IMG/VR virus record: IMGVR_UViG_3300045988_091802
Strand: one strand, 5' to 3'
Source: a virus
Length of the DNA: 49,646 bases
In this document: positions 1 through 49,646 of the stretch, one piece after another
Position numbering within the stretch: the first letter of the stretch is position 1
How the letters are laid out: the number at the start of each line of letters is the position of its first letter
The notes under the pieces: model-generated
Told to the model about the DNA's origin: nothing
Databases searched by the model: none
Seen by the model: the letters and a program-made list of their open reading frames with translations, nothing else
Made by a program: the position numbers and the translations under genes

Positions 1-99
1 ATTTTTTTGTACAAACTTCTTGAAGACCAAGAAACGGAACTTATAGGACGCTTTGACACGTTGAAAGAAGCGCAAGAAAAGGTAATAGAAATGACCGAG
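1..99. repeat. Terminal direct repeat: bases 1-99 are identical to 49548-49646
   Basis: Base-by-base comparison of the window ends shows identity. This fits a circular assembly or a short terminal redundancy. Confidence 0.95.
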
Positions 100-543
100 G
101 AAGACGAAGACACAACCGTTTTTGACTTCTACACGGACGAACAGGAATACGAAGAAATAACCGACCGCGTGAAATCATACGCCGACGCTTGCAAGGTATT
201 GGGCATAGAACCCATGAACGAGCAAAACATGAAAGCGCAAGGTTTCAGACCGGACGAAGTAGCCCGGCGCAAGTTGGAAACCATAACGGAAGCACTTAAC
301 GAGGGTTGGAAGCCGGATTGGAACAATACCGACCAATGCAAGTATTACCCTTACTTTTTCATAAGAGAAAACGCCAAAGCGGAAGGTACTGCCGGGCTCT
401 CGTATGCGGTTACGAAGTACGCGGCTACGGTTACGGGTGCGTACGTCGGCTCTCGGCTTTGCTTCCACGATAGCAACACGGCACGTTACGCCGGTAATAC
501 ATTCACGGAACTATACGAACAAATTTTAATAGAGAAGATATGA
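1..543 (+). CDS. DGR variable protein 2, a small non-structural paralog. The true start is ATG 49539 across the junction, giving 181 aa
   Basis: The frame is open from ATG 49539 through the junction to the stop at 543. It contains VR2 (..AGLSYAVTKYAATVTGAYVGSRLCF..). It is a paralog of 46775-47515, sharing SYxDACKVLG and GWKPDWNNxxQxKYYP. Confidence 0.8.
   Translation: MFLYKLLEDQETELIGRFDTLKEAQEKVIEMTEEDEDTTVFDFYTDEQEYEEITDRVKSYADACKVLGIEPMNEQNMKAQGFRPDEVARRKLETITEALNEGWKPDWNNTDQCKYYPYFFIRENAKAEGTAGLSYAVTKYAATVTGAYVGSRLCFHDSNTARYAGNTFTELYEQILIEKI
391..463 (+). repeat. DGR variable repeat VR2, aligned to TR 36433-36505
   Basis: Hand alignment of 73 bp gives 14 mismatches, 13 at TR adenines. 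The exception is TR T36459 versus G417. Confidence 0.85.
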
Positions 544-1385
544 AACAGCCCGAAAAGATACAGACACGCAAGGACGAAGTACGCTTCAAGACTTCAGACA
601 CACGCCGGATAATCGGAAAGTATTTGGCGGCAAACGTATTGAAAACGTGGAAAGAAGATTTTTTAGACGAAAGCACAGGCGAAGTAATTACGATTGAGCG
701 CAATGAGCTTTTGTTTGAACGTGGAAAGTATATAGATAACGATTTGGCTACGCGGATAAATTTCAGCATCCAAGCAGAAGACATCAAGGAAGTAGAGGTA
801 AGCAACCAACGCCGATTAGCCACGCAGAACAAACGGACGGGACTTTACCCGTTTAAGGTAAGCGCGTCTATTGGAATGAAGCGGCATAACTTCATTTTAC
901 AGGCGCAGAACGCAACAAAGGCAATAGAAGTAGCAACCGACTTTATAGAATTGAACTTTTCCCAGTCTTTCGACATAACAGGCGTTAAGCTGATGGACGA
1001 CGTTGTTATCCTTAACGACAGGTTGAGAAAGTATGTAGAAGCACAGGAAGGAGCGAACGAAGAAGGGGAAGAAGAAGACAACGCGGAGGAACAGCGCGGC
1101 GATGTCAAGTATTACAAAGTTGAAGCGGAAGTAACGATCAAGACGGAAGACGAAGAAGAACCGAATAAGACATGCTACGACTTCATTGTACGCACGAAAG
1201 ACGTAGATACGGCAAAGGTGGTAATAACGGCGTGGATTGACGCAAAGGTTAAGGAACGGACAGAAAAGGACGGAGACGAACGTAAGATAGTGGATATTTC
1301 CATACTTTCAGCCGCTCCGTTTGCTTGTAACGCTATTGTTGAAAAGGCTTTTTGTATGGCATACAAAGATGAAGAAGTAAAGTAA
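540..1385 (+). CDS. Hypothetical acidic protein
   Basis: 281-aa ORF with an ATGA overlap onto the upstream gene. It has an E/D-rich central segment and no motif I recognise. Confidence 0.65.
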   Translation: MKQPEKIQTRKDEVRFKTSDTRRIIGKYLAANVLKTWKEDFLDESTGEVITIERNELLFERGKYIDNDLATRINFSIQAEDIKEVEVSNQRRLATQNKRTGLYPFKVSASIGMKRHNFILQAQNATKAIEVATDFIELNFSQSFDITGVKLMDDVVILNDRLRKYVEAQEGANEEGEEEDNAEEQRGDVKYYKVEAEVTIKTEDEEEPNKTCYDFIVRTKDVDTAKVVITAWIDAKVKERTEKDGDERKIVDISILSAAPFACNAIVEKAFCMAYKDEEVK

Positions 1386-1433
1386 TTAACCGGGGGCGCG
1401 TCTTCCGGCGTGTCCCCATAAACACAGCAAGCG

Positions 1434-2366
1434 ATGAGCCAAGACAGCATTATAATTTACCGCGATATAAGGGAAGCCGTTATGGGTTTGCCGCCCGAAT
1501 TGTGTAAGGCGGTAATGAAGGTTATTTTTGACTACGCATTTGATGACATAGAACCCGAAGAAGATACGGACGCGGTTGTTAAAGGTTTCTATTTGGCGTT
1601 TAAGTCAAGATTTGACATGAATATAGCCCGGCTGGAGAAAAACAAGGCGAACGGGAAAAAGGGAGGAAACCCCAATTTCACAAAGGGGAAACGCAACCCG
1701 TATTATCCCAAAGAAGATAACCAACAGCAAGAAAAAAATAACCGAGAGATAACCGAGAATATAAGCGGAGATAACCCAAAGATAACCCAAAGCGGAAAGA
1801 AAGATAACCGAGATATAACCGAAGATAACGGAATAGATAAACGGGGTATAACCGAAAAACGGGCAAAATCGGATAAGCGAGGGATAACCGAAGATAACCC
1901 AAACATAACCGAGAATGAAGAAAAAGATAACCCAAACATAAGCGAAGATAACCTATATCTATATCCATATCAATATAATAATAATTCTGTTGTTGATGTT
2001 GTTGATGATAACGCGCACGCGCGAGAACGAGAAAACAACAAGAAGTTTTTGGATGAGTTCTTCAAGGAAACGAACCGGGCGCAAATTGAGGTAATTTGTA
2101 TGCAGCTTCACACAAACCCGGAAACTTTGCGGAGCGAAGCCGAAGAAGTCATAGCGGAATGGGAACTAACGGAAGCCACGCACAGCGATTACACCGAACA
2201 GGCGCGGCACTTGATAAACCAACTACGGATAAAATACCGTTCAAAAGCGAATAACGATGGAACAGCAAGAGCAAGAAAAGCAGCAGCCGAAACAACCCCA
2301 ACGGGTAAACTTGGAACTGTTTGCGAAGGCAATAAGGCAAAGAAGAAACTGCGAAGCACGATTTAG
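1434..2366 (+). CDS. Replication organizer/initiator-like protein with a DUF6291-like N-terminus and an internal DNxxIT repeat region
   Basis: The N-terminus (DSIIIYRDIREAV...NIARLEKNKANGKKGG) resembles phage replisome-organizer-like DUF6291 proteins. It sits directly upstream of a DnaC-like loader and carries an iteron-like array. Confidence 0.6.
   Translation: MSQDSIIIYRDIREAVMGLPPELCKAVMKVIFDYAFDDIEPEEDTDAVVKGFYLAFKSRFDMNIARLEKNKANGKKGGNPNFTKGKRNPYYPKEDNQQQEKNNREITENISGDNPKITQSGKKDNRDITEDNGIDKRGITEKRAKSDKRGITEDNPNITENEEKDNPNISEDNLYLYPYQYNNNSVVDVVDDNAHARERENNKKFLDEFFKETNRAQIEVICMQLHTNPETLRSEAEEVIAEWELTEATHSDYTEQARHLINQLRIKYRSKANNDGTARARKAAAETTPTGKLGTVCEGNKAKKKLRSTI
1717..1953 (+). repeat. 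Phased ATAACC iteron-like array; candidate origin iterons inside the replication gene
   Basis: 13 perfect ATAACC plus 4 one-mismatch copies in 237 bp. Spacing is about 10-12 bp or multiples of that. An AT-rich tract follows at 1953-1990. Confidence 0.6.
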
Positions 2367-2976
2367 AATCGACCGTTACACGCAGGACGTACCGGCGATG
2401 TTGCGCGAGTGCTACCGCTACGAAGTGGAACGAAGGGGGCATGTTTTCAACGAAGACGAAGCCACAAAAGACCACATAATACGCGCGGCAAAGTGGTTGC
2501 TCGGAGTGAGTACGAAGCCGGGGTTATTCCTATACGGCGAGCCGGGGAACGGGAAAACGACCTTAGCCCGTTCGATTGTGCAGCTTATAGGGACGCTGTA
2601 TTATAGCAGCCTTTCCACGGAGCGGAAAGAGGTAACAACCATTCCGGCATCAGCACTTACGGAAGCGGCACGGGGTGAAAAGCAAGATTTGTTAAACCGC
2701 TTGAAGGCAACCGAACTTCTTTACATAGACGATGTAGGAACAGAACCTGCGAGCGTGAAGGTTTGGGGTAACGAGGTTAGCCCGTTGGTTGATTTGCTTT
2801 ACCACCGCTACGACCGCCAACTGTTTACGGTCATTACTTCAAATTTGATTGGCGACGAAGATATAGCACAGCGGTACGGCATACGGGTAGCCGACAGATT
2901 TATAGAAATGTTCGATTTGATAGGCTTCGAGAACCCAAGTTACAGACCAAGACTAACAGCGTTAAACAAGCCGTAG
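2257..2976 (+). CDS. DnaC/IstB-like AAA+ helicase loader
   Basis: Walker A GEPGNGKTT and Walker B LLYIDDVG are present. An alternative in-frame start is ATG 2398, just after the upstream stop. Confidence 0.75.
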   Translation: MEQQEQEKQQPKQPQRVNLELFAKAIRQRRNCEARFRIDRYTQDVPAMLRECYRYEVERRGHVFNEDEATKDHIIRAAKWLLGVSTKPGLFLYGEPGNGKTTLARSIVQLIGTLYYSSLSTERKEVTTIPASALTEAARGEKQDLLNRLKATELLYIDDVGTEPASVKVWGNEVSPLVDLLYHRYDRQLFTVITSNLIGDEDIAQRYGIRVADRFIEMFDLIGFENPSYRPRLTALNKP

Positions 2977-3097
2977 GCGCACAGAAATACCCCAATTTTC
3001 GACTAAAACGGCGATTGCGGTAAAATGGACGTGCGAAGTGGAAAAACGCGCCAAATGGAAGAAAAAGGGCAAATTAGGAAACTTCAAAAAACAAGGT

Positions 3098-3697
3098 ATG
3101 AAAATATACATAAGCGGACAGATAACCGGGCTTCCGGTTGAGGAATACACGGAAAGGTTTAACAGGGCGGAAGCCTACCTTACCGGGAAAGGCTACGAAG
3201 TAGTAAACCCACTTCGCAACGGTGTACCTTCCGGCGCACGTTGGCAGGAACAGATGAAGGCGGATATAAGGCTATTGCTTGATTGCGGCGCAATTTACTT
3301 GCTTGCTAATTGGGAGAAAAGCATCGGGGCGACTTTGGAACGGGAAATAGCAAAAGGGCTGGGCTTGATTATTGAGTATGAGAAAACGCCGAAGCACCGC
3401 GATATAAAAGCGGCGATACTAACAGTTATGGGCGTTGATTTCAAATCAATAGCGGAAGACAGCCGTAACCGTTGGCACGTTTACGCCCGGATGATTTACG
3501 CGCACCATTGCAAGAAGCGCGGAGAGCATACGCAAGGGATAGCGGAAGAAACGAGCCACGACCAAAGCACGATCTGTTACTATTTGCGCAACTACGATAC
3601 GGAATACAGGTTTAACCGTGAGTTCAGAGCCGCAGCCGAAAAGGTTGCGACCCTTCTAAGTGAAAAGTTAAGTAACCCAACGGACGTATTAAAGTAA
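3098..3697 (+). CDS. DUF4406-like domain (nucleoside 2-deoxyribosyltransferase-like fold) fused to a DnaA domain IV-like HTH
   Basis: The N-terminus (MKIYISGQITGLP...NWEKSIGATLEREIA) matches the DUF4406 pattern. The C-terminus (WHVYARMIYAHHC...HDQSTICYYL) resembles the DnaA C-terminal HTH. The ORF track offers a GTG at 3038, but I prefer ATG 3098. Confidence 0.6.
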   Translation: MKIYISGQITGLPVEEYTERFNRAEAYLTGKGYEVVNPLRNGVPSGARWQEQMKADIRLLLDCGAIYLLANWEKSIGATLEREIAKGLGLIIEYEKTPKHRDIKAAILTVMGVDFKSIAEDSRNRWHVYARMIYAHHCKKRGEHTQGIAEETSHDQSTICYYLRNYDTEYRFNREFRAAAEKVATLLSEKLSNPTDVLK

Positions 3698-3703
3698 TTC
3701 GAT

Positions 3704-3961
3704 ATGGAAAAGATAGAACAAAAACGTAGGGAGTGCAAACAACCTTCATTGCAACAGCTTGTATCGTCGTTAAAGCCGTGCAAGATATTAGACGAAGTAG
3801 AATATCAAATCCTATTCACAAGAAGGAAGGACAATAAAGAACCGGATAAATGGAGCGCAGGTTATTATAGCTTCGATAATTGCTGTTGGCTTTTGGTTGG
3901 GTACGGGAAAACTTTAAGAAGTGCAATTTTACACCTTAAAAAGCAATTAAGATTGAGATAA
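3704..3961 (+). CDS. Hypothetical protein
   Basis: 85-aa ORF packed tightly between neighbouring genes. Confidence 0.5.
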   Translation: MEKIEQKRRECKQPSLQQLVSSLKPCKILDEVEYQILFTRRKDNKEPDKWSAGYYSFDNCCWLLVGYGKTLRSAILHLKKQLRLR

Positions 3962-4914
3962 TGGATATAGAAACGTTACAAAAGCGTCAGAGGTGGACGT
4001 TAGAACAAAAGATAGACCATGCAGTAGCAACCGTAGAAAGCTATATAGCAAGAACTGGGAAAACGCCTTACGTCAGCTTTTCCGGTGGTAAGGATAGTAC
4101 GGTTTTACTTGATTTGGTACGCCGCTTTGTCAGCAAAGAGGTTAAGGGCGTTTTCTGTAACACAGGTAATGAATTTCCCGAAATAGTGCGCTTTGCGCGT
4201 TCTACGCCTAACGTTACGGTTATACACCCTAAACAAACCGTTAAGGCGGTTTTAGCAACATACGGTTTTCCATTGATAAGCAAGGAACAGGCTCACGGGA
4301 TAAGGCAAGCGAGAACAACCAAAAGCGAGAAGCTGCGTAAGATACGCCTTTACGGAACGGATAGGAACAAAGGGTATATTTCCGGGAAAATATCCGATAA
4401 GTGGCAGTTCCTTATAAACGCACCGTTCATGGTTTCAGAGCAATGCTGCGAGTGCTTAAAGAAAAGACCATTTAAGCAATATCAGAAAGAAACGGGCGAA
4501 GTTCCTATAATTGGAACATTGGCGACGGAAAGCGAAGCAAGAAAGCAACAATACGTTAGACGTGGTGGCTGCAATTCTTTCCGTGAAGGTCATTTAGGAA
4601 GTTACCCGTTAAGCATTTGGACGGACGCGGATATATGGGCGTACTTGCGGAAATTTAATGTTCCCTATTGCGAATTATACAACAAAGGAGCGGTTAGAAC
4701 CGGATGTATGTTTTGCGGATTTGGCGCACATTTGGAAAAGCCGACTTCTTCACGGTTTGCCATGCTTTACTACTTACACCCGAAAGCATACGAGGTATTC
4801 ATGAGGTATGAAAATAACGGGATTACCTACCGCGAAGCATTACGCGCCGTTGGTGTGGTTTTACCCGACGAATATAGACAACTAAATTTATTTCAAGATT
4901 ATGAGCGAATATAA
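3961..4914 (+). CDS. PAPS reductase-like PP-loop ATPase family protein
   Basis: PP-loop motif YVSFSGGKDST is present, with C-terminal Cys clusters (CCECLKK, GCMFCGFG). Confidence 0.75.
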   Translation: MDIETLQKRQRWTLEQKIDHAVATVESYIARTGKTPYVSFSGGKDSTVLLDLVRRFVSKEVKGVFCNTGNEFPEIVRFARSTPNVTVIHPKQTVKAVLATYGFPLISKEQAHGIRQARTTKSEKLRKIRLYGTDRNKGYISGKISDKWQFLINAPFMVSEQCCECLKKRPFKQYQKETGEVPIIGTLATESEARKQQYVRRGGCNSFREGHLGSYPLSIWTDADIWAYLRKFNVPYCELYNKGAVRTGCMFCGFGAHLEKPTSSRFAMLYYLHPKAYEVFMRYENNGITYREALRAVGVVLPDEYRQLNLFQDYERI

Positions 4915-5281
4915 GACGATACCCGGATTTTCAAGATACCGGATAAATACAGAAACAAAAGAAGTTCAAAGCAACGCATACGGTAAGGGTTGGGAAAAGA
5001 TAAAGCCGCACCGTAACGGGGATGTACGCATTATTTCAGATGACAGGACGATAGAATACTCAGGAAGCCAGATACGGATATTATACGCGGCACAAAGGAG
5101 CATTAACCCGGCAAAAATGGGCAAGCACCTTGCAGTAGTAGAGCAACAGGACGGCGAATTAGTTTTGTTGGATAGAAAGGCGTTTATAGAACGCAACTTG
5201 AAACAGAAGAAAGCAAGGAGCGTAGAAGTAGCAAAAGAAGAATACAAAAACGCGATAGAGTTCTGCCGTTGCGTGTATTAA
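4901..5281 (+). CDS. NUMOD4-like motif protein
   Basis: The N-terminus IPGFSRYRINTETKEVQS resembles the NUMOD4 motif. No HNH catalytic motif is visible. Confidence 0.45.
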   Translation: MSEYKTIPGFSRYRINTETKEVQSNAYGKGWEKIKPHRNGDVRIISDDRTIEYSGSQIRILYAAQRSINPAKMGKHLAVVEQQDGELVLLDRKAFIERNLKQKKARSVEVAKEEYKNAIEFCRCVY

Positions 5282-5299
5282 CCATAAAATTAAAGAATT

Positions 5300-5743
5300 A
5301 TGTTAGTGATTGAGTTTTGCGGTTTCGTGGGTAACGATGCCGAGATTAAAGAGTTTAACGGACAAAAGTTTATTTCGTTCAACGTAGCGACTTCCGAGCG
5401 TTACAAGGACGCACAGGGGAACACGGTAAGCCGTACAACGTGGGTAAGCTGCTTAAAGCCCGGAGAAAGTGCGGTAGTGCAATACTTGAAGAAAGGAACG
5501 CAGGTATTTGTTAGGGGCGACTTTTCCGCAAAGACCTTTACGGGCGCGAACGGCGTACAGGTTGGAGTAAACTGCCGAGTAAGGGAACTTCAACTATTGG
5601 GAACGAAGCAGGACGCAGGACAACAAGCAGCAACGCAAGCCGGGCAACCGGTGGCACCAGCATCGGCGCAACCGCAAGCACCGGCATACGGTGGTAATAA
5701 CCCATTCGGAGAAACAAATGATAAGGATGATTTGCCATTTTAA
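5300..5743 (+). CDS. ssb: Single-stranded DNA-binding protein
   Basis: OB-fold-like N-terminus, a Q/A/P-rich linker and the canonical acidic tail DDLPF. Confidence 0.85.
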   Translation: MLVIEFCGFVGNDAEIKEFNGQKFISFNVATSERYKDAQGNTVSRTTWVSCLKPGESAVVQYLKKGTQVFVRGDFSAKTFTGANGVQVGVNCRVRELQLLGTKQDAGQQAATQAGQPVAPASAQPQAPAYGGNNPFGETNDKDDLPF

Positions 5744-5752
5744 GGAGTGATT

Positions 5753-6208
5753 ATGAAAACAGTAGTTTTGCTTAGTAAAGTATTCTTTGAGGGGCATCCG
5801 AAGGCAGGGCAACCGACCAATTTTGCCAAGAGTGTAAAAGACGGTTGCAAACGCCACACGGTAAGGAGCAATTATGCGTATTGGGAAAAGAAGATAGCCG
5901 CGCTAAAAAAGCAAGGCGGAACGCTTTGCATACGCCAATGGAGCGGAAAGCCTTACAGAAGCCAACAGGAAACAGTTTTAGAAGTACCTGCTTCGGTTAT
6001 TGGTATTCAGAAAGTAGTAATAGCACAAACGGGCGTAAACCAGCTATCAACACAGGTTGATGGGCGCGAAGTACCGATTTCAGAGATAGCGAAAAACGAT
6101 GGATTAAACAGCGTGGAGTTTACCGAGTTCTTACGACCAATTTTGAAGACCTCGGAAGGGTACGAAACAACATTTGCCGTCATTCATTTTACAAATTTCA
6201 GATATTAA
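5753..6208 (+). CDS. Hypothetical protein, possibly ASCH-like
   Basis: AAGGAG sits 5 nt upstream of ATG 5753. Function is unknown. Confidence 0.55.
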   Translation: MKTVVLLSKVFFEGHPKAGQPTNFAKSVKDGCKRHTVRSNYAYWEKKIAALKKQGGTLCIRQWSGKPYRSQQETVLEVPASVIGIQKVVIAQTGVNQLSTQVDGREVPISEIAKNDGLNSVEFTEFLRPILKTSEGYETTFAVIHFTNFRY

Positions 6209-6212
6209 GATT

Positions 6213-6452
6213 ATGAAGGAACGACTAATATGCTGCTTCTACATTCTTTTTGCGAAGCAATACGCCGTATTTACGGCAGACAAGAATAAAGCTGGGAATT
6301 ATACATCCTGCTACATAAAAGGAGATAAGATATTTCTTGCAGCAGTTGCAAACTACTTGAAAAAAGTAGCAAAGGAGCTTCGCGCAAGGGCGGAAGCGAT
6401 AGAAAACGAATTGAAGGAGGAAAGCGACGATGAAAATAAAGTGCAAGATTAA
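6213..6452 (+). CDS. Hypothetical protein
   Basis: ATG 6213 lies just after the upstream stop. About 79 aa. Confidence 0.45.
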   Translation: MKERLICCFYILFAKQYAVFTADKNKAGNYTSCYIKGDKIFLAAVANYLKKVAKELRARAEAIENELKEESDDENKVQD

Positions 6453-6723
6453 AGTTACCGAAGGCGTGATTTACGCCGGGATTAAGGAAGGAGTAAAAGC
6501 GTATTTGGAAACCATCAGAAAGGCGTTAGAGCAAGACGGGGACACATACAAAGACAATACCGGTAGTTTACGCCATTCAATGGGATATGTCATACTACGG
6601 AACGGGACACCGATAAACGACGAAGATATAAAAACGTACCGGAACAAACCAATAGAAGAAACAGGCGCGAAATACAGCGCGGCTGTAACTATTGGCGAAA
6701 CGACTAAAACCGTAGAGTTATGA
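6430..6723 (+). CDS. Hypothetical protein with a HK97 gp10-like signature
   Basis: NTGSLRHSMGYVILRNG parallels QTGNLRSSVGYVVFKDG in the tail-module protein 21907-22389. Confidence 0.5.
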   Translation: MKIKCKIKVTEGVIYAGIKEGVKAYLETIRKALEQDGDTYKDNTGSLRHSMGYVILRNGTPINDEDIKTYRNKPIEETGAKYSAAVTIGETTKTVEL

Positions 6724-6863
6724 CGCGCGAAGAAAAGATAGCCCGGCTAATTCGGGCAGGTTACAAAGTAAAACGATTAGGGCGGAACATAGAAGCCACG
6801 AACAGGAAAGGCACTTTTCGCGGCTCGGTGCATTTCGTACACCTACAAATTTTTGGTTATTGA
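6720..6863 (+). CDS. Small hypothetical protein (47 aa), below the ORF-track cutoff
   Basis: The ATG overlaps the upstream stop (ATGA) and the ORF fills an otherwise unexplained gap: MTREEKIARLIRAGYKVKRLG... Confidence 0.35.
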   Translation: MTREEKIARLIRAGYKVKRLGRNIEATNRKGTFRGSVHFVHLQIFGY

Positions 6864-6864
6864 T

Positions 6865-7095
6865 ATGGGGCATAAAGAATTTTTCGACAAGGTAGTAGCC
6901 ATGCGCAAGGCGCAAAAGGAATACTTCAAGACGCGATTACCTTCCGCGCTACAAAGTTCTAAGCAGTTGGAAGCCGAGATAGACGCGGAAATAAAGCGTG
7001 TGGAAAACATATTGGCAGAAAGGGAGAAAGCCCGGCAAACTTCTTTGTTTGGGGAATTTGACCGGGATTTGATAAACAGAGTAGATAACTATTAA
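6865..7095 (+). CDS. Hypothetical helical protein
   Basis: ATG 6865 lies directly after the small ORF's stop. The sequence looks coiled-coil-like. Confidence 0.5.
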   Translation: MGHKEFFDKVVAMRKAQKEYFKTRLPSALQSSKQLEAEIDAEIKRVENILAEREKARQTSLFGEFDRDLINRVDNY

Positions 7096-7105
7096 AGGCA
7101 GAACA

Positions 7106-7261
7106 ATGGACGATAACAGTTTGAGAATAGAGATAGAAAAGCCCGTAGCATATTTGCACCACAAAGCTACAAAATCGGTTATTCCGGTTTTCAAGCCGAT
7201 AAATTGGCTTCAAAGAAAGTTTATTAAGTGCTTGCTCGGTTTGGAATACAAGAAAGTTTGA
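7106..7261 (+). CDS. Small hypothetical protein (51 aa), below the ORF-track cutoff
   Basis: ATG 7106 to stop 7261 exactly fills the gap before ATG 7264. Confidence 0.35.
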   Translation: MDDNSLRIEIEKPVAYLHHKATKSVIPVFKPINWLQRKFIKCLLGLEYKKV

Positions 7262-7263
7262 GT

Positions 7264-7698
7264 ATGGCAAAGATGACCTTTGAAGAATTGCTGGCAAAAG
7301 CCAACGCGGAAACAACGAGGGCAAAGCCACGCCATGAGGAAAGCCAGTTGCAGCGTATTTGCGTAAAGTGGTTTAGGCTTCAGTACCCGGAATTGGCTAT
7401 CCTCCTTTTCGCCGTGCCAAACGGAGGGGCAAGAAACAAGCGAGAAGCCGGGATAATGAAAGCGGAAGGAGTAACCGCCGGAGTTGCGGATATAATACTG
7501 CTGATACCTTCCGGCGGCTACGCTTCACTTTGCATGGAGTTCAAGACCGAAAAGGGACGGCAGCAGGAAACGCAGAAGTTATGGCAACAGGCGGCAGAGC
7601 GAGCCGGGAACAAATACGCCATAATACGCAGCTTTGATGATTTTAGAACCGAAGTAAAGAACTACTTACCTCCTCCACCTTATAAGCGCAATACGTGA
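7264..7698 (+). CDS. VRR-NUC domain nuclease
   Basis: PD-(D/E)xK-type pattern ...GVADIILLIP...LCMEFKTEKG... is typical of VRR-NUC. Confidence 0.7.
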   Translation: MAKMTFEELLAKANAETTRAKPRHEESQLQRICVKWFRLQYPELAILLFAVPNGGARNKREAGIMKAEGVTAGVADIILLIPSGGYASLCMEFKTEKGRQQETQKLWQQAAERAGNKYAIIRSFDDFRTEVKNYLPPPPYKRNT

Positions 7699-7761
7699 AG
7701 TGTTGGCGAAGTGTTTTAGGGTTTACCGTATCATAATAATACGATAAACCCTTTAATTTTG
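7697..7761 (+). promoter_or_regulatory. Conserved promoter-type module P1: GAAGTGTTGGCGAAGTGTT, then GTATCATAATAATAC, then -7 box TAATTTTG
   Basis: 19-mer at 7697-7715, 15-bp palindrome at 7728-7742, TAnnTTTG at 7754-7761. The module is 20 nt upstream of ATG 7781. Confidence 0.6.
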
Positions 7762-7780
7762 CGGAAAAAGTGATACGACT

Positions 7781-8086
7781 ATGAACATTAAACAGATTAA
7801 AGAAAAGGTTTTGGGCTTCATTAAGAACATCCCGGCAGACAAAAAGAAGCACCTTATAGCCGGATTTATTGTTTGCGCCATTGTAAGCATGTTCTTTGGC
7901 TACATTATTGGCTTCATTTCGGCGTTGGTAGCCGCTGCTGGTAAAGAAGCCTACGACTACTTTACGAAGAAAGGAACGCCGGAGCTTGCCGATTTCATTT
8001 ACTCGGCGGTAGGCGCGGTTTGTTTCCTTATTGTGTCGGCATTGATTACATTGCTTTTTTACGCTTTTGTCATGCGTTCTATTTAG
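7781..8086 (+). CDS. Small integral membrane protein
   Basis: Three hydrophobic segments: LIAGFIVCAIVSMFFGYIIGFISALVAAA, FIYSAVGAVCFLIVSALITLLFYAFV. Confidence 0.6.
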   Translation: MNIKQIKEKVLGFIKNIPADKKKHLIAGFIVCAIVSMFFGYIIGFISALVAAAGKEAYDYFTKKGTPELADFIYSAVGAVCFLIVSALITLLFYAFVMRSI

Positions 8087-8139
8087 GCTTTTCAAGAAGC
8101 ATCATATAGCTGAGAGCAACGGCGATAGCCGAAGCGGAA

Positions 8140-8169
8140 GGGCGCGGCGACCAAACCACGCCCTTTTTT
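8140..8169 (+). terminator. Rho-independent terminator-like hairpin
   Basis: GGGCG...CGCCC stem followed by TTTTTT. Confidence 0.5.
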
Positions 8170-8194
8170 AATAAACCAATAGCGTAAGATAAAC

Positions 8195-8947
8195 ATGAGG
8201 AAGAAGAAACAAGAAAGCGAAGAAGACAGCGACCTGCGTATAAGCGGCGTTGATTTCGGAAACATAGAGCTGCCCGATTTGGACTTATCGTTATTCGACG
8301 TGCTTAACGACGAATATAACGAGGAAACGCGCTACATAAAGCCGAAGGTTTACGAAGTGAAGCCGGAATATGTCTTATACGACAACGCGGTAAAGTTGGC
8401 TAAGGACTTGCGGCTGGACTTCGGCGCACGTTACGACGTGTTTGTTAGTGGCAGCTTCATTTTTGGCGACTTCTTAGAAGCGTTCATCATGGGGTATAAC
8501 GCCAAGTGCAAGAAGATGACTATAAGCACACTTTCGTTAAACCAAAACAACGTAGATAGTTTGTACAACCTTCTTGCAGGGAACTACATAGACGAATTGA
8601 ACCTAATAGTAAGCGTTTACTTTTGGGGCAACGAAATAAGAAGCCTTATCCCCTATATGTACCGTAAACTTGACTTCGGCAACAAATTCCAATTATCAGT
8701 AGCATCCATACACACCAAGACCGCACAGTTTGAAACGTTGGGAGGGCGAAAGGTGGTAATACACGGAAGCGCGAACCTAAGAAGCAGCGGCAATATAGAG
8801 CAATTCACGATAGAGGAAAATCCCGAACTATACGACTTCTACGATGACCATTTAAGCCGGATTGCCGAGAAGTACGCAACCATAAGGAAACCGGTACGCG
8901 GTAATGACTTATGGGCAGAGTTAATTAAAAAGAAGTTTAACGATTAA
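8195..8947 (+). CDS. Putative phospholipase D-like (Nuc-like) nuclease family protein
   Basis: HTKTAQFE...VIHGSANL resembles the HxK(x)4D...GSxN PLD motif, with E in place of D. Confidence 0.4.
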   Translation: MRKKKQESEEDSDLRISGVDFGNIELPDLDLSLFDVLNDEYNEETRYIKPKVYEVKPEYVLYDNAVKLAKDLRLDFGARYDVFVSGSFIFGDFLEAFIMGYNAKCKKMTISTLSLNQNNVDSLYNLLAGNYIDELNLIVSVYFWGNEIRSLIPYMYRKLDFGNKFQLSVASIHTKTAQFETLGGRKVVIHGSANLRSSGNIEQFTIEENPELYDFYDDHLSRIAEKYATIRKPVRGNDLWAELIKKKFND

Positions 8948-8961
8948 AAGAAGGAGGTTTT

Positions 8962-9072
8962 ATGCCAAGTGGAAGCGAAAGCAGAAGCGGCGGTAGCCGG
9001 ATAAGAAGAAGCACCGCAGCGAGCCAAAGGGGTTACGTTCCGTGGAATCCTTCAATGGACACCCCATTTTAG
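8962..9072 (+). CDS. Small S/R/G-rich hypothetical peptide (36 aa)
   Basis: A strong AAGGAGG lies 5 nt upstream of ATG 8962. Too short to be confident. Confidence 0.25.
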   Translation: MPSGSESRSGGSRIRRSTAASQRGYVPWNPSMDTPF

Positions 9073-9137
9073 TAGTGAGTAACACAGAGCCGCACCGACA
9101 GCACAAAGACGCGGCGCGGCTCTTAATTCTATTTCAG

Positions 9138-10565
9138 ATGGAGAAGAAGAAAGAAGAAACAACGGAAAAACAAAGCAGGAAAGCGAACATAGCCGACATG
9201 GTGCAAAGCCAAGTTTTGCCGTTGGCGGATATAACCCCGAATAAGGGGCAAATTCCCGGCGTTCCTAAGAACCCAAGGCTTATCCATGATGATAAGTTTA
9301 AGCTATTGAAGCGCAGTATAGAGGAAGACCCGGAAATGTTGGGACTTCGGGAAATACTACTTTACCCCTACAAAGGGAAGAACATTATCGTAGGCGGAAA
9401 TATGCGCTACCGGGCATTGAAGGAACTGGGATATACGGAAGCAATAGTAAAGATATTGCCGCAGGCTTTCACGGCAGAGAAGCTACGCGCCATCGTCATA
9501 AAAGATAATAGCGGCTTTGGGGAATGGGATTGGGACGAATTAAGCAACGTTTGGGACGCTACCGACCTTGCTAATTGGGGCGTAGATGTGCCGGAATTGG
9601 ATAAGGTAGAAGTAGAGGAAGAAGCCGAAGAAGATGACTTCAACGTAGAGGAACACCTGCCAAAGAAAGCAAAGGCGAAGTTTGGTGACATATACGCTTT
9701 GGGCAAACACAGGCTTATTTGTGGAGACAGCACCGACGCGGAAACGGTTAGCTTGTTGGTTGGTGACAGCAAAGTAGATTTGCTTCTTACCGACCCTCCT
9801 TATAACGTGGATTATTCAAGCAAGAACGAAGCGTTAAACGCGGCAGACAAAGGCAACCGCATACAAAAGGACATCGCCAACGACAAAATGGGAGATGCGC
9901 AGTTTCAAGAGTTCCTAACGGCGGCTTTCACAAACGCGAACCACCACCTCAAGCAAGGCGGCGCGTTCTACATTTGGCACGCAGGTACGGAAGGGCTTAA
10001 CTTCAAGATTGCAGTAAAGCGCGTGGGTTGGGACTTGAAGCAGATACTTATTTGGAACAAAAATAACATGGTTTTAGGAAGACAGGATTATCAATGGAAG
10101 CACGAACCATGTTTATACGGTTGGAAGCCCGGCGCAGGACATTACTTCATAGCCCGGCGCGATTTGCTTACGGTGTACGAAGAAAAGGACATCGATATAG
10201 ACGCGCTTACAAAAGCGGAAATGAAAGACTTGCTTAAAAAGTTCCTTCAAGGCTCAATCCCCACGACCGTAATAGACGAAGACAAACCGCTAAGGAGCGA
10301 AGACCACCCAACAATGAAGCCGTTAAAACTTATGGGGCGTTTGATACGAAACAGCACACGACCGGGCGAAGTTGTGTTAGACCTTTTCGGCGGAAGCGGT
10401 AGTACGTTGATGGCGGCTGAACAGTTGGGGCGCGTTTGCTATACGGTTGAGTTAGACCCGTGTTATATAGACGTGATTATAAAGCGTTGGGAGGAATACA
10501 CGGGCGAGAAAGCAAAGTATTTGGGAAATTGCGCCAAAGAAGGTAACACCGAACAAAAAGAATAA
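9138..10565 (+). CDS. ParB-like nuclease domain fused to a DNA methyltransferase (N6-adenine/N4-cytosine type)
   Basis: ParB-like GGNMRYRAL, catalytic DPPY (LLLTDPPYNV) and AdoMet motif FGGSGST. I prefer ATG 9138 over the GTG at 9042. Confidence 0.8.
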   Translation: MEKKKEETTEKQSRKANIADMVQSQVLPLADITPNKGQIPGVPKNPRLIHDDKFKLLKRSIEEDPEMLGLREILLYPYKGKNIIVGGNMRYRALKELGYTEAIVKILPQAFTAEKLRAIVIKDNSGFGEWDWDELSNVWDATDLANWGVDVPELDKVEVEEEAEEDDFNVEEHLPKKAKAKFGDIYALGKHRLICGDSTDAETVSLLVGDSKVDLLLTDPPYNVDYSSKNEALNAADKGNRIQKDIANDKMGDAQFQEFLTAAFTNANHHLKQGGAFYIWHAGTEGLNFKIAVKRVGWDLKQILIWNKNNMVLGRQDYQWKHEPCLYGWKPGAGHYFIARRDLLTVYEEKDIDIDALTKAEMKDLLKKFLQGSIPTTVIDEDKPLRSEDHPTMKPLKLMGRLIRNSTRPGEVVLDLFGGSGSTLMAAEQLGRVCYTVELDPCYIDVIIKRWEEYTGEKAKYLGNCAKEGNTEQKE

Positions 10566-10577
10566 AAACACCGAGAA

Positions 10578-11018
10578 ATGGCAAATGAACAGAATTTACG
10601 CGAGCCGTGGAAACCCGGACAGAGCGGAAACCCGAAAGGGCGACCGAAAAACCGAGTTCCCGAACAACTTGTAACGATATTCGGGAGCAAGGCTAAGGCT
10701 AAGAAGTTCTATTGCCTTAGCGCGACCGAAATAAACGAATGGGAAGCCGCCATACTTACGCTATCAGCCGAAGACTTGAAAGTATTGGCGAAGTGGAGCG
10801 GCGCACCCTCATACCCGAAAGGGCTGGCGATTGCGGTATTAAGCGATATGAAGAACGGAAAGACTACGACGCTCGACAAATTGCGAGAACGCCAATACGG
10901 AAAGCCCACGCAACGGATGGAGGTAACAGGAAAGGATGGCGCGGAACTTATACCGGCGCGGACGCTTACCAAAGAGGAAGCGCAGCAGCTTTTTAAGGAC
11001 TTGCAAGAAAACTACTAA
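10578..11018 (+). CDS. terS: Terminase small subunit (DUF5681-like)
   Basis: PGQSGNPKGRPKN motif, and position directly upstream of terL. Confidence 0.65.
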   Translation: MANEQNLREPWKPGQSGNPKGRPKNRVPEQLVTIFGSKAKAKKFYCLSATEINEWEAAILTLSAEDLKVLAKWSGAPSYPKGLAIAVLSDMKNGKTTTLDKLRERQYGKPTQRMEVTGKDGAELIPARTLTKEEAQQLFKDLQENY

Positions 11019-11021
11019 GGA

Positions 11022-12476
11022 ATGGAGATAAGGGACATAGACGTAATAAAGACGTGGACGCTGCAAAGTACGCTAAACTTTACGCGCTACTTCTTCAAAG
11101 AGAGGTATAAGCGTAAGTTTGTCGTAGGCAAGCACCATGTTAAAATCGCGGAAGCCTTAGACCGAGTATTTCGCGGCGAATCTACGCGCCTTATCATAAA
11201 CATAGCACCACGATACGGAAAGACGGAATTAGCGGTTAAGAACTTCATAGCTATGGGGCTTGCAATAAACCCAAAGGCGAAGTTTATACATTTGTCGTAT
11301 TCCGATGATTTGGCGCGTGACAATTCGCGCGGTGTGCAGGAGATTATACGGGATAGCAGCTACCGGCGTTTGTTTCCCGGAACGATGCCTACAAGCGTGA
11401 ACACGCGCAAATGGTTTACGACGGAAGGCGGCGCACTTTACGCAGTGAGTTCTGCCGGACAGGTAACAGGCTTCGGAGCGGGTTTGGTTGATAAGGAAGA
11501 CGAAGAAGAATTAGCCGCAGAAGTTGAGGAACTAAGCAGCATAGATAACGGGAATTTTGGCGGCGCGATAGTCATAGATGACCCGATTAAGCCGGATGAC
11601 GCAAGAAGCGCGTTAGTACGCGACAAGGTAAACCAAAAGTTTGAAACCACCATACGAAACCGCGTAAACAGCCGGAAGACCCCGATAATAATTATCATGC
11701 AGCGTTTGGACGAAGACGACCTTTGCGGCTATTTGCAACGGTTAGAGCCGGACGAATGGGAGGTTTTAAGCCTTCCAGTTATAGAAACGGACGAAGCCGG
11801 GAAAGAAGTACCGCTTTGGGAGTTCAAACATACCTTAGAGGAACTGCACGACCTTAAAGAAAAAAATTCGTGGGTATTTGAAACGCAGTACATGCAGAAT
11901 CCGAAACCGCTTACAGGCTTGATGTACGAACGTGGTTTTAAGACCTACGAAACGATACCCATAACCCGGAAGCATACGGTTAAATCCTATATAGATACGG
12001 CGGACACGGGCGCAGACTTCCTTTGTTGCATCATCTACATAGAAACGGAAATAGGTAACTTCATTCTTGACGTGTACTATACGCAAGACCCGATGGAAAC
12101 GACAGAGCCGGAAACGGCGCGGCGGCTTTCCAAGTATGAAGTAGAACGGGCTATAATAGAGAGCAACAACGGAGGGCGCGGATTTGCCCGGAATGTGGAA
12201 TCGCAATGCCGTTTGTTGGGCAACCGCAAGACTTCGGTAACGTGGTTTCATCAGTCCGAAAATAAGGACGTGCGCATCTTTAACCATTCGGCGGAAGTGC
12301 AGAACCTAACCTATTTCCCTAAAGGTTGGGAACACTTGTACCCCAAATTCTACAAAGACATAACCCAATATATGAAAGTCGGCAAGAACGCCCACGATGA
12401 CGCGCCGGACGCACTTACGGGTACGGTTGAGAAACGGAGCGGACAGCCGCAGAAGTTGGCAAACATTTTCAGATAA
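11022..12476 (+). CDS. terL: Terminase large subunit
   Basis: ATPase motifs (PRYGKTE, IVIDDPIKPDD) and a C-terminal nuclease-like region (YIDTADTGADF...ESNNGG). Lies upstream of the portal gene. Confidence 0.85.
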   Translation: MEIRDIDVIKTWTLQSTLNFTRYFFKERYKRKFVVGKHHVKIAEALDRVFRGESTRLIINIAPRYGKTELAVKNFIAMGLAINPKAKFIHLSYSDDLARDNSRGVQEIIRDSSYRRLFPGTMPTSVNTRKWFTTEGGALYAVSSAGQVTGFGAGLVDKEDEEELAAEVEELSSIDNGNFGGAIVIDDPIKPDDARSALVRDKVNQKFETTIRNRVNSRKTPIIIIMQRLDEDDLCGYLQRLEPDEWEVLSLPVIETDEAGKEVPLWEFKHTLEELHDLKEKNSWVFETQYMQNPKPLTGLMYERGFKTYETIPITRKHTVKSYIDTADTGADFLCCIIYIETEIGNFILDVYYTQDPMETTEPETARRLSKYEVERAIIESNNGGRGFARNVESQCRLLGNRKTSVTWFHQSENKDVRIFNHSAEVQNLTYFPKGWEHLYPKFYKDITQYMKVGKNAHDDAPDALTGTVEKRSGQPQKLANIFR

Positions 12477-12492
12477 CTAAATACTTACAATT

Positions 12493-13983
12493 ATGACAAT
12501 AGAAGAACTGTTGGCAAAGAGCGAGAACGAACTGACAAGCGTTATTAACGAGTTGAGGAACGGACGGAACACGCCCGAACCTAATTCTTTGGAGTATGCG
12601 GCACAATTTGACCCGAAGCTGCATGAGGTAAACGACAGGCGGAAACGCCCGGACAAACTTGTAGTGATAGACAAAGACAGCGACGAATACGGCGAAGTAA
12701 AAGCCATAAACCCAAATGTGGAACTTACCACCGAACAAGGTTTTAGGATTGAGCCGGTAGCGCGTGTTGCGTTGGCTATTCAAAAGCTGATAGTAAAACG
12801 TGCTGTTGCTTTTACGTTCGGAAACCCGGTTACATACAACGCCAACCCGGACGGAGAGGAAGAAAAAGCTCTTTTGCAAGCGTTAAACCGGGTATTCTAC
12901 GACGTGAAGGAAAAGACCCTAAACCGCCGTGTGGCTCGTAGTTTGTTCAGCACAACGGAAGTAGCCGAACTTTGGTATCCGATAGAAACAGAACCGCACG
13001 AACTTTACGGCTTCAAGAAAAACATCAAATTCAAAGTAGCCATATTCAGCCCGATGTTTGGCGATAGGCTTTATCCGTACTTTGACGAATCGCGCGACCT
13101 TGTAGCCTTTTCGCGTGAGTTCACGCGCAAAGACCGCGACCTCATTACGCGAACCTACTTTGAAACATACACTAAGGATAAGCACTACTTATGGAGTTGC
13201 GAGGGGTTGGAAACGGCAACGAGCGGCACAAATTGGCAGTTGGTGGAAGGTTATCCGAAAGACATCACAATAGGGAAAATTCCCGTCATATACGCAAGCC
13301 AGCCGCAAGTAGAATGGGAAGACGTGCAAAGCCTTATAGACAGGTTGGAAAAGTTGCTTTCCAACTTCGCAGACACCAACGACTACCACGCAAGCCCGAA
13401 AATCTTTGTACGCGGAACGATAAAGGGATTTTGCCGGAAAGGGGAAGCTGGCGGCATCATTGAGGGCGAAGACGGGGCGGAAGCGCAATACCTGTCATGG
13501 GCGAACGCACCCGAAAGCGTGAAGTTAGAGATAGACACGCTTTTAAGGATGATTTACACGATTACGCAAACGCCCGATATTTCCTTTGATACCGTGAAGG
13601 GATTGGGAGCGATAAGCGGCGTAGCGTTGCAGCTTCTTTTTATGGACGCTCATTTGAAGGTGCAGGACAAAAACGAGATTTTCTCCGAATACTTGCAACG
13701 GCGTATTAATGTGCTTAAAGCGTATATGGCGGAAGCTAATATAAATTGGAGGACGGCGGCAAGCAGCCTTATAGTAGAGCCGGAAATAACGCCCTACATC
13801 ATTGAGGACGAACTAAGCAAGATAAATATCCTGCAAGCCGCGAACGGGCAGAAGCAGATAGCAAGCCGGAAAGCGACGATACAGCGGTTAGGCTGGGCAG
13901 ACAACGCCGACGAAGAAGAAGCCGCAATCGAAGCGGAAGAAACCCGCGAGCGGTCATATTACCAAGGCGAACCAACTTTATAG
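12493..13983 (+). CDS. Portal protein
   Basis: 496 aa, immediately after terL and before the MuF-like gene. Confidence 0.8.
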   Translation: MTIEELLAKSENELTSVINELRNGRNTPEPNSLEYAAQFDPKLHEVNDRRKRPDKLVVIDKDSDEYGEVKAINPNVELTTEQGFRIEPVARVALAIQKLIVKRAVAFTFGNPVTYNANPDGEEEKALLQALNRVFYDVKEKTLNRRVARSLFSTTEVAELWYPIETEPHELYGFKKNIKFKVAIFSPMFGDRLYPYFDESRDLVAFSREFTRKDRDLITRTYFETYTKDKHYLWSCEGLETATSGTNWQLVEGYPKDITIGKIPVIYASQPQVEWEDVQSLIDRLEKLLSNFADTNDYHASPKIFVRGTIKGFCRKGEAGGIIEGEDGAEAQYLSWANAPESVKLEIDTLLRMIYTITQTPDISFDTVKGLGAISGVALQLLFMDAHLKVQDKNEIFSEYLQRRINVLKAYMAEANINWRTAASSLIVEPEITPYIIEDELSKINILQAANGQKQIASRKATIQRLGWADNADEEEAAIEAEETRERSYYQGEPTL

Positions 13984-13991
13984 CCGCAAAC

Positions 13992-14006
13992 GTATCAATA
14001 TAATAC
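13992..14006 (+). promoter_or_regulatory. Dispersed 15-bp motif copy: GTATCAATATAATAC
   Basis: Same 15-mer as 43336-43350. Intergenic, between the portal and MuF genes. Confidence 0.55.
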
Positions 14007-14103
14007 AAATCGGGCGTTTTGGGCGCGTTTTAACTACCGATGTGTGACAATATACCACAAGGGAATAAGACGCGCTTAAACGCCAAATCTTAGAAAAATA
14101 ACT

Positions 14104-16422
14104 ATGCCCGAAAAGGAAAACAACATAATAGCGCAGCTTAGAGGATTTGACGCGGAGCATTACGCGGCAACGGAACGTTACGCCCGGCAGATTGAGCGGC
14201 TATACAATACAGCTTGCGATGAATTTGCACGCATTGGCGCAGGAATAGAAGAAACGGAAACCGTGTTTTCATTCGACAAGCTGCCGAAAACGAGAAAACA
14301 GGCGCAAGGGATATTAACCCGGCTTGTAGGCAAAATGGAAGCCGTCATTACGACCGGGACAAAAGCCGAATGGTTGGCAGCTTGCAAAAAGAACGACGCT
14401 TTTATAGCCGCAATACTACGCACAGCCAAACTGACCAAAGAAGAAGTAGAGCAATACCAAAGCCGAAACCTCGAAGCACTTCGCACGTTCCAACGTCGTA
14501 AGGTTGAAGGATTGGGATTAAGCGAGAGGGTATGGAGGTATGCCGGAGAATTGAAAGACGCTATGGAATTGGGCATAGACGTAGCGTTAGGGGAAGGCAA
14601 GAGCGCACAAGAGTTAAGCCGGGATTTGCGGAGCTACCTCCAAGAACCGCACAGGCTTTATAGGCGTGTGCGTGACAAAGGCGGAAACTTGCGTTTGAGC
14701 AAGGCGGCTAAGTTGTACCATCCCGGACAAGGTGTTTACCGTTCTTCGGCAAAGAACGCGCAAAGGTTGGCTCGGACGGAGGTAAACATGGCATACCGGG
14801 AAAGCGAGTTTTTAAGATGGCAGAAGTTGGATTTTGTTGTAGGCTTGCGCGTCATGCTGAGCAACAACCACACTACGACCAACAGCAAAGGGGAAAAAAT
14901 TCCGCTTGTAGATATTTGCGACGAACTATGGGGCGATTACCCTAAAACGTTCAAGTTTACAGGTTGGCATCCGCAATGCCGTTGCTTTGTTGTGCCTATT
15001 TTGTCGGACTATGACGAATATAACCAAGACAGGGCGAACAGGCTAAAAGCGATTGTTAGGAAAGCGAAGTACGAAAGCCTTCCTTCACGCCGTACCATCA
15101 CGGACGTACCGGCTAAGTTTCGGGAATACATAGACAGTATTAAGGAACGAGCTAAGGGCTGGAAGTCTATGCCCTACTACATTCGGGATAATTTCAAAGG
15201 CGGTAAGATAGAAGGCGGACTAAACGCAAACATACCGACAAAGACGATGAACAACGTAAAACCGTGTACGGAATTTGACAGGGAAATAAACTACCTTAAA
15301 CGTTGGGCATACGCTTTGGGAGGCGATATGTCAAACATTGACGCGCTTAGAACCGCAGGAAACCGGGAAGCATTGGAAGCCGAAATAGAAAAGGTTAGAG
15401 ATGTCATGGACGGCAATTTAGACAAATGGCACGATGCGCAGAACGAACTAAGCCGGGTTATTACGGTAAGCCTAAAAGGGTATTCGGATATACAAAGCGA
15501 GTTCACGAAGATTTTGCAGGACAACGCATCTTCAACAAAAAGATACTACGGAGATTGTATTAGCCGCTTGAAACAGGCGGTAAAAGACGCTTTGGCTAAG
15601 TTGGCAAAGGCAAAGGAAGAAGAAGCCAAAAGCGGAGATAAGCCGCATAAGGCACTACTTAAAAACTACACTACCGAAGCGCAGGTAGATAAGACTTTCA
15701 AGGAGATAAACGACGGGCTTACCGAAAAATGGTTTGAGAACGGCGACCTTAAATTAGGAGTAGAAACGCATAGGGGTAACAACGGCTCTACGTGGATGGA
15801 CGGCAGAACCTACCTAACAACGGATAGGCTTGCACGGGTAAAATCGGCATTGGGCAAAATAGGGCAAGGAAAATCGGCGGAGATTACAGAACTTGAAGCC
15901 GACGCGATGGCTACATTTTGGCACGAGATTACGCACAACAGGAACAAGCGAGGGAACATGTATTTAACAGATACGCAAAGGGCATTTATGGAATTAGCCA
16001 ACGAGTTTGTAGCGCGAAAGTCTTTGCCGGAGTTTTACCGGGTATTGGGCTGCAAAGAAACGCCGCAAGCGCAATTCATAAGCAACCGCAATTCAACAGG
16101 CTATAACGACATGGTTAATAACTACGATTTGGTAATTAGGGAATTGGGACTTAACGCTGATAAGGCATTGGCGACCGTTAGGAAGAATTTGTTTAACGAA
16201 GTTTACTCAGACCAAGCAACCGGGCTAAAACAAGGTCTTATAGATGGAGGACTTAAACGGCTGGACGGAAAGAAAATAAAGGCTTCGGAGCTAAACAGCC
16301 TATTAAAAGCTATAAGGACAACTAAGGGAAGAGTTTATATGAACATAAACGGAGATTGGGTAAAGGAAAGCCGGGAAGAACAAATGGTTAAATGGTTGAA
16401 GAAAAACGGATATTTGGCATAA
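14104..16422 (+). CDS. Head morphogenesis protein (SPP1 gp7/Mu F-like) with a roughly 440-aa C-terminal extension carrying HExxH
   Basis: MuF hallmark GWHPQCRCFVVP is near residue 300. The C-terminal region contains FWHEITHNR...MELANE, which is zincin-like. Confidence 0.75.
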   Translation: MPEKENNIIAQLRGFDAEHYAATERYARQIERLYNTACDEFARIGAGIEETETVFSFDKLPKTRKQAQGILTRLVGKMEAVITTGTKAEWLAACKKNDAFIAAILRTAKLTKEEVEQYQSRNLEALRTFQRRKVEGLGLSERVWRYAGELKDAMELGIDVALGEGKSAQELSRDLRSYLQEPHRLYRRVRDKGGNLRLSKAAKLYHPGQGVYRSSAKNAQRLARTEVNMAYRESEFLRWQKLDFVVGLRVMLSNNHTTTNSKGEKIPLVDICDELWGDYPKTFKFTGWHPQCRCFVVPILSDYDEYNQDRANRLKAIVRKAKYESLPSRRTITDVPAKFREYIDSIKERAKGWKSMPYYIRDNFKGGKIEGGLNANIPTKTMNNVKPCTEFDREINYLKRWAYALGGDMSNIDALRTAGNREALEAEIEKVRDVMDGNLDKWHDAQNELSRVITVSLKGYSDIQSEFTKILQDNASSTKRYYGDCISRLKQAVKDALAKLAKAKEEEAKSGDKPHKALLKNYTTEAQVDKTFKEINDGLTEKWFENGDLKLGVETHRGNNGSTWMDGRTYLTTDRLARVKSALGKIGQGKSAEITELEADAMATFWHEITHNRNKRGNMYLTDTQRAFMELANEFVARKSLPEFYRVLGCKETPQAQFISNRNSTGYNDMVNNYDLVIRELGLNADKALATVRKNLFNEVYSDQATGLKQGLIDGGLKRLDGKKIKASELNSLLKAIRTTKGRVYMNINGDWVKESREEQMVKWLKKNGYLA

Positions 16423-16424
16423 AA

Positions 16425-16447
16425 GAAAGGGGTAATTTGCCCCTTTC
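16425..16447. terminator. Bidirectional terminator hairpin between convergent genes
   Basis: GAAAGGGG-taatttg-CCCCTTTC lies between stop 16422 (+) and stop 16453 (-). Confidence 0.6.
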
Positions 16448-16452
16448 CCGGT

Positions 16453-16719
16453 TTAGTCAATTATACACCCATCCTCTTGCGATTGGATGTATTGTTCTTT
16501 CCAACATTCATCCTCATACCTTTTTGCAGCCTTGTAAAGTTCATTATCTTTGGTTTCAATAGCCAAATTTCGCAGCATTTGGGCATGAACTACCGGCGTA
16601 CAGCCTTCTATATATTCTTTGCTTTCCAACGGAGCGGAAAACCCGGTTACTTTGGCAAGGATTTCGGCATCATTGCAGAAGTCAAAAACGGTTTTGCCTT
16701 TCAAGTCTTTATAGTTCAT
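16453..16719 (-). CDS. Hypothetical protein (88 aa), leftward cassette
   Basis: ATG 16719 is preceded by GGAGGGAC. It overlaps the upstream gene by 11 nt. Confidence 0.55.
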   Translation of the reverse strand: MNYKDLKGKTVFDFCNDAEILAKVTGFSAPLESKEYIEGCTPVVHAQMLRNLAIETKDNELYKAAKRYEDECWKEQYIQSQEDGCIID

Positions 16720-17029
16720 AGTCCCTCCCTTTTGTATAACGAACATTGCAATTATAGTTATCCCGTTCAAGTTCAGCCGACGGAAGCGGCGCACCTTTGA
16801 CGGGTGGATAGTTATCGGTTACGAACTTATCAAGCATTGCCAACGCTTCACGCCGTTTCTTTCCCTTTGAGCGTTCAGCGCGTGAAAGAAGAATGCCTAT
16901 AATTTCAACAGGCGATGGGTTGGCAAACATATCTTTTACGGCTTCTTTTAGAGCCAAACGAGCGGAGAGAGTATAAGCGGAGTTATACGCCCTATTGCCT
17001 TTCCTTAATGCTTCGGTTACGTTATCCAT
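16709..17029 (-). CDS. Hypothetical protein (106 aa), leftward cassette
   Basis: Coupled to the flanking minus-strand ORFs. Confidence 0.55.
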   Translation of the reverse strand: MDNVTEALRKGNRAYNSAYTLSARLALKEAVKDMFANPSPVEIIGILLSRAERSKGKKRREALAMLDKFVTDNYPPVKGAPLPSAELERDNYNCNVRYTKGRDYEL

Positions 17030-17250
17030 TATTGCGCTATTTTGGTTTCCACTTCCACACGGGAAATGCGAGTTTCCACGAGCTGCCCGGTATTAGTGAA
17101 AATTGGTTGAACTTCTACGTTTCCCTTAAAGACTACCGACGTTGAAAACGTTCCGGCAAATTCTTTCAGTTGGGCTAACAACTTTTGCTCTAATTCGGAT
17201 TTCGCCTTAAAAAAGGCTTCTTCCGGCGTGATTTTATTTTCTTCTTCCAT
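17029..17250 (-). CDS. Hypothetical protein (73 aa from ATG 17250), leftward cassette
   Basis: MEEENKITPEE... The ORF-track start at 17277 is a TTG. Confidence 0.5.
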   Translation of the reverse strand: MEEENKITPEEAFFKAKSELEQKLLAQLKEFAGTFSTSVVFKGNVEVQPIFTNTGQLVETRISRVEVETKIAQ

Positions 17251-17449
17251 ACGCTTTAATCTGTTGTTCAGCAACAAAAGTACGGATTACTACGGACAAA
17301 ACAAAACCGTAAGTTTGAGCCAAAGCCAAAAACAAGGGAACGCCGTAAGCAAGTGGAAACAAACAGTAGCAACGTAATAGGTACGGCAATAACTAAATAG
17401 CACCATTTAGACACCAACGGGAAAAAGCAATAGCGAAAAATACTCAAAC

Positions 17450-17464
17450 GTATTAAGATGATAC
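17450..17464 (-). promoter_or_regulatory. Dispersed 15-bp motif copy on the minus strand: GTATCATCTTAATAC
   Basis: The reverse complement of 17450-17464 matches GTATCAnnnTAATAC. On the minus strand it is followed by TATTTTTC, a near -7 box. Confidence 0.5.
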
Positions 17465-17710
17465 TTTGCTTTCAGAACTTCGCTTTGCTTCCTGTTCATT
17501 AAGCCACTTTGTTTGCCGTTCAAGCCCGGATAGCTTCAATTTATGTACGACAAGACGCGCCCGGATAATACCGACCTTTTTTGCGGCTTCTTTATTACCC
17601 GATTGCCTTACTTTGCGTTGGCGATAGGGCTTAGTAAGGAATGCGACCACAAGAGAAACAAAGAAAACACCAAAGCACCCACCGGCGAAATAAAGCAAAT
17701 AGGCTTCCAT
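17453..17710 (-). CDS. Membrane-anchored small protein (85 aa)
   Basis: The start shares a TAATG overlap with the lipoprotein stop. N-terminal TM segment YLLYFAGGCFGVFFVSLVVAFL is followed by a basic tail. Confidence 0.55.
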   Translation of the reverse strand: MEAYLLYFAGGCFGVFFVSLVVAFLTKPYRQRKVRQSGNKEAAKKVGIIRARLVVHKLKLSGLERQTKWLNEQEAKRSSESKVSS

Positions 17711-18156
17711 TATTCCGGGTTTATTACTTCTACGATACTTTCCACTTCGACCCATTGGTTATGGTCATTAGGGGATAAAGTAAAAGAAGTGCTTAGTTTG
17801 TATTGACCGGGCTTTTGCGGCGTGTATTGGATTGTAAAAGGTTGCGTAGTGGAAACGCCTATACATTCATTACCGACATAAGGAGTATCAAGGAAGTAGG
17901 CTACTTCTTCGACAGAACCGTTTATCTGTTTCAGCATTTCCGCATCAGCATTACAATACGGCGAGAAGTTCACGGAATAAGTACGACCTACATAGATAGT
18001 ATTCAGTTGCTCGGTACTTCCGACTTCGCTAAAATAAGCGGAAGCCCTTACGGTTGTACTAACGTAGTTTTGTTCTTCCGGCTCGTTTGTTTCAGAGAAA
18101 CACCCGGACATTACCACCGACGCTGAAAGTAGCAAGAAATAAATTAGCTTCTTCAT
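17710..18156 (-). CDS. Lipoprotein (148 aa)
   Basis: Signal peptide with lipobox MKKLIYFLLLSASVVMSGC. Confidence 0.7.
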   Translation of the reverse strand: MKKLIYFLLLSASVVMSGCFSETNEPEEQNYVSTTVRASAYFSEVGSTEQLNTIYVGRTYSVNFSPYCNADAEMLKQINGSVEEVAYFLDTPYVGNECIGVSTTQPFTIQYTPQKPGQYKLSTSFTLSPNDHNQWVEVESIVEVINPE

Positions 18157-18196
18157 CGATTTTTGATACCTTTGTACCCACCGCCCGAAGTAAGTG

Positions 18197-18469
18197 TTAT
18201 TTAACCGCATAGAAAAAGCGCGGACTATATAGGTTTAAGTATTTGAGGCATCGCCAAACGCCTAACGAAAATAAACCGTATAGCCGCGCTTTGCCTGTAT
18301 ATCGGATAAGGATATACGACATTAGCGCGTTGTAGGTTTTCTTTTCGTTATTTGTTAATTTGGCGATTTTCAAATACAAAAGACCTAACGCTTTCCCTTC
18401 ATTGCCGGATTTCTCCCCAGCAACGGCACAAAGATATGAAATTATTGGCACAACGCAAATGAAAAGCAT
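18197..18469 (-). CDS. Possible small membrane protein
   Basis: ATG 18469, with a hydrophobic N-terminus. No promoter box was seen. Weak call. Confidence 0.3.
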   Translation of the reverse strand: MLFICVVPIISYLCAVAGEKSGNEGKALGLLYLKIAKLTNNEKKTYNALMSYILIRYTGKARLYGLFSLGVWRCLKYLNLYSPRFFYAVK

Positions 18470-18480
18470 ACAAATAGACA

Positions 18481-18622
18481 GCACAACAAGCAAATACAAG
18501 CAGAAACAACCTAATTCAACCTAAAACAAGCTACAAACAAGCAAAAACAACCTTATATCTATATCAATATCTATAAATATATTGTTGTTGCTGTTGTTGT
18601 TTATAAGCGCGTGCGCATAAGC
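18481..18622. repeat. 10-bp-phased ACAA(G/C)C/A-tract array plus a diverged copy of the AT-rich/GTTGTT/GCGCGTGCGC module seen at 1950-2026
   Basis: ACAAGC or ACAACC starts at 18486, 18496, 18506, (18516), 18526, 18537 and 18547. Then 18548-18622 aligns with 1950-2026. Confidence 0.6.
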
Positions 18623-18635
18623 AAAAGCAGATTTG

Positions 18636-18699
18636 GAAGTTTTGGCGAAGTGTTTACCGCTCAACCCGATAAAGTATCACTTTAATACGATTATTTTTG
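18636..18699 (+). promoter_or_regulatory. Conserved promoter-type module P2 upstream of the head operon
   Basis: GAAGTTTTGGCGAAGTGTT at 18636-18654, GTATCACTTTAATAC at 18674-18688, TATTTTTG at 18692-18699. ATG at 18725. Confidence 0.6.
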
Positions 18700-18724
18700 C
18701 AGAAAGTTAAAGCAAGAATAGTTT

Positions 18725-19441
18725 ATGAACGAATTACAAGAAAAGATTTTAGCACTACTTGTAGCAAAGTTTCAAGGCGTGCGCAAAGACGGGTTACAAC
18801 ATTTGGCAGCCGCTATCGGCTTACAAGTAACAACCGAAGAAGAAGCTAACCAAGTCGTAGATAAACTTACCGCCGACAAAGTTAGCGCATTCGTAACGGA
18901 GTGGCGGCGTACAGCCGACGCGGAGATTAGCAAGGCTAACCAAACCTACGAAAACAGCCTTAAAGAAAAGTATGATTTCGTGGAGAAAGGAAAGCAAACA
19001 CCTCCGGGCGGACAACAGACACCACCCATTGAAACAGGCGGAGCGGTGACGCTTGAAGCGATTAGCAAACTTATCGAGGACAAGTTAAAGGGCGTACAAG
19101 ACAGTATTACCACACTTAACGCCGATAAGGTGGCAGACTCGCGACGTAAACTATTTGTAGCCAAGTTGGACGAAGCCAAGGTAGAGGGAAGACAACGGGA
19201 AATGATGTTGCGCAACTTCGACCGTATCAACACCTTTGCCAACGACGACGATTTCAACAACTACATGACCGAAGCGCAAGGCGACATCGCAGCTTTGCAA
19301 CAGGAACGCGCAGACCAAGGACTGCAAGGACACGAAAAGCCCCTATTTGGAGCCGTGAACAAAGAAGGGATTAGTAGCGGAGTTGCAGAGTTTATCAAGG
19401 AGCGCACAGAGAGCAAAACCCTAACGGGTAAGGAAGTCTAA
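18725..19441 (+). CDS. Capsid scaffolding protein
   Basis: 238 aa, helical and charged, positioned upstream of the decoration-like and major capsid genes. Confidence 0.6.
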   Translation: MNELQEKILALLVAKFQGVRKDGLQHLAAAIGLQVTTEEEANQVVDKLTADKVSAFVTEWRRTADAEISKANQTYENSLKEKYDFVEKGKQTPPGGQQTPPIETGGAVTLEAISKLIEDKLKGVQDSITTLNADKVADSRRKLFVAKLDEAKVEGRQREMMLRNFDRINTFANDDDFNNYMTEAQGDIAALQQERADQGLQGHEKPLFGAVNKEGISSGVAEFIKERTESKTLTGKEV

Positions 19442-19458
19442 CTTAAAATTACATCAAA

Positions 19459-20043
19459 ATGGGTTTGAGAATTGACCGCAAGAAAGATGAGCGTGTAGTA
19501 CACGCTTGTACGCATAATTTGGCGGACATTCCGAACGGTGTTACCGTTTGTTCCGCAGACCTTATCCCCGGTGGGATATTGAGGGAAGGCACAGCCATCG
19601 GAAAGGGCGAAGCCGGGCTTTACCACGTCATCAAGACGGCGAAAGTTACGGAAGCTGCAAACAATACCGCAACCGCCTATAAGGTTGAGAAAGGGCATCA
19701 CTTCAAAAAGGGCGATTTCGTGATGTTGAAAGTTGGCGCAAAGGCTTACGCTATTACCGCCATTGACACATCCGAAACAACCTACGACACCATTACCGTA
19801 GGAACTACGCTCGGCGAAGCCGTGAAAGTTGGCGACGCACTTGTACAGGCATCAGCGCAAAGCGCAAGCAACACAAGCGCGTTTAAGTATGCCCCGAAAG
19901 CCTTAGTAGGCGACAGCTACGAAGTGAAAGCACTTGATAACCACCTCGTAGTAGCGGTTACTATTGGGCAGTTCAAAGAGAGTGTTATCCCGGCGCAGAA
20001 CGGCGACATTAAAGCCGCGCTTCCCGGAATTGTTTTAATTTAA
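19459..20043 (+). CDS. Putative head decoration/accessory protein
   Basis: Lies between the scaffold and major capsid genes, matching the lambda Nu3-D-E order. No diagnostic motif. Confidence 0.4.
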   Translation: MGLRIDRKKDERVVHACTHNLADIPNGVTVCSADLIPGGILREGTAIGKGEAGLYHVIKTAKVTEAANNTATAYKVEKGHHFKKGDFVMLKVGAKAYAITAIDTSETTYDTITVGTTLGEAVKVGDALVQASAQSASNTSAFKYAPKALVGDSYEVKALDNHLVVAVTIGQFKESVIPAQNGDIKAALPGIVLI

Positions 20044-20056
20044 TTCGCAGTAGGTT

Positions 20057-21163
20057 ATGATAGGAACTTTAATGCGTGGGCTTGTAGAGAAAGACATGCA
20101 AGCCGTCGTAAATTCTTACGACTTGAAGCCCTACTACTACCCTACGCTTTTCCCGTTGAAAGAAACCTATACTTTGACGTGGAAGGCATTGGAAACGCAG
20201 GTAGGGTTAAAGATAGCCGCAGATTTGGTAGCGCGTGGCGCAAGCGTTGATAAAAAGACGCGCGAAGCTATTGCCCGTATTCAAGGAGACATCCCCAAGA
20301 TTGCGGTAAAGCGCACCAAGAACGACGAAGAACTGAACGAGTACGACATCATGGTAGCCATGACTTCACAGAACCCGGATTTACGCCGGTTGGTTGAAGC
20401 GTGGGCAGAAGATACCGACTTTTGCTGGACAGCCGTAGCCGCACGTTTGGAATGGATGGCGTTGCAGTCTATCTCTTTGGGAAAGATTACGCTTACCAAC
20501 ACCAACAACGTATCGGCTATCAGTGAATACGACGTAGATTACCAATTACCGGCAGACCAAAAGGTAGGTTTCCAAACCGGCTCGGCAAATTGGACTACTT
20601 CGGCTTCGGCTAAGCCTATTACCAAAGACTTCAAGGCAGTAGTTAGAGCCGCCAAGAAGAAAGGGCATAACTTGAAGTTTGCCTTTATGTCGCTTGACAC
20701 TTTCGCAACCTTCACAGAGTGCGAAGAAGTGCAGAAGATTTGCGCATCGTTCGCGGCTAACGCTTTGGGTATTCAGCAAACGCCGAGCGTTGAGCAAGTA
20801 AATACCGCTTTGCGCGGTTTGTCTTACTTGCGCGGCTTGCAGGTGGTAGTTATTGACCAAGATATTACTATCGAGCTTGAAGACGGTAGCCGACCGTTCA
20901 GCGGCAACCCGTTTACCGAGAACGTAGTAATGTTCAGCGAAAGCAAGGTTTTGGGCAATACCTATTGGAAGAAACCGGCAGACATGAACGTACAAGGCTC
21001 GGTAGCTATAAAGGCTTTGAACGGGCATACGCTTATCAAGAAGTTTGCGAACGAAGAACCGTTGGAGGAAGTAACAATGGGTATTGCTAACGCTTTCCCG
21101 GCGTGGCTTACTTCTTCGCGCTCGTGGTTGATGAGTACCGATAATTCAAGTTGGAATCACTAA
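20057..21163 (+). CDS. Major capsid protein (HK97 fold, lambda gpE-like)
   Basis: 368 aa, with the size and position expected of a major capsid protein. Confidence 0.75.
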   Translation: MIGTLMRGLVEKDMQAVVNSYDLKPYYYPTLFPLKETYTLTWKALETQVGLKIAADLVARGASVDKKTREAIARIQGDIPKIAVKRTKNDEELNEYDIMVAMTSQNPDLRRLVEAWAEDTDFCWTAVAARLEWMALQSISLGKITLTNTNNVSAISEYDVDYQLPADQKVGFQTGSANWTTSASAKPITKDFKAVVRAAKKKGHNLKFAFMSLDTFATFTECEEVQKICASFAANALGIQQTPSVEQVNTALRGLSYLRGLQVVVIDQDITIELEDGSRPFSGNPFTENVVMFSESKVLGNTYWKKPADMNVQGSVAIKALNGHTLIKKFANEEPLEEVTMGIANAFPAWLTSSRSWLMSTDNSSWNH

Positions 21164-21215
21164 CTAAAAGCCGGGAGGTAGCAAAAGCCGCCTTCCGGCA
21201 TAATCCGTTTAGCTT

Positions 21216-21527
21216 ATGACATACAAAGAATGGTTTACCCGTACCGTTTCACGCTTTGGCGTTGAGGGCGGAGATATAGAACTGATATTAGCCAACCAAC
21301 AGGGGTTAATCCCGGACGCAGAAGCGGAAGTAGATATTACGACCGCCAAACGTGCGCTTTGTGCTGAGTTCGGCTCTATTATTCCGCTTGCCAACGTGAG
21401 CGAAGGCGGTTATTCGCTTTCGTGGAATTGGGAAGCCATCAAGTTTTGGTATAATCAGACTTGCGGCGAATTGGGCATTACGCCGGTTAATACGCCGAAA
21501 GTCAGAAACAGAAGTAACAGATGGTAA
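21216..21527 (+). CDS. Putative head-tail connector protein
   Basis: 103 aa, first gene after the capsid gene. Confidence 0.45.
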   Translation: MTYKEWFTRTVSRFGVEGGDIELILANQQGLIPDAEAEVDITTAKRALCAEFGSIIPLANVSEGGYSLSWNWEAIKFWYNQTCGELGITPVNTPKVRNRSNRW

Positions 21528-21916
21528 CAAGCGTAGTAAACAACCAATACCCACACTATCTCTACAAGCGGACTACCGGCGGCGAAGCCGTGCAGAACGC
21601 TAACGGGAGTTGGGAAACGACCGAAAGCGCATGGGTTTTTCATAGCAAATGCAGGGAGGAAACCAACGGGAAGGGTACGCAGATAAATACTGCAAGCGGA
21701 AAGTTTGTTACGTTTTCTTCGCTTGTTCAAATTCCGGTAGGAGTTGAGCGCATACCCGAAGGGGTGGAAATAGCGGTAACGGAAGAACCGTTAGAGCCGT
21801 CGGCGTTGCTTGACCAAACGGTTATGGAAGAAGCTAAGATTTCGGGATTAGTTAGGGTTTCCGGCGAATGCTTGAAATTCGATAAGGGGCGGTTACATTG
21901 TAGGCTATGGGTGTAA
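21521..21916 (+). CDS. Putative head closure/adaptor protein
   Basis: 131 aa, overlapping its neighbours in the connector module. Confidence 0.45.
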   Translation: MVTSVVNNQYPHYLYKRTTGGEAVQNANGSWETTESAWVFHSKCREETNGKGTQINTASGKFVTFSSLVQIPVGVERIPEGVEIAVTEEPLEPSALLDQTVMEEAKISGLVRVSGECLKFDKGRLHCRLWV

Positions 21917-22389
21917 AGGCTAAATTCAAAGGCAGTATAGACAACGTTCTAAAAGCGTTCCTTAACGAAGTGGAAAGGCAGATAATCGAAAGCCTTTGCC
22001 GCGTCGGAGAGGAAGCCGTATCGCTTGCACGAAGACCCCACGCCAAAGACTGGCAAGACCAAACGGGCAACTTGCGTTCTTCCGTTGGCTACGTGGTATT
22101 CAAAGACGGTGTGCAAATACGACAAAGCGCATTTGAGACCGTACCACCGAAAGTAAACCGGGAAGGAACGAAGTTTTCCGGAGCAAAAGAAGGTTTGAGG
22201 TTGGCGCAGGAAGTAGGAAGCAGCCACAAAGAAGGCTATACGCTTGTAGTGGTAGCAGGTATGAACTACGCCGTACACGTTGAAAGCAAAGGGCGTGATG
22301 TCCTTACATCAGCCGAGAAGCAAGCCGAAAAACTAATAGCAAGAGAGTTAGCAGACTTGATTACAAACATTAAAAACGCGTTCAAGTAA
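21907..22389 (+). CDS. HK97 gp10-like tail/connector component
   Basis: TGNLRSSVGY signature, and position in the module. Confidence 0.55.
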   Translation: MGVKAKFKGSIDNVLKAFLNEVERQIIESLCRVGEEAVSLARRPHAKDWQDQTGNLRSSVGYVVFKDGVQIRQSAFETVPPKVNREGTKFSGAKEGLRLAQEVGSSHKEGYTLVVVAGMNYAVHVESKGRDVLTSAEKQAEKLIARELADLITNIKNAFK

Positions 22390-22805
22390 TGAAGAAGTGC
22401 AGCAGCATAGACACCGACGATATTCTGTATAAGATTATTGCGGAAGGCGTTAAAGCCGGGAAAATAAAGGTTTCCGGCATTGTATGCCCCCAAGACGAAC
22501 GCCCGGACAACAGCGAAACCGAAGATATTGTAATTAACACTATCACGGTAACGCATGACAAGCCGCAAAGCGGAACTTCTAACGTGAACATTTACGTTTC
22601 AGACAAGAAAGTAAAGATACGCGGACGGGAGCAACGCAAGGCTGACCGGGAACGACTACGGGAGATTGGCGATGCGGTTGTAGCTTATTTGGAAGCGCAG
22701 AACATAGCCGACCTCGAATTTTGGATAGAGAGCGACACAGTAGTTAAAGAACAACAGGTTTACCAGCACTACCGTAACTTGCGTATAGGCTGGAACATTC
22801 ATTAA
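22389..22805 (+). CDS. Putative tail terminator/completion protein
   Basis: 138 aa, directly upstream of the major tail gene. Confidence 0.4.
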   Translation: MKKCSSIDTDDILYKIIAEGVKAGKIKVSGIVCPQDERPDNSETEDIVINTITVTHDKPQSGTSNVNIYVSDKKVKIRGREQRKADRERLREIGDAVVAYLEAQNIADLEFWIESDTVVKEQQVYQHYRNLRIGWNIH

Positions 22806-22817
22806 AAATTAAACGAT

Positions 22818-23342
22818 ATGGCAACATTAGTTACATTGGGACTTTCCAAGATATTGGGCAAGCAAGGCGAACCCACTAAGTTGGACTTCGTAGAAACGGA
22901 CTACAAGGTTTTCGGCTTGACTTACGAAGATACCTGCAAAATGTCGCAGGAAGACCCGGAAACAACCGAGTTCTACGCCGAAGAAGAAGACGACCCGGTA
23001 GAAACGATAGAGAAGCAAGGTAAGATTACCTTCACTTTTTCCATCATGAACCCGGATTTAGACACGCTTAAACGCTTGTTTGGCGGTGAGGTGGCATCCG
23101 ATGTTTGGAGTTACCCGGACGTTGTAAATTCGGTGGAGGAATCCGTTATTATTATTCCGCGTAAAGGGTTGAAATTCCAAGTTCCGCGTATGAAGCTGAC
23201 TTCCAAAATTAACGGAGAGTTCAGCAAGAAAGGGCTGCTTCTTATTGAAGTAACCGGTACGGTAATGAAACCGGCTACTACCGGATTAAAGAAAATGGCA
23301 GTAGGAAAAGTAGCTACTACGACCCAACAAATAGGGTCTTAA
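22818..23342 (+). CDS. Major tail (tube) protein
   Basis: 174 aa, followed by a strong terminator, then the chaperones and the tape measure gene. Confidence 0.6.
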   Translation: MATLVTLGLSKILGKQGEPTKLDFVETDYKVFGLTYEDTCKMSQEDPETTEFYAEEEDDPVETIEKQGKITFTFSIMNPDLDTLKRLFGGEVASDVWSYPDVVNSVEESVIIIPRKGLKFQVPRMKLTSKINGEFSKKGLLLIEVTGTVMKPATTGLKKMAVGKVATTTQQIGS

Positions 23343-23379
23343 ACCTATTTGTCCGTTTGAATTAAACGAGTTCTAACCG

Positions 23380-23417
23380 GAAAGACCCGCTACTTTGTTC
23401 CGGGTCTTTCTTCATTT
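23380..23417 (+). terminator. Rho-independent terminator-like hairpin after the major tail gene
   Basis: GAAAGACCCG...CGGGTCTTTC (10-bp stem) followed by a T-rich run. Confidence 0.6.
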
Positions 23418-23425
23418 AACAGAGT

Positions 23426-24001
23426 ATGGACGAAAAAGAGAAATTAGATAACCTTACACGCGAACAGAACGAGTTAAGGCAGATGATCAACAGCGGCGTA
23501 ACGTTCGATGTGGATATAACCTACAAAAAACGCAAGCCGGGATTATTGGGCTTTATTCGCAAGCGCGAAAAGGTAACGGAAAAGAAAGTTTTCCGGGTTG
23601 CAGAACCTACGCTATCAACGCTTGACAGGCTTAGCGCGTTATGGCTTGAAATGACCATAGACGAAACGAAGCTAAAAGACGCTGATTATTTGTGCGCGGC
23701 TAAGAAGTTGGCGGCAAAGGAAGCGAAAAAGCTCGCCAAGGTGGTAGCGGTTGCAGTATTGGGCGAAGAATACTACGACGTGACAGAAAGCGGCGGTTAC
23801 TTTACCCGGAAGCCTAACGAAAAGCGTTTGACCCGGCTTGCTTCGTTGTTTGAGCATACCGTAACACCCTCGCAGCTTCTTACGCTTGCCATTCTGATAA
23901 CCAACGTAAGCAACTTAGGGGATTTTATAAACTCTATAAGATTGATGAGCGCAACACGTACAAGCGACCCGATGACAAATCTTATAGAGCAACAGGGTTA
24001 A
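23426..24001 (+). CDS. Tail assembly chaperone (G-like)
   Basis: 191 aa, immediately upstream of the tape measure gene. Confidence 0.55.
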   Translation: MDEKEKLDNLTREQNELRQMINSGVTFDVDITYKKRKPGLLGFIRKREKVTEKKVFRVAEPTLSTLDRLSALWLEMTIDETKLKDADYLCAAKKLAAKEAKKLAKVVAVAVLGEEYYDVTESGGYFTRKPNEKRLTRLASLFEHTVTPSQLLTLAILITNVSNLGDFINSIRLMSATRTSDPMTNLIEQQG

Positions 24002-24027
24002 AAAGTCCACACGGACGGCGTGGCTCG

Positions 24028-24216
24028 GTGTGTGCGCACTTCGGCTGGACGTTGGACTACCTCCTGCACGGTATTCCGTGGGGAACGGTACAGAGAATGT
24101 TAATAGACGCGCCCGGCGTTGAGGACGAAGACACTACGAAGAAAGATACCGAAATAGTGCTTACGGACGATAACGCGGACGAAGTAATGAAACTTATAAA
24201 CAAATTGAATAGATGA
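24028..24216 (+). CDS. Tail assembly chaperone extension (T-like), a possible frameshift product
   Basis: This frame stays open far upstream into the end of 23426-24001. Its stop overlaps the tape measure ATG (ATGA). Confidence 0.4.
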   Translation: MCAHFGWTLDYLLHGIPWGTVQRMLIDAPGVEDEDTTKKDTEIVLTDDNADEVMKLINKLNR

Positions 24217-27200
24217 ACATACAAGGCGGCGGTTTGTCTTTTGACATTTCGGGAACAAACAGGGAACTGCTCCGGGTGCTTGAAGAAAGCAAAAGGGCTA
24301 TACAGCAGTTCAGCACGTCGGCGGTGCAGAACGGCAAAGGGATAGATAAAGCCTTTGAAGCTACCGCAGCCGTGATAAATTCGGGATTTGCTACGATAGA
24401 CCGTATTTTTGAGGAAAACAAAACGGCTTTGAAAGACCTGCAAGCCCAATACGAAGAATTGGGGCAGAAAGCCGGTAAAGCGTTCACGGAAGGACGCGAT
24501 GAGGAATACAGGGCTATGGCGGCACAGCAAGCCACTTTGAAAAGCGAAATAAACCTGCGTCAGCAAGTAATCAGCGAAGCGGAAAAGCAAGCCGACGCGC
24601 TGATGAAAGAGGAACAGGAATTGAACAAACAGCGTGAAGCAGCCGAAAGGAGCGCGAGGGCGCAACAGTCCTTAGAAACGCAATTACGCCGATGCCGGGA
24701 AGCGTTGGTAGCGATGGAAGCGGAAGGCAAACGGGGAACGGCGGAGTTTCGGGAAATGCAGGAGGAAGCCGCGCGTTTGGCTAAGGCGTGGAAAGACGCT
24801 ACCGACCAATCCAACATATTAGCGCACGACCAAAGGGGAATGCAGGGACTTATTAGCGGTCTTTCCGGTTTGTCCGGCGGATTTGCGGCGGCACAAGGAG
24901 CGGCAAGCCTGTTTATAGGCGAAAACGAGAATTTGCAAAAAGTCATGCTCAAAGTTCAGAGCCTTATGAGCATAACGATAGGATTGCAGCAGGTGGAACA
25001 AATGCTAAACAAGGATAGCGCGTTTAGGCTTGTAACAGTAGCCAAGGCGAAAGACTTGCTAACAGCGGCAAACGTTCGGCTTGCAGCGGCTTTGCATATT
25101 TCCAACACAGCGGCGGCAGCTTTGATGGCTACGCTTACATTGGGGCTTTCCGTTGCAATTACCGCCGTAATCGTGGCTCTTACCCGGATGCAGAGCAAAC
25201 AAGCGGAAGCAAAGAAGCAGGCGGAAGAATTTAACAACAAGGTTGCGGAAGCCGCAGCAGAACCCGTAACAGCATACCGGATGTTGCAAGCGGAATGGTT
25301 AAGCCTTACCGGGTCATTGAAAGAGCGCGAAAAGTGGGTACAGGACAACGCCGACAAATTCGAGGATTTGGGGTACTCTGTGCGAAATGCGAAAGAAGCG
25401 GAAGAATTGTTGGTAACAAACAGCGCGAAATTTGTAGAAGCTATGATGCTACGGGCTAAGGCAACAGCAACAAGCGAATTAGCCGTAGAGAAATACAAAA
25501 AAGTCATTGAAGCGCAGAACAAGTTAGACACCACGCCAAAGGCTTACGTTTCCAAGAAAGGTACTTATACCGACGGCTACGGAGTTCAACGCAAGGGCGT
25601 TGTTTTGGAGAAAAGCAGCAACTGGAAGGAAGCGGAAGAAGAATTGGAGAGAGCCGAAGAAGCCTATAACAGTCTTGTAAGCCAACAAATCAAATTCACG
25701 CAACAGGAAAAGGAGATATTAGCATCGATAGGCAACCAAACGGGGAAGGTGGTAGCCGGAAGCGTGGAAGCCGCAGAAAAGGAACTTTCGCGCTTGCAGG
25801 AACTTTATAAGAAAGCGGCAACCGACGCGGAACGCGCGGACATAGCGAAGCAAATAGCCGAACAGCAAAAGGAACTAAACCGTATCAGCTATAACAGCGG
25901 AGAGAACAAAAGCGGAGGTAAAGAAGATGCTGACCCGTTCGCGGAACAACTGAACGAGCGAAAAGCACTTTATTCCAAGTACCTAAAATGGGTAACAAGT
26001 TCCGATGAAACGGTACGGAAGGCGGCTAATACAGAATTTGCCGCGCTACTTCAAGAAGGGACAAGCTACCTCGATTATTTGGAGAACCTACGCAATGAGA
26101 TTTCAAGCAAGGCGAACAAAACGGCTACCGACTTGAAGAACATAGCCACATTGAATAACGAGATAGCGAACGCAACTAAGGAAGCCGTTATTTCGGATTT
26201 TGACGCGCAACTGCAAAGGGAGCTTTCCATGTGTCAGACCGTAAGCGAACAATTAGCGTTGATAGAACGCCGGAGGGAAGAACTTAGCGGCGACAATTCA
26301 GACGTAGATAATGCAAAGTCCGATATTTTGGACGTTGCGGAAGAAGATACCAAAGCCAAGGCAAGGCAGGAAACGCGCGAGTTGTTGCAGGAATACGCAA
26401 GCTATGTACAGGAAAAATTAGAGTTTGAAGAAAGCTACGCACGGAAACGGGAACTTCTAAGTAAGGCAGCGGCGGAAGCGAGCAACGAACAGGAAAAGAA
26501 AGCCGCCGAAGCCGCATTAGCCGCATTGGAGAAGCAACGCAAGGAATACGAAAGCCGGAGCGGAAGCGAACAATACGACCAACTTCTAACCGAGTACCAA
26601 AGCTACCAAGAGAAACAAACGGCGATTTTGCAGAAATACGCCGAGCAACGGGCGGAAGCGGAAAAGCAGGGGAATTTATCCATGATTACGCAGATAAACG
26701 CCAAGGAACAGGAAGAACTAAGCAAACTTGCAGCTTCACGCCTTATGGCTACCGAAAGTTGGAATCAGTTGTTTAGCGACCTTTCCCGGCTAAGCACACG
26801 CACGATAAACAAACTGCTTGAAGACATCAACAACAAGAAGATAACATTTTCCACGCAGTTTAACCCGGCAGACCTAAAAGCCATAAACGACCAATTAGAG
26901 AAAGCCCGTAACGAGTTGGAAAGCAGAAACCCGTTTTTGGCATTAAAAAACAGCCTTGCAGAACTTCGGGCGGCGATGAACGCGGAAAGGCTGTTAGACA
27001 GCGATGACCCGTTTGTAAAGTCATTGCAGGACAAGAAGCAGCAGTACGAGCAATATGCCGAAGCGGTAAGCAGCACCGACGAAATTTTAGCCGGTGCAGC
27101 AAAGACGGCATACGCCGACCTTCTTAAAGAAGGCTCATCGTACATTGACATGTTGCGCCGGAAAATTGCGGAACTTGAAAACATAAAACTTACCGTAGGG

Positions 27201-28430
27201 CTTGAAGTTGAGGGAGAAGAACAGTTAGCGGTATTGAAAGCCGCTCTCAACAAGGAAACGGGAGAAACAAAAAGCGTTGGCGAAGCATTCAAAAGCACGT
27301 TTAGCGATATTGGAAGTAGCGTAAACTTTGTTTCCGGCGCATTTGACAGCGTGGTAAGCGGAATAAAGAACATGGGTATTTCCATGAGCGAGGAAACGCA
27401 AGCGATATTGGGCGACATAAGCGGAATTATGCAAGGGGCTGGGCAGTTGGCGACGGGAATAGCCACCGGCAACCCGTTGGGGATTATTCAAGGCTCTATC
27501 GGTTTGCTTTCTTCCGCCTTTGACTTATTCAACTTCCGGGACAGGAAAGCAGAAAAATCAATAAAACGGCATCAGGAAGCAGTTACTAAGTTGGGGTACG
27601 CCTACAACGCTTTGGAATACGCCGTAGATAACGCTTTGGGCGAAACGGTCTATCAGAACCAAACCGCCATGATTGAGAACCTACGCCAACAGCAGGACGA
27701 AATAAACGGCATGATTAGGGACGAAGAAAGCAAAAAGGACACCGATTGGGGCAGGATTGACGAATGGAAAGAACAATACGCCGAAATAGGGCGGCAGATT
27801 GAAGACATCATAGCCGAGATTACGCAGAGCATTACGCAGACTTCCGCGCCGGAACTTGCCGACCAATTAGCGGACGCGCTTGTAGAAGCGTTCGAGAATG
27901 GGGAAAGCGCGGCTGAATCGTTCGGGGAAGTGGCAAACGACGTGATAAAGAATGCGGTTAAAAACGCATTGGCTTTGCAGTTTTTGGAAGAGCCGCTACA
28001 AAGGGCTATTAAGCAGCTTCAAAAAGATATGGGCTTTGACGAAGAAGGGAACGGAACGTTTGACGGGCTGACCGAAGCGGAGCAAGCAAGGTTTAAGGCG
28101 GCGATACAAGCCGCCGGGCGGAACTTCGAGCAAGCCATGAACATGTACAAAGACCTTTTCGAGCAAATAGAAGACGAAGGTGACCCGACAACCCTAAGCG
28201 GTGCTTACGCTACGGCGAGCCAAGAAAGCATAGACCTGTTAGCCGGACAAACGAATGCGGTAAGGCAGAACCAAGTAACGAGCATAGCACTCATACGCGA
28301 ACAGCTTACCTACCTTGCAAGCATGGACAGAGGTATAAGCGTGATAGCGGAAAGATTGCTACGGATTATAAACAGGCTTTCAACGCCTACCGATGACGGG
28401 TTACGCTCACAGGGCATAACGGACTATTAA
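24213..28430 (+). CDS. Tail tape measure protein
   Basis: 1405 aa, coiled-coil-rich with a central hydrophobic block, in the canonical position. Confidence 0.85.
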   Translation: MNIQGGGLSFDISGTNRELLRVLEESKRAIQQFSTSAVQNGKGIDKAFEATAAVINSGFATIDRIFEENKTALKDLQAQYEELGQKAGKAFTEGRDEEYRAMAAQQATLKSEINLRQQVISEAEKQADALMKEEQELNKQREAAERSARAQQSLETQLRRCREALVAMEAEGKRGTAEFREMQEEAARLAKAWKDATDQSNILAHDQRGMQGLISGLSGLSGGFAAAQGAASLFIGENENLQKVMLKVQSLMSITIGLQQVEQMLNKDSAFRLVTVAKAKDLLTAANVRLAAALHISNTAAAALMATLTLGLSVAITAVIVALTRMQSKQAEAKKQAEEFNNKVAEAAAEPVTAYRMLQAEWLSLTGSLKEREKWVQDNADKFEDLGYSVRNAKEAEELLVTNSAKFVEAMMLRAKATATSELAVEKYKKVIEAQNKLDTTPKAYVSKKGTYTDGYGVQRKGVVLEKSSNWKEAEEELERAEEAYNSLVSQQIKFTQQEKEILASIGNQTGKVVAGSVEAAEKELSRLQELYKKAATDAERADIAKQIAEQQKELNRISYNSGENKSGGKEDADPFAEQLNERKALYSKYLKWVTSSDETVRKAANTEFAALLQEGTSYLDYLENLRNEISSKANKTATDLKNIATLNNEIANATKEAVISDFDAQLQRELSMCQTVSEQLALIERRREELSGDNSDVDNAKSDILDVAEEDTKAKARQETRELLQEYASYVQEKLEFEESYARKRELLSKAAAEASNEQEKKAAEAALAALEKQRKEYESRSGSEQYDQLLTEYQSYQEKQTAILQKYAEQRAEAEKQGNLSMITQINAKEQEELSKLAASRLMATESWNQLFSDLSRLSTRTINKLLEDINNKKITFSTQFNPADLKAINDQLEKARNELESRNPFLALKNSLAELRAAMNAERLLDSDDPFVKSLQDKKQQYEQYAEAVSSTDEILAGAAKTAYADLLKEGSSYIDMLRRKIAELENIKLTVGLEVEGEEQLAVLKAALNKETGETKSVGEAFKSTFSDIGSSVNFVSGAFDSVVSGIKNMGISMSEETQAILGDISGIMQGAGQLATGIATGNPLGIIQGSIGLLSSAFDLFNFRDRKAEKSIKRHQEAVTKLGYAYNALEYAVDNALGETVYQNQTAMIENLRQQQDEINGMIRDEESKKDTDWGRIDEWKEQYAEIGRQIEDIIAEITQSITQTSAPELADQLADALVEAFENGESAAESFGEVANDVIKNAVKNALALQFLEEPLQRAIKQLQKDMGFDEEGNGTFDGLTEAEQARFKAAIQAAGRNFEQAMNMYKDLFEQIEDEGDPTTLSGAYATASQESIDLLAGQTNAVRQNQVTSIALIREQLTYLASMDRGISVIAERLLRIINRLSTPTDDGLRSQGITDY

Positions 28431-28441
28431 AAAGATAAGTT

Positions 28442-28945
28442 ATGGAATTTCAACAGTTAAAAAAGAAACTTGCGGAAGAAGCCAAGGCGAACGGGATTTG
28501 CGAAGAATGGTATAATTACATTCTAAACGCACCCTCCAAAGAACGGCTTTTGACGCTCTTTATAAAGGGATTGGACTTTTGCCTAAAAAACGAATTTACG
28601 GATGAGCTATGGGCGGAGTTCCAAGGAATACGACAGCACTACGGCGTTTTCAAGAACGAGCCTATCAAAGTAACGGACTTGCGCAACGTGGTAGCTTTCG
28701 GAACGTCGGAAGGAACAGCGGAATTTACGGGTTTTCACGTGGCACAGGTATGGGCAAGGGATAACGCGAAAGTCAGTATCAAGGCAACCGGTTACGCTTA
28801 TATCACGGTTGATATAGCAGACCGGGCAACAATAGAGGTAACAGCAAGCGACGCGGCGCGTGTAAGTGTATTCCTTCACGGCGGAAACTACACGGGAAGC
28901 ACGACCGGGAACGCACAGATTAAAGTAATCAATAAACGTAACTAA
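28442..28945 (+). CDS. Hypothetical tail-associated protein
   Basis: 167 aa, between the tape measure and distal tail genes. Confidence 0.5.
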   Translation: MEFQQLKKKLAEEAKANGICEEWYNYILNAPSKERLLTLFIKGLDFCLKNEFTDELWAEFQGIRQHYGVFKNEPIKVTDLRNVVAFGTSEGTAEFTGFHVAQVWARDNAKVSIKATGYAYITVDIADRATIEVTASDAARVSVFLHGGNYTGSTTGNAQIKVINKRN

Positions 28946-28947
28946 TT

Positions 28948-30168
28948 ATGGCATTAGAACAAAATTTGATATTGAACATACCGTTTGACGAAGCCAACGG
29001 CTCGCAAACAGCCTACGACTTCGCACAGAACCGCCATGACGCAACGGTAATAGAAAGCAGTTTTGTAACCGGGAAGCAAGGTAATTGCATCCATTTCGAC
29101 GGCAAAGGACGCGCCGAAATAGATAGTAATATAGTAACGCTTTCGGGAAACTTCACTATCCTCGCATGGCTAAAAAGCATCCTTTTTGAAGACGGCTTTA
29201 CAGGAACGCGGATAGGTTTGTTTTGCAACACAGACCAAACCGAAAACGGCTACCGGGAAGCATGGATAGACATAGAGCCGGGAAGTTGGGGCTACTTTGT
29301 CATACGGAAAGCAGGAAACCAAGTTAGGCTGTACTTAGATACGCAGCTTATAGAAACGGTGGTACTTCCTTCCACGCTAACGGGAATTGCGTTGGTGCAA
29401 GACGTTTATAGTACAGGCTACGGCTTCGGGGATTTGGACGAACTGAAAATATACAATGTTGCGTTAAGTGAAGCCGAAATAGCGGAAGAACTAAACAGCA
29501 TTTCGCAGCTTGAATACTTTTTGAACGGTGTAAACTTCAAAGAGTTTGACCTGCATGTAGAAAGTTCTACCGGAGTGCTTGACCTTCCGAAATTGAAAAC
29601 TCCTGCTTCCGTTGATTGGGCAGACTATCACGGCAAGGTTATAGACTTGACCGCGAAGCGTTACCAAGAAAGGGAAATAACGTTGAACTGTTGGTTAAGG
29701 GCAACCGGAAAGATGGACTTCACGGAGCGCGTAAACAGGCTGTACGAGAATTTCAGACAAGACGGTACGCAGCGGCTTATGATTTCAATACACCCGACCA
29801 AGCCGTTAGTTTTCGAGGTATATTGCGAAGACGGGGTAGCACCCTCGAAGCGTTGGCACGATGACAAGATGATAGGAACTTTCGCTTTGAAGTTGAAAGA
29901 ACCAGACCCGGTAAAACGGGTGGTAAGGCATCAGCGGCTGAACGCTTCTAACGCGGAACTTACGATAGAGCTAAAAAGCGACAAGATGGTTAATATCTAT
30001 TGGGGCGACGGTACGGTAAGTGAAGACATATACGGAGATTGCACCGGGAAAAACGCTTTGAAGCATACATACGCAGAGAACGGAATATATTACGCCATTG
30101 TAGGCGGAGTAATTGAAGAAATAACGGACTTCGATACGAACGGCATTATAGTATGGAACAAATTGTAA
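28948..30168 (+). CDS. Distal tail protein with an N-terminal LamG/concanavalin-like domain
   Basis: LamG-like N-terminus (NCIHFDGKGRAEIDSN...GNFTILAWLK...LDELKIYN). Positioned after the tape measure gene. Confidence 0.55.
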   Translation: MALEQNLILNIPFDEANGSQTAYDFAQNRHDATVIESSFVTGKQGNCIHFDGKGRAEIDSNIVTLSGNFTILAWLKSILFEDGFTGTRIGLFCNTDQTENGYREAWIDIEPGSWGYFVIRKAGNQVRLYLDTQLIETVVLPSTLTGIALVQDVYSTGYGFGDLDELKIYNVALSEAEIAEELNSISQLEYFLNGVNFKEFDLHVESSTGVLDLPKLKTPASVDWADYHGKVIDLTAKRYQEREITLNCWLRATGKMDFTERVNRLYENFRQDGTQRLMISIHPTKPLVFEVYCEDGVAPSKRWHDDKMIGTFALKLKEPDPVKRVVRHQRLNASNAELTIELKSDKMVNIYWGDGTVSEDIYGDCTGKNALKHTYAENGIYYAIVGGVIEEITDFDTNGIIVWNKL

Positions 30169-33100
30169 TTATAAAGGCGGACGGAACGCAAATACCGTTG
30201 TTCAGCCGGAAGAATACAAGTTGCGTAAGCAAGGCGGCACAAAAAACCGCCTTGCTTTCGGAAGACATTGTAAGCATCTCCCTCACTTCCGCTGTTCCGT
30301 TAGATTTGGGCATAGGCGACCATATTCTACTATACGGGAAACCGTACAAGTTTAACCAACTGCCCGAACCGACCAAAGAAGGGGAACGGCGTTATACCTA
30401 CGACTTGAAATTAGAGGGATTGCAGTACGATTTAATCGATGTACACTACCATTTGCCCGAAGACGCATACGGGGAAACCTATTATTCAGACCTTGCAGGG
30501 CATTTGCAGGTTTTGATGTGGAACATAAACCGTATCTATCCGGGCAAGTGGGTTTTGGGCGAATACCCGGAAAACACGGAATACAAGAACATTACCAACT
30601 CCGGGAAAAACTGCCTTCAAGTAGCGCAGGAACTTTGCAACGATTACGGGGTAGAGTTTGAGATAACGACAGACGGAAAGAAACACACGCTCAATTTCAA
30701 AGCGAAAGTAGGAATAACACACGCCTTTACGTTGAAGTACGGGCGCGGATTGGGGCTATACCAACTGCAACGAAAGAACGTGAACAATTCCGGCGTAATA
30801 ACCCGGCTTTACGTTTACGGAGGTACGGAGAATTTGGGGAGCAACTACGGGCATACCCGGCTGTGCCTTCCGGGAACTACGCGCCTTACTTCATTCATTG
30901 AAGACGAAAACGCAATAGCCCTGTACGGCATCAAAGAGGGAGAAAAAGATTATGACATAAAGCCGCAGCGCGTGGGTACGGTTACAGCATTGGGGGCTGA
31001 CGTGATAACCTTTTCCGACAACACGATGTTTGATTTGAACGCGAAAGCGGCGGACGGAAAATCCACGAAATACCTCATAGACGGTACAAGCGCGAAAATA
31101 AAGTTTGAAAGCGGAGGACTTGCAGGTTACGAGTTTGACCTGCACAGCTATGACCACGCTACAAAGACTTTCGTTATAAACAAGTTCCAAGACGAAAACG
31201 GCATGGTATTCCCGTCGGACACTTCGGCAGCTTTCCAAATAGCAGTAGGCGACAAATACAGCATTTCGGACATACAACTGCCGGATGAGTTCATAGAAGC
31301 AGCCGAAAAAGATTTGGAAGAAGAAGGGCGCAAATACCTACCTACGGTAAGCCAGCCGCAAGTAAGCTACAAACTTGAACTTACCGAAGGCTTCTTTATC
31401 AAGATGTGGGGCAAAGAGATTGAAACGGAGGTGCTGCACGTCGGGGACTTTATAAAGGTTGAGGATGAACAGATAGGCGTGAACAAAGCCGTAAGGATTA
31501 CGCAGATTGAGCGCGACCTGTTGAAGCCGCACAGCTACGACATCACGCTGAGCGACACCGTAACCAAAACTACGACCGTGCGCGTTTGGAACGAGTTGCA
31601 GGAGATAGACGAAATTATCAAGATAAACAAACTCGCAGACCCGGCAAAGGCGCGGCGCAGGTGGAAAGCCACGCAGGAGCTTCTAAACATGGTGTTTGAC
31701 CCGGAAGGCGACTATTACAGCGAGAAGATAAAGCCGCTTTCCATTGAAACGCAGATGTTGAGCGTAGGGGCGAAAAGTACCCAGTTCACGCTGCAAAACA
31801 TCATATTTCAACCCAACTACGGAGGGGACGCGAATACACTTTACGTTTCAAACGGTACGCTCGTGCATTACGCGATAGACCCCGAAGGCTTGAAGTATTG
31901 GGCTTTGGAAGGGGCTACTTTTTCCGGGCTTACACCGGCGGCGGCATTTTACCTTTACGCAAGGTGTCCGATAAACGGAGATACGGGAAATATAATACTT
32001 GTTGAAGGAGCAAGAACGGTAGATGAAGAAGCCGGATATTACAATTTCCTTATAGGTGTGCTTAATTCGGTGGTAACGGACGCAGGAGGAAAGAATCCGG
32101 GGCGGCTTGTAAGCCTTACTTATGGGAGCAGCACCGTAAACGGGCGTTTCATCCGTACAGGGCGCATCGAAAGCAGCGGCGGCGGTAAGTGTTACTTCGA
32201 TTTGGATAACGACGAAATAGGCGGCGTTATAAAATTCGTGAAGAACGACGGAACGGTAGTAAACGTTACGGACGTTGATGACAAAGCCAACGAGGTAAAG
32301 GACTATATAAACAATACTTTGCCCGGCATATTGAACGAAATGCAATCGCAGTTAGACGGGCAGATAGAGCAATTTTTTGAAGAATACGACCCGACAACGA
32401 GCAATGCACCGGCAAATAGTTGGAATACCACACAGTTAAAAGATGAGCATTTGGGCGACCTCTTTTATAACACGACTACGGGCAAGGTTTTCCGCTGGGT
32501 AAAAAACGGGAATACTTACAGTTGGCAGGAATTGCAGGACAGCGAAGTAGCACAGGCGTTGGCACTTGCAAACGACGCTTTGAAACTTGCAGGAACGAAA
32601 CGGCGCATATTCGTATCAACGCCTACGACACCCTACGACGTTGGCGACTTGTGGGTACAAGGCAGTACAGGCGACATCATGCGTTGCAGAACCGCGCGAG
32701 CTTCCGGCAGTTACAACGCCGCAGATTGGGTAAAGGCTTGTAAGTACACGGACGATAGCGGACTGACCAACTTTATAAACAACAATTTTAACCCGAAAGT
32801 CAATGACTTGACGAACCAAATAGACGGGAAAATAGAAAGTTGGTTTCAGACTTCCGACCCGGCAAGCGCATGGACTACTACGGCTTTGAAGAAGAAGCAT
32901 GTAGGCGATATGTGGTACAGTTCAACGACCAAGCTATTAAAGAGGTATAGTTCATCTTACGCATGGACTACGATAGAAGACCAAAAAGCCATAGATGCAT
33001 ACGAAGCGGCAAGCAAGGCGCAGGACACGGCGGACGGGAAACGGCGCGTGTTTGTTTCCACGCCGAGACCGCCATACGACATCGGCGACCTTTGGCTCAC

Positions 33101-34166
33101 AGGTGGGAAAACGGACGGACTTTTGAAACGTTGCATAAGGGCAAGGACTTCGGAAAGCTATGTTGCGAACGATTGGGTAGAAGCCGTTTACTACGACAAT
33201 ACACAAACCGTAATAGATGGCGGAATAGTGACAGCCGGAACGGTGCAGCTTGCAGGAAACGACCAAAGCATCAAGGCAGGTATTACAGGAAACGGGACAG
33301 CGGAATCAAGCGTTAGGTTTTGGGCAGGTGCAAGCTACGGAAACCGGACTACCGCGCCTTTCCGGGTATTGCAGGATGGAAGTTTTGTAGCGACTAAGGG
33401 AACTATTACCGGAACTATATACGCAAACGCCGGGACTATCGGCGGCTTTGCCATTGCAAGCGGAAGAATTGGCGTTGCTTCATCTTCGGGAGCTACAAGC
33501 GGCAGCGGATTTTCCTTGCACGGCAGCTTTATAAAGTTCTCGGACTCCTACCGTTGGGCTTCCATTGGTACAAACGTGCTTCCTGCTTCAACGGGAGTTG
33601 TTGGCGTAGGACGTTTTACAAACAGCACGCCAAACTCTTACGGAACAAATTACGGAATACTAATCAACGTTTCCGGCGCAAATACCAACATAGGAATCGT
33701 AAGCAACGGCGCAATAGTGAGCAACAGTTACATCGTAGATTACGGTATAGCCAAGCTAACGCCTTCCGCTAATAATTGCATTATACCGGGAGATGCTACA
33801 AAGCCTACTTTGTTCAAGTTGATGCCGAGGTTTATTTATTCCAATTCGGGAATAGGATTACCACGGCGCGACTCCATTTGTACCGTATTGGGCATTAGCA
33901 ACACAACGGCGTTTGCGGTACGGGTAGTTATCATTTGCGACCGTACAAGCACGCAAACCGGTTACGTTTGTGGTAGAAATACTTTCGTAAAGAACAGTTC
34001 GGGAGGTAACGCAATGAACAGTAACTATTACCCGTATATGATGGATAATAACGGCAACAACAACACCAATAAATGGAATATGGCTAAGGGAGATATACGC
34101 GAGTTCCTTTTAGTTTGGGACGGTAGCAGCAGTTATTATGCGTACTGCCTTAGCGTGAGGGAATAA
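30153..34166 (+). CDS. Tail tip/baseplate hub protein (Tal-like) with an internally duplicated domain
   Basis: 1337 aa. N-terminal region is typical of a siphovirus tail-associated protein. Residues about 768-863 and 918-1011 repeat (...KRR(I/V)FVSTP..PYD(V/I)GDLW...). Confidence 0.7.
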   Translation: MEQIVIIKADGTQIPLFSRKNTSCVSKAAQKTALLSEDIVSISLTSAVPLDLGIGDHILLYGKPYKFNQLPEPTKEGERRYTYDLKLEGLQYDLIDVHYHLPEDAYGETYYSDLAGHLQVLMWNINRIYPGKWVLGEYPENTEYKNITNSGKNCLQVAQELCNDYGVEFEITTDGKKHTLNFKAKVGITHAFTLKYGRGLGLYQLQRKNVNNSGVITRLYVYGGTENLGSNYGHTRLCLPGTTRLTSFIEDENAIALYGIKEGEKDYDIKPQRVGTVTALGADVITFSDNTMFDLNAKAADGKSTKYLIDGTSAKIKFESGGLAGYEFDLHSYDHATKTFVINKFQDENGMVFPSDTSAAFQIAVGDKYSISDIQLPDEFIEAAEKDLEEEGRKYLPTVSQPQVSYKLELTEGFFIKMWGKEIETEVLHVGDFIKVEDEQIGVNKAVRITQIERDLLKPHSYDITLSDTVTKTTTVRVWNELQEIDEIIKINKLADPAKARRRWKATQELLNMVFDPEGDYYSEKIKPLSIETQMLSVGAKSTQFTLQNIIFQPNYGGDANTLYVSNGTLVHYAIDPEGLKYWALEGATFSGLTPAAAFYLYARCPINGDTGNIILVEGARTVDEEAGYYNFLIGVLNSVVTDAGGKNPGRLVSLTYGSSTVNGRFIRTGRIESSGGGKCYFDLDNDEIGGVIKFVKNDGTVVNVTDVDDKANEVKDYINNTLPGILNEMQSQLDGQIEQFFEEYDPTTSNAPANSWNTTQLKDEHLGDLFYNTTTGKVFRWVKNGNTYSWQELQDSEVAQALALANDALKLAGTKRRIFVSTPTTPYDVGDLWVQGSTGDIMRCRTARASGSYNAADWVKACKYTDDSGLTNFINNNFNPKVNDLTNQIDGKIESWFQTSDPASAWTTTALKKKHVGDMWYSSTTKLLKRYSSSYAWTTIEDQKAIDAYEAASKAQDTADGKRRVFVSTPRPPYDIGDLWLTGGKTDGLLKRCIRARTSESYVANDWVEAVYYDNTQTVIDGGIVTAGTVQLAGNDQSIKAGITGNGTAESSVRFWAGASYGNRTTAPFRVLQDGSFVATKGTITGTIYANAGTIGGFAIASGRIGVASSSGATSGSGFSLHGSFIKFSDSYRWASIGTNVLPASTGVVGVGRFTNSTPNSYGTNYGILINVSGANTNIGIVSNGAIVSNSYIVDYGIAKLTPSANNCIIPGDATKPTLFKLMPRFIYSNSGIGLPRRDSICTVLGISNTTAFAVRVVIICDRTSTQTGYVCGRNTFVKNSSGGNAMNSNYYPYMMDNNGNNNTNKWNMAKGDIREFLLVWDGSSSYYAYCLSVRE

Positions 34167-34235
34167 CATAGAAATCACGGCGAAATAAGCGGTAAAAGGT
34201 GGTTTGTACGCCGATTTTCACGGCTTCGGAGTACA

Positions 34236-34293
34236 AACACTTCGCCAACACTTAGCGGACGTATCAACTTAATACTGCTTATTGATATTTTTG
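34236..34293 (+). promoter_or_regulatory. Conserved promoter-type module P3 upstream of the DGR operon
   Basis: Inverted copy of the 19-mer (AACACTTCGCCAACACTT at 34236-34253), GTATCAACTTAATAC at 34261-34275, TATTTTTG at 34286-34293. ATG at 34317. Confidence 0.6.
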
Positions 34294-34316
34294 TAGGACA
34301 TTAAAAAGAAAAAGTT

Positions 34317-34577
34317 ATGCAAAACAGAAACGGCGACTTAGTAAGCGCACAAATTTCGGTAGCCGGAACAGTGGACTTTTCCGGCGGAAACTTCCGAATG
34401 GACACGCCTTTTTGCTTGAAGAACGACGGCGAAACGGCGGTAGTGCTTGAAGTGAACCTTTGGGGAATGCCCGAAGGGGAATTTATAAGCACACGGTTTG
34501 AAACGGGTTGGAATCCCGAAATCATACGAGAGATTAAAAAGACAAGTTCAGCAACCGCCCTTGTTTGGGGCTATTAA
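34317..34577 (+). CDS. Hypothetical protein, first gene of the DGR operon
   Basis: 86-aa ORF directly downstream of P3. Confidence 0.55.
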   Translation: MQNRNGDLVSAQISVAGTVDFSGGNFRMDTPFCLKNDGETAVVLEVNLWGMPEGEFISTRFETGWNPEIIREIKKTSSATALVWGY

Positions 34578-34588
34578 AACATTTGGAT

Positions 34589-35920
34589 ATGGGCATATTT
34601 ATAGGTATTGGCAACACGAAGCCAGCATTTCCCTACGATTACTACTACGGGGTGCAAATCAACGTGAATGTAGCGGACACGGCACTAACGAGAGTTGGGC
34701 GACCGGAATTGCACGTAACGCTGCCGGTGCAGTCATTGATGCGCCGTTGTTTGATTAACGACAGCGGAGAGGTAGTAACATACTTGCACCCGACAGACAG
34801 CACCAAGACCGACACGGGAGCGACGGCAGACCTTACGGGAACTACCGGGCAAGTCATGGTAGAGATACCGAAGCACTACCGCAAATTCGAGTTTGACGGG
34901 ACGATCATAACCGCGCTTATTTCCTTATACAACCTTCCGGGCTTCCACGAAGTGCCGAAAATGTATATCAGTGCATACGAAGCGACCATAGACCGGACGG
35001 CAAGCGAAACGCCGAAACTTGCAAGCGTAGTAAACAAAACCGCAAACTTCCGGGGAGGTAACAACAATTCAGCGTGGGACGGTACATATAGAAGCCTGTT
35101 AGGACTTCCGGCAACACAAACAAGCCTTACCAACTTCCGCAAGTATGCGCGGAACAGGGGAGAAGCCGGGTTTAACGGTTGCGGTTGGAATTGCAACCTA
35201 TACGCCGCGCAAGTGGCTATGTATTGGCTTTACGTCATTGAGTACGCAAACCGCAACTGCCAAGCCGCATACAACGCAGAACCTACAAGCGAAGGGTACA
35301 AACAAGGCGGATTGGGCGACGGCGTTACCACTATAAACAGTGGGAAATGGAACACTTACAACAGCTATTACCCGTTTGTGCCTTGCGGCTTTACAAACAG
35401 TTTGGGAAACCGTACCGGCGTAGTAGAGTTCACGATGCCGGACGAATACGACACGGGGGTAGTAACCAAAGTAAACGTACCTTCATATAGAGGTGTGGAA
35501 AATCCGTTTGGGCATTTGTGGAAGTGGACGGACGGCTGCAAGTGCGAGATACAGAGCGACACGGACGGAGCTTTATCGAAGTTCTACGTTTGCTTAGACC
35601 CTTCCAAGTTCCAAGACAGTAGTTATAACGACTACGATATGCGCGGAGAATTGCCGAGAAAAGAGGGGTACGTTAAGCGCATGATGATAGGCGAATACGG
35701 CGACATCATGCCGACGGAGGTAGGCGCAAGTTCTACGACCCACTTTGCGGACTACTTCTATACCAATATACCGACTTCCGGCGCGGCTATGAGGGGTGTC
35801 TTGTTCGGTGGTGGCGCGTCTAACGGCGCGGGTGCCGGGCTCTCGTGTGCGCGTACGGGTAGCGCGGCTGCGTCTGCGGGTGCGTACTTCGGCTCTCGGC
35901 TTTGCTTTATCCCGGCGTAG
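34589..35920 (+). CDS. DGR variable (target) protein 1, a putative receptor-binding tail fibre with a C-terminal VR
   Basis: The C-terminus ..GVLFGGGASNGAGAGLSCARTGSAAASAGAYFGSRLCFIPA is encoded by VR1. Located after the tail tip genes. I prefer ATG 34589 over the TTG at 34565. Confidence 0.85.
   Translation: MGIFIGIGNTKPAFPYDYYYGVQINVNVADTALTRVGRPELHVTLPVQSLMRRCLINDSGEVVTYLHPTDSTKTDTGATADLTGTTGQVMVEIPKHYRKFEFDGTIITALISLYNLPGFHEVPKMYISAYEATIDRTASETPKLASVVNKTANFRGGNNNSAWDGTYRSLLGLPATQTSLTNFRKYARNRGEAGFNGCGWNCNLYAAQVAMYWLYVIEYANRNCQAAYNAEPTSEGYKQGGLGDGVTTINSGKWNTYNSYYPFVPCGFTNSLGNRTGVVEFTMPDEYDTGVVTKVNVPSYRGVENPFGHLWKWTDGCKCEIQSDTDGALSKFYVCLDPSKFQDSSYNDYDMRGELPRKEGYVKRMMIGEYGDIMPTEVGASSTTHFADYFYTNIPTSGAAMRGVLFGGGASNGAGAGLSCARTGSAAASAGAYFGSRLCFIPA
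35794..35906 (+). repeat. DGR variable repeat VR1, aligned to the full TR
   Basis: Hand alignment of 113 bp to 36393-36505 gives 25 mismatches, all at TR adenines. Confidence 0.9.
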
Positions 35921-35945
35921 CATTACGTCACGAAACGGAAACACG

Positions 35946-35978
35946 CCCCAACCGCCGCGCCATTATTGGCGGTTGGGG
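35946..35978 (+). other. Perfect 11-bp stem hairpin downstream of VR1
   Basis: CCCCAACCGCC - 11 nt - GGCGGTTGGGG, about 40 nt after the end of VR1. Confidence 0.6.
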
Positions 35979-36007
35979 TATAACAGGAACTAAAAACAAA
36001 TTCAGTC

Positions 36008-36367
36008 ATGAACGAAAATAACAATAACCGAAAGGAACAGCAGGAGGATGACGGCAGTCTGTCGTTTTTGGCGATACCGCAAGACGAAGGAAACAAGCAT
36101 TTCAACTGCCGGGAAACAACCCAGCAGAAACTAATCAACCTTACGTTTTGGGTTTGCGACTTCATAGAGGGAGTTAAAACGAAATTCGGCGCGGAACGCT
36201 TCTTAGTTAAGATAAAGAAGAACCGGGATGACAAAGACAGCGAAGCCGAAAAGTTCTTTACCAATTCAAGCGAAATAAAATACGTTTTGAAGGAAATAAA
36301 GAAACGGAACGCTTTCCCTCGCCGGGTTACCATGAGGGCAAGCGGAACGCGCTATTACTTCGAGTGA
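36008..36367 (+). CDS. Candidate DGR accessory protein, in the Avd position but not obviously Avd-like
   Basis: 119 aa, between the target gene and the TR. The basic C-terminus fits. The sequence does not look like a four-helix bundle to me. Confidence 0.45.
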   Translation: MNENNNNRKEQQEDDGSLSFLAIPQDEGNKHFNCRETTQQKLINLTFWVCDFIEGVKTKFGAERFLVKIKKNRDDKDSEAEKFFTNSSEIKYVLKEIKKRNAFPRRVTMRASGTRYYFE

Positions 36368-36392
36368 AAAGTATAACGGTTGTTTGTTCTTC

Positions 36393-36505
36393 GGGTGTCT
36401 TGTTCGGTGGTAACGCGAATAACAGCGCGAATGCCGGGCTCTCGTATGCGAATACGAATAACACGGCTACGAATACGAATGCGAACATCGGCTCTCAGCT
36501 ATACT
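36393..36505 (+). repeat. DGR template repeat (TR)
   Basis: Adenine-rich. In the VR frame it reads GVLFGGNANNSANAGLSYANTNNTATNTNANIGSQ, with 10 AAY codons. It matches VR1, VR2 and VR3. Confidence 0.9.
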
Positions 36506-36626
36506 GATACTTTTTGTAAAGCGATATAAGGACAAAGACCGCGCCGACAAAAAGGCGGAAAACAGTAAACATTAACGGGATTTGGTAGGGAGACCGAAGA
36601 ACCCCATTTAATCAGCAAAGCAAGTT

Positions 36627-37661
36627 ATGAAAAGGTTGGGCAACCTATACGATAAAATTATAAGTTTGGAAAACTTACGGATCGCAGACAAGCGGGCTCG
36701 TAAGGGCAAACTTAACACCTACGGCGTTAAGGTACATGACCGGCACGCCGAAGCCGACCTTTTGGCTTTGCACGAAGAATTGAAGGCAGGAACTTACAAG
36801 ACTTCGGAATATAGCACCTTTTTTATTTACGAACCGAAAGAACGTGAGATTTTCAGACTACCGTACTTTCCCGACCGCATCGTACACCACGCAGTAATGA
36901 ACGTGTTAGAACCCGTATGGGTGTCCATATTCACGGCGGACACATACAGTTGCATCAAAGGGCGAGGAATACAGGCGGCAGCGGACAAGTTACGGCGCGT
37001 GATAGACAGGGACAAGCCCGGTTGCGCCTATTGTCTGAAAATTGACATACGGAAGTTTTACCCTTCCATCGACCACGCTATATTAAAGCGGATTGTTCGC
37101 CGGAAGATTAAGGACACACGGCTACTTAGACTTCTTGACGAAATAATAGACAGCGCGGACGGACTGCCCATCGGGAACTACCTAAGCCAATTCTTAGCAA
37201 ACCTCATGCTTGCGTACTTTGACCATTGGGTTAAAGAGACCAAGCGCGTAAGGTATTATTTCAGATACGCCGACGATATTGTAGTATTGCACAGCGACAA
37301 AAGGGTATTACGCGCCTTGCTTGCCGACTTTGAACGGTATTTGAACACCGAACTAAACCTGTATGTCAAAGACAACAAACAGATTTTCCCGGTAGCGAAA
37401 GACCACAAAGACAGGCACGGGCGCGGCATTGACTTTTTGGGATATGTGTTTTACCACAACGAAACACGGCTAAGAAAGCGTATCAAACAGAACTTTTGCC
37501 GGAAGGTAGACAAGTTGAGGAAGCGGAAGAAACCGATAGGCGAAGCGCAGTTCATGCAAGCCGTAGCCGCGTGGTGGGGATGGGCGAAACACAGCGATAG
37601 CGAGTATTTTATCAACAAGTTAAATAAAATTTCACCTTATGAAATCAAATTCAAACGTTAG
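36627..37661 (+). CDS. DGR reverse transcriptase
   Basis: RT motifs including the DGR-typical IGNYLSQ and the catalytic YADD (RYADDIVVL). 344 aa, 121 nt downstream of the TR. Confidence 0.9.
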   Translation: MKRLGNLYDKIISLENLRIADKRARKGKLNTYGVKVHDRHAEADLLALHEELKAGTYKTSEYSTFFIYEPKEREIFRLPYFPDRIVHHAVMNVLEPVWVSIFTADTYSCIKGRGIQAAADKLRRVIDRDKPGCAYCLKIDIRKFYPSIDHAILKRIVRRKIKDTRLLRLLDEIIDSADGLPIGNYLSQFLANLMLAYFDHWVKETKRVRYYFRYADDIVVLHSDKRVLRALLADFERYLNTELNLYVKDNKQIFPVAKDHKDRHGRGIDFLGYVFYHNETRLRKRIKQNFCRKVDKLRKRKKPIGEAQFMQAVAAWWGWAKHSDSEYFINKLNKISPYEIKFKR

Positions 37662-38022
37662 ACCGGCTATTATCCAAGATTTGGGTAACGGCTCATTCCA
37701 TTACAACTACAACGTAACGGAAAGGAAGATAGAAGACGAAGAAGTAGGCGAAAAGACTGTTTACGACTACGATACGGTACAGGTGTGGGAAAAGCCGACC
37801 TACGACAACCTTACACGCGCCATCATACGCAGCGAGATAGACGAAACCGAAGAATTTTCTTTGATTAACGACTACTACGCCGCGCAGTTGGGAGTAGAAA
37901 AGGACGAAGACCGCAAGACGAAAGCAGTAAACGACTACAAAGATTACCTCGCGCACGTTGCGGACATAAAACAGATGGTGAGGGACGACCTCGCTACGGT
38001 TGGGTTGGACGAAAGCGCATAG
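37639..38022 (+). CDS. Hypothetical acidic protein
   Basis: 127-aa ORF overlapping the 3' end of the RT gene by 23 nt. Confidence 0.5.
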   Translation: MKSNSNVRPAIIQDLGNGSFHYNYNVTERKIEDEEVGEKTVYDYDTVQVWEKPTYDNLTRAIIRSEIDETEEFSLINDYYAAQLGVEKDEDRKTKAVNDYKDYLAHVADIKQMVRDDLATVGLDESA

Positions 38023-38025
38023 CCT

Positions 38026-38562
38026 ATGGGAACATTAACGGAAACGGTAAACGTCATAGTCGGAATTGTAGCATCACTTGGCGGCGTAAGTCTTATTAAA
38101 TTCCTTTTCTTCATGCGCCCGGAAAGGCGCAAGGCACAGGCGGAAGCCGGACTGAAAGAGGTGGAAAAGGAAGAACGCGAGCTGGGCATAATGAAAAACC
38201 TCGTAGAAAGTTTGCAGAAACGGATAGAACAGCAAGACCAAAAGATTAAGGAACTTAACGAACGTCTTGACAGGTTGTATAACGAGAAGCACGAACAGGA
38301 ACGGGAGAATAACGCCCTTATCCGCGAAAACAACGAATTGCGGCTCGCACTTAAAGAAGCGGAACACAACGTTTGTGTACGCCCCGATGACGAATGTTTC
38401 AAAGGACGTTTGCCGAAACGGACTTATTGCAGGCTGAAAAGGCTTGCGCAAGGCGACTACGACGCTTTCTATAAAGACGGCGACCCGGAAGAAGAAACAG
38501 ACAACCAAAGGGAAGGTAACAATGAGGATAACGGAATACTTGAAAAGCCTAATAAGGGCTAA
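38026..38562 (+). CDS. Membrane-anchored coiled-coil protein, lysis-associated?
   Basis: N-terminal TM segment (VIVGIVASLGGVSLIKFLFF) followed by a long charged coiled coil. Confidence 0.5.
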   Translation: MGTLTETVNVIVGIVASLGGVSLIKFLFFMRPERRKAQAEAGLKEVEKEERELGIMKNLVESLQKRIEQQDQKIKELNERLDRLYNEKHEQERENNALIRENNELRLALKEAEHNVCVRPDDECFKGRLPKRTYCRLKRLAQGDYDAFYKDGDPEEETDNQREGNNEDNGILEKPNKG

Positions 38563-38827
38563 CAGCTATGACAGTAGCAAGAGTTTCGCCCTCGTGCTTT
38601 CCGTATTGGTTGGAGCATTGATAGGGCTTTGCGTTTGCTTCTGCCTTGTGTGGGATGTGTGCAGTAACGGACATTTGGAAACCGACCTCGAAGGGTTGGG
38701 CGTATTCCTTCTTTGCGTTGGCGCATACATGGCAGGAGGTGGAGTAAACAAAGCCCTTTCAGAGCGGAAACGTAGTATTAACAAAGAGCATATTAACGAA
38801 AAAGTAAACAGCAATGGCAAAGATTGA
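38522..38827 (+). CDS. Putative holin
   Basis: 101 aa with two TM segments and a basic C-terminus, immediately upstream of the endolysin. Confidence 0.55.
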
Positions 38828-39386
38828 AATTTTAGCACCGTTCATTTTGAGTTGGGAAGGCGGTTTTTCCAACCACCCGAACGACAAGGGAGGGGCGACG
38901 AACAAGGGAGTAACCATCGCCACATGGAAGCAAGTAGGCTACGACAAGGACGGCGACGGGGATATAGACGTAAGCGACCTGCGTTTGATTACCGAGGAAG
39001 ACGCGGTTAGCCGCGTCATGAAGCCGCACTATTGGGACAGGTGGAAAGCCGACCGGATAGAAAGCCAATCAGTCGCAAACATTGTGGTAGATTGGGTATG
39101 GGGAAGCGGCAAGCACGGAATTACGAACGTGCAGAAATTGTTAGGCGTAGCCGTTGATGGAATTGTAGGGGAAAAGACCTTAGCCGCCATCAACGCACAA
39201 GAACCGCGCCAGCTTTTCGACCTGATCAAGCGGAAACGGGAAGAGTTTATAGAAAATTTGGTAAGGCGCAACCCGTCACAGAAAGTTTTCCGCGCCGGTT
39301 GGTTGCGAAGACTATCGTACATCAATTACGGAAGTCTGACGTACAACGCCGTACCGCTACAAAAACATTCATTCACGGACATATAA
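38814..39386 (+). CDS. Endolysin, glycoside hydrolase family 108-like with a peptidoglycan-binding domain
   Basis: GH108 signature [21 protein letters not shown]. Confidence 0.8.
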
Positions 39387-39394
39387 TAATAGGT

Positions 39395-39985
39395 ATGAAA
39401 TGGATTACCCGTATTACATTATTGATTTGTCTAACATTGCCGACTTTGTTATCCGGGTGCAGTACGACACGGAAGACCGCAAAAGGCACGGAACAGACAA
39501 ACGTAACCGCCATACAGGAAACAGACCGGACAGAAGAAGAAAAGCGTTTGGCGGAAGTCATAACCAATACAGAAACAAACGACCGTACAAACGTGGTTAT
39601 CGAGTTCACGAAGACGGAGTATGCCGACGGGAGTACGGAAACGAAGACAGAACCGCCCGAACAACATCCCGGCGAAAAAGTGAAACCGAAACCGGGAACG
39701 GAAAGCAAAGGCGGCATAAAGTCAGTTACCACCGGAAAAATAACCATCAACGGCGACCGGAAGGAAACGACAGCGACAACAGCGACGGAAACAGGCGAAA
39801 AGAAAGCCGAAACACAGACAACCACCGGAGTAAGCGCGGACAAGACCGCGACCGTAGAAACGGAACAGGAAAAGAAGCCTAAAAGGGGCTTGCTTGATTG
39901 GATTTTCTTAGCCGGGATAGTGGCAGCTTGCGCCGCCGGAATTACTTACGCCGTCAGACGCTTTAAGATTAAGGCTGGGAAGTAA
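39395..39985 (+). CDS. Lipoprotein with a C-terminal TM segment; unimolecular spanin candidate
   Basis: Lipobox LPTLLSGC at the N-terminus, T/E/K-rich linker, C-terminal TM segment LLDWIFLAGIVAACAAGITYAV. Last gene of the lysis cassette. Confidence 0.55.
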   Translation: MKWITRITLLICLTLPTLLSGCSTTRKTAKGTEQTNVTAIQETDRTEEEKRLAEVITNTETNDRTNVVIEFTKTEYADGSTETKTEPPEQHPGEKVKPKPGTESKGGIKSVTTGKITINGDRKETTATTATETGEKKAETQTTTGVSADKTATVETEQEKKPKRGLLDWIFLAGIVAACAAGITYAVRRFKIKAGK

Positions 39986-40019
39986 AAACGCCCACAAAAA
40001 GCCAAAAATGGGCGTTTTT
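39985..40019 (+). terminator. Rho-independent terminator
   Basis: AAAAACGCCCA...TGGGCGTTTTT. Confidence 0.65.
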
Positions 40020-40220
40020 ATGGGCGTTTAATTCTTAACTTGCTGACATTCAGCGTTAGAAGCGGAGAGAAAGGCTCTAAGAGGTTTATTTTAAGACATA
40101 GGCAGACGTACCCAATAAGTATATAACTGCTTATGTCTTATTGTTTTAGTTGATACCATTTGAAACTGCCATAATCAAACATTAAATCAGTATTTGGGCG
40201 TATTTTTGGGCGTGTGCATT
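40020..40220. other. Candidate attP region
   Basis: Non-coding and adjacent to int. Imperfect inverted repeat TAAGACATAGGCAG (40092-40105) / CTGCTTATGTCTTA (40127-40140), flanked by paired TGGGCGT repeats. Confidence 0.45.
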
Positions 40221-41537
40221 TTACCCATTATTATCAGTTTTCCCGAAGTTGTCAAACCGTGCCATATTTTCGGCTTTTGCCGCATCTACTATTTTAATAT
40301 AAGGCTTCATAGCTTTATAGTCGCTGTGTCCCGTCCATTCCATTATAACCGAAGCAGGAATACCAAGGCGAAGCGCATTAACTATAAAAGTTCGCCTTCC
40401 GCAATGTGTGGTAAGAACCGCATATTTAGGTACTACAACCTCTTTGCGTTCACTACCACTATACGACACGACACTAACAAGCTCATCCAACCCGGCGATT
40501 TCGGCAGCTTCATGTAGATGCTCATTCATTTTTACGTTGCTTAATACGGGCAAAGCCTTATTTCCGGGCAAGTGTATTCCCTTGTATTTATCAAGTATTG
40601 CAAGAGCATAGCTATTTAGCTCAATATGTAGCCTATCGGTTGTTTTCTTTGTAACAATAGAGATATAAGGAGGAACGGCATCGCGTTTTACGTCAGAAGA
40701 TTTAAGCCGCGCTACGTCAGAATAACGCAACCCGGTAAAACAACAAAAACAAAACACATCGCGAACAGGAGGTAACGACGGTTTATTAGGGGGAAACTTG
40801 AAGTTCATAAAGTGCTGCAATTCGTCCCACGTCAAAAATATGACCTCTTTACAGTCCAATCCCTTGAAGCGTGGGCGATATTGCAAATGAGCAGCACCGG
40901 AGTAATAACCGTTAGCGGAAGCCCAACGCAAGAACCAACGAACGAAACCTACGTTTTTGGCGACCGTGGTATTAAGCTGTCCTTCTTCTTTTTGCAGATA
41001 CGACACAAAGGCGGCAAAGTCAGACTTTGAAAAATTATCTAAGGAGAGTTCCGGGCGAAAGTTCATTAAGTGATGTTTGATACTTGCAAATTTAGTATAG
41101 GTTGCTTTCGTCCAATTATTCGTAACACCCATTTCGGAAGTGAACCTATCAAAGACCTCGAAGAAGCCCGGCGATTGTTGCTGGGCTTCTTCTTTTTCAT
41201 CGGTAACATGCCGACCGATTGAAGCATAGAAAAGCGGCTTAAATTCTTTCGGCGTTGGCGTTCGGTGGTGTTCAAGTTCAAAACGCGTTAAGACTTCTTC
41301 GACCTTAGAAACCATATTAGAAAGACCCCTATTTATTTCGCCCGAAGTTTGCTTATAGCAATTCTTAGAGCCGAGCGTTACCCGTTGGCTTTCCTTATCC
41401 CATTTGTTAGCGTCAATTACATACCCGGAATGAATATCTATACGATACCCGGAATAACATACGCGCAAACGGATAGGAACGCTTTGGGCGTTCATACCTT
41501 CACGGGTTGATAGTTGAAACTTAACGCTATACTTCAT
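40221..41537 (-). CDS. int: Tyrosine recombinase/integrase (Bacteroidetes type, with an N-terminal arm-binding domain)
   Basis: Catalytic pattern ..GLRYSDV.., ..HCGRRTF.., ..GHSDYKAMKPYI... N-terminus is typical of Bacteroidetes integrases. Confidence 0.9.
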   Translation of the reverse strand: MKYSVKFQLSTREGMNAQSVPIRLRVCYSGYRIDIHSGYVIDANKWDKESQRVTLGSKNCYKQTSGEINRGLSNMVSKVEEVLTRFELEHHRTPTPKEFKPLFYASIGRHVTDEKEEAQQQSPGFFEVFDRFTSEMGVTNNWTKATYTKFASIKHHLMNFRPELSLDNFSKSDFAAFVSYLQKEEGQLNTTVAKNVGFVRWFLRWASANGYYSGAAHLQYRPRFKGLDCKEVIFLTWDELQHFMNFKFPPNKPSLPPVRDVFCFCCFTGLRYSDVARLKSSDVKRDAVPPYISIVTKKTTDRLHIELNSYALAILDKYKGIHLPGNKALPVLSNVKMNEHLHEAAEIAGLDELVSVVSYSGSERKEVVVPKYAVLTTHCGRRTFIVNALRLGIPASVIMEWTGHSDYKAMKPYIKIVDAAKAENMARFDNFGKTDNNG

Positions 41538-41842
41538 TTCTTATCGGTCATCATTTCGCCGCGCCCGGTAAGCAACCAATGCGCGGATATAGGATAATTA
41601 GCCACCATAGTATATAAGGCTTCTACTTCCAAATTCTTATACCGCGTTTGATAACCCGGCTTAGGGGTTGTTCCATAGCCTAACCGCATTTCCCTATAAC
41701 GCGGTGCGCTAAGGTTGTGCAGTTCGCAGAAGTGGCTCAAAGAATCTATTTTGCCAAGATTGACAAGCATATCAATAGCCACGAAGAACCGGCGGTTTAT
41801 GGCTTCGCTAATTGGCGAAGTCTTTACTATTGTCCGGGGCAT
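41534..41842 (-). CDS. HTH DNA-binding protein; excisionase or regulator candidate
   Basis: 4-nt overlap with the int start. HTH-like region and the ..HWLLTGRGEM motif. Confidence 0.5.
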   Translation of the reverse strand: MPRTIVKTSPISEAINRRFFVAIDMLVNLGKIDSLSHFCELHNLSAPRYREMRLGYGTTPKPGYQTRYKNLEVEALYTMVANYPISAHWLLTGRGEMMTDKK

Positions 41843-42048
41843 AGCGAAGCGTTTATATTAGACATCATTACATTGTATTCATCTTCCGACACAAAAGCCG
41901 TTTCTTTACCCGACAAATAAGCATTTTCCAAGGCTTGAAAGATAGAACCGGGGATAAACGGGTAGTAAGCCCGGTTGCTATAAAACTTATCTACATTTAT
42001 TTCTACCATAGCATAGTTATTTTTCTCGATTTTTTGATTTAAGCGCAT
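41827..42048 (-). CDS. Hypothetical protein
   Basis: ATG 42048 (MRLNQKIEK...). Overlaps the downstream gene. Confidence 0.4.
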   Translation of the reverse strand: MRLNQKIEKNNYAMVEINVDKFYSNRAYYPFIPGSIFQALENAYLSGKETAFVSEDEYNVMMSNINASLCPGQ

Positions 42049-42122
42049 TTCTTGTTGAAATGGCAGTGTTACCCACCCAAACAAAAAGAAGCGAAAATAG
42101 GGGCGTTTCTGTGCGTTTGGGA

Positions 42123-42137
42123 GTATCACTATAATAC
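42123..42137 (+). promoter_or_regulatory. Dispersed 15-bp motif copy: GTATCACTATAATAC
   Basis: Intergenic, between the repressor gene and the int operon. Confidence 0.5.
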
Positions 42138-42220
42138 ATATTATTTATTCCGATTTTGCAGCCTAACACTCTCTATAATAATGTATAACGGCTACCACAA
42201 AGAAACCTTTTTGCCGAAGG

Positions 42221-42649
42221 CTATACGGCAGCGGCACATCCGGCATTGCTTTCCGGTTGGGCAGCGGCTTTTTTGTTCTGTTCGGCGAGCATTTCAATGG
42301 TACGCTGTTGGCTTTCTATAATAGAGAGCAAACGCGCCTTTTCTTCTTTTGCGTCTTCAAGTAGTTTATACAGCATTTCGGAAGGCGCAATTTCGGCACT
42401 TTTCGGCATGGCATCCGCTTCCGGGCGTACAGAAAGAAGCATTTCGCCCTCCCCACGCATTAGCCAAACGGGGTTAAGTTGCGGGTATTGTTCGGTTATT
42501 GCTTCTAATTTGTCTGCCTTAATAGACCTTTTAATACTGGCTATATACGCAGAACCTACGCCGATTGTGCGGCAAAATTCCCTTTCGCTTATATTTAGAT
42601 AAGCTATGAACTTCTTAATTCGCTCTTTTACACCACTTTCATTTTGCAT
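42221..42649 (-). CDS. XRE/CI-like HTH repressor candidate
   Basis: N-terminal HTH (LNISEREFCRTIGVGSAYIASIKR) and WLMRGEGEM. Divergent from the early rightward genes. Confidence 0.65.
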   Translation of the reverse strand: MQNESGVKERIKKFIAYLNISEREFCRTIGVGSAYIASIKRSIKADKLEAITEQYPQLNPVWLMRGEGEMLLSVRPEADAMPKSAEIAPSEMLYKLLEDAKEEKARLLSIIESQQRTIEMLAEQNKKAAAQPESNAGCAAAV

Positions 42650-42836
42650 ATTGTATCCTAATGTATCTAAATGTTAAAAATCAAGCGCACGGCGAAAATT
42701 GTATGCTTTTTATTTGCTTATTGTATGCTTTTACATTACATTTGCACCGTGTTAGTTATTCATTCGCAAAGATAAGCAAAAAATTAGCGGACAGCAATAG
42801 CGTAAACACGCTATATTACAGAAAAATAAAGGCTAT
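42650..42836. promoter_or_regulatory. Immunity switch region with candidate operators and promoters
   Basis: TTGTATGCTTTT at 42699-42710 and 42721-42732, plus TTGTATCC at 42651. -7 box TACATTTG (+) at 42737-42744 and TATCTTTG (-) at 42767-42774. Confidence 0.5.
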
Positions 42837-43061
42837 ATGGTACATTCAAGTAAAACAATTAACCGCAATTTCTTGATAAAAGCAAGCGGTATAGACGGAG
42901 AAGGAAAGCGCATAAACAAATTAGTAGGCGTTGCCGGGCTTCTTGAATTGGTTGGCGAAGTATTGGCAGACAAATTTGTAACAAGAGCGTTTGAATGCGG
43001 CTTAGATTGTTGCCGTTGCAAACTTAGACGGGGTTTGCGAATAACTTTCTATTGTAAGTAA
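42837..43061 (+). CDS. Hypothetical early protein, in the Cro position
   Basis: It shares the start context GCTATATG with the starts at 43095 and 44695. Confidence 0.4.
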   Translation: MVHSSKTINRNFLIKASGIDGEGKRINKLVGVAGLLELVGEVLADKFVTRAFECGLDCCRCKLRRGLRITFYCK

Positions 43062-43094
43062 ACAGATTGTATAACACTATAAAATAACAGCTAT

Positions 43095-43307
43095 ATGACA
43101 AAGATGAACGATAACAACGGGTGCAGCATTTGCGCCGCAGGAAGTGAGAATTACGAAACATTCAGTACCCGGATAGGAAGGAAACGGGTTAAGCGTGTGC
43201 AATACGATTACAGGCATACAGACGGCGAACTGTTCAGCTGCATCGGTGGAACATTGGAAGAGTGCAGAGAACGCCGGGACAAGTGGCTCAACGCTAAAAA
43301 GGCTTGA
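43095..43307 (+). CDS. DUF3873-like small protein
   Basis: ..QYDYRHTDGELFSCIGGTLEECRERRDKWL.. resembles the Bacteroides DUF3873 family, from memory. Confidence 0.5.
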   Translation: MTKMNDNNGCSICAAGSENYETFSTRIGRKRVKRVQYDYRHTDGELFSCIGGTLEECRERRDKWLNAKKA

Positions 43308-43335
43308 CGGGTAAGGGTGTGTTTCCCGATACAAC

Positions 43336-43350
43336 GTATCAATATAATAC
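43336..43350 (+). promoter_or_regulatory. Dispersed 15-bp motif copy: GTATCAATATAATAC
   Basis: Identical to the copy at 13992-14006. Intergenic. Confidence 0.55.
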
Positions 43351-43511
43351 GATTAACAGGATAACACTATATAAGCCAACGGAAAGAGAACCCCTCTTGT
43401 AAAGGCTATAAACCGGTGACAGCGGAAACAGCACCGCAGCGCGGACGCTTTGGGCGTAGGTGGGGCAAACCCACCACCGCGCACGAAATAGTAACTAAAA
43501 ACAAAAACATT

Positions 43512-43754
43512 ATGGTATTGACAGAAACAAATAGAAAGGTAGGACGGCTCGGTTTCCTTAGCGGACTGAACCAAGTGAAGATGGGCGTTTACAAAGAGGT
43601 GGTAGCCGAATTGTATAAGGCTTTGGGAATAAACAACCGTAACAGCTTCTACGCATACAGGGACGGGAAGATAGAACCCAAGGTTACGCAAGCCGAAGCA
43701 GTGGAAAGCGTGTTTAACAGGTACGGGATAACTGAAAACATTTGGGGAGCATGA
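43512..43754 (+). CDS. Hypothetical protein (80 aa)
   Basis: ATG 43512. The stop overlaps the next start (ATGA). Confidence 0.5.
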   Translation: MVLTETNRKVGRLGFLSGLNQVKMGVYKEVVAELYKALGINNRNSFYAYRDGKIEPKVTQAEAVESVFNRYGITENIWGA

Positions 43755-44146
43755 AACTACACGCGCTATTGAGCAAACGGGAAACGCAAGTAGCCGAATT
43801 GCTTGCATGGGGCGCGAGCAAAAAGGAAGTGGCAAGCAAGCTATTTGTTTCCACGCGAACCGTAGAGAACACCGCACGGAACATATACGCAAAATTGGGA
43901 ATACAGAAGGCTACGGAATTGTGTGTATGGTGGTTTTGTACCAAGTGCGGAGTACCCGTAAGTCTTGACCCGTTGAAACGAGCATTTACGGCAATCCTGC
44001 TTCTTTTGGTTTTGCTTCCAAGAGAACTTACAGGAAACGGCGATTTGTTCAGAATTGGCAGGGACAGACGGATAGCACGGGTTACAAGAACTTTCCGGCG
44101 ATACGGAGAGGATGACGGAACGGAAGATTTTTTCAGAACATATTAA
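43751..44146 (+). CDS. LuxR/GerE-type HTH regulator with a C-terminal hydrophobic segment
   Basis: LSKRETQVAELLAWGASKKEVASKLFVSTRTVENTARNIYAKLG, followed by a TM-like segment AFTAILLLLVLL. Confidence 0.65.
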   Translation: MKLHALLSKRETQVAELLAWGASKKEVASKLFVSTRTVENTARNIYAKLGIQKATELCVWWFCTKCGVPVSLDPLKRAFTAILLLLVLLPRELTGNGDLFRIGRDRRIARVTRTFRRYGEDDGTEDFFRTY

Positions 44147-44157
44147 ACGGGTGGATC

Positions 44158-44385
44158 ATGAAGAAGGAAATAGCATTGTTAGTGGCAATAGTCGTATTTG
44201 GTACGATTTGGATAAGCCACTTAAAGGCACAGATAGACTACGCGGACACGGAATGCCCGGTTTGCGGAAGTTGCGAAGTTTTAGACTTCGGGGAAAGCGA
44301 GCATGGGGAAAGGTGTTACTGCTACGATTGCGAAACAGAATTTTACATAACGCCAATTACAGATTATGAGCAAGAACAGTATTAA
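44158..44385 (+). CDS. Small membrane-anchored zinc-ribbon protein
   Basis: N-terminal TM segment, then CPVCGSC...CYCYDCE. Confidence 0.5.
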   Translation: MKKEIALLVAIVVFGTIWISHLKAQIDYADTECPVCGSCEVLDFGESEHGERCYCYDCETEFYITPITDYEQEQY

Positions 44386-44674
44386 CACAAGGGTAATAGA
44401 CCTGACGCTCGGCGAACTTTTGGACGCAATAGAAGCAAGGATAAGGGAAACCCGGAAAGAAGACGCGCAAGGCGAAGACAACACGCCTAAGCCAAAACGG
44501 TTTGTTTACGGGTTGAAGGGATTGCAAAAACTTTTTGGGTGCAGCAAAACAACAGCTTCACGCATTAAGGCATCCGGCAAGATAGACAAGGCTATAACGC
44601 AAGTTGGAGCATTGATAATAATCGACGCTGATATGGCTTTGGAACTTGCAGGGAAAAACAAAGGGAAACAATAA
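44366..44674 (+). CDS. DUF3853/excisionase-like HTH protein
   Basis: ..LFGCSKTTASRIKASGKIDKAITQVG..IIDADMALELAG resembles Bacteroides HTH_17/DUF3853 proteins, from memory. Confidence 0.5.
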   Translation: MSKNSINTRVIDLTLGELLDAIEARIRETRKEDAQGEDNTPKPKRFVYGLKGLQKLFGCSKTTASRIKASGKIDKAITQVGALIIIDADMALELAGKNKGKQ

Positions 44675-44694
44675 CTTTTTAATAATTCAGCTAT

Positions 44695-46755
44695 ATGAAT
44701 AAACAAGTAATCATTAAGCGTTTGACGCTTGTAAACTTCAAGGGTTTACGGAATGTCGCAATAGATTTTAGCGACAATGTTACAACCATTAGCGGACGTA
44801 ACGGAACTGGTAAAACAACTATCAAAGACGCTTTTAGTTGGCTTCTTTGGGGTAAGAACAGCGAAGGCGACACCGATAGCAAGTTTGGCATCAAGACCAA
44901 CGACGCGGACGGTAATTTTATTCCCGACCTCGAACACGGCGTTACGGGTGTGTTTGAAATCATAGACAAAGAAACGGGAGCGGTTGAAACCGTAGAACTT
45001 CGCCGCGTACTTGTAGAAGAATGGAAAGTACCCAACGGGGAAACAAAGCGTGTGCTGAAAGGACACCACACCGACTTTTTCTATAACGGTGTGCCATTGA
45101 AGACGAAAGCGGAATACGAAGCGCGGATTAACGCCATCATTCCCGAAGCAGTCTTTAAGATTATTACAGACCCCTACTATTTCCTTACGCTTCATTGGAA
45201 GGCACAGCGTGAAATGCTTTTGCAGATAGCAGGGAACGTAAGCGAAGAAGAAGTAGCGAGAGGTAGCGAACGTTTTGCCCTATTGCTTGCGCAGCTTACC
45301 GGAAAATCATTGGAAGACTATAAGCGAGAGGTAGCCGCAAAGAAAGCCAAGGTAAACGAACAACTCGAAAAGATACCGACAGCCATAAACGCAATTACAC
45401 AGGTTACGCCGGAAGCACCGGATTACGAAGCGTTGGAGAAAGAAAAGGCAGCTTTGGAAGTGGAGCTTACACAAATAGACGAATCGGTAGCATCGGAAGC
45501 GGAAGCCAACCGGATAGCCTACGAGAAAGCATCGAAGACGCAAGCGGAGATTAACGCGAAACGGACACAGCAACAGAAACTGTTATTTGAAGCCAAAGAC
45601 AAGGCGAGAAGCGAAGCGTATAAGAAAAACGAAGCCTACAACAAGGCAGAACGTGAACTGCGCCAAGTGGAATCAGACCAAACGAACGAAGAACGGCGGT
45701 ACAACGCGGAGCGTTCCCGGCTTCAAGATGACATCAGACGCACGGAAGAAAACAAAAGCAGATACAAGGCGCAACAGGACGAACTGCGCGAAAAGTGGTA
45801 TTCGGTAAGTGCGGAAGAATTTACAGACACTTCCAACCTTGTATGTCCGTTGTTCAAACACGTATGCGCAGACCGGGAAGCATTAGAAAAATACGAAGCA
45901 GACCGGGAAGCAGCTCGAAACAAGTTCTACGAAGACAAACAGGCGCGGCTCGACAACATAAACAAGACCGGAACGCAGCTTACCCAAACGATAGAGGAAC
46001 AAGATGCGGAAATAGCACGGCTTCAAGGATTGTTAGCCGAAACGGAAGAAAAGCACAAAACCGAAGTTTCCGGCTTCGCGGAAAAGCGCGAACAGTTGAA
46101 AAAGACGATGGACGCTAACCCACGTGTAAGCACAGAACCGAATATCAAAGGGGAAGACATACCCGAATGGGTTACGCTTCAAAGCGAGATAGAAACGCTT
46201 TCCGCCGGGCTTCCGAAACAGGATAGCACAACAGCGACCAATACCTCCGTACTTCGCAAGCGTAAGGCAGAAATAACCGCACGGCTTGACGAAGTAAAAC
46301 AGAAATTGAACATTCGCGCAACCATTGAAACCAACGAAAAGCGGATTAAGGAGCTTAAAGCGGAAGCGGAAACGCTGGCGCAGGAAAAAGCCAACTTGCA
46401 GACCGAAGAAACCACAATAGACGATTTTGTTACGGCGCAGATGAACGAAGTAGAACGGCGCGTAAACGCATTGTTTAGCCGGGTACAGTTCAAGATGTAC
46501 CGGACGCAGATAGAAGACGCGAAGCAAGTACCGGACTGCATTTGCTACATAGACGGCGTGAAGTATTCAGACAAGAACGCCGCCGGGAAAGTAAACGCCG
46601 GGCTTGACGTGATTAACACGCTTTGCGCGTTCCACGGGGTAAGCGCACCTATTTTCGTGGATAACGCAGAAAGCATCAACGAATTTATACCGGTAAACAG
46701 CCAACTCGTAAAGTTGGTGGTAACTACCGAAGACTTCAAGGTAAACAATTTCTAA
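44695..46755 (+). CDS. SMC/SbcC/Rad50-like AAA ATPase (recombination)
   Basis: N-terminal Walker A (ISGRNGTGKTT), long coiled coil, C-terminal ..IFVDNAESI... Confidence 0.75.
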   Translation: MNKQVIIKRLTLVNFKGLRNVAIDFSDNVTTISGRNGTGKTTIKDAFSWLLWGKNSEGDTDSKFGIKTNDADGNFIPDLEHGVTGVFEIIDKETGAVETVELRRVLVEEWKVPNGETKRVLKGHHTDFFYNGVPLKTKAEYEARINAIIPEAVFKIITDPYYFLTLHWKAQREMLLQIAGNVSEEEVARGSERFALLLAQLTGKSLEDYKREVAAKKAKVNEQLEKIPTAINAITQVTPEAPDYEALEKEKAALEVELTQIDESVASEAEANRIAYEKASKTQAEINAKRTQQQKLLFEAKDKARSEAYKKNEAYNKAERELRQVESDQTNEERRYNAERSRLQDDIRRTEENKSRYKAQQDELREKWYSVSAEEFTDTSNLVCPLFKHVCADREALEKYEADREAARNKFYEDKQARLDNINKTGTQLTQTIEEQDAEIARLQGLLAETEEKHKTEVSGFAEKREQLKKTMDANPRVSTEPNIKGEDIPEWVTLQSEIETLSAGLPKQDSTTATNTSVLRKRKAEITARLDEVKQKLNIRATIETNEKRIKELKAEAETLAQEKANLQTEETTIDDFVTAQMNEVERRVNALFSRVQFKMYRTQIEDAKQVPDCICYIDGVKYSDKNAAGKVNAGLDVINTLCAFHGVSAPIFVDNAESINEFIPVNSQLVKLVVTTEDFKVNNF

Positions 46756-46774
46756 CCAATAAAAGAATAGCAAT

Positions 46775-47515
46775 ATGAATTACAAAGAAATCAAGTCCTA
46801 CGAGGACGCTTGTAAGGTTTTGGGCGTTCAGCCCATCAGTGAAAACGCGGTAGCAGCTTTCCCGGCAGAAGACCGAAAAAGTATGTTAGCTTACCATAAG
46901 CTGACAATAATAGCACGAGCCATTAACGGAGGGTGGAAGCCGGATTGGAACAACAGAAGCCAATACAAGTATTACCCAGTATTCTACTACGAACATGCCG
47001 GGCTCTCGTATGCGGCTGCGAATTACGCGGCTTCGAATACGGTTGCGAACTTCGGCTCTCGGCTTTGCTTTCAAACGGAAGCGATGAGCGACTACGCCGC
47101 CGCCACGTTCGCCGACCTATACACGGACTTCTATTGCCTTCCGGCTTCGGTGGAGAAAGAAGAAAGCCAACAGAGTAACAAGCAGCCCGGCGACTTCTTG
47201 AAAATGGCAACTGATATTATAGAAACACAGTTGCAGCCGTTGGCGCAGGAAAAGAAAACGCGCGGTGTTGTGCTGATTGCTTGCGACGCGGACACGACGG
47301 ACGAAAAAGGAGAAAGCGCAACCGGGGCAATTATTGGAATTGTCGGAAACGGAAAAGCGTTGGCACACGGAGTAGCCGAACTTATGACGCGGAAAGAATC
47401 CGCACCGCTTGTAAAACAGGCTACGGAACTTATAGCGATGCAAAGACTACAAGAGCGGATTAAGCAAGAGGGCTCGAAGTTCCTCGCGGAATTATTCACA
47501 CAACAAGAAAAATAG
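46775..47515 (+). CDS. DGR variable protein 3, a small non-structural paralog with the VR in mid-protein
   Basis: Contains VR3 (..AGLSYAAANYAASNTVANFGSRLCF..) at residues about 75-99 of 246. Paralog of the junction-spanning protein. Confidence 0.8.
   Translation: MNYKEIKSYEDACKVLGVQPISENAVAAFPAEDRKSMLAYHKLTIIARAINGGWKPDWNNRSQYKYYPVFYYEHAGLSYAAANYAASNTVANFGSRLCFQTEAMSDYAAATFADLYTDFYCLPASVEKEESQQSNKQPGDFLKMATDIIETQLQPLAQEKKTRGVVLIACDADTTDEKGESATGAIIGIVGNGKALAHGVAELMTRKESAPLVKQATELIAMQRLQERIKQEGSKFLAELFTQQEK
46997..47069 (+). repeat. DGR variable repeat VR3, aligned to TR 36433-36505
   Basis: Hand alignment of 73 bp gives 12 mismatches, all at TR adenines. Confidence 0.88.
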
Positions 47516-47517
47516 AA

Positions 47518-48357
47518 ATGACCATGTGCAATATAAAAGAGTTACCAAGTGCAGCCATAGAAGAAGCCAAAGGCAAGTTTGAAATGGCTTGCAAAGAAGC
47601 TATGACGTTGGAAATAGTGGGAAACGTTGCGGCAGCGTTCAACGCGGTAGGAGTTGTAACGCTACTTCGCGAAGCATTGACAAACGACATAATGGACGCA
47701 GTTTTTATGCCGCTTATGAACACTAAAATAGGCTTTATGACCGACCACACGGGAAAGCCAAACAGCAAGGGACAGACTTTGCCGCTTTATTCGCGCGACG
47801 TTGTACGCGATTGCATTATAGACGCGGTTATTATTGGCTTGCTTCCAACAGGAAACCAATTTAACATATTGGCGGAAAGGATGTACCCAACGAAGGAAGG
47901 ATATACCGCGCTTCTTAAAAAATTGGGCGTTAGGTATATTATTGAGATTGGGCAAGACAAGAGCCAAAGCCCACAATACGCGGAACTTGCCTGTAAGATT
48001 AACTACGAGTACAACGGGGAAAAGAACAGTTTTACCGTGAACACAACCGTAGCAAAGAACGCTTACAGCAGCAACGACCAGATACGGGGGAAAGCGGAAC
48101 GCAAGGCGAAGAAAGCGTTATACGAATACATTACCGGCTCGGACTTCGGGGACGGGGACGAATCAAGTACGGTAGTGGTGGATGCTGTTGCAGTTGAAAT
48201 TAGGGATGAAGCGAACAAGGGCGAAGCTATCGGGATAGACCAAGCGACGGAGGAAAAAAACGTTATTGCAGAGGATAAACCGCAGCCACAACCCCAGCCG
48301 CGACCACAACCGCAGAAGGCAAACGAAAGAAGCAACAACGCTAAACCGGCTTTCTGA
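47518..48357 (+). CDS. Putative recombination (single-strand annealing-like) protein
   Basis: Called on position only: it lies between the SbcC-like ATPase and the MBL hydrolase. Has a PQ-repeat tail. Confidence 0.3.
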   Translation: MTMCNIKELPSAAIEEAKGKFEMACKEAMTLEIVGNVAAAFNAVGVVTLLREALTNDIMDAVFMPLMNTKIGFMTDHTGKPNSKGQTLPLYSRDVVRDCIIDAVIIGLLPTGNQFNILAERMYPTKEGYTALLKKLGVRYIIEIGQDKSQSPQYAELACKINYEYNGEKNSFTVNTTVAKNAYSSNDQIRGKAERKAKKALYEYITGSDFGDGDESSTVVVDAVAVEIRDEANKGEAIGIDQATEEKNVIAEDKPQPQPQPRPQPQKANERSNNAKPAF

Positions 48358-48359
48358 TT

Positions 48360-49118
48360 ATGGAACTTACCGTTATATCTTCAAGCAGCGAAGGCAACTC
48401 CTACGTTTTACAGAACGCAGGGGAAGCCTTGCTGCTCGAAGCCGGTAAGCCGTTCAAGGACACATTAGCGGCATTGGGCGGCAATTTACGCAAGGTGGTA
48501 GGATGCTTGATAACGCACGAACACGGCGACCACGCCGGACGCATAAGCGAGGTACTTAATTACGCCGTACCTGTATTCGCTTCACAAGGAACGATAGAAG
48601 GAGCGGCAAAGTACATAAAGAGCAACTACCAACCAAACGCGATTAAAGCCATTGGCGGAGGTTACGAACGGTTGAACTTGGGCGGATTTACGGTTATACC
48701 GTTCCCGGCAAAGCACGATGCGGCAGAACCGCTCGGCTTCTACATTTGGCACGAAGAAACAGGCGGTATCTTGTTCGCTACCGACACCTACTATCTTCCT
48801 TGCACGTTCAAGGGGTTAAGCAACATTCTTATAGAGTGCAACTATGACCCGGATATATTGGCGCGTAGGGTTGCAAACGGAGATATACCGGAAGTTCTGC
48901 AGGAACGGGTAAGACGCAGCCACCTCAGTTATTACACTTGTTTAGACGCATTGAGGGCGAACGACCTTACAGCGGTAAACAACATTGTATTAATCCATAT
49001 CAGCGACGGAAACGGCGACGGTGTGGCATTTCGGGAAGGCATAGCGAAAGCAACCGGTAAAACGGTGCATATAGCGAAGCCCGGATTAAAAATCAAATTC
49101 AACAAAACACCATTTTAG
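48360..49118 (+). CDS. Metallo-beta-lactamase fold hydrolase/nuclease
   Basis: HxHxDH motif (ITHEHGDHAG). Confidence 0.75.
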   Translation: MELTVISSSSEGNSYVLQNAGEALLLEAGKPFKDTLAALGGNLRKVVGCLITHEHGDHAGRISEVLNYAVPVFASQGTIEGAAKYIKSNYQPNAIKAIGGGYERLNLGGFTVIPFPAKHDAAEPLGFYIWHEETGGILFATDTYYLPCTFKGLSNILIECNYDPDILARRVANGDIPEVLQERVRRSHLSYYTCLDALRANDLTAVNNIVLIHISDGNGDGVAFREGIAKATGKTVHIAKPGLKIKFNKTPF

Positions 49119-49120
49119 CT

Positions 49121-49519
49121 ATGCTCAAAGGATTTGATAAAGAGACCCAACCGCTTACCGAGTACGAAGAAAAGGAACTTTTACCCGTCATATTAGCCGG
49201 GTTAAAGACCAAGACAGGAAAGGACAACGCGGTAACAAACCGAACGATTGTAATGCGGCTTACCATAGCCGGGTACAAGATAGACGAAGCCCGATGCAGG
49301 AAGATAATAAACCACATACGGACTACCGACGCTTTACCCGGATTGATAGCTACCTCCGGCGGCTACTTTTTGGCAACGACCGAAAATGAACTGATGGACT
49401 ACGAAGAAAGCCTTTTAGGGCGCGAAAACGCAATAAAAGAAGTGCGTTTAGCCATAGCAAGGCAACGTAGGATATTGTACGGCGACGCGCAGAAGCCGAA
49501 AGAAGGAACATTGTTTTAA
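49121..49519 (+). CDS. Hypothetical protein
   Basis: 132-aa ORF packed tightly after the MBL gene. Confidence 0.55.
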   Translation: MLKGFDKETQPLTEYEEKELLPVILAGLKTKTGKDNAVTNRTIVMRLTIAGYKIDEARCRKIINHIRTTDALPGLIATSGGYFLATTENELMDYEESLLGRENAIKEVRLAIARQRRILYGDAQKPKEGTLF

Positions 49520-49538
49520 TTCATAAATTCATAGAAAG

Positions 49539-49646
49539 ATGAAAAAGATTTTTTTGTACAAACTTCTTGAAGACCAAGAAACGGAACTTATAGGACGCTT
49601 TGACACGTTGAAAGAAGCGCAAGAAAAGGTAATAGAAATGACCGAG
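49539..49646 (+). CDS. 5' end of DGR variable protein 2, continuing at base 100 of the window through the circular junction
   Basis: ATG 49539 (MKKIFLYKLLEDQ...). Bases 49548-49646 duplicate 1-99. Confidence 0.75.
   Translation, partial: MKKIFLYKLLEDQETELIGRFDTLKEAQEKVIEMTE

What the first reader, a model, noticed from the sequence alone, without database searches (positions are those of the whole stretch)
46775..47515. The two remote DGR targets are paralogs of a compact domain family in the early operon; possible diversified intracellular binders
The junction-spanning protein (residues about 60-170) and 46775-47515 (residues about 7-115) share a colinear core: (V/I)KSY(A/E)DACKVLG(I/V)(E/Q)P ... 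GWKPDWNNxxQxKYYPxF ... AGLSYA-[VR]-GSRLCF ... Y..(N/A)TF(T/A)(E/D)LY. VR1's protein shares only the VR-encoded part. Neither paralog has a signal peptide or TM segment, and both are co-oriented with replication and recombination genes. My inference is that one TR/RT diversifies a virion receptor-binding protein and also two early-expressed soluble proteins. Those could be evolving binders of host factors, for example defence or restriction components. I know of no characterised system of that kind, but I cannot verify novelty without database searches.
Basis: inference. Interest (0 to 1): 0.8.

Follow-up and report, generated by a model that had tools for sequence, protein, structure and literature searches.

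The report
Small hypervariable DGR proteins, phage early genes
Two small soluble proteins encoded among this gut phage's early replication genes are rewritten by the same mutagenic retroelement that diversifies its tail protein. They belong to a large, unnamed family that this kind of retroelement targets across Bacteroidota phages.

Summary
ORF 46775-47515 (p3) and the junction ORF (pj) are paralogs: 48% identity over 118 aa, E=3e-29. Each carries a 76-nt variable repeat (VR) matching the 3' part of the single template repeat (TR, 36393-36505), with mismatches at TR adenines apart from one T-to-G in VR2.

Both VRs are diversified in nature. Near-identical metagenomic copies differ only at the TR-adenine codons, and p3's 90% cluster has 1,085 members.

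The ~120-aa domain is a very large family: 3,656 50%-identity clusters, no Pfam or NCBIfam model, only phrog_11581 (unknown function). It is itself a DGR target family. In 46 of 75 Bacteroidota genome loci, usually 2-4 tandem copies sit beside a TR with A-only mismatches, and 41 of the 75 have a related reverse transcriptase within 10 kb.

A confident AlphaFold model (pLDDT 90) is mostly helical and matches nothing in the PDB, including C-type lectins. Similarity to the tail target is limited to 26 VR-encoded residues.

The proteins lack signal peptides and TM segments and sit in early recombination/replication modules. An intracellular binder role is plausible but untested. Distal non-structural DGR targets in gut phages were already noted (Benler 2021; Nature 2025). 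This family, its fold and its tandem cassettes were not found in the papers checked.

The parts
46775..47515 (+). p3: 246-aa remote DGR variable protein. N-terminal compact domain (aa 1-122), linker, then a C-terminal domain of ~100 aa.
   Evidence: ORF. phrog_11581, E=2.6e-45. 295 homologs. AF2 models.
46775..47140 (+). Compact VR-bearing domain of p3 (aa 1-122).
   Evidence: AF2 pLDDT 90, pTM 0.83; helices at 9-16, 23-26, 31-51, 102-111 and 113-120; the VR loop has lower confidence. No PDB fold match.
46994..47069 (+). VR3: variable repeat inside p3 (aa 74-99).
   Evidence: Matches TR 36430-36505 with A-only mismatches. Natural hypervariability lies exactly at the TR-adenine codons.
49539..49646 (+). 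pj, 5' part of the junction-spanning gene. It continues at window position 1; 49548-49646 duplicates 1-99.
   Evidence: Terminal repeat. Translation, 183 aa. The exact protein is in public databases as DAP71462.1.
1..543 (+). pj, remainder of the gene: acidic N-terminal extension followed by the compact domain (aa ~55-183).
   Evidence: phrog_11581, E=1.1e-31. 48% identity to p3.
388..463 (+). VR2: variable repeat inside pj (aa 133-158).
   Evidence: A-specific mismatches to TR 36430-36505, plus one T-to-G. Thirteen near-identical natural copies differ only here.
36393..36505 (+). Template repeat (TR). The full 113 nt serves VR1. The 3' 76 nt (36430-36505) serve VR2 and VR3.
   Evidence: Repeat family D1. 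25 of 25 mismatches to VR1 are at TR adenines. 22 of 23 adenines in the 3' part are at codon positions 1-2.
36627..37661 (+). DGR reverse transcriptase.
   Evidence: Pfam RVT_1, E=2.8e-18. phrog_1423, E=1.8e-126. IGNYLSQ and YADD motifs in the sequence.
36008..36367 (+). Small ORF between the VR1 target and the TR, in the position of an accessory gene. Not recognisable as Avd.
   Evidence: phrog_19665 (unknown function), E=6e-35; no Pfam hit. Weak similarity to ORFs downstream of the RT in L040 and L088.
34565..35920 (+). VR1 target: tail protein, 451 aa.
   Evidence: phrog_5302 'tail protein', E=4e-140. 1,324 homologs, some in clusters of 1,189-1,934 members.
35794..35906 (+). VR1.
44695..46755 (+). 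Upstream neighbour: SbcC/Rad50-like ABC ATPase. Conserved synteny partner of p3.
   Evidence: phrog_77; Pfam AAA_23 and SMC_N. Synteny.
47518..49519 (+). Three genes between p3 and pj: a 279-aa unknown, an MBL-fold hydrolase (48360-49118) and a 132-aa unknown.
   Evidence: phrog_392; Pfam Lactamase_B; a weak sub-threshold Apyc1 hit. Conserved synteny.

Best explanation
Shown:
- This ~49.5-kb temperate Bacteroidota siphophage has one diversity-generating retroelement (TR plus RT).
- The full 113-nt template rewrites the C-terminus of a tail protein (VR1).
- The 3' 76 nt of the template also rewrite an internal loop of two small paralogous proteins, p3 and pj. They lie about 10 and 13 kb away in the early recombination/replication gene block.
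- p3 and pj belong to a very large, unannotated family specific to Bacteroidota and their relatives. The family is a dedicated DGR variable-protein scaffold, usually found as 2-4 tandem genes directly upstream of TR-RT in prophage early regions.
- The window is a rearranged form of a recurring design: one TR with a long match to a tail-type target and a 3'-only match to the compact proteins.
- The scaffold is predicted to be a soluble, mainly helical ~120-aa domain. It displays a ~25-residue loop with about 13-16 codons that hold a TR adenine (seven of them AAY codons), giving roughly 1e12-1e13 possible sequences.

Inferred:
- The proteins lack export signals, sit in early non-structural modules in several unrelated phage backbones, and keep an invariant scaffold under purifying selection.
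- They most likely act inside the infected or lysogenic cell as diversified ligand binders in phage-host or phage-phage conflict. They might neutralise, or sense, fast-evolving host defence or competitor proteins.
- What they bind and when they are expressed is unknown.
For: - Paralogy.
- TR/VR adenine specificity and shared reading frame.
- Active diversification: 53 close p3 homologs vary at aa 79-93 only. Fifteen members of a 1,085-member 90% cluster are identical except aa 74-93. Thirteen pj copies are identical except aa 133-152.
- Family size and lack of annotation: 3,656 clusters, 1,874 of them at E<=1e-10. No Pfam, NCBIfam or PADLOC model.
- DGR linkage of the family: 41 of 75 genome loci have an RT 49-63% identical to the window's, beginning a few to ~220 nt downstream of the last of the (mostly 2-4) tandem copies in nearly all of them. 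All 13 inspected gaps hold a 55-80-nt TR with 8-18 A mismatches and 0-1 other for nearly every copy (one weaker match in L073). 90 of 95 family genes in RT loci have a TR partner.
- Independent viral set: 24 of 79 loci have TR and RT. Another 34 are early modules like the window's. In the remainder examined (14 two-copy loci), the loop is hypervariable between otherwise near-identical contigs.
- Recurrence of the design: L057 has one TR matching a 383-aa tail-type target over 115 nt and two compact proteins over 78-81 nt. L029 has SbcC..MBL-VP-VP-TR-RT.
- Fold: AF2 pLDDT 90, no PDB hit (best E=3.6, TM<0.3). BFVD hits are all uncharacterised gut phage proteins. hhalign to the tail-target family aligns only 26 VR columns.
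- Soluble: only 4 of 148 family representatives have any hydrophobic 19-mer.
- Early-module context.
Against: - Function is not tested in any way. There is no expression, localisation or interaction evidence.
- Gene position is only a proxy for timing. Phage structural proteins also lack signal peptides, so virion association is not excluded.
- The same TR serves a tail protein, which could mean the small proteins recognise a related (surface?) ligand.
- The fold call rests on one AlphaFold model whose VR loop is only moderately confident (pLDDT ~67) and on Foldseek. A very reduced C-type lectin variant cannot be excluded, as Roux et al. (PMC8144416) predicted for uncharacterised VR domains.
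- DGR linkage was examined in 154 best-scoring loci, not in all 3,656 clusters.
- No inverted repeat (>=6 bp arms) lies downstream of VR2 or VR3, unlike the 11-bp one after VR1.
Confidence: 0.6

Rival explanations
1. The compact proteins are virion-associated or otherwise extracellular ligand binders. They would be accessory receptor-binding or adhesion modules that dock onto the particle through their variable N- or C-terminal extensions. They would be diversified together with the tail protein to track host surface variation.
For: The same TR diversifies a tail protein in the window and in L057, and a tail-protein homolog lies 2.7 kb from the cassette in L063. Family members carry different appended segments that could be docking modules. 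Most characterised phage DGR targets are receptor-binding proteins (PMC8144416; tentaclins, PMC10743442).
Against: In every backbone examined, the genes sit in early recombination/replication or transposition modules, not in the structural block. There are no phage-structural PHROG or Pfam hits.
Confidence: 0.15
2. The domain is simply a minimal C-type lectin fold. The proteins would then be ordinary, if small, members of the known CLec class of DGR variable proteins rather than a new scaffold.
For: The VR-encoded segment (AGLS...GSRLCF) aligns with the VR of the tail-type target, Prob 95.8%. It resembles CLec-type VRs (own knowledge). Wu et al. kept such targets in the CLec class on VR similarity alone (PMC5758913). 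Roux et al. expect uncharacterised VR domains to be CLec variants (PMC8144416).
Against: A confident AF2 model (pLDDT 90) has five helices and essentially no beta-sheet. It gives no Foldseek match to any PDB entry, CLec proteins included. There are no Pfam FGE-sulfatase, DUF1566 or Mtd hits. Profile similarity stops at the 26 VR columns. The VR is followed by two helices instead of ending the protein.
Confidence: 0.25
3. VR2 and VR3 are collateral homing sites with no adaptive value. The paralogs would merely carry an IMH-like sequence (GGCTCTCGGCTTTGCTT, encoding GSRLCF) that attracts cDNA.
For: The GSRLCF-coding 3' end is conserved across the family and resembles the 3' end of VR1.
Against: The family is found with its own TR-RT across the phylum. 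TR adenines are placed at codon positions 1-2 in the family's reading frame. The scaffolds are invariant while the loops vary, and frames stay open in hundreds of variants. This is the signature of selected diversification.
Confidence: 0.03

Closest known systems
Bordetella phage BPP-1 DGR (Brt/TR/Avd with the Mtd tail-fibre target)
   Same: One RT and TR perform adenine-specific mutagenic retrohoming into a VR. The window's VR1 at the C-terminus of a tail protein is the classical arrangement.
   Different: The window's TR also serves two remote internal VRs in small non-structural-module proteins. No Avd is recognisable (no Pfam hit). The compact targets show no detectable C-type lectin fold.
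Distal non-structural DGR targets in gut Bacteroidota phages: Quimbyvirus (Benler 2021, PMC8008677) and four cultured prophage species (Nature 2025, PMC12629997)
   Same: Phage DGRs with a tail-module VR plus a second VR far from the RT. The second VR lies outside the structural genes, near DNA-modification or counter-defence genes. Both papers interpret this as part of the phage-host arms race.
   Different: Those reports describe one distal target. In Quimbyvirus it is annotated as a C-type lectin protein. The family, fold and distribution were not analysed. Here there are two paralogous distal targets from a defined phylum-wide family with tandem TR-adjacent cassettes. Homology to the published targets could not be tested because their sequences were not at hand.
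Multi-target / remote-target cellular DGRs (Treponema denticola TvpA family, Legionella LdtA; survey in PMC5758913)
   Same: One TR feeds several VRs, some non-adjacent. The 5' boundary of homing differs between targets of one TR.
   Different: Those targets are surface lipoproteins or secreted CLec/FGE-type proteins of cells. The proteins here are phage-encoded, lack export signals and are about 120-250 aa.
Tentaclins (PMC10743442)
   Same: A second DGR target class in gut phages with the VR-bearing domain at the N-terminus.
   Different: Tentaclins are an N-terminal C-type lectin followed by Ig-like domains and are proposed to be receptor-binding. p3 and pj have no Ig or CLec signal and lie in early modules.
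DGR-diversified putative cytoplasmic antigen sensors of multicellular bacteria (bioRxiv 10.1101/2023.09.22.558884)
   Same: The idea that DGRs can diversify intracellular recognition proteins involved in conflict or defence.
   Different: This comparison rests on the abstract seen and on own knowledge; the paper was not read. Those sensors are described as large cellular multidomain proteins with CLec VR domains fused to signalling modules. The proteins here are tiny phage proteins without effector domains.

Membership tests
Diversity-generating retroelement (system) | Reverse transcriptase of the DGR type | tested here: met
   Pfam RVT_1, E=2.8e-18. phrog_1423, E=1.8e-126. The sequence shows the IGNYLSQ ([LIV]GxxxSQ) and YADD motifs.
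Diversity-generating retroelement (system) | TR/VR repeat pairs differing only at TR adenines | tested here: met
   VR1: 25 of 25 mismatches at A. VR2 and VR3 over 76 nt: all at A except one T-to-G in VR2.
Diversity-generating retroelement (system) | Hypervariability of VR codons in natural populations with an invariant scaffold | tested here: met
   p3; pj. p3's 90% cluster holds 1,085 distinct sequences.
Diversity-generating retroelement (system) | Avd-type accessory protein | tested here: inconclusive
   ORF 36008-36367 sits in the Avd position but has no Pfam hit, only phrog_19665 of unknown function.
Diversity-generating retroelement (system) | Target-recognition elements at the VR 3' end (IMH, downstream hairpin) | tested here: inconclusive
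   All VRs end in GGCTCTCGGCTTTGCTT, against GGCTCTCAGCTATACTG in the TR. An 11-bp inverted repeat follows VR1 only. None follows VR2 or VR3.
C-type lectin-fold DGR variable proteins (Mtd/TvpA/TaqVP class) | C-type lectin fold of the VR-bearing domain | tested here: not met
   The AF2 model (pLDDT 90) is helical and has no Foldseek PDB match (best E=3.6, TM<0.3). Caveat: the loop confidence is ~67 and only Foldseek was available.
C-type lectin-fold DGR variable proteins (Mtd/TvpA/TaqVP class) | Sequence-profile match to FGE-sulfatase, DUF1566 or Mtd domains | tested here: not met
   No Pfam hit for p3, pj or nine diverse members. No PDB sequence hit with family profiles.
C-type lectin-fold DGR variable proteins (Mtd/TvpA/TaqVP class) | VR at the extreme C-terminus of the protein | tested here: not met
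   The VR lies at aa 74-99 of 246 (p3) and aa 133-158 of 183 (pj). Two helices of the same domain follow it.
C-type lectin-fold DGR variable proteins (Mtd/TvpA/TaqVP class) | VR peptide of the CLec-type pattern (...G-x-R-L-x-F end) | tested here: met
   The 26 VR columns align with the VR of the tail-type target family, hhalign Prob 95.8%.
phrog_11581 (PHROG family, unknown function) | Significant profile match over the domain | tested here: met
   pj E=1.1e-31 and p3 E=2.6e-45.
Tentaclins | N-terminal C-type lectin domain followed by Ig-like domains | tested here: not met
   No Ig or CLec signal in Pfam or Foldseek. The p3 C-terminal domain is predicted as a beta-hairpin plus helices.
Known anti-phage defence systems (PADLOC) | Match of p3/pj or their neighbours to a defence-system model | tested here: not met
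   p3, pj, the 279-aa and 132-aa proteins and the MBL hydrolase have no hit. The SbcC-like ATPase hits mainly through its generic N-terminal P-loop region; two weak, gappy longer matches go to LmuB (E~1e-12) and AriA.

The most novel reading that the evidence does not exclude
The compact ~120-aa domain is a third structural scaffold for DGR hypervariation, distinct from C-type lectin and Ig-like folds. Bacteroidota phages would use tandem arrays or dispersed copies of it as an intracellular, antibody-like repertoire of small binders. These would be diversified in step with the tail receptor-binding protein, to neutralise or sense rapidly evolving host-defence or rival-phage proteins.
Probability: 0.3. 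Interest if true: 0.9.

Novelty: new variant of a known kind. Interest (0 to 1): 0.72.

Why it matters
DGRs are the only known natural system of targeted protein hypermutation in prokaryotes. Almost everything known about their function concerns surface or receptor-binding proteins built on the C-type lectin fold.

A phylum-wide family of tiny, soluble, early-module phage proteins is different in three ways. They are dedicated DGR targets. Their predicted fold matches nothing solved. They are often diversified by the same template as the tail protein.

This would extend DGR biology to intracellular recognition. It also gives a compact (~120 aa), naturally evolvable binder scaffold of biotechnological interest.

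It makes one open question directly testable: what do the distal, non-structural DGR targets noted in abundant gut phages actually do? The family is defined, the variable positions are mapped, and cultured Bacteroides prophages with distal VRs now exist.

Tried and rejected
- DNA (megablast) and protein (tblastn) searches of the INPHARED phage collection with the early region and with p3 found nothing. The head-morphogenesis protein found only distant Porphyromonas and Riemerella phages.
- The full-length p3 model (pLDDT 75) gave only noise in Foldseek PDB.
- Family profiles and the tail-target profile found no PDB sequence relatives. The tail target's own C-type lectin nature therefore could not be confirmed here.
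- I first read the 'SGFGFS...VGSRLCF' loops of most family members as non-DGR. I also tried to use 90%-cluster sizes of such members as a negative control. Those members were singletons, so the control was uninformative. The reading itself was overturned when their genomic loci showed adjacent TR-RT.
- An exact-pattern scan for TR/VR copies in IMG/VR was too strict: 7 stretches only.
- Look-ups of two diverse members returned contigs too short to be useful.
- The first attempt at a genome scan failed because the alignment was too diverse.
- I considered a defence-system reading of the SbcC-like ATPase + p3 + MBL block. It was rejected: PADLOC hits to the ATPase are mostly its generic N-terminal P-loop (two weak, gappy longer matches to LmuB and AriA), and the neighbours have none.
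- The Apyc1 (anti-Pycsar) similarity of the MBL protein is below Pfam's threshold in the window (15.9 against 50 bits).
- Searches for DNA hairpins downstream of VR2 and VR3 were negative.
- Literature searches found no description of this family.

Full report
**1. What is in the window**

The window is a circularly redundant contig. Positions 1-99 repeat 49548-49646, giving a 49,547-bp genome.

It is a temperate siphophage. It encodes an integrase (40221-41537, minus strand), large terminase, portal, major head protein, tape-measure protein, Dit-like protein and large tail proteins. The closest database relatives of its genes are from Bacteroides, Phocaeicola and gut metagenomes.

It carries one DGR:
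- The RT is 36627-37661. It matches RVT_1 and phrog_1423 and has the IGNYLSQ and YADD motifs.
- The 113-nt template repeat (TR) is 36393-36505.
- An unannotated small ORF (36008-36367) sits in the accessory-gene position.
- VR1 is 35794-35906, at the C-terminus of a phrog_5302 tail protein. All 25 mismatches to the TR are at TR adenines.

**2. Check of the observation**

The junction ORF (49539..49547 joined to 1..543, 183 aa, 'pj') and ORF 46775-47515 (246 aa, 'p3') align colinearly. A family HMM finds only these two copies in the window.

Each holds a 76-nt repeat (VR2 388-463, VR3 46994-47069). These match only the 3' part of the TR (36430-36505), in the same reading frame as VR1. Differences are at TR adenines apart from one T-to-G in VR2.

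The tail protein shares only the VR-encoded stretch with them. BLASTP aligns 23 residues and profile-profile comparison aligns 26 columns.

Neither paralog has a hydrophobic segment.

From 43742 across the junction to about 6208 the genes are co-oriented and tightly packed. They are: a GerE-type regulator, DUF3853, an SbcC-like ATPase, p3, a 279-aa unknown, an MBL hydrolase, a 132-aa unknown, pj, a 281-aa unknown, DUF6291, a DnaC-like loader, DUF4406, a PAPS-reductase-like protein and SSB.

**3. Both remote VRs are active in nature**

- Among 53 close p3 homologs, column entropy peaks at residues 79, 81, 83, 84, 88, 90, 92 and 93. These are the AAY and TAT codons of the TR.
- One 90%-identity cluster of p3 holds 1,085 distinct sequences. 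Fifteen members that were read are identical over 246 residues except at residues 74-93 and a few isolated single substitutions.
- Thirteen natural pj copies are likewise identical apart from residues 133-152 and three isolated substitutions.
- In the 3' part of the TR, 22 of 23 adenines sit at codon positions 1-2. No stop codon can arise at the AAY and TAY codons. The theoretical repertoire is about 1e12-1e13 peptides.

**4. What the domain is**

p3 and pj match phrog_11581 (unknown function). Otherwise they have no Pfam, NCBIfam or PADLOC family.

A profile search of 1.84 billion cluster representatives found 3,656 clusters at E<=1e-3 and 1,874 at E<=1e-10. Nearly all match only the N-terminal ~120 residues. 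Typical members are 115-190 aa and some have two domains.

With 149 diverse sequences, AlphaFold gives a confident model (pLDDT 90, pTM 0.83). It has helices at 9-16, 23-26, 31-51, 102-111 and 113-120. A long irregular excursion between them carries the W-rich motif and the VR loop, whose pLDDT is about 67.

Foldseek finds no PDB match (best E=3.6, TM<0.3), so no C-type lectin and no Ig match. In BFVD it matches only uncharacterised proteins of gut siphophages, podophages, myophages and crAss-like phages.

**5. The decisive result: the family is a DGR target family**

A scan of one genome per GTDB species returned 75 loci. They come from Bacteroides, Phocaeicola, Prevotellaceae, Rikenellaceae, Flavobacterium, Chryseobacterium, Elizabethkingia, Dyadobacter, Pedobacter, Chitinophagaceae, Niastella, and Ignavibacteria/Chlorobi.

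- In 41 loci an RT 49-63% identical to the window's lies within 10 kb. In nearly all of them it begins a few to ~220 nt downstream of the last family copy, and most hold two to four tandem copies.
- In all 13 gaps inspected there is a 55-80-nt TR. It matches the loop-coding part of nearly every tandem gene with 8-18 adenine mismatches and 0-1 others (one weaker match in L073).
- Overall, 46 of 75 loci have such a TR. In loci with an RT, 90 of 95 family genes have a TR partner.
- Of the other 29 loci, 20 are early modules like the window's, where the RT is expected more than 10 kb away. Where the loop could be extracted (all but a few genes), it has the DGR-type sequence pattern.

An independent scan of IMG/VR gave 79 loci:
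- 24 have TR plus RT.
- 34 are early modules like the window's.
- 21 have no TR, RT, SbcC or MBL hit within 10 kb. The 14 two-copy loci among them belong to another lineage whose two copies are near-identical between contigs except for a hypervariable loop.

My earlier impression that most members are 'non-DGR' was therefore wrong.

The cassettes lie in early regions of several backbones:
- next to AAA_22 (MuB-like) ATPases, with an S24-type repressor and Mu F / virion-morphogenesis genes nearby;
- next to DnaG-type primases;
- in Flavobacterium L029, directly after an SbcC-like ATPase and MBL hydrolase. That is the position p3 and pj occupy in the window.

In Rikenellaceae L057 one TR matches a 383-aa tail-type target over 115 nt. 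It matches two compact proteins over only its 3' 78-81 nt. This is the window's pattern, but with all parts adjacent. The window is thus a dispersed version of a recurrent design.

**6. How it most likely works**

Shown:
- one TR/RT;
- three VRs;
- adenine-specific differences;
- ongoing diversification of both small proteins;
- an invariant scaffold;
- no export signals;
- early-module placement conserved across backbones.

Established knowledge: DGR mutagenic retrohoming copies TR RNA into adenine-mutagenised cDNA that replaces the VR. The 3' end is fixed by the IMH. The 5' end is set by homology, which explains why the compact proteins use only the 3' 76 nt. One natural p3 allele (P0274) shows the boundary three codons further 5'.

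Inferred: the proteins are soluble ligand binders acting inside the cell, plausibly in counter-defence or exclusion.

My estimates:
- about 0.9 that they are dedicated, active DGR variable proteins of a new family;
- about 0.45-0.5 that they act intracellularly in conflict;
- about 0.15 that they are virion-associated binders;
- about 0.25 that the fold will prove to be a reduced C-type lectin.

**7. Comparison with what is known**

The DGR machinery is canonical. Remote and multiple targets are known from Treponema and Legionella and from the survey in PMC5758913.

Distal, non-structural targets in gut Bacteroidota phages near counter-defence genes were noted for Quimbyvirus (PMC8008677) and for four cultured prophage species (PMC12629997).

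I found no description of three things in the papers searched:
- the compact family itself;
- its tandem [VP]n-TR-RT cassettes across Bacteroidota;
- a VR-bearing domain with no detectable C-type lectin or Ig similarity.

Large surveys state that annotated VR domains are systematically C-type lectin and that VRs are C-terminal (PMC8144416; bioRxiv 10.1101/2024.11.15.621889). Roux et al. also note that their method misses remote targets.

**8. Verdict**

The function remains unproven. I rate it a new variant of a known kind, interest 0.72.

Noticed in passing
window 1717-1952: Degenerate ~11-nt direct repeats (GATAACC[G/C]A..., families D2 and D6) lie inside ORF 1434-2366 (DUF6291), just upstream of the DnaC-like gene. 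They look like iterons and may mark the replication origin.
   Followed up: no
window 1-99 and 49548-49646: An exact 99-nt terminal direct repeat shows the contig is a circular or permuted 49,547-bp genome. The pj gene spans the junction.
   Followed up: yes
window 35946-35978: An 11-bp perfect inverted repeat (CCCCAACCGCC / GGCGGTTGGGG) lies ~40 nt downstream of VR1. It could be a DGR target-recognition cruciform or a terminator. No equivalent follows VR2 or VR3, which are nevertheless diversified.
   Followed up: partly
window 409-417 (VR2 codons ACG AAG TAC): VR2 carries one non-adenine difference from the TR (AAT to AAG). This is a point mutation acquired since the last homing event.
   Followed up: partly
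protein P0274 (p3 cluster), aligned to window 46985-46996: One natural allele reads YCAAAGLS instead of YYENAGLS. This is consistent with cDNA integration three codons further 5' into the TR (AGC GCG AAT), so the 5' homing boundary varies.
   Followed up: partly
protein P0114 (pj-type), aligned to window 334-395: This pj-type protein has p3-type residues just upstream of the VR (NRSQYKYYPVFYYEN). That suggests gene conversion or recombination between the two paralogs.
   Followed up: no
proteins P0107 and P0111 (Bacteroides thetaiotaomicron), aligned to window ~47050 onward: These p3 homologs are frameshifted immediately after the VR and truncated to ~144 aa. They may be casualties of imprecise homing.
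   Followed up: no
loci L021-L088, directly downstream of the RT; window 36008-36367 and 37639-38022: A ~99-aa ORF overlapping the RT stop codon is conserved in 32 of 39 tandem cassettes and has no Pfam hit. The window's ORF 36008-36367 is weakly similar to ORFs downstream of the RT in L040 and L088. Window ORF 37639-38022 matches the post-RT ORF of L057 (E=2e-27). These may be non-Avd DGR accessory proteins.
   Followed up: partly
window 14104-16422: A 772-aa head-morphogenesis (SPP1 gp7 / Mu F-like) protein also matches a Bxa-type ADP-ribosyltransferase PHROG (phrog_16625, E=3.5e-77). It may be a virion-delivered toxin or effector domain.
   Followed up: no
window 48360-49118: The MBL-fold hydrolase between p3 and pj has a weak hit to anti-Pycsar Apyc1 (PF23023, 15.9 bits against a cut-off of 50). 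Homologs in related prophages are flagged for the same family. It could be a counter-defence nuclease or a recombination exonuclease.
   Followed up: partly
window 47190-47512 (p3 aa ~140-246): The C-terminal domain of p3 is predicted as a helix, a beta-hairpin and three helices. In the family search it appeared apart from the full-length p3 type in only one representative (P0131) and had no fold match. It may be the partner-docking or effector part.
   Followed up: partly
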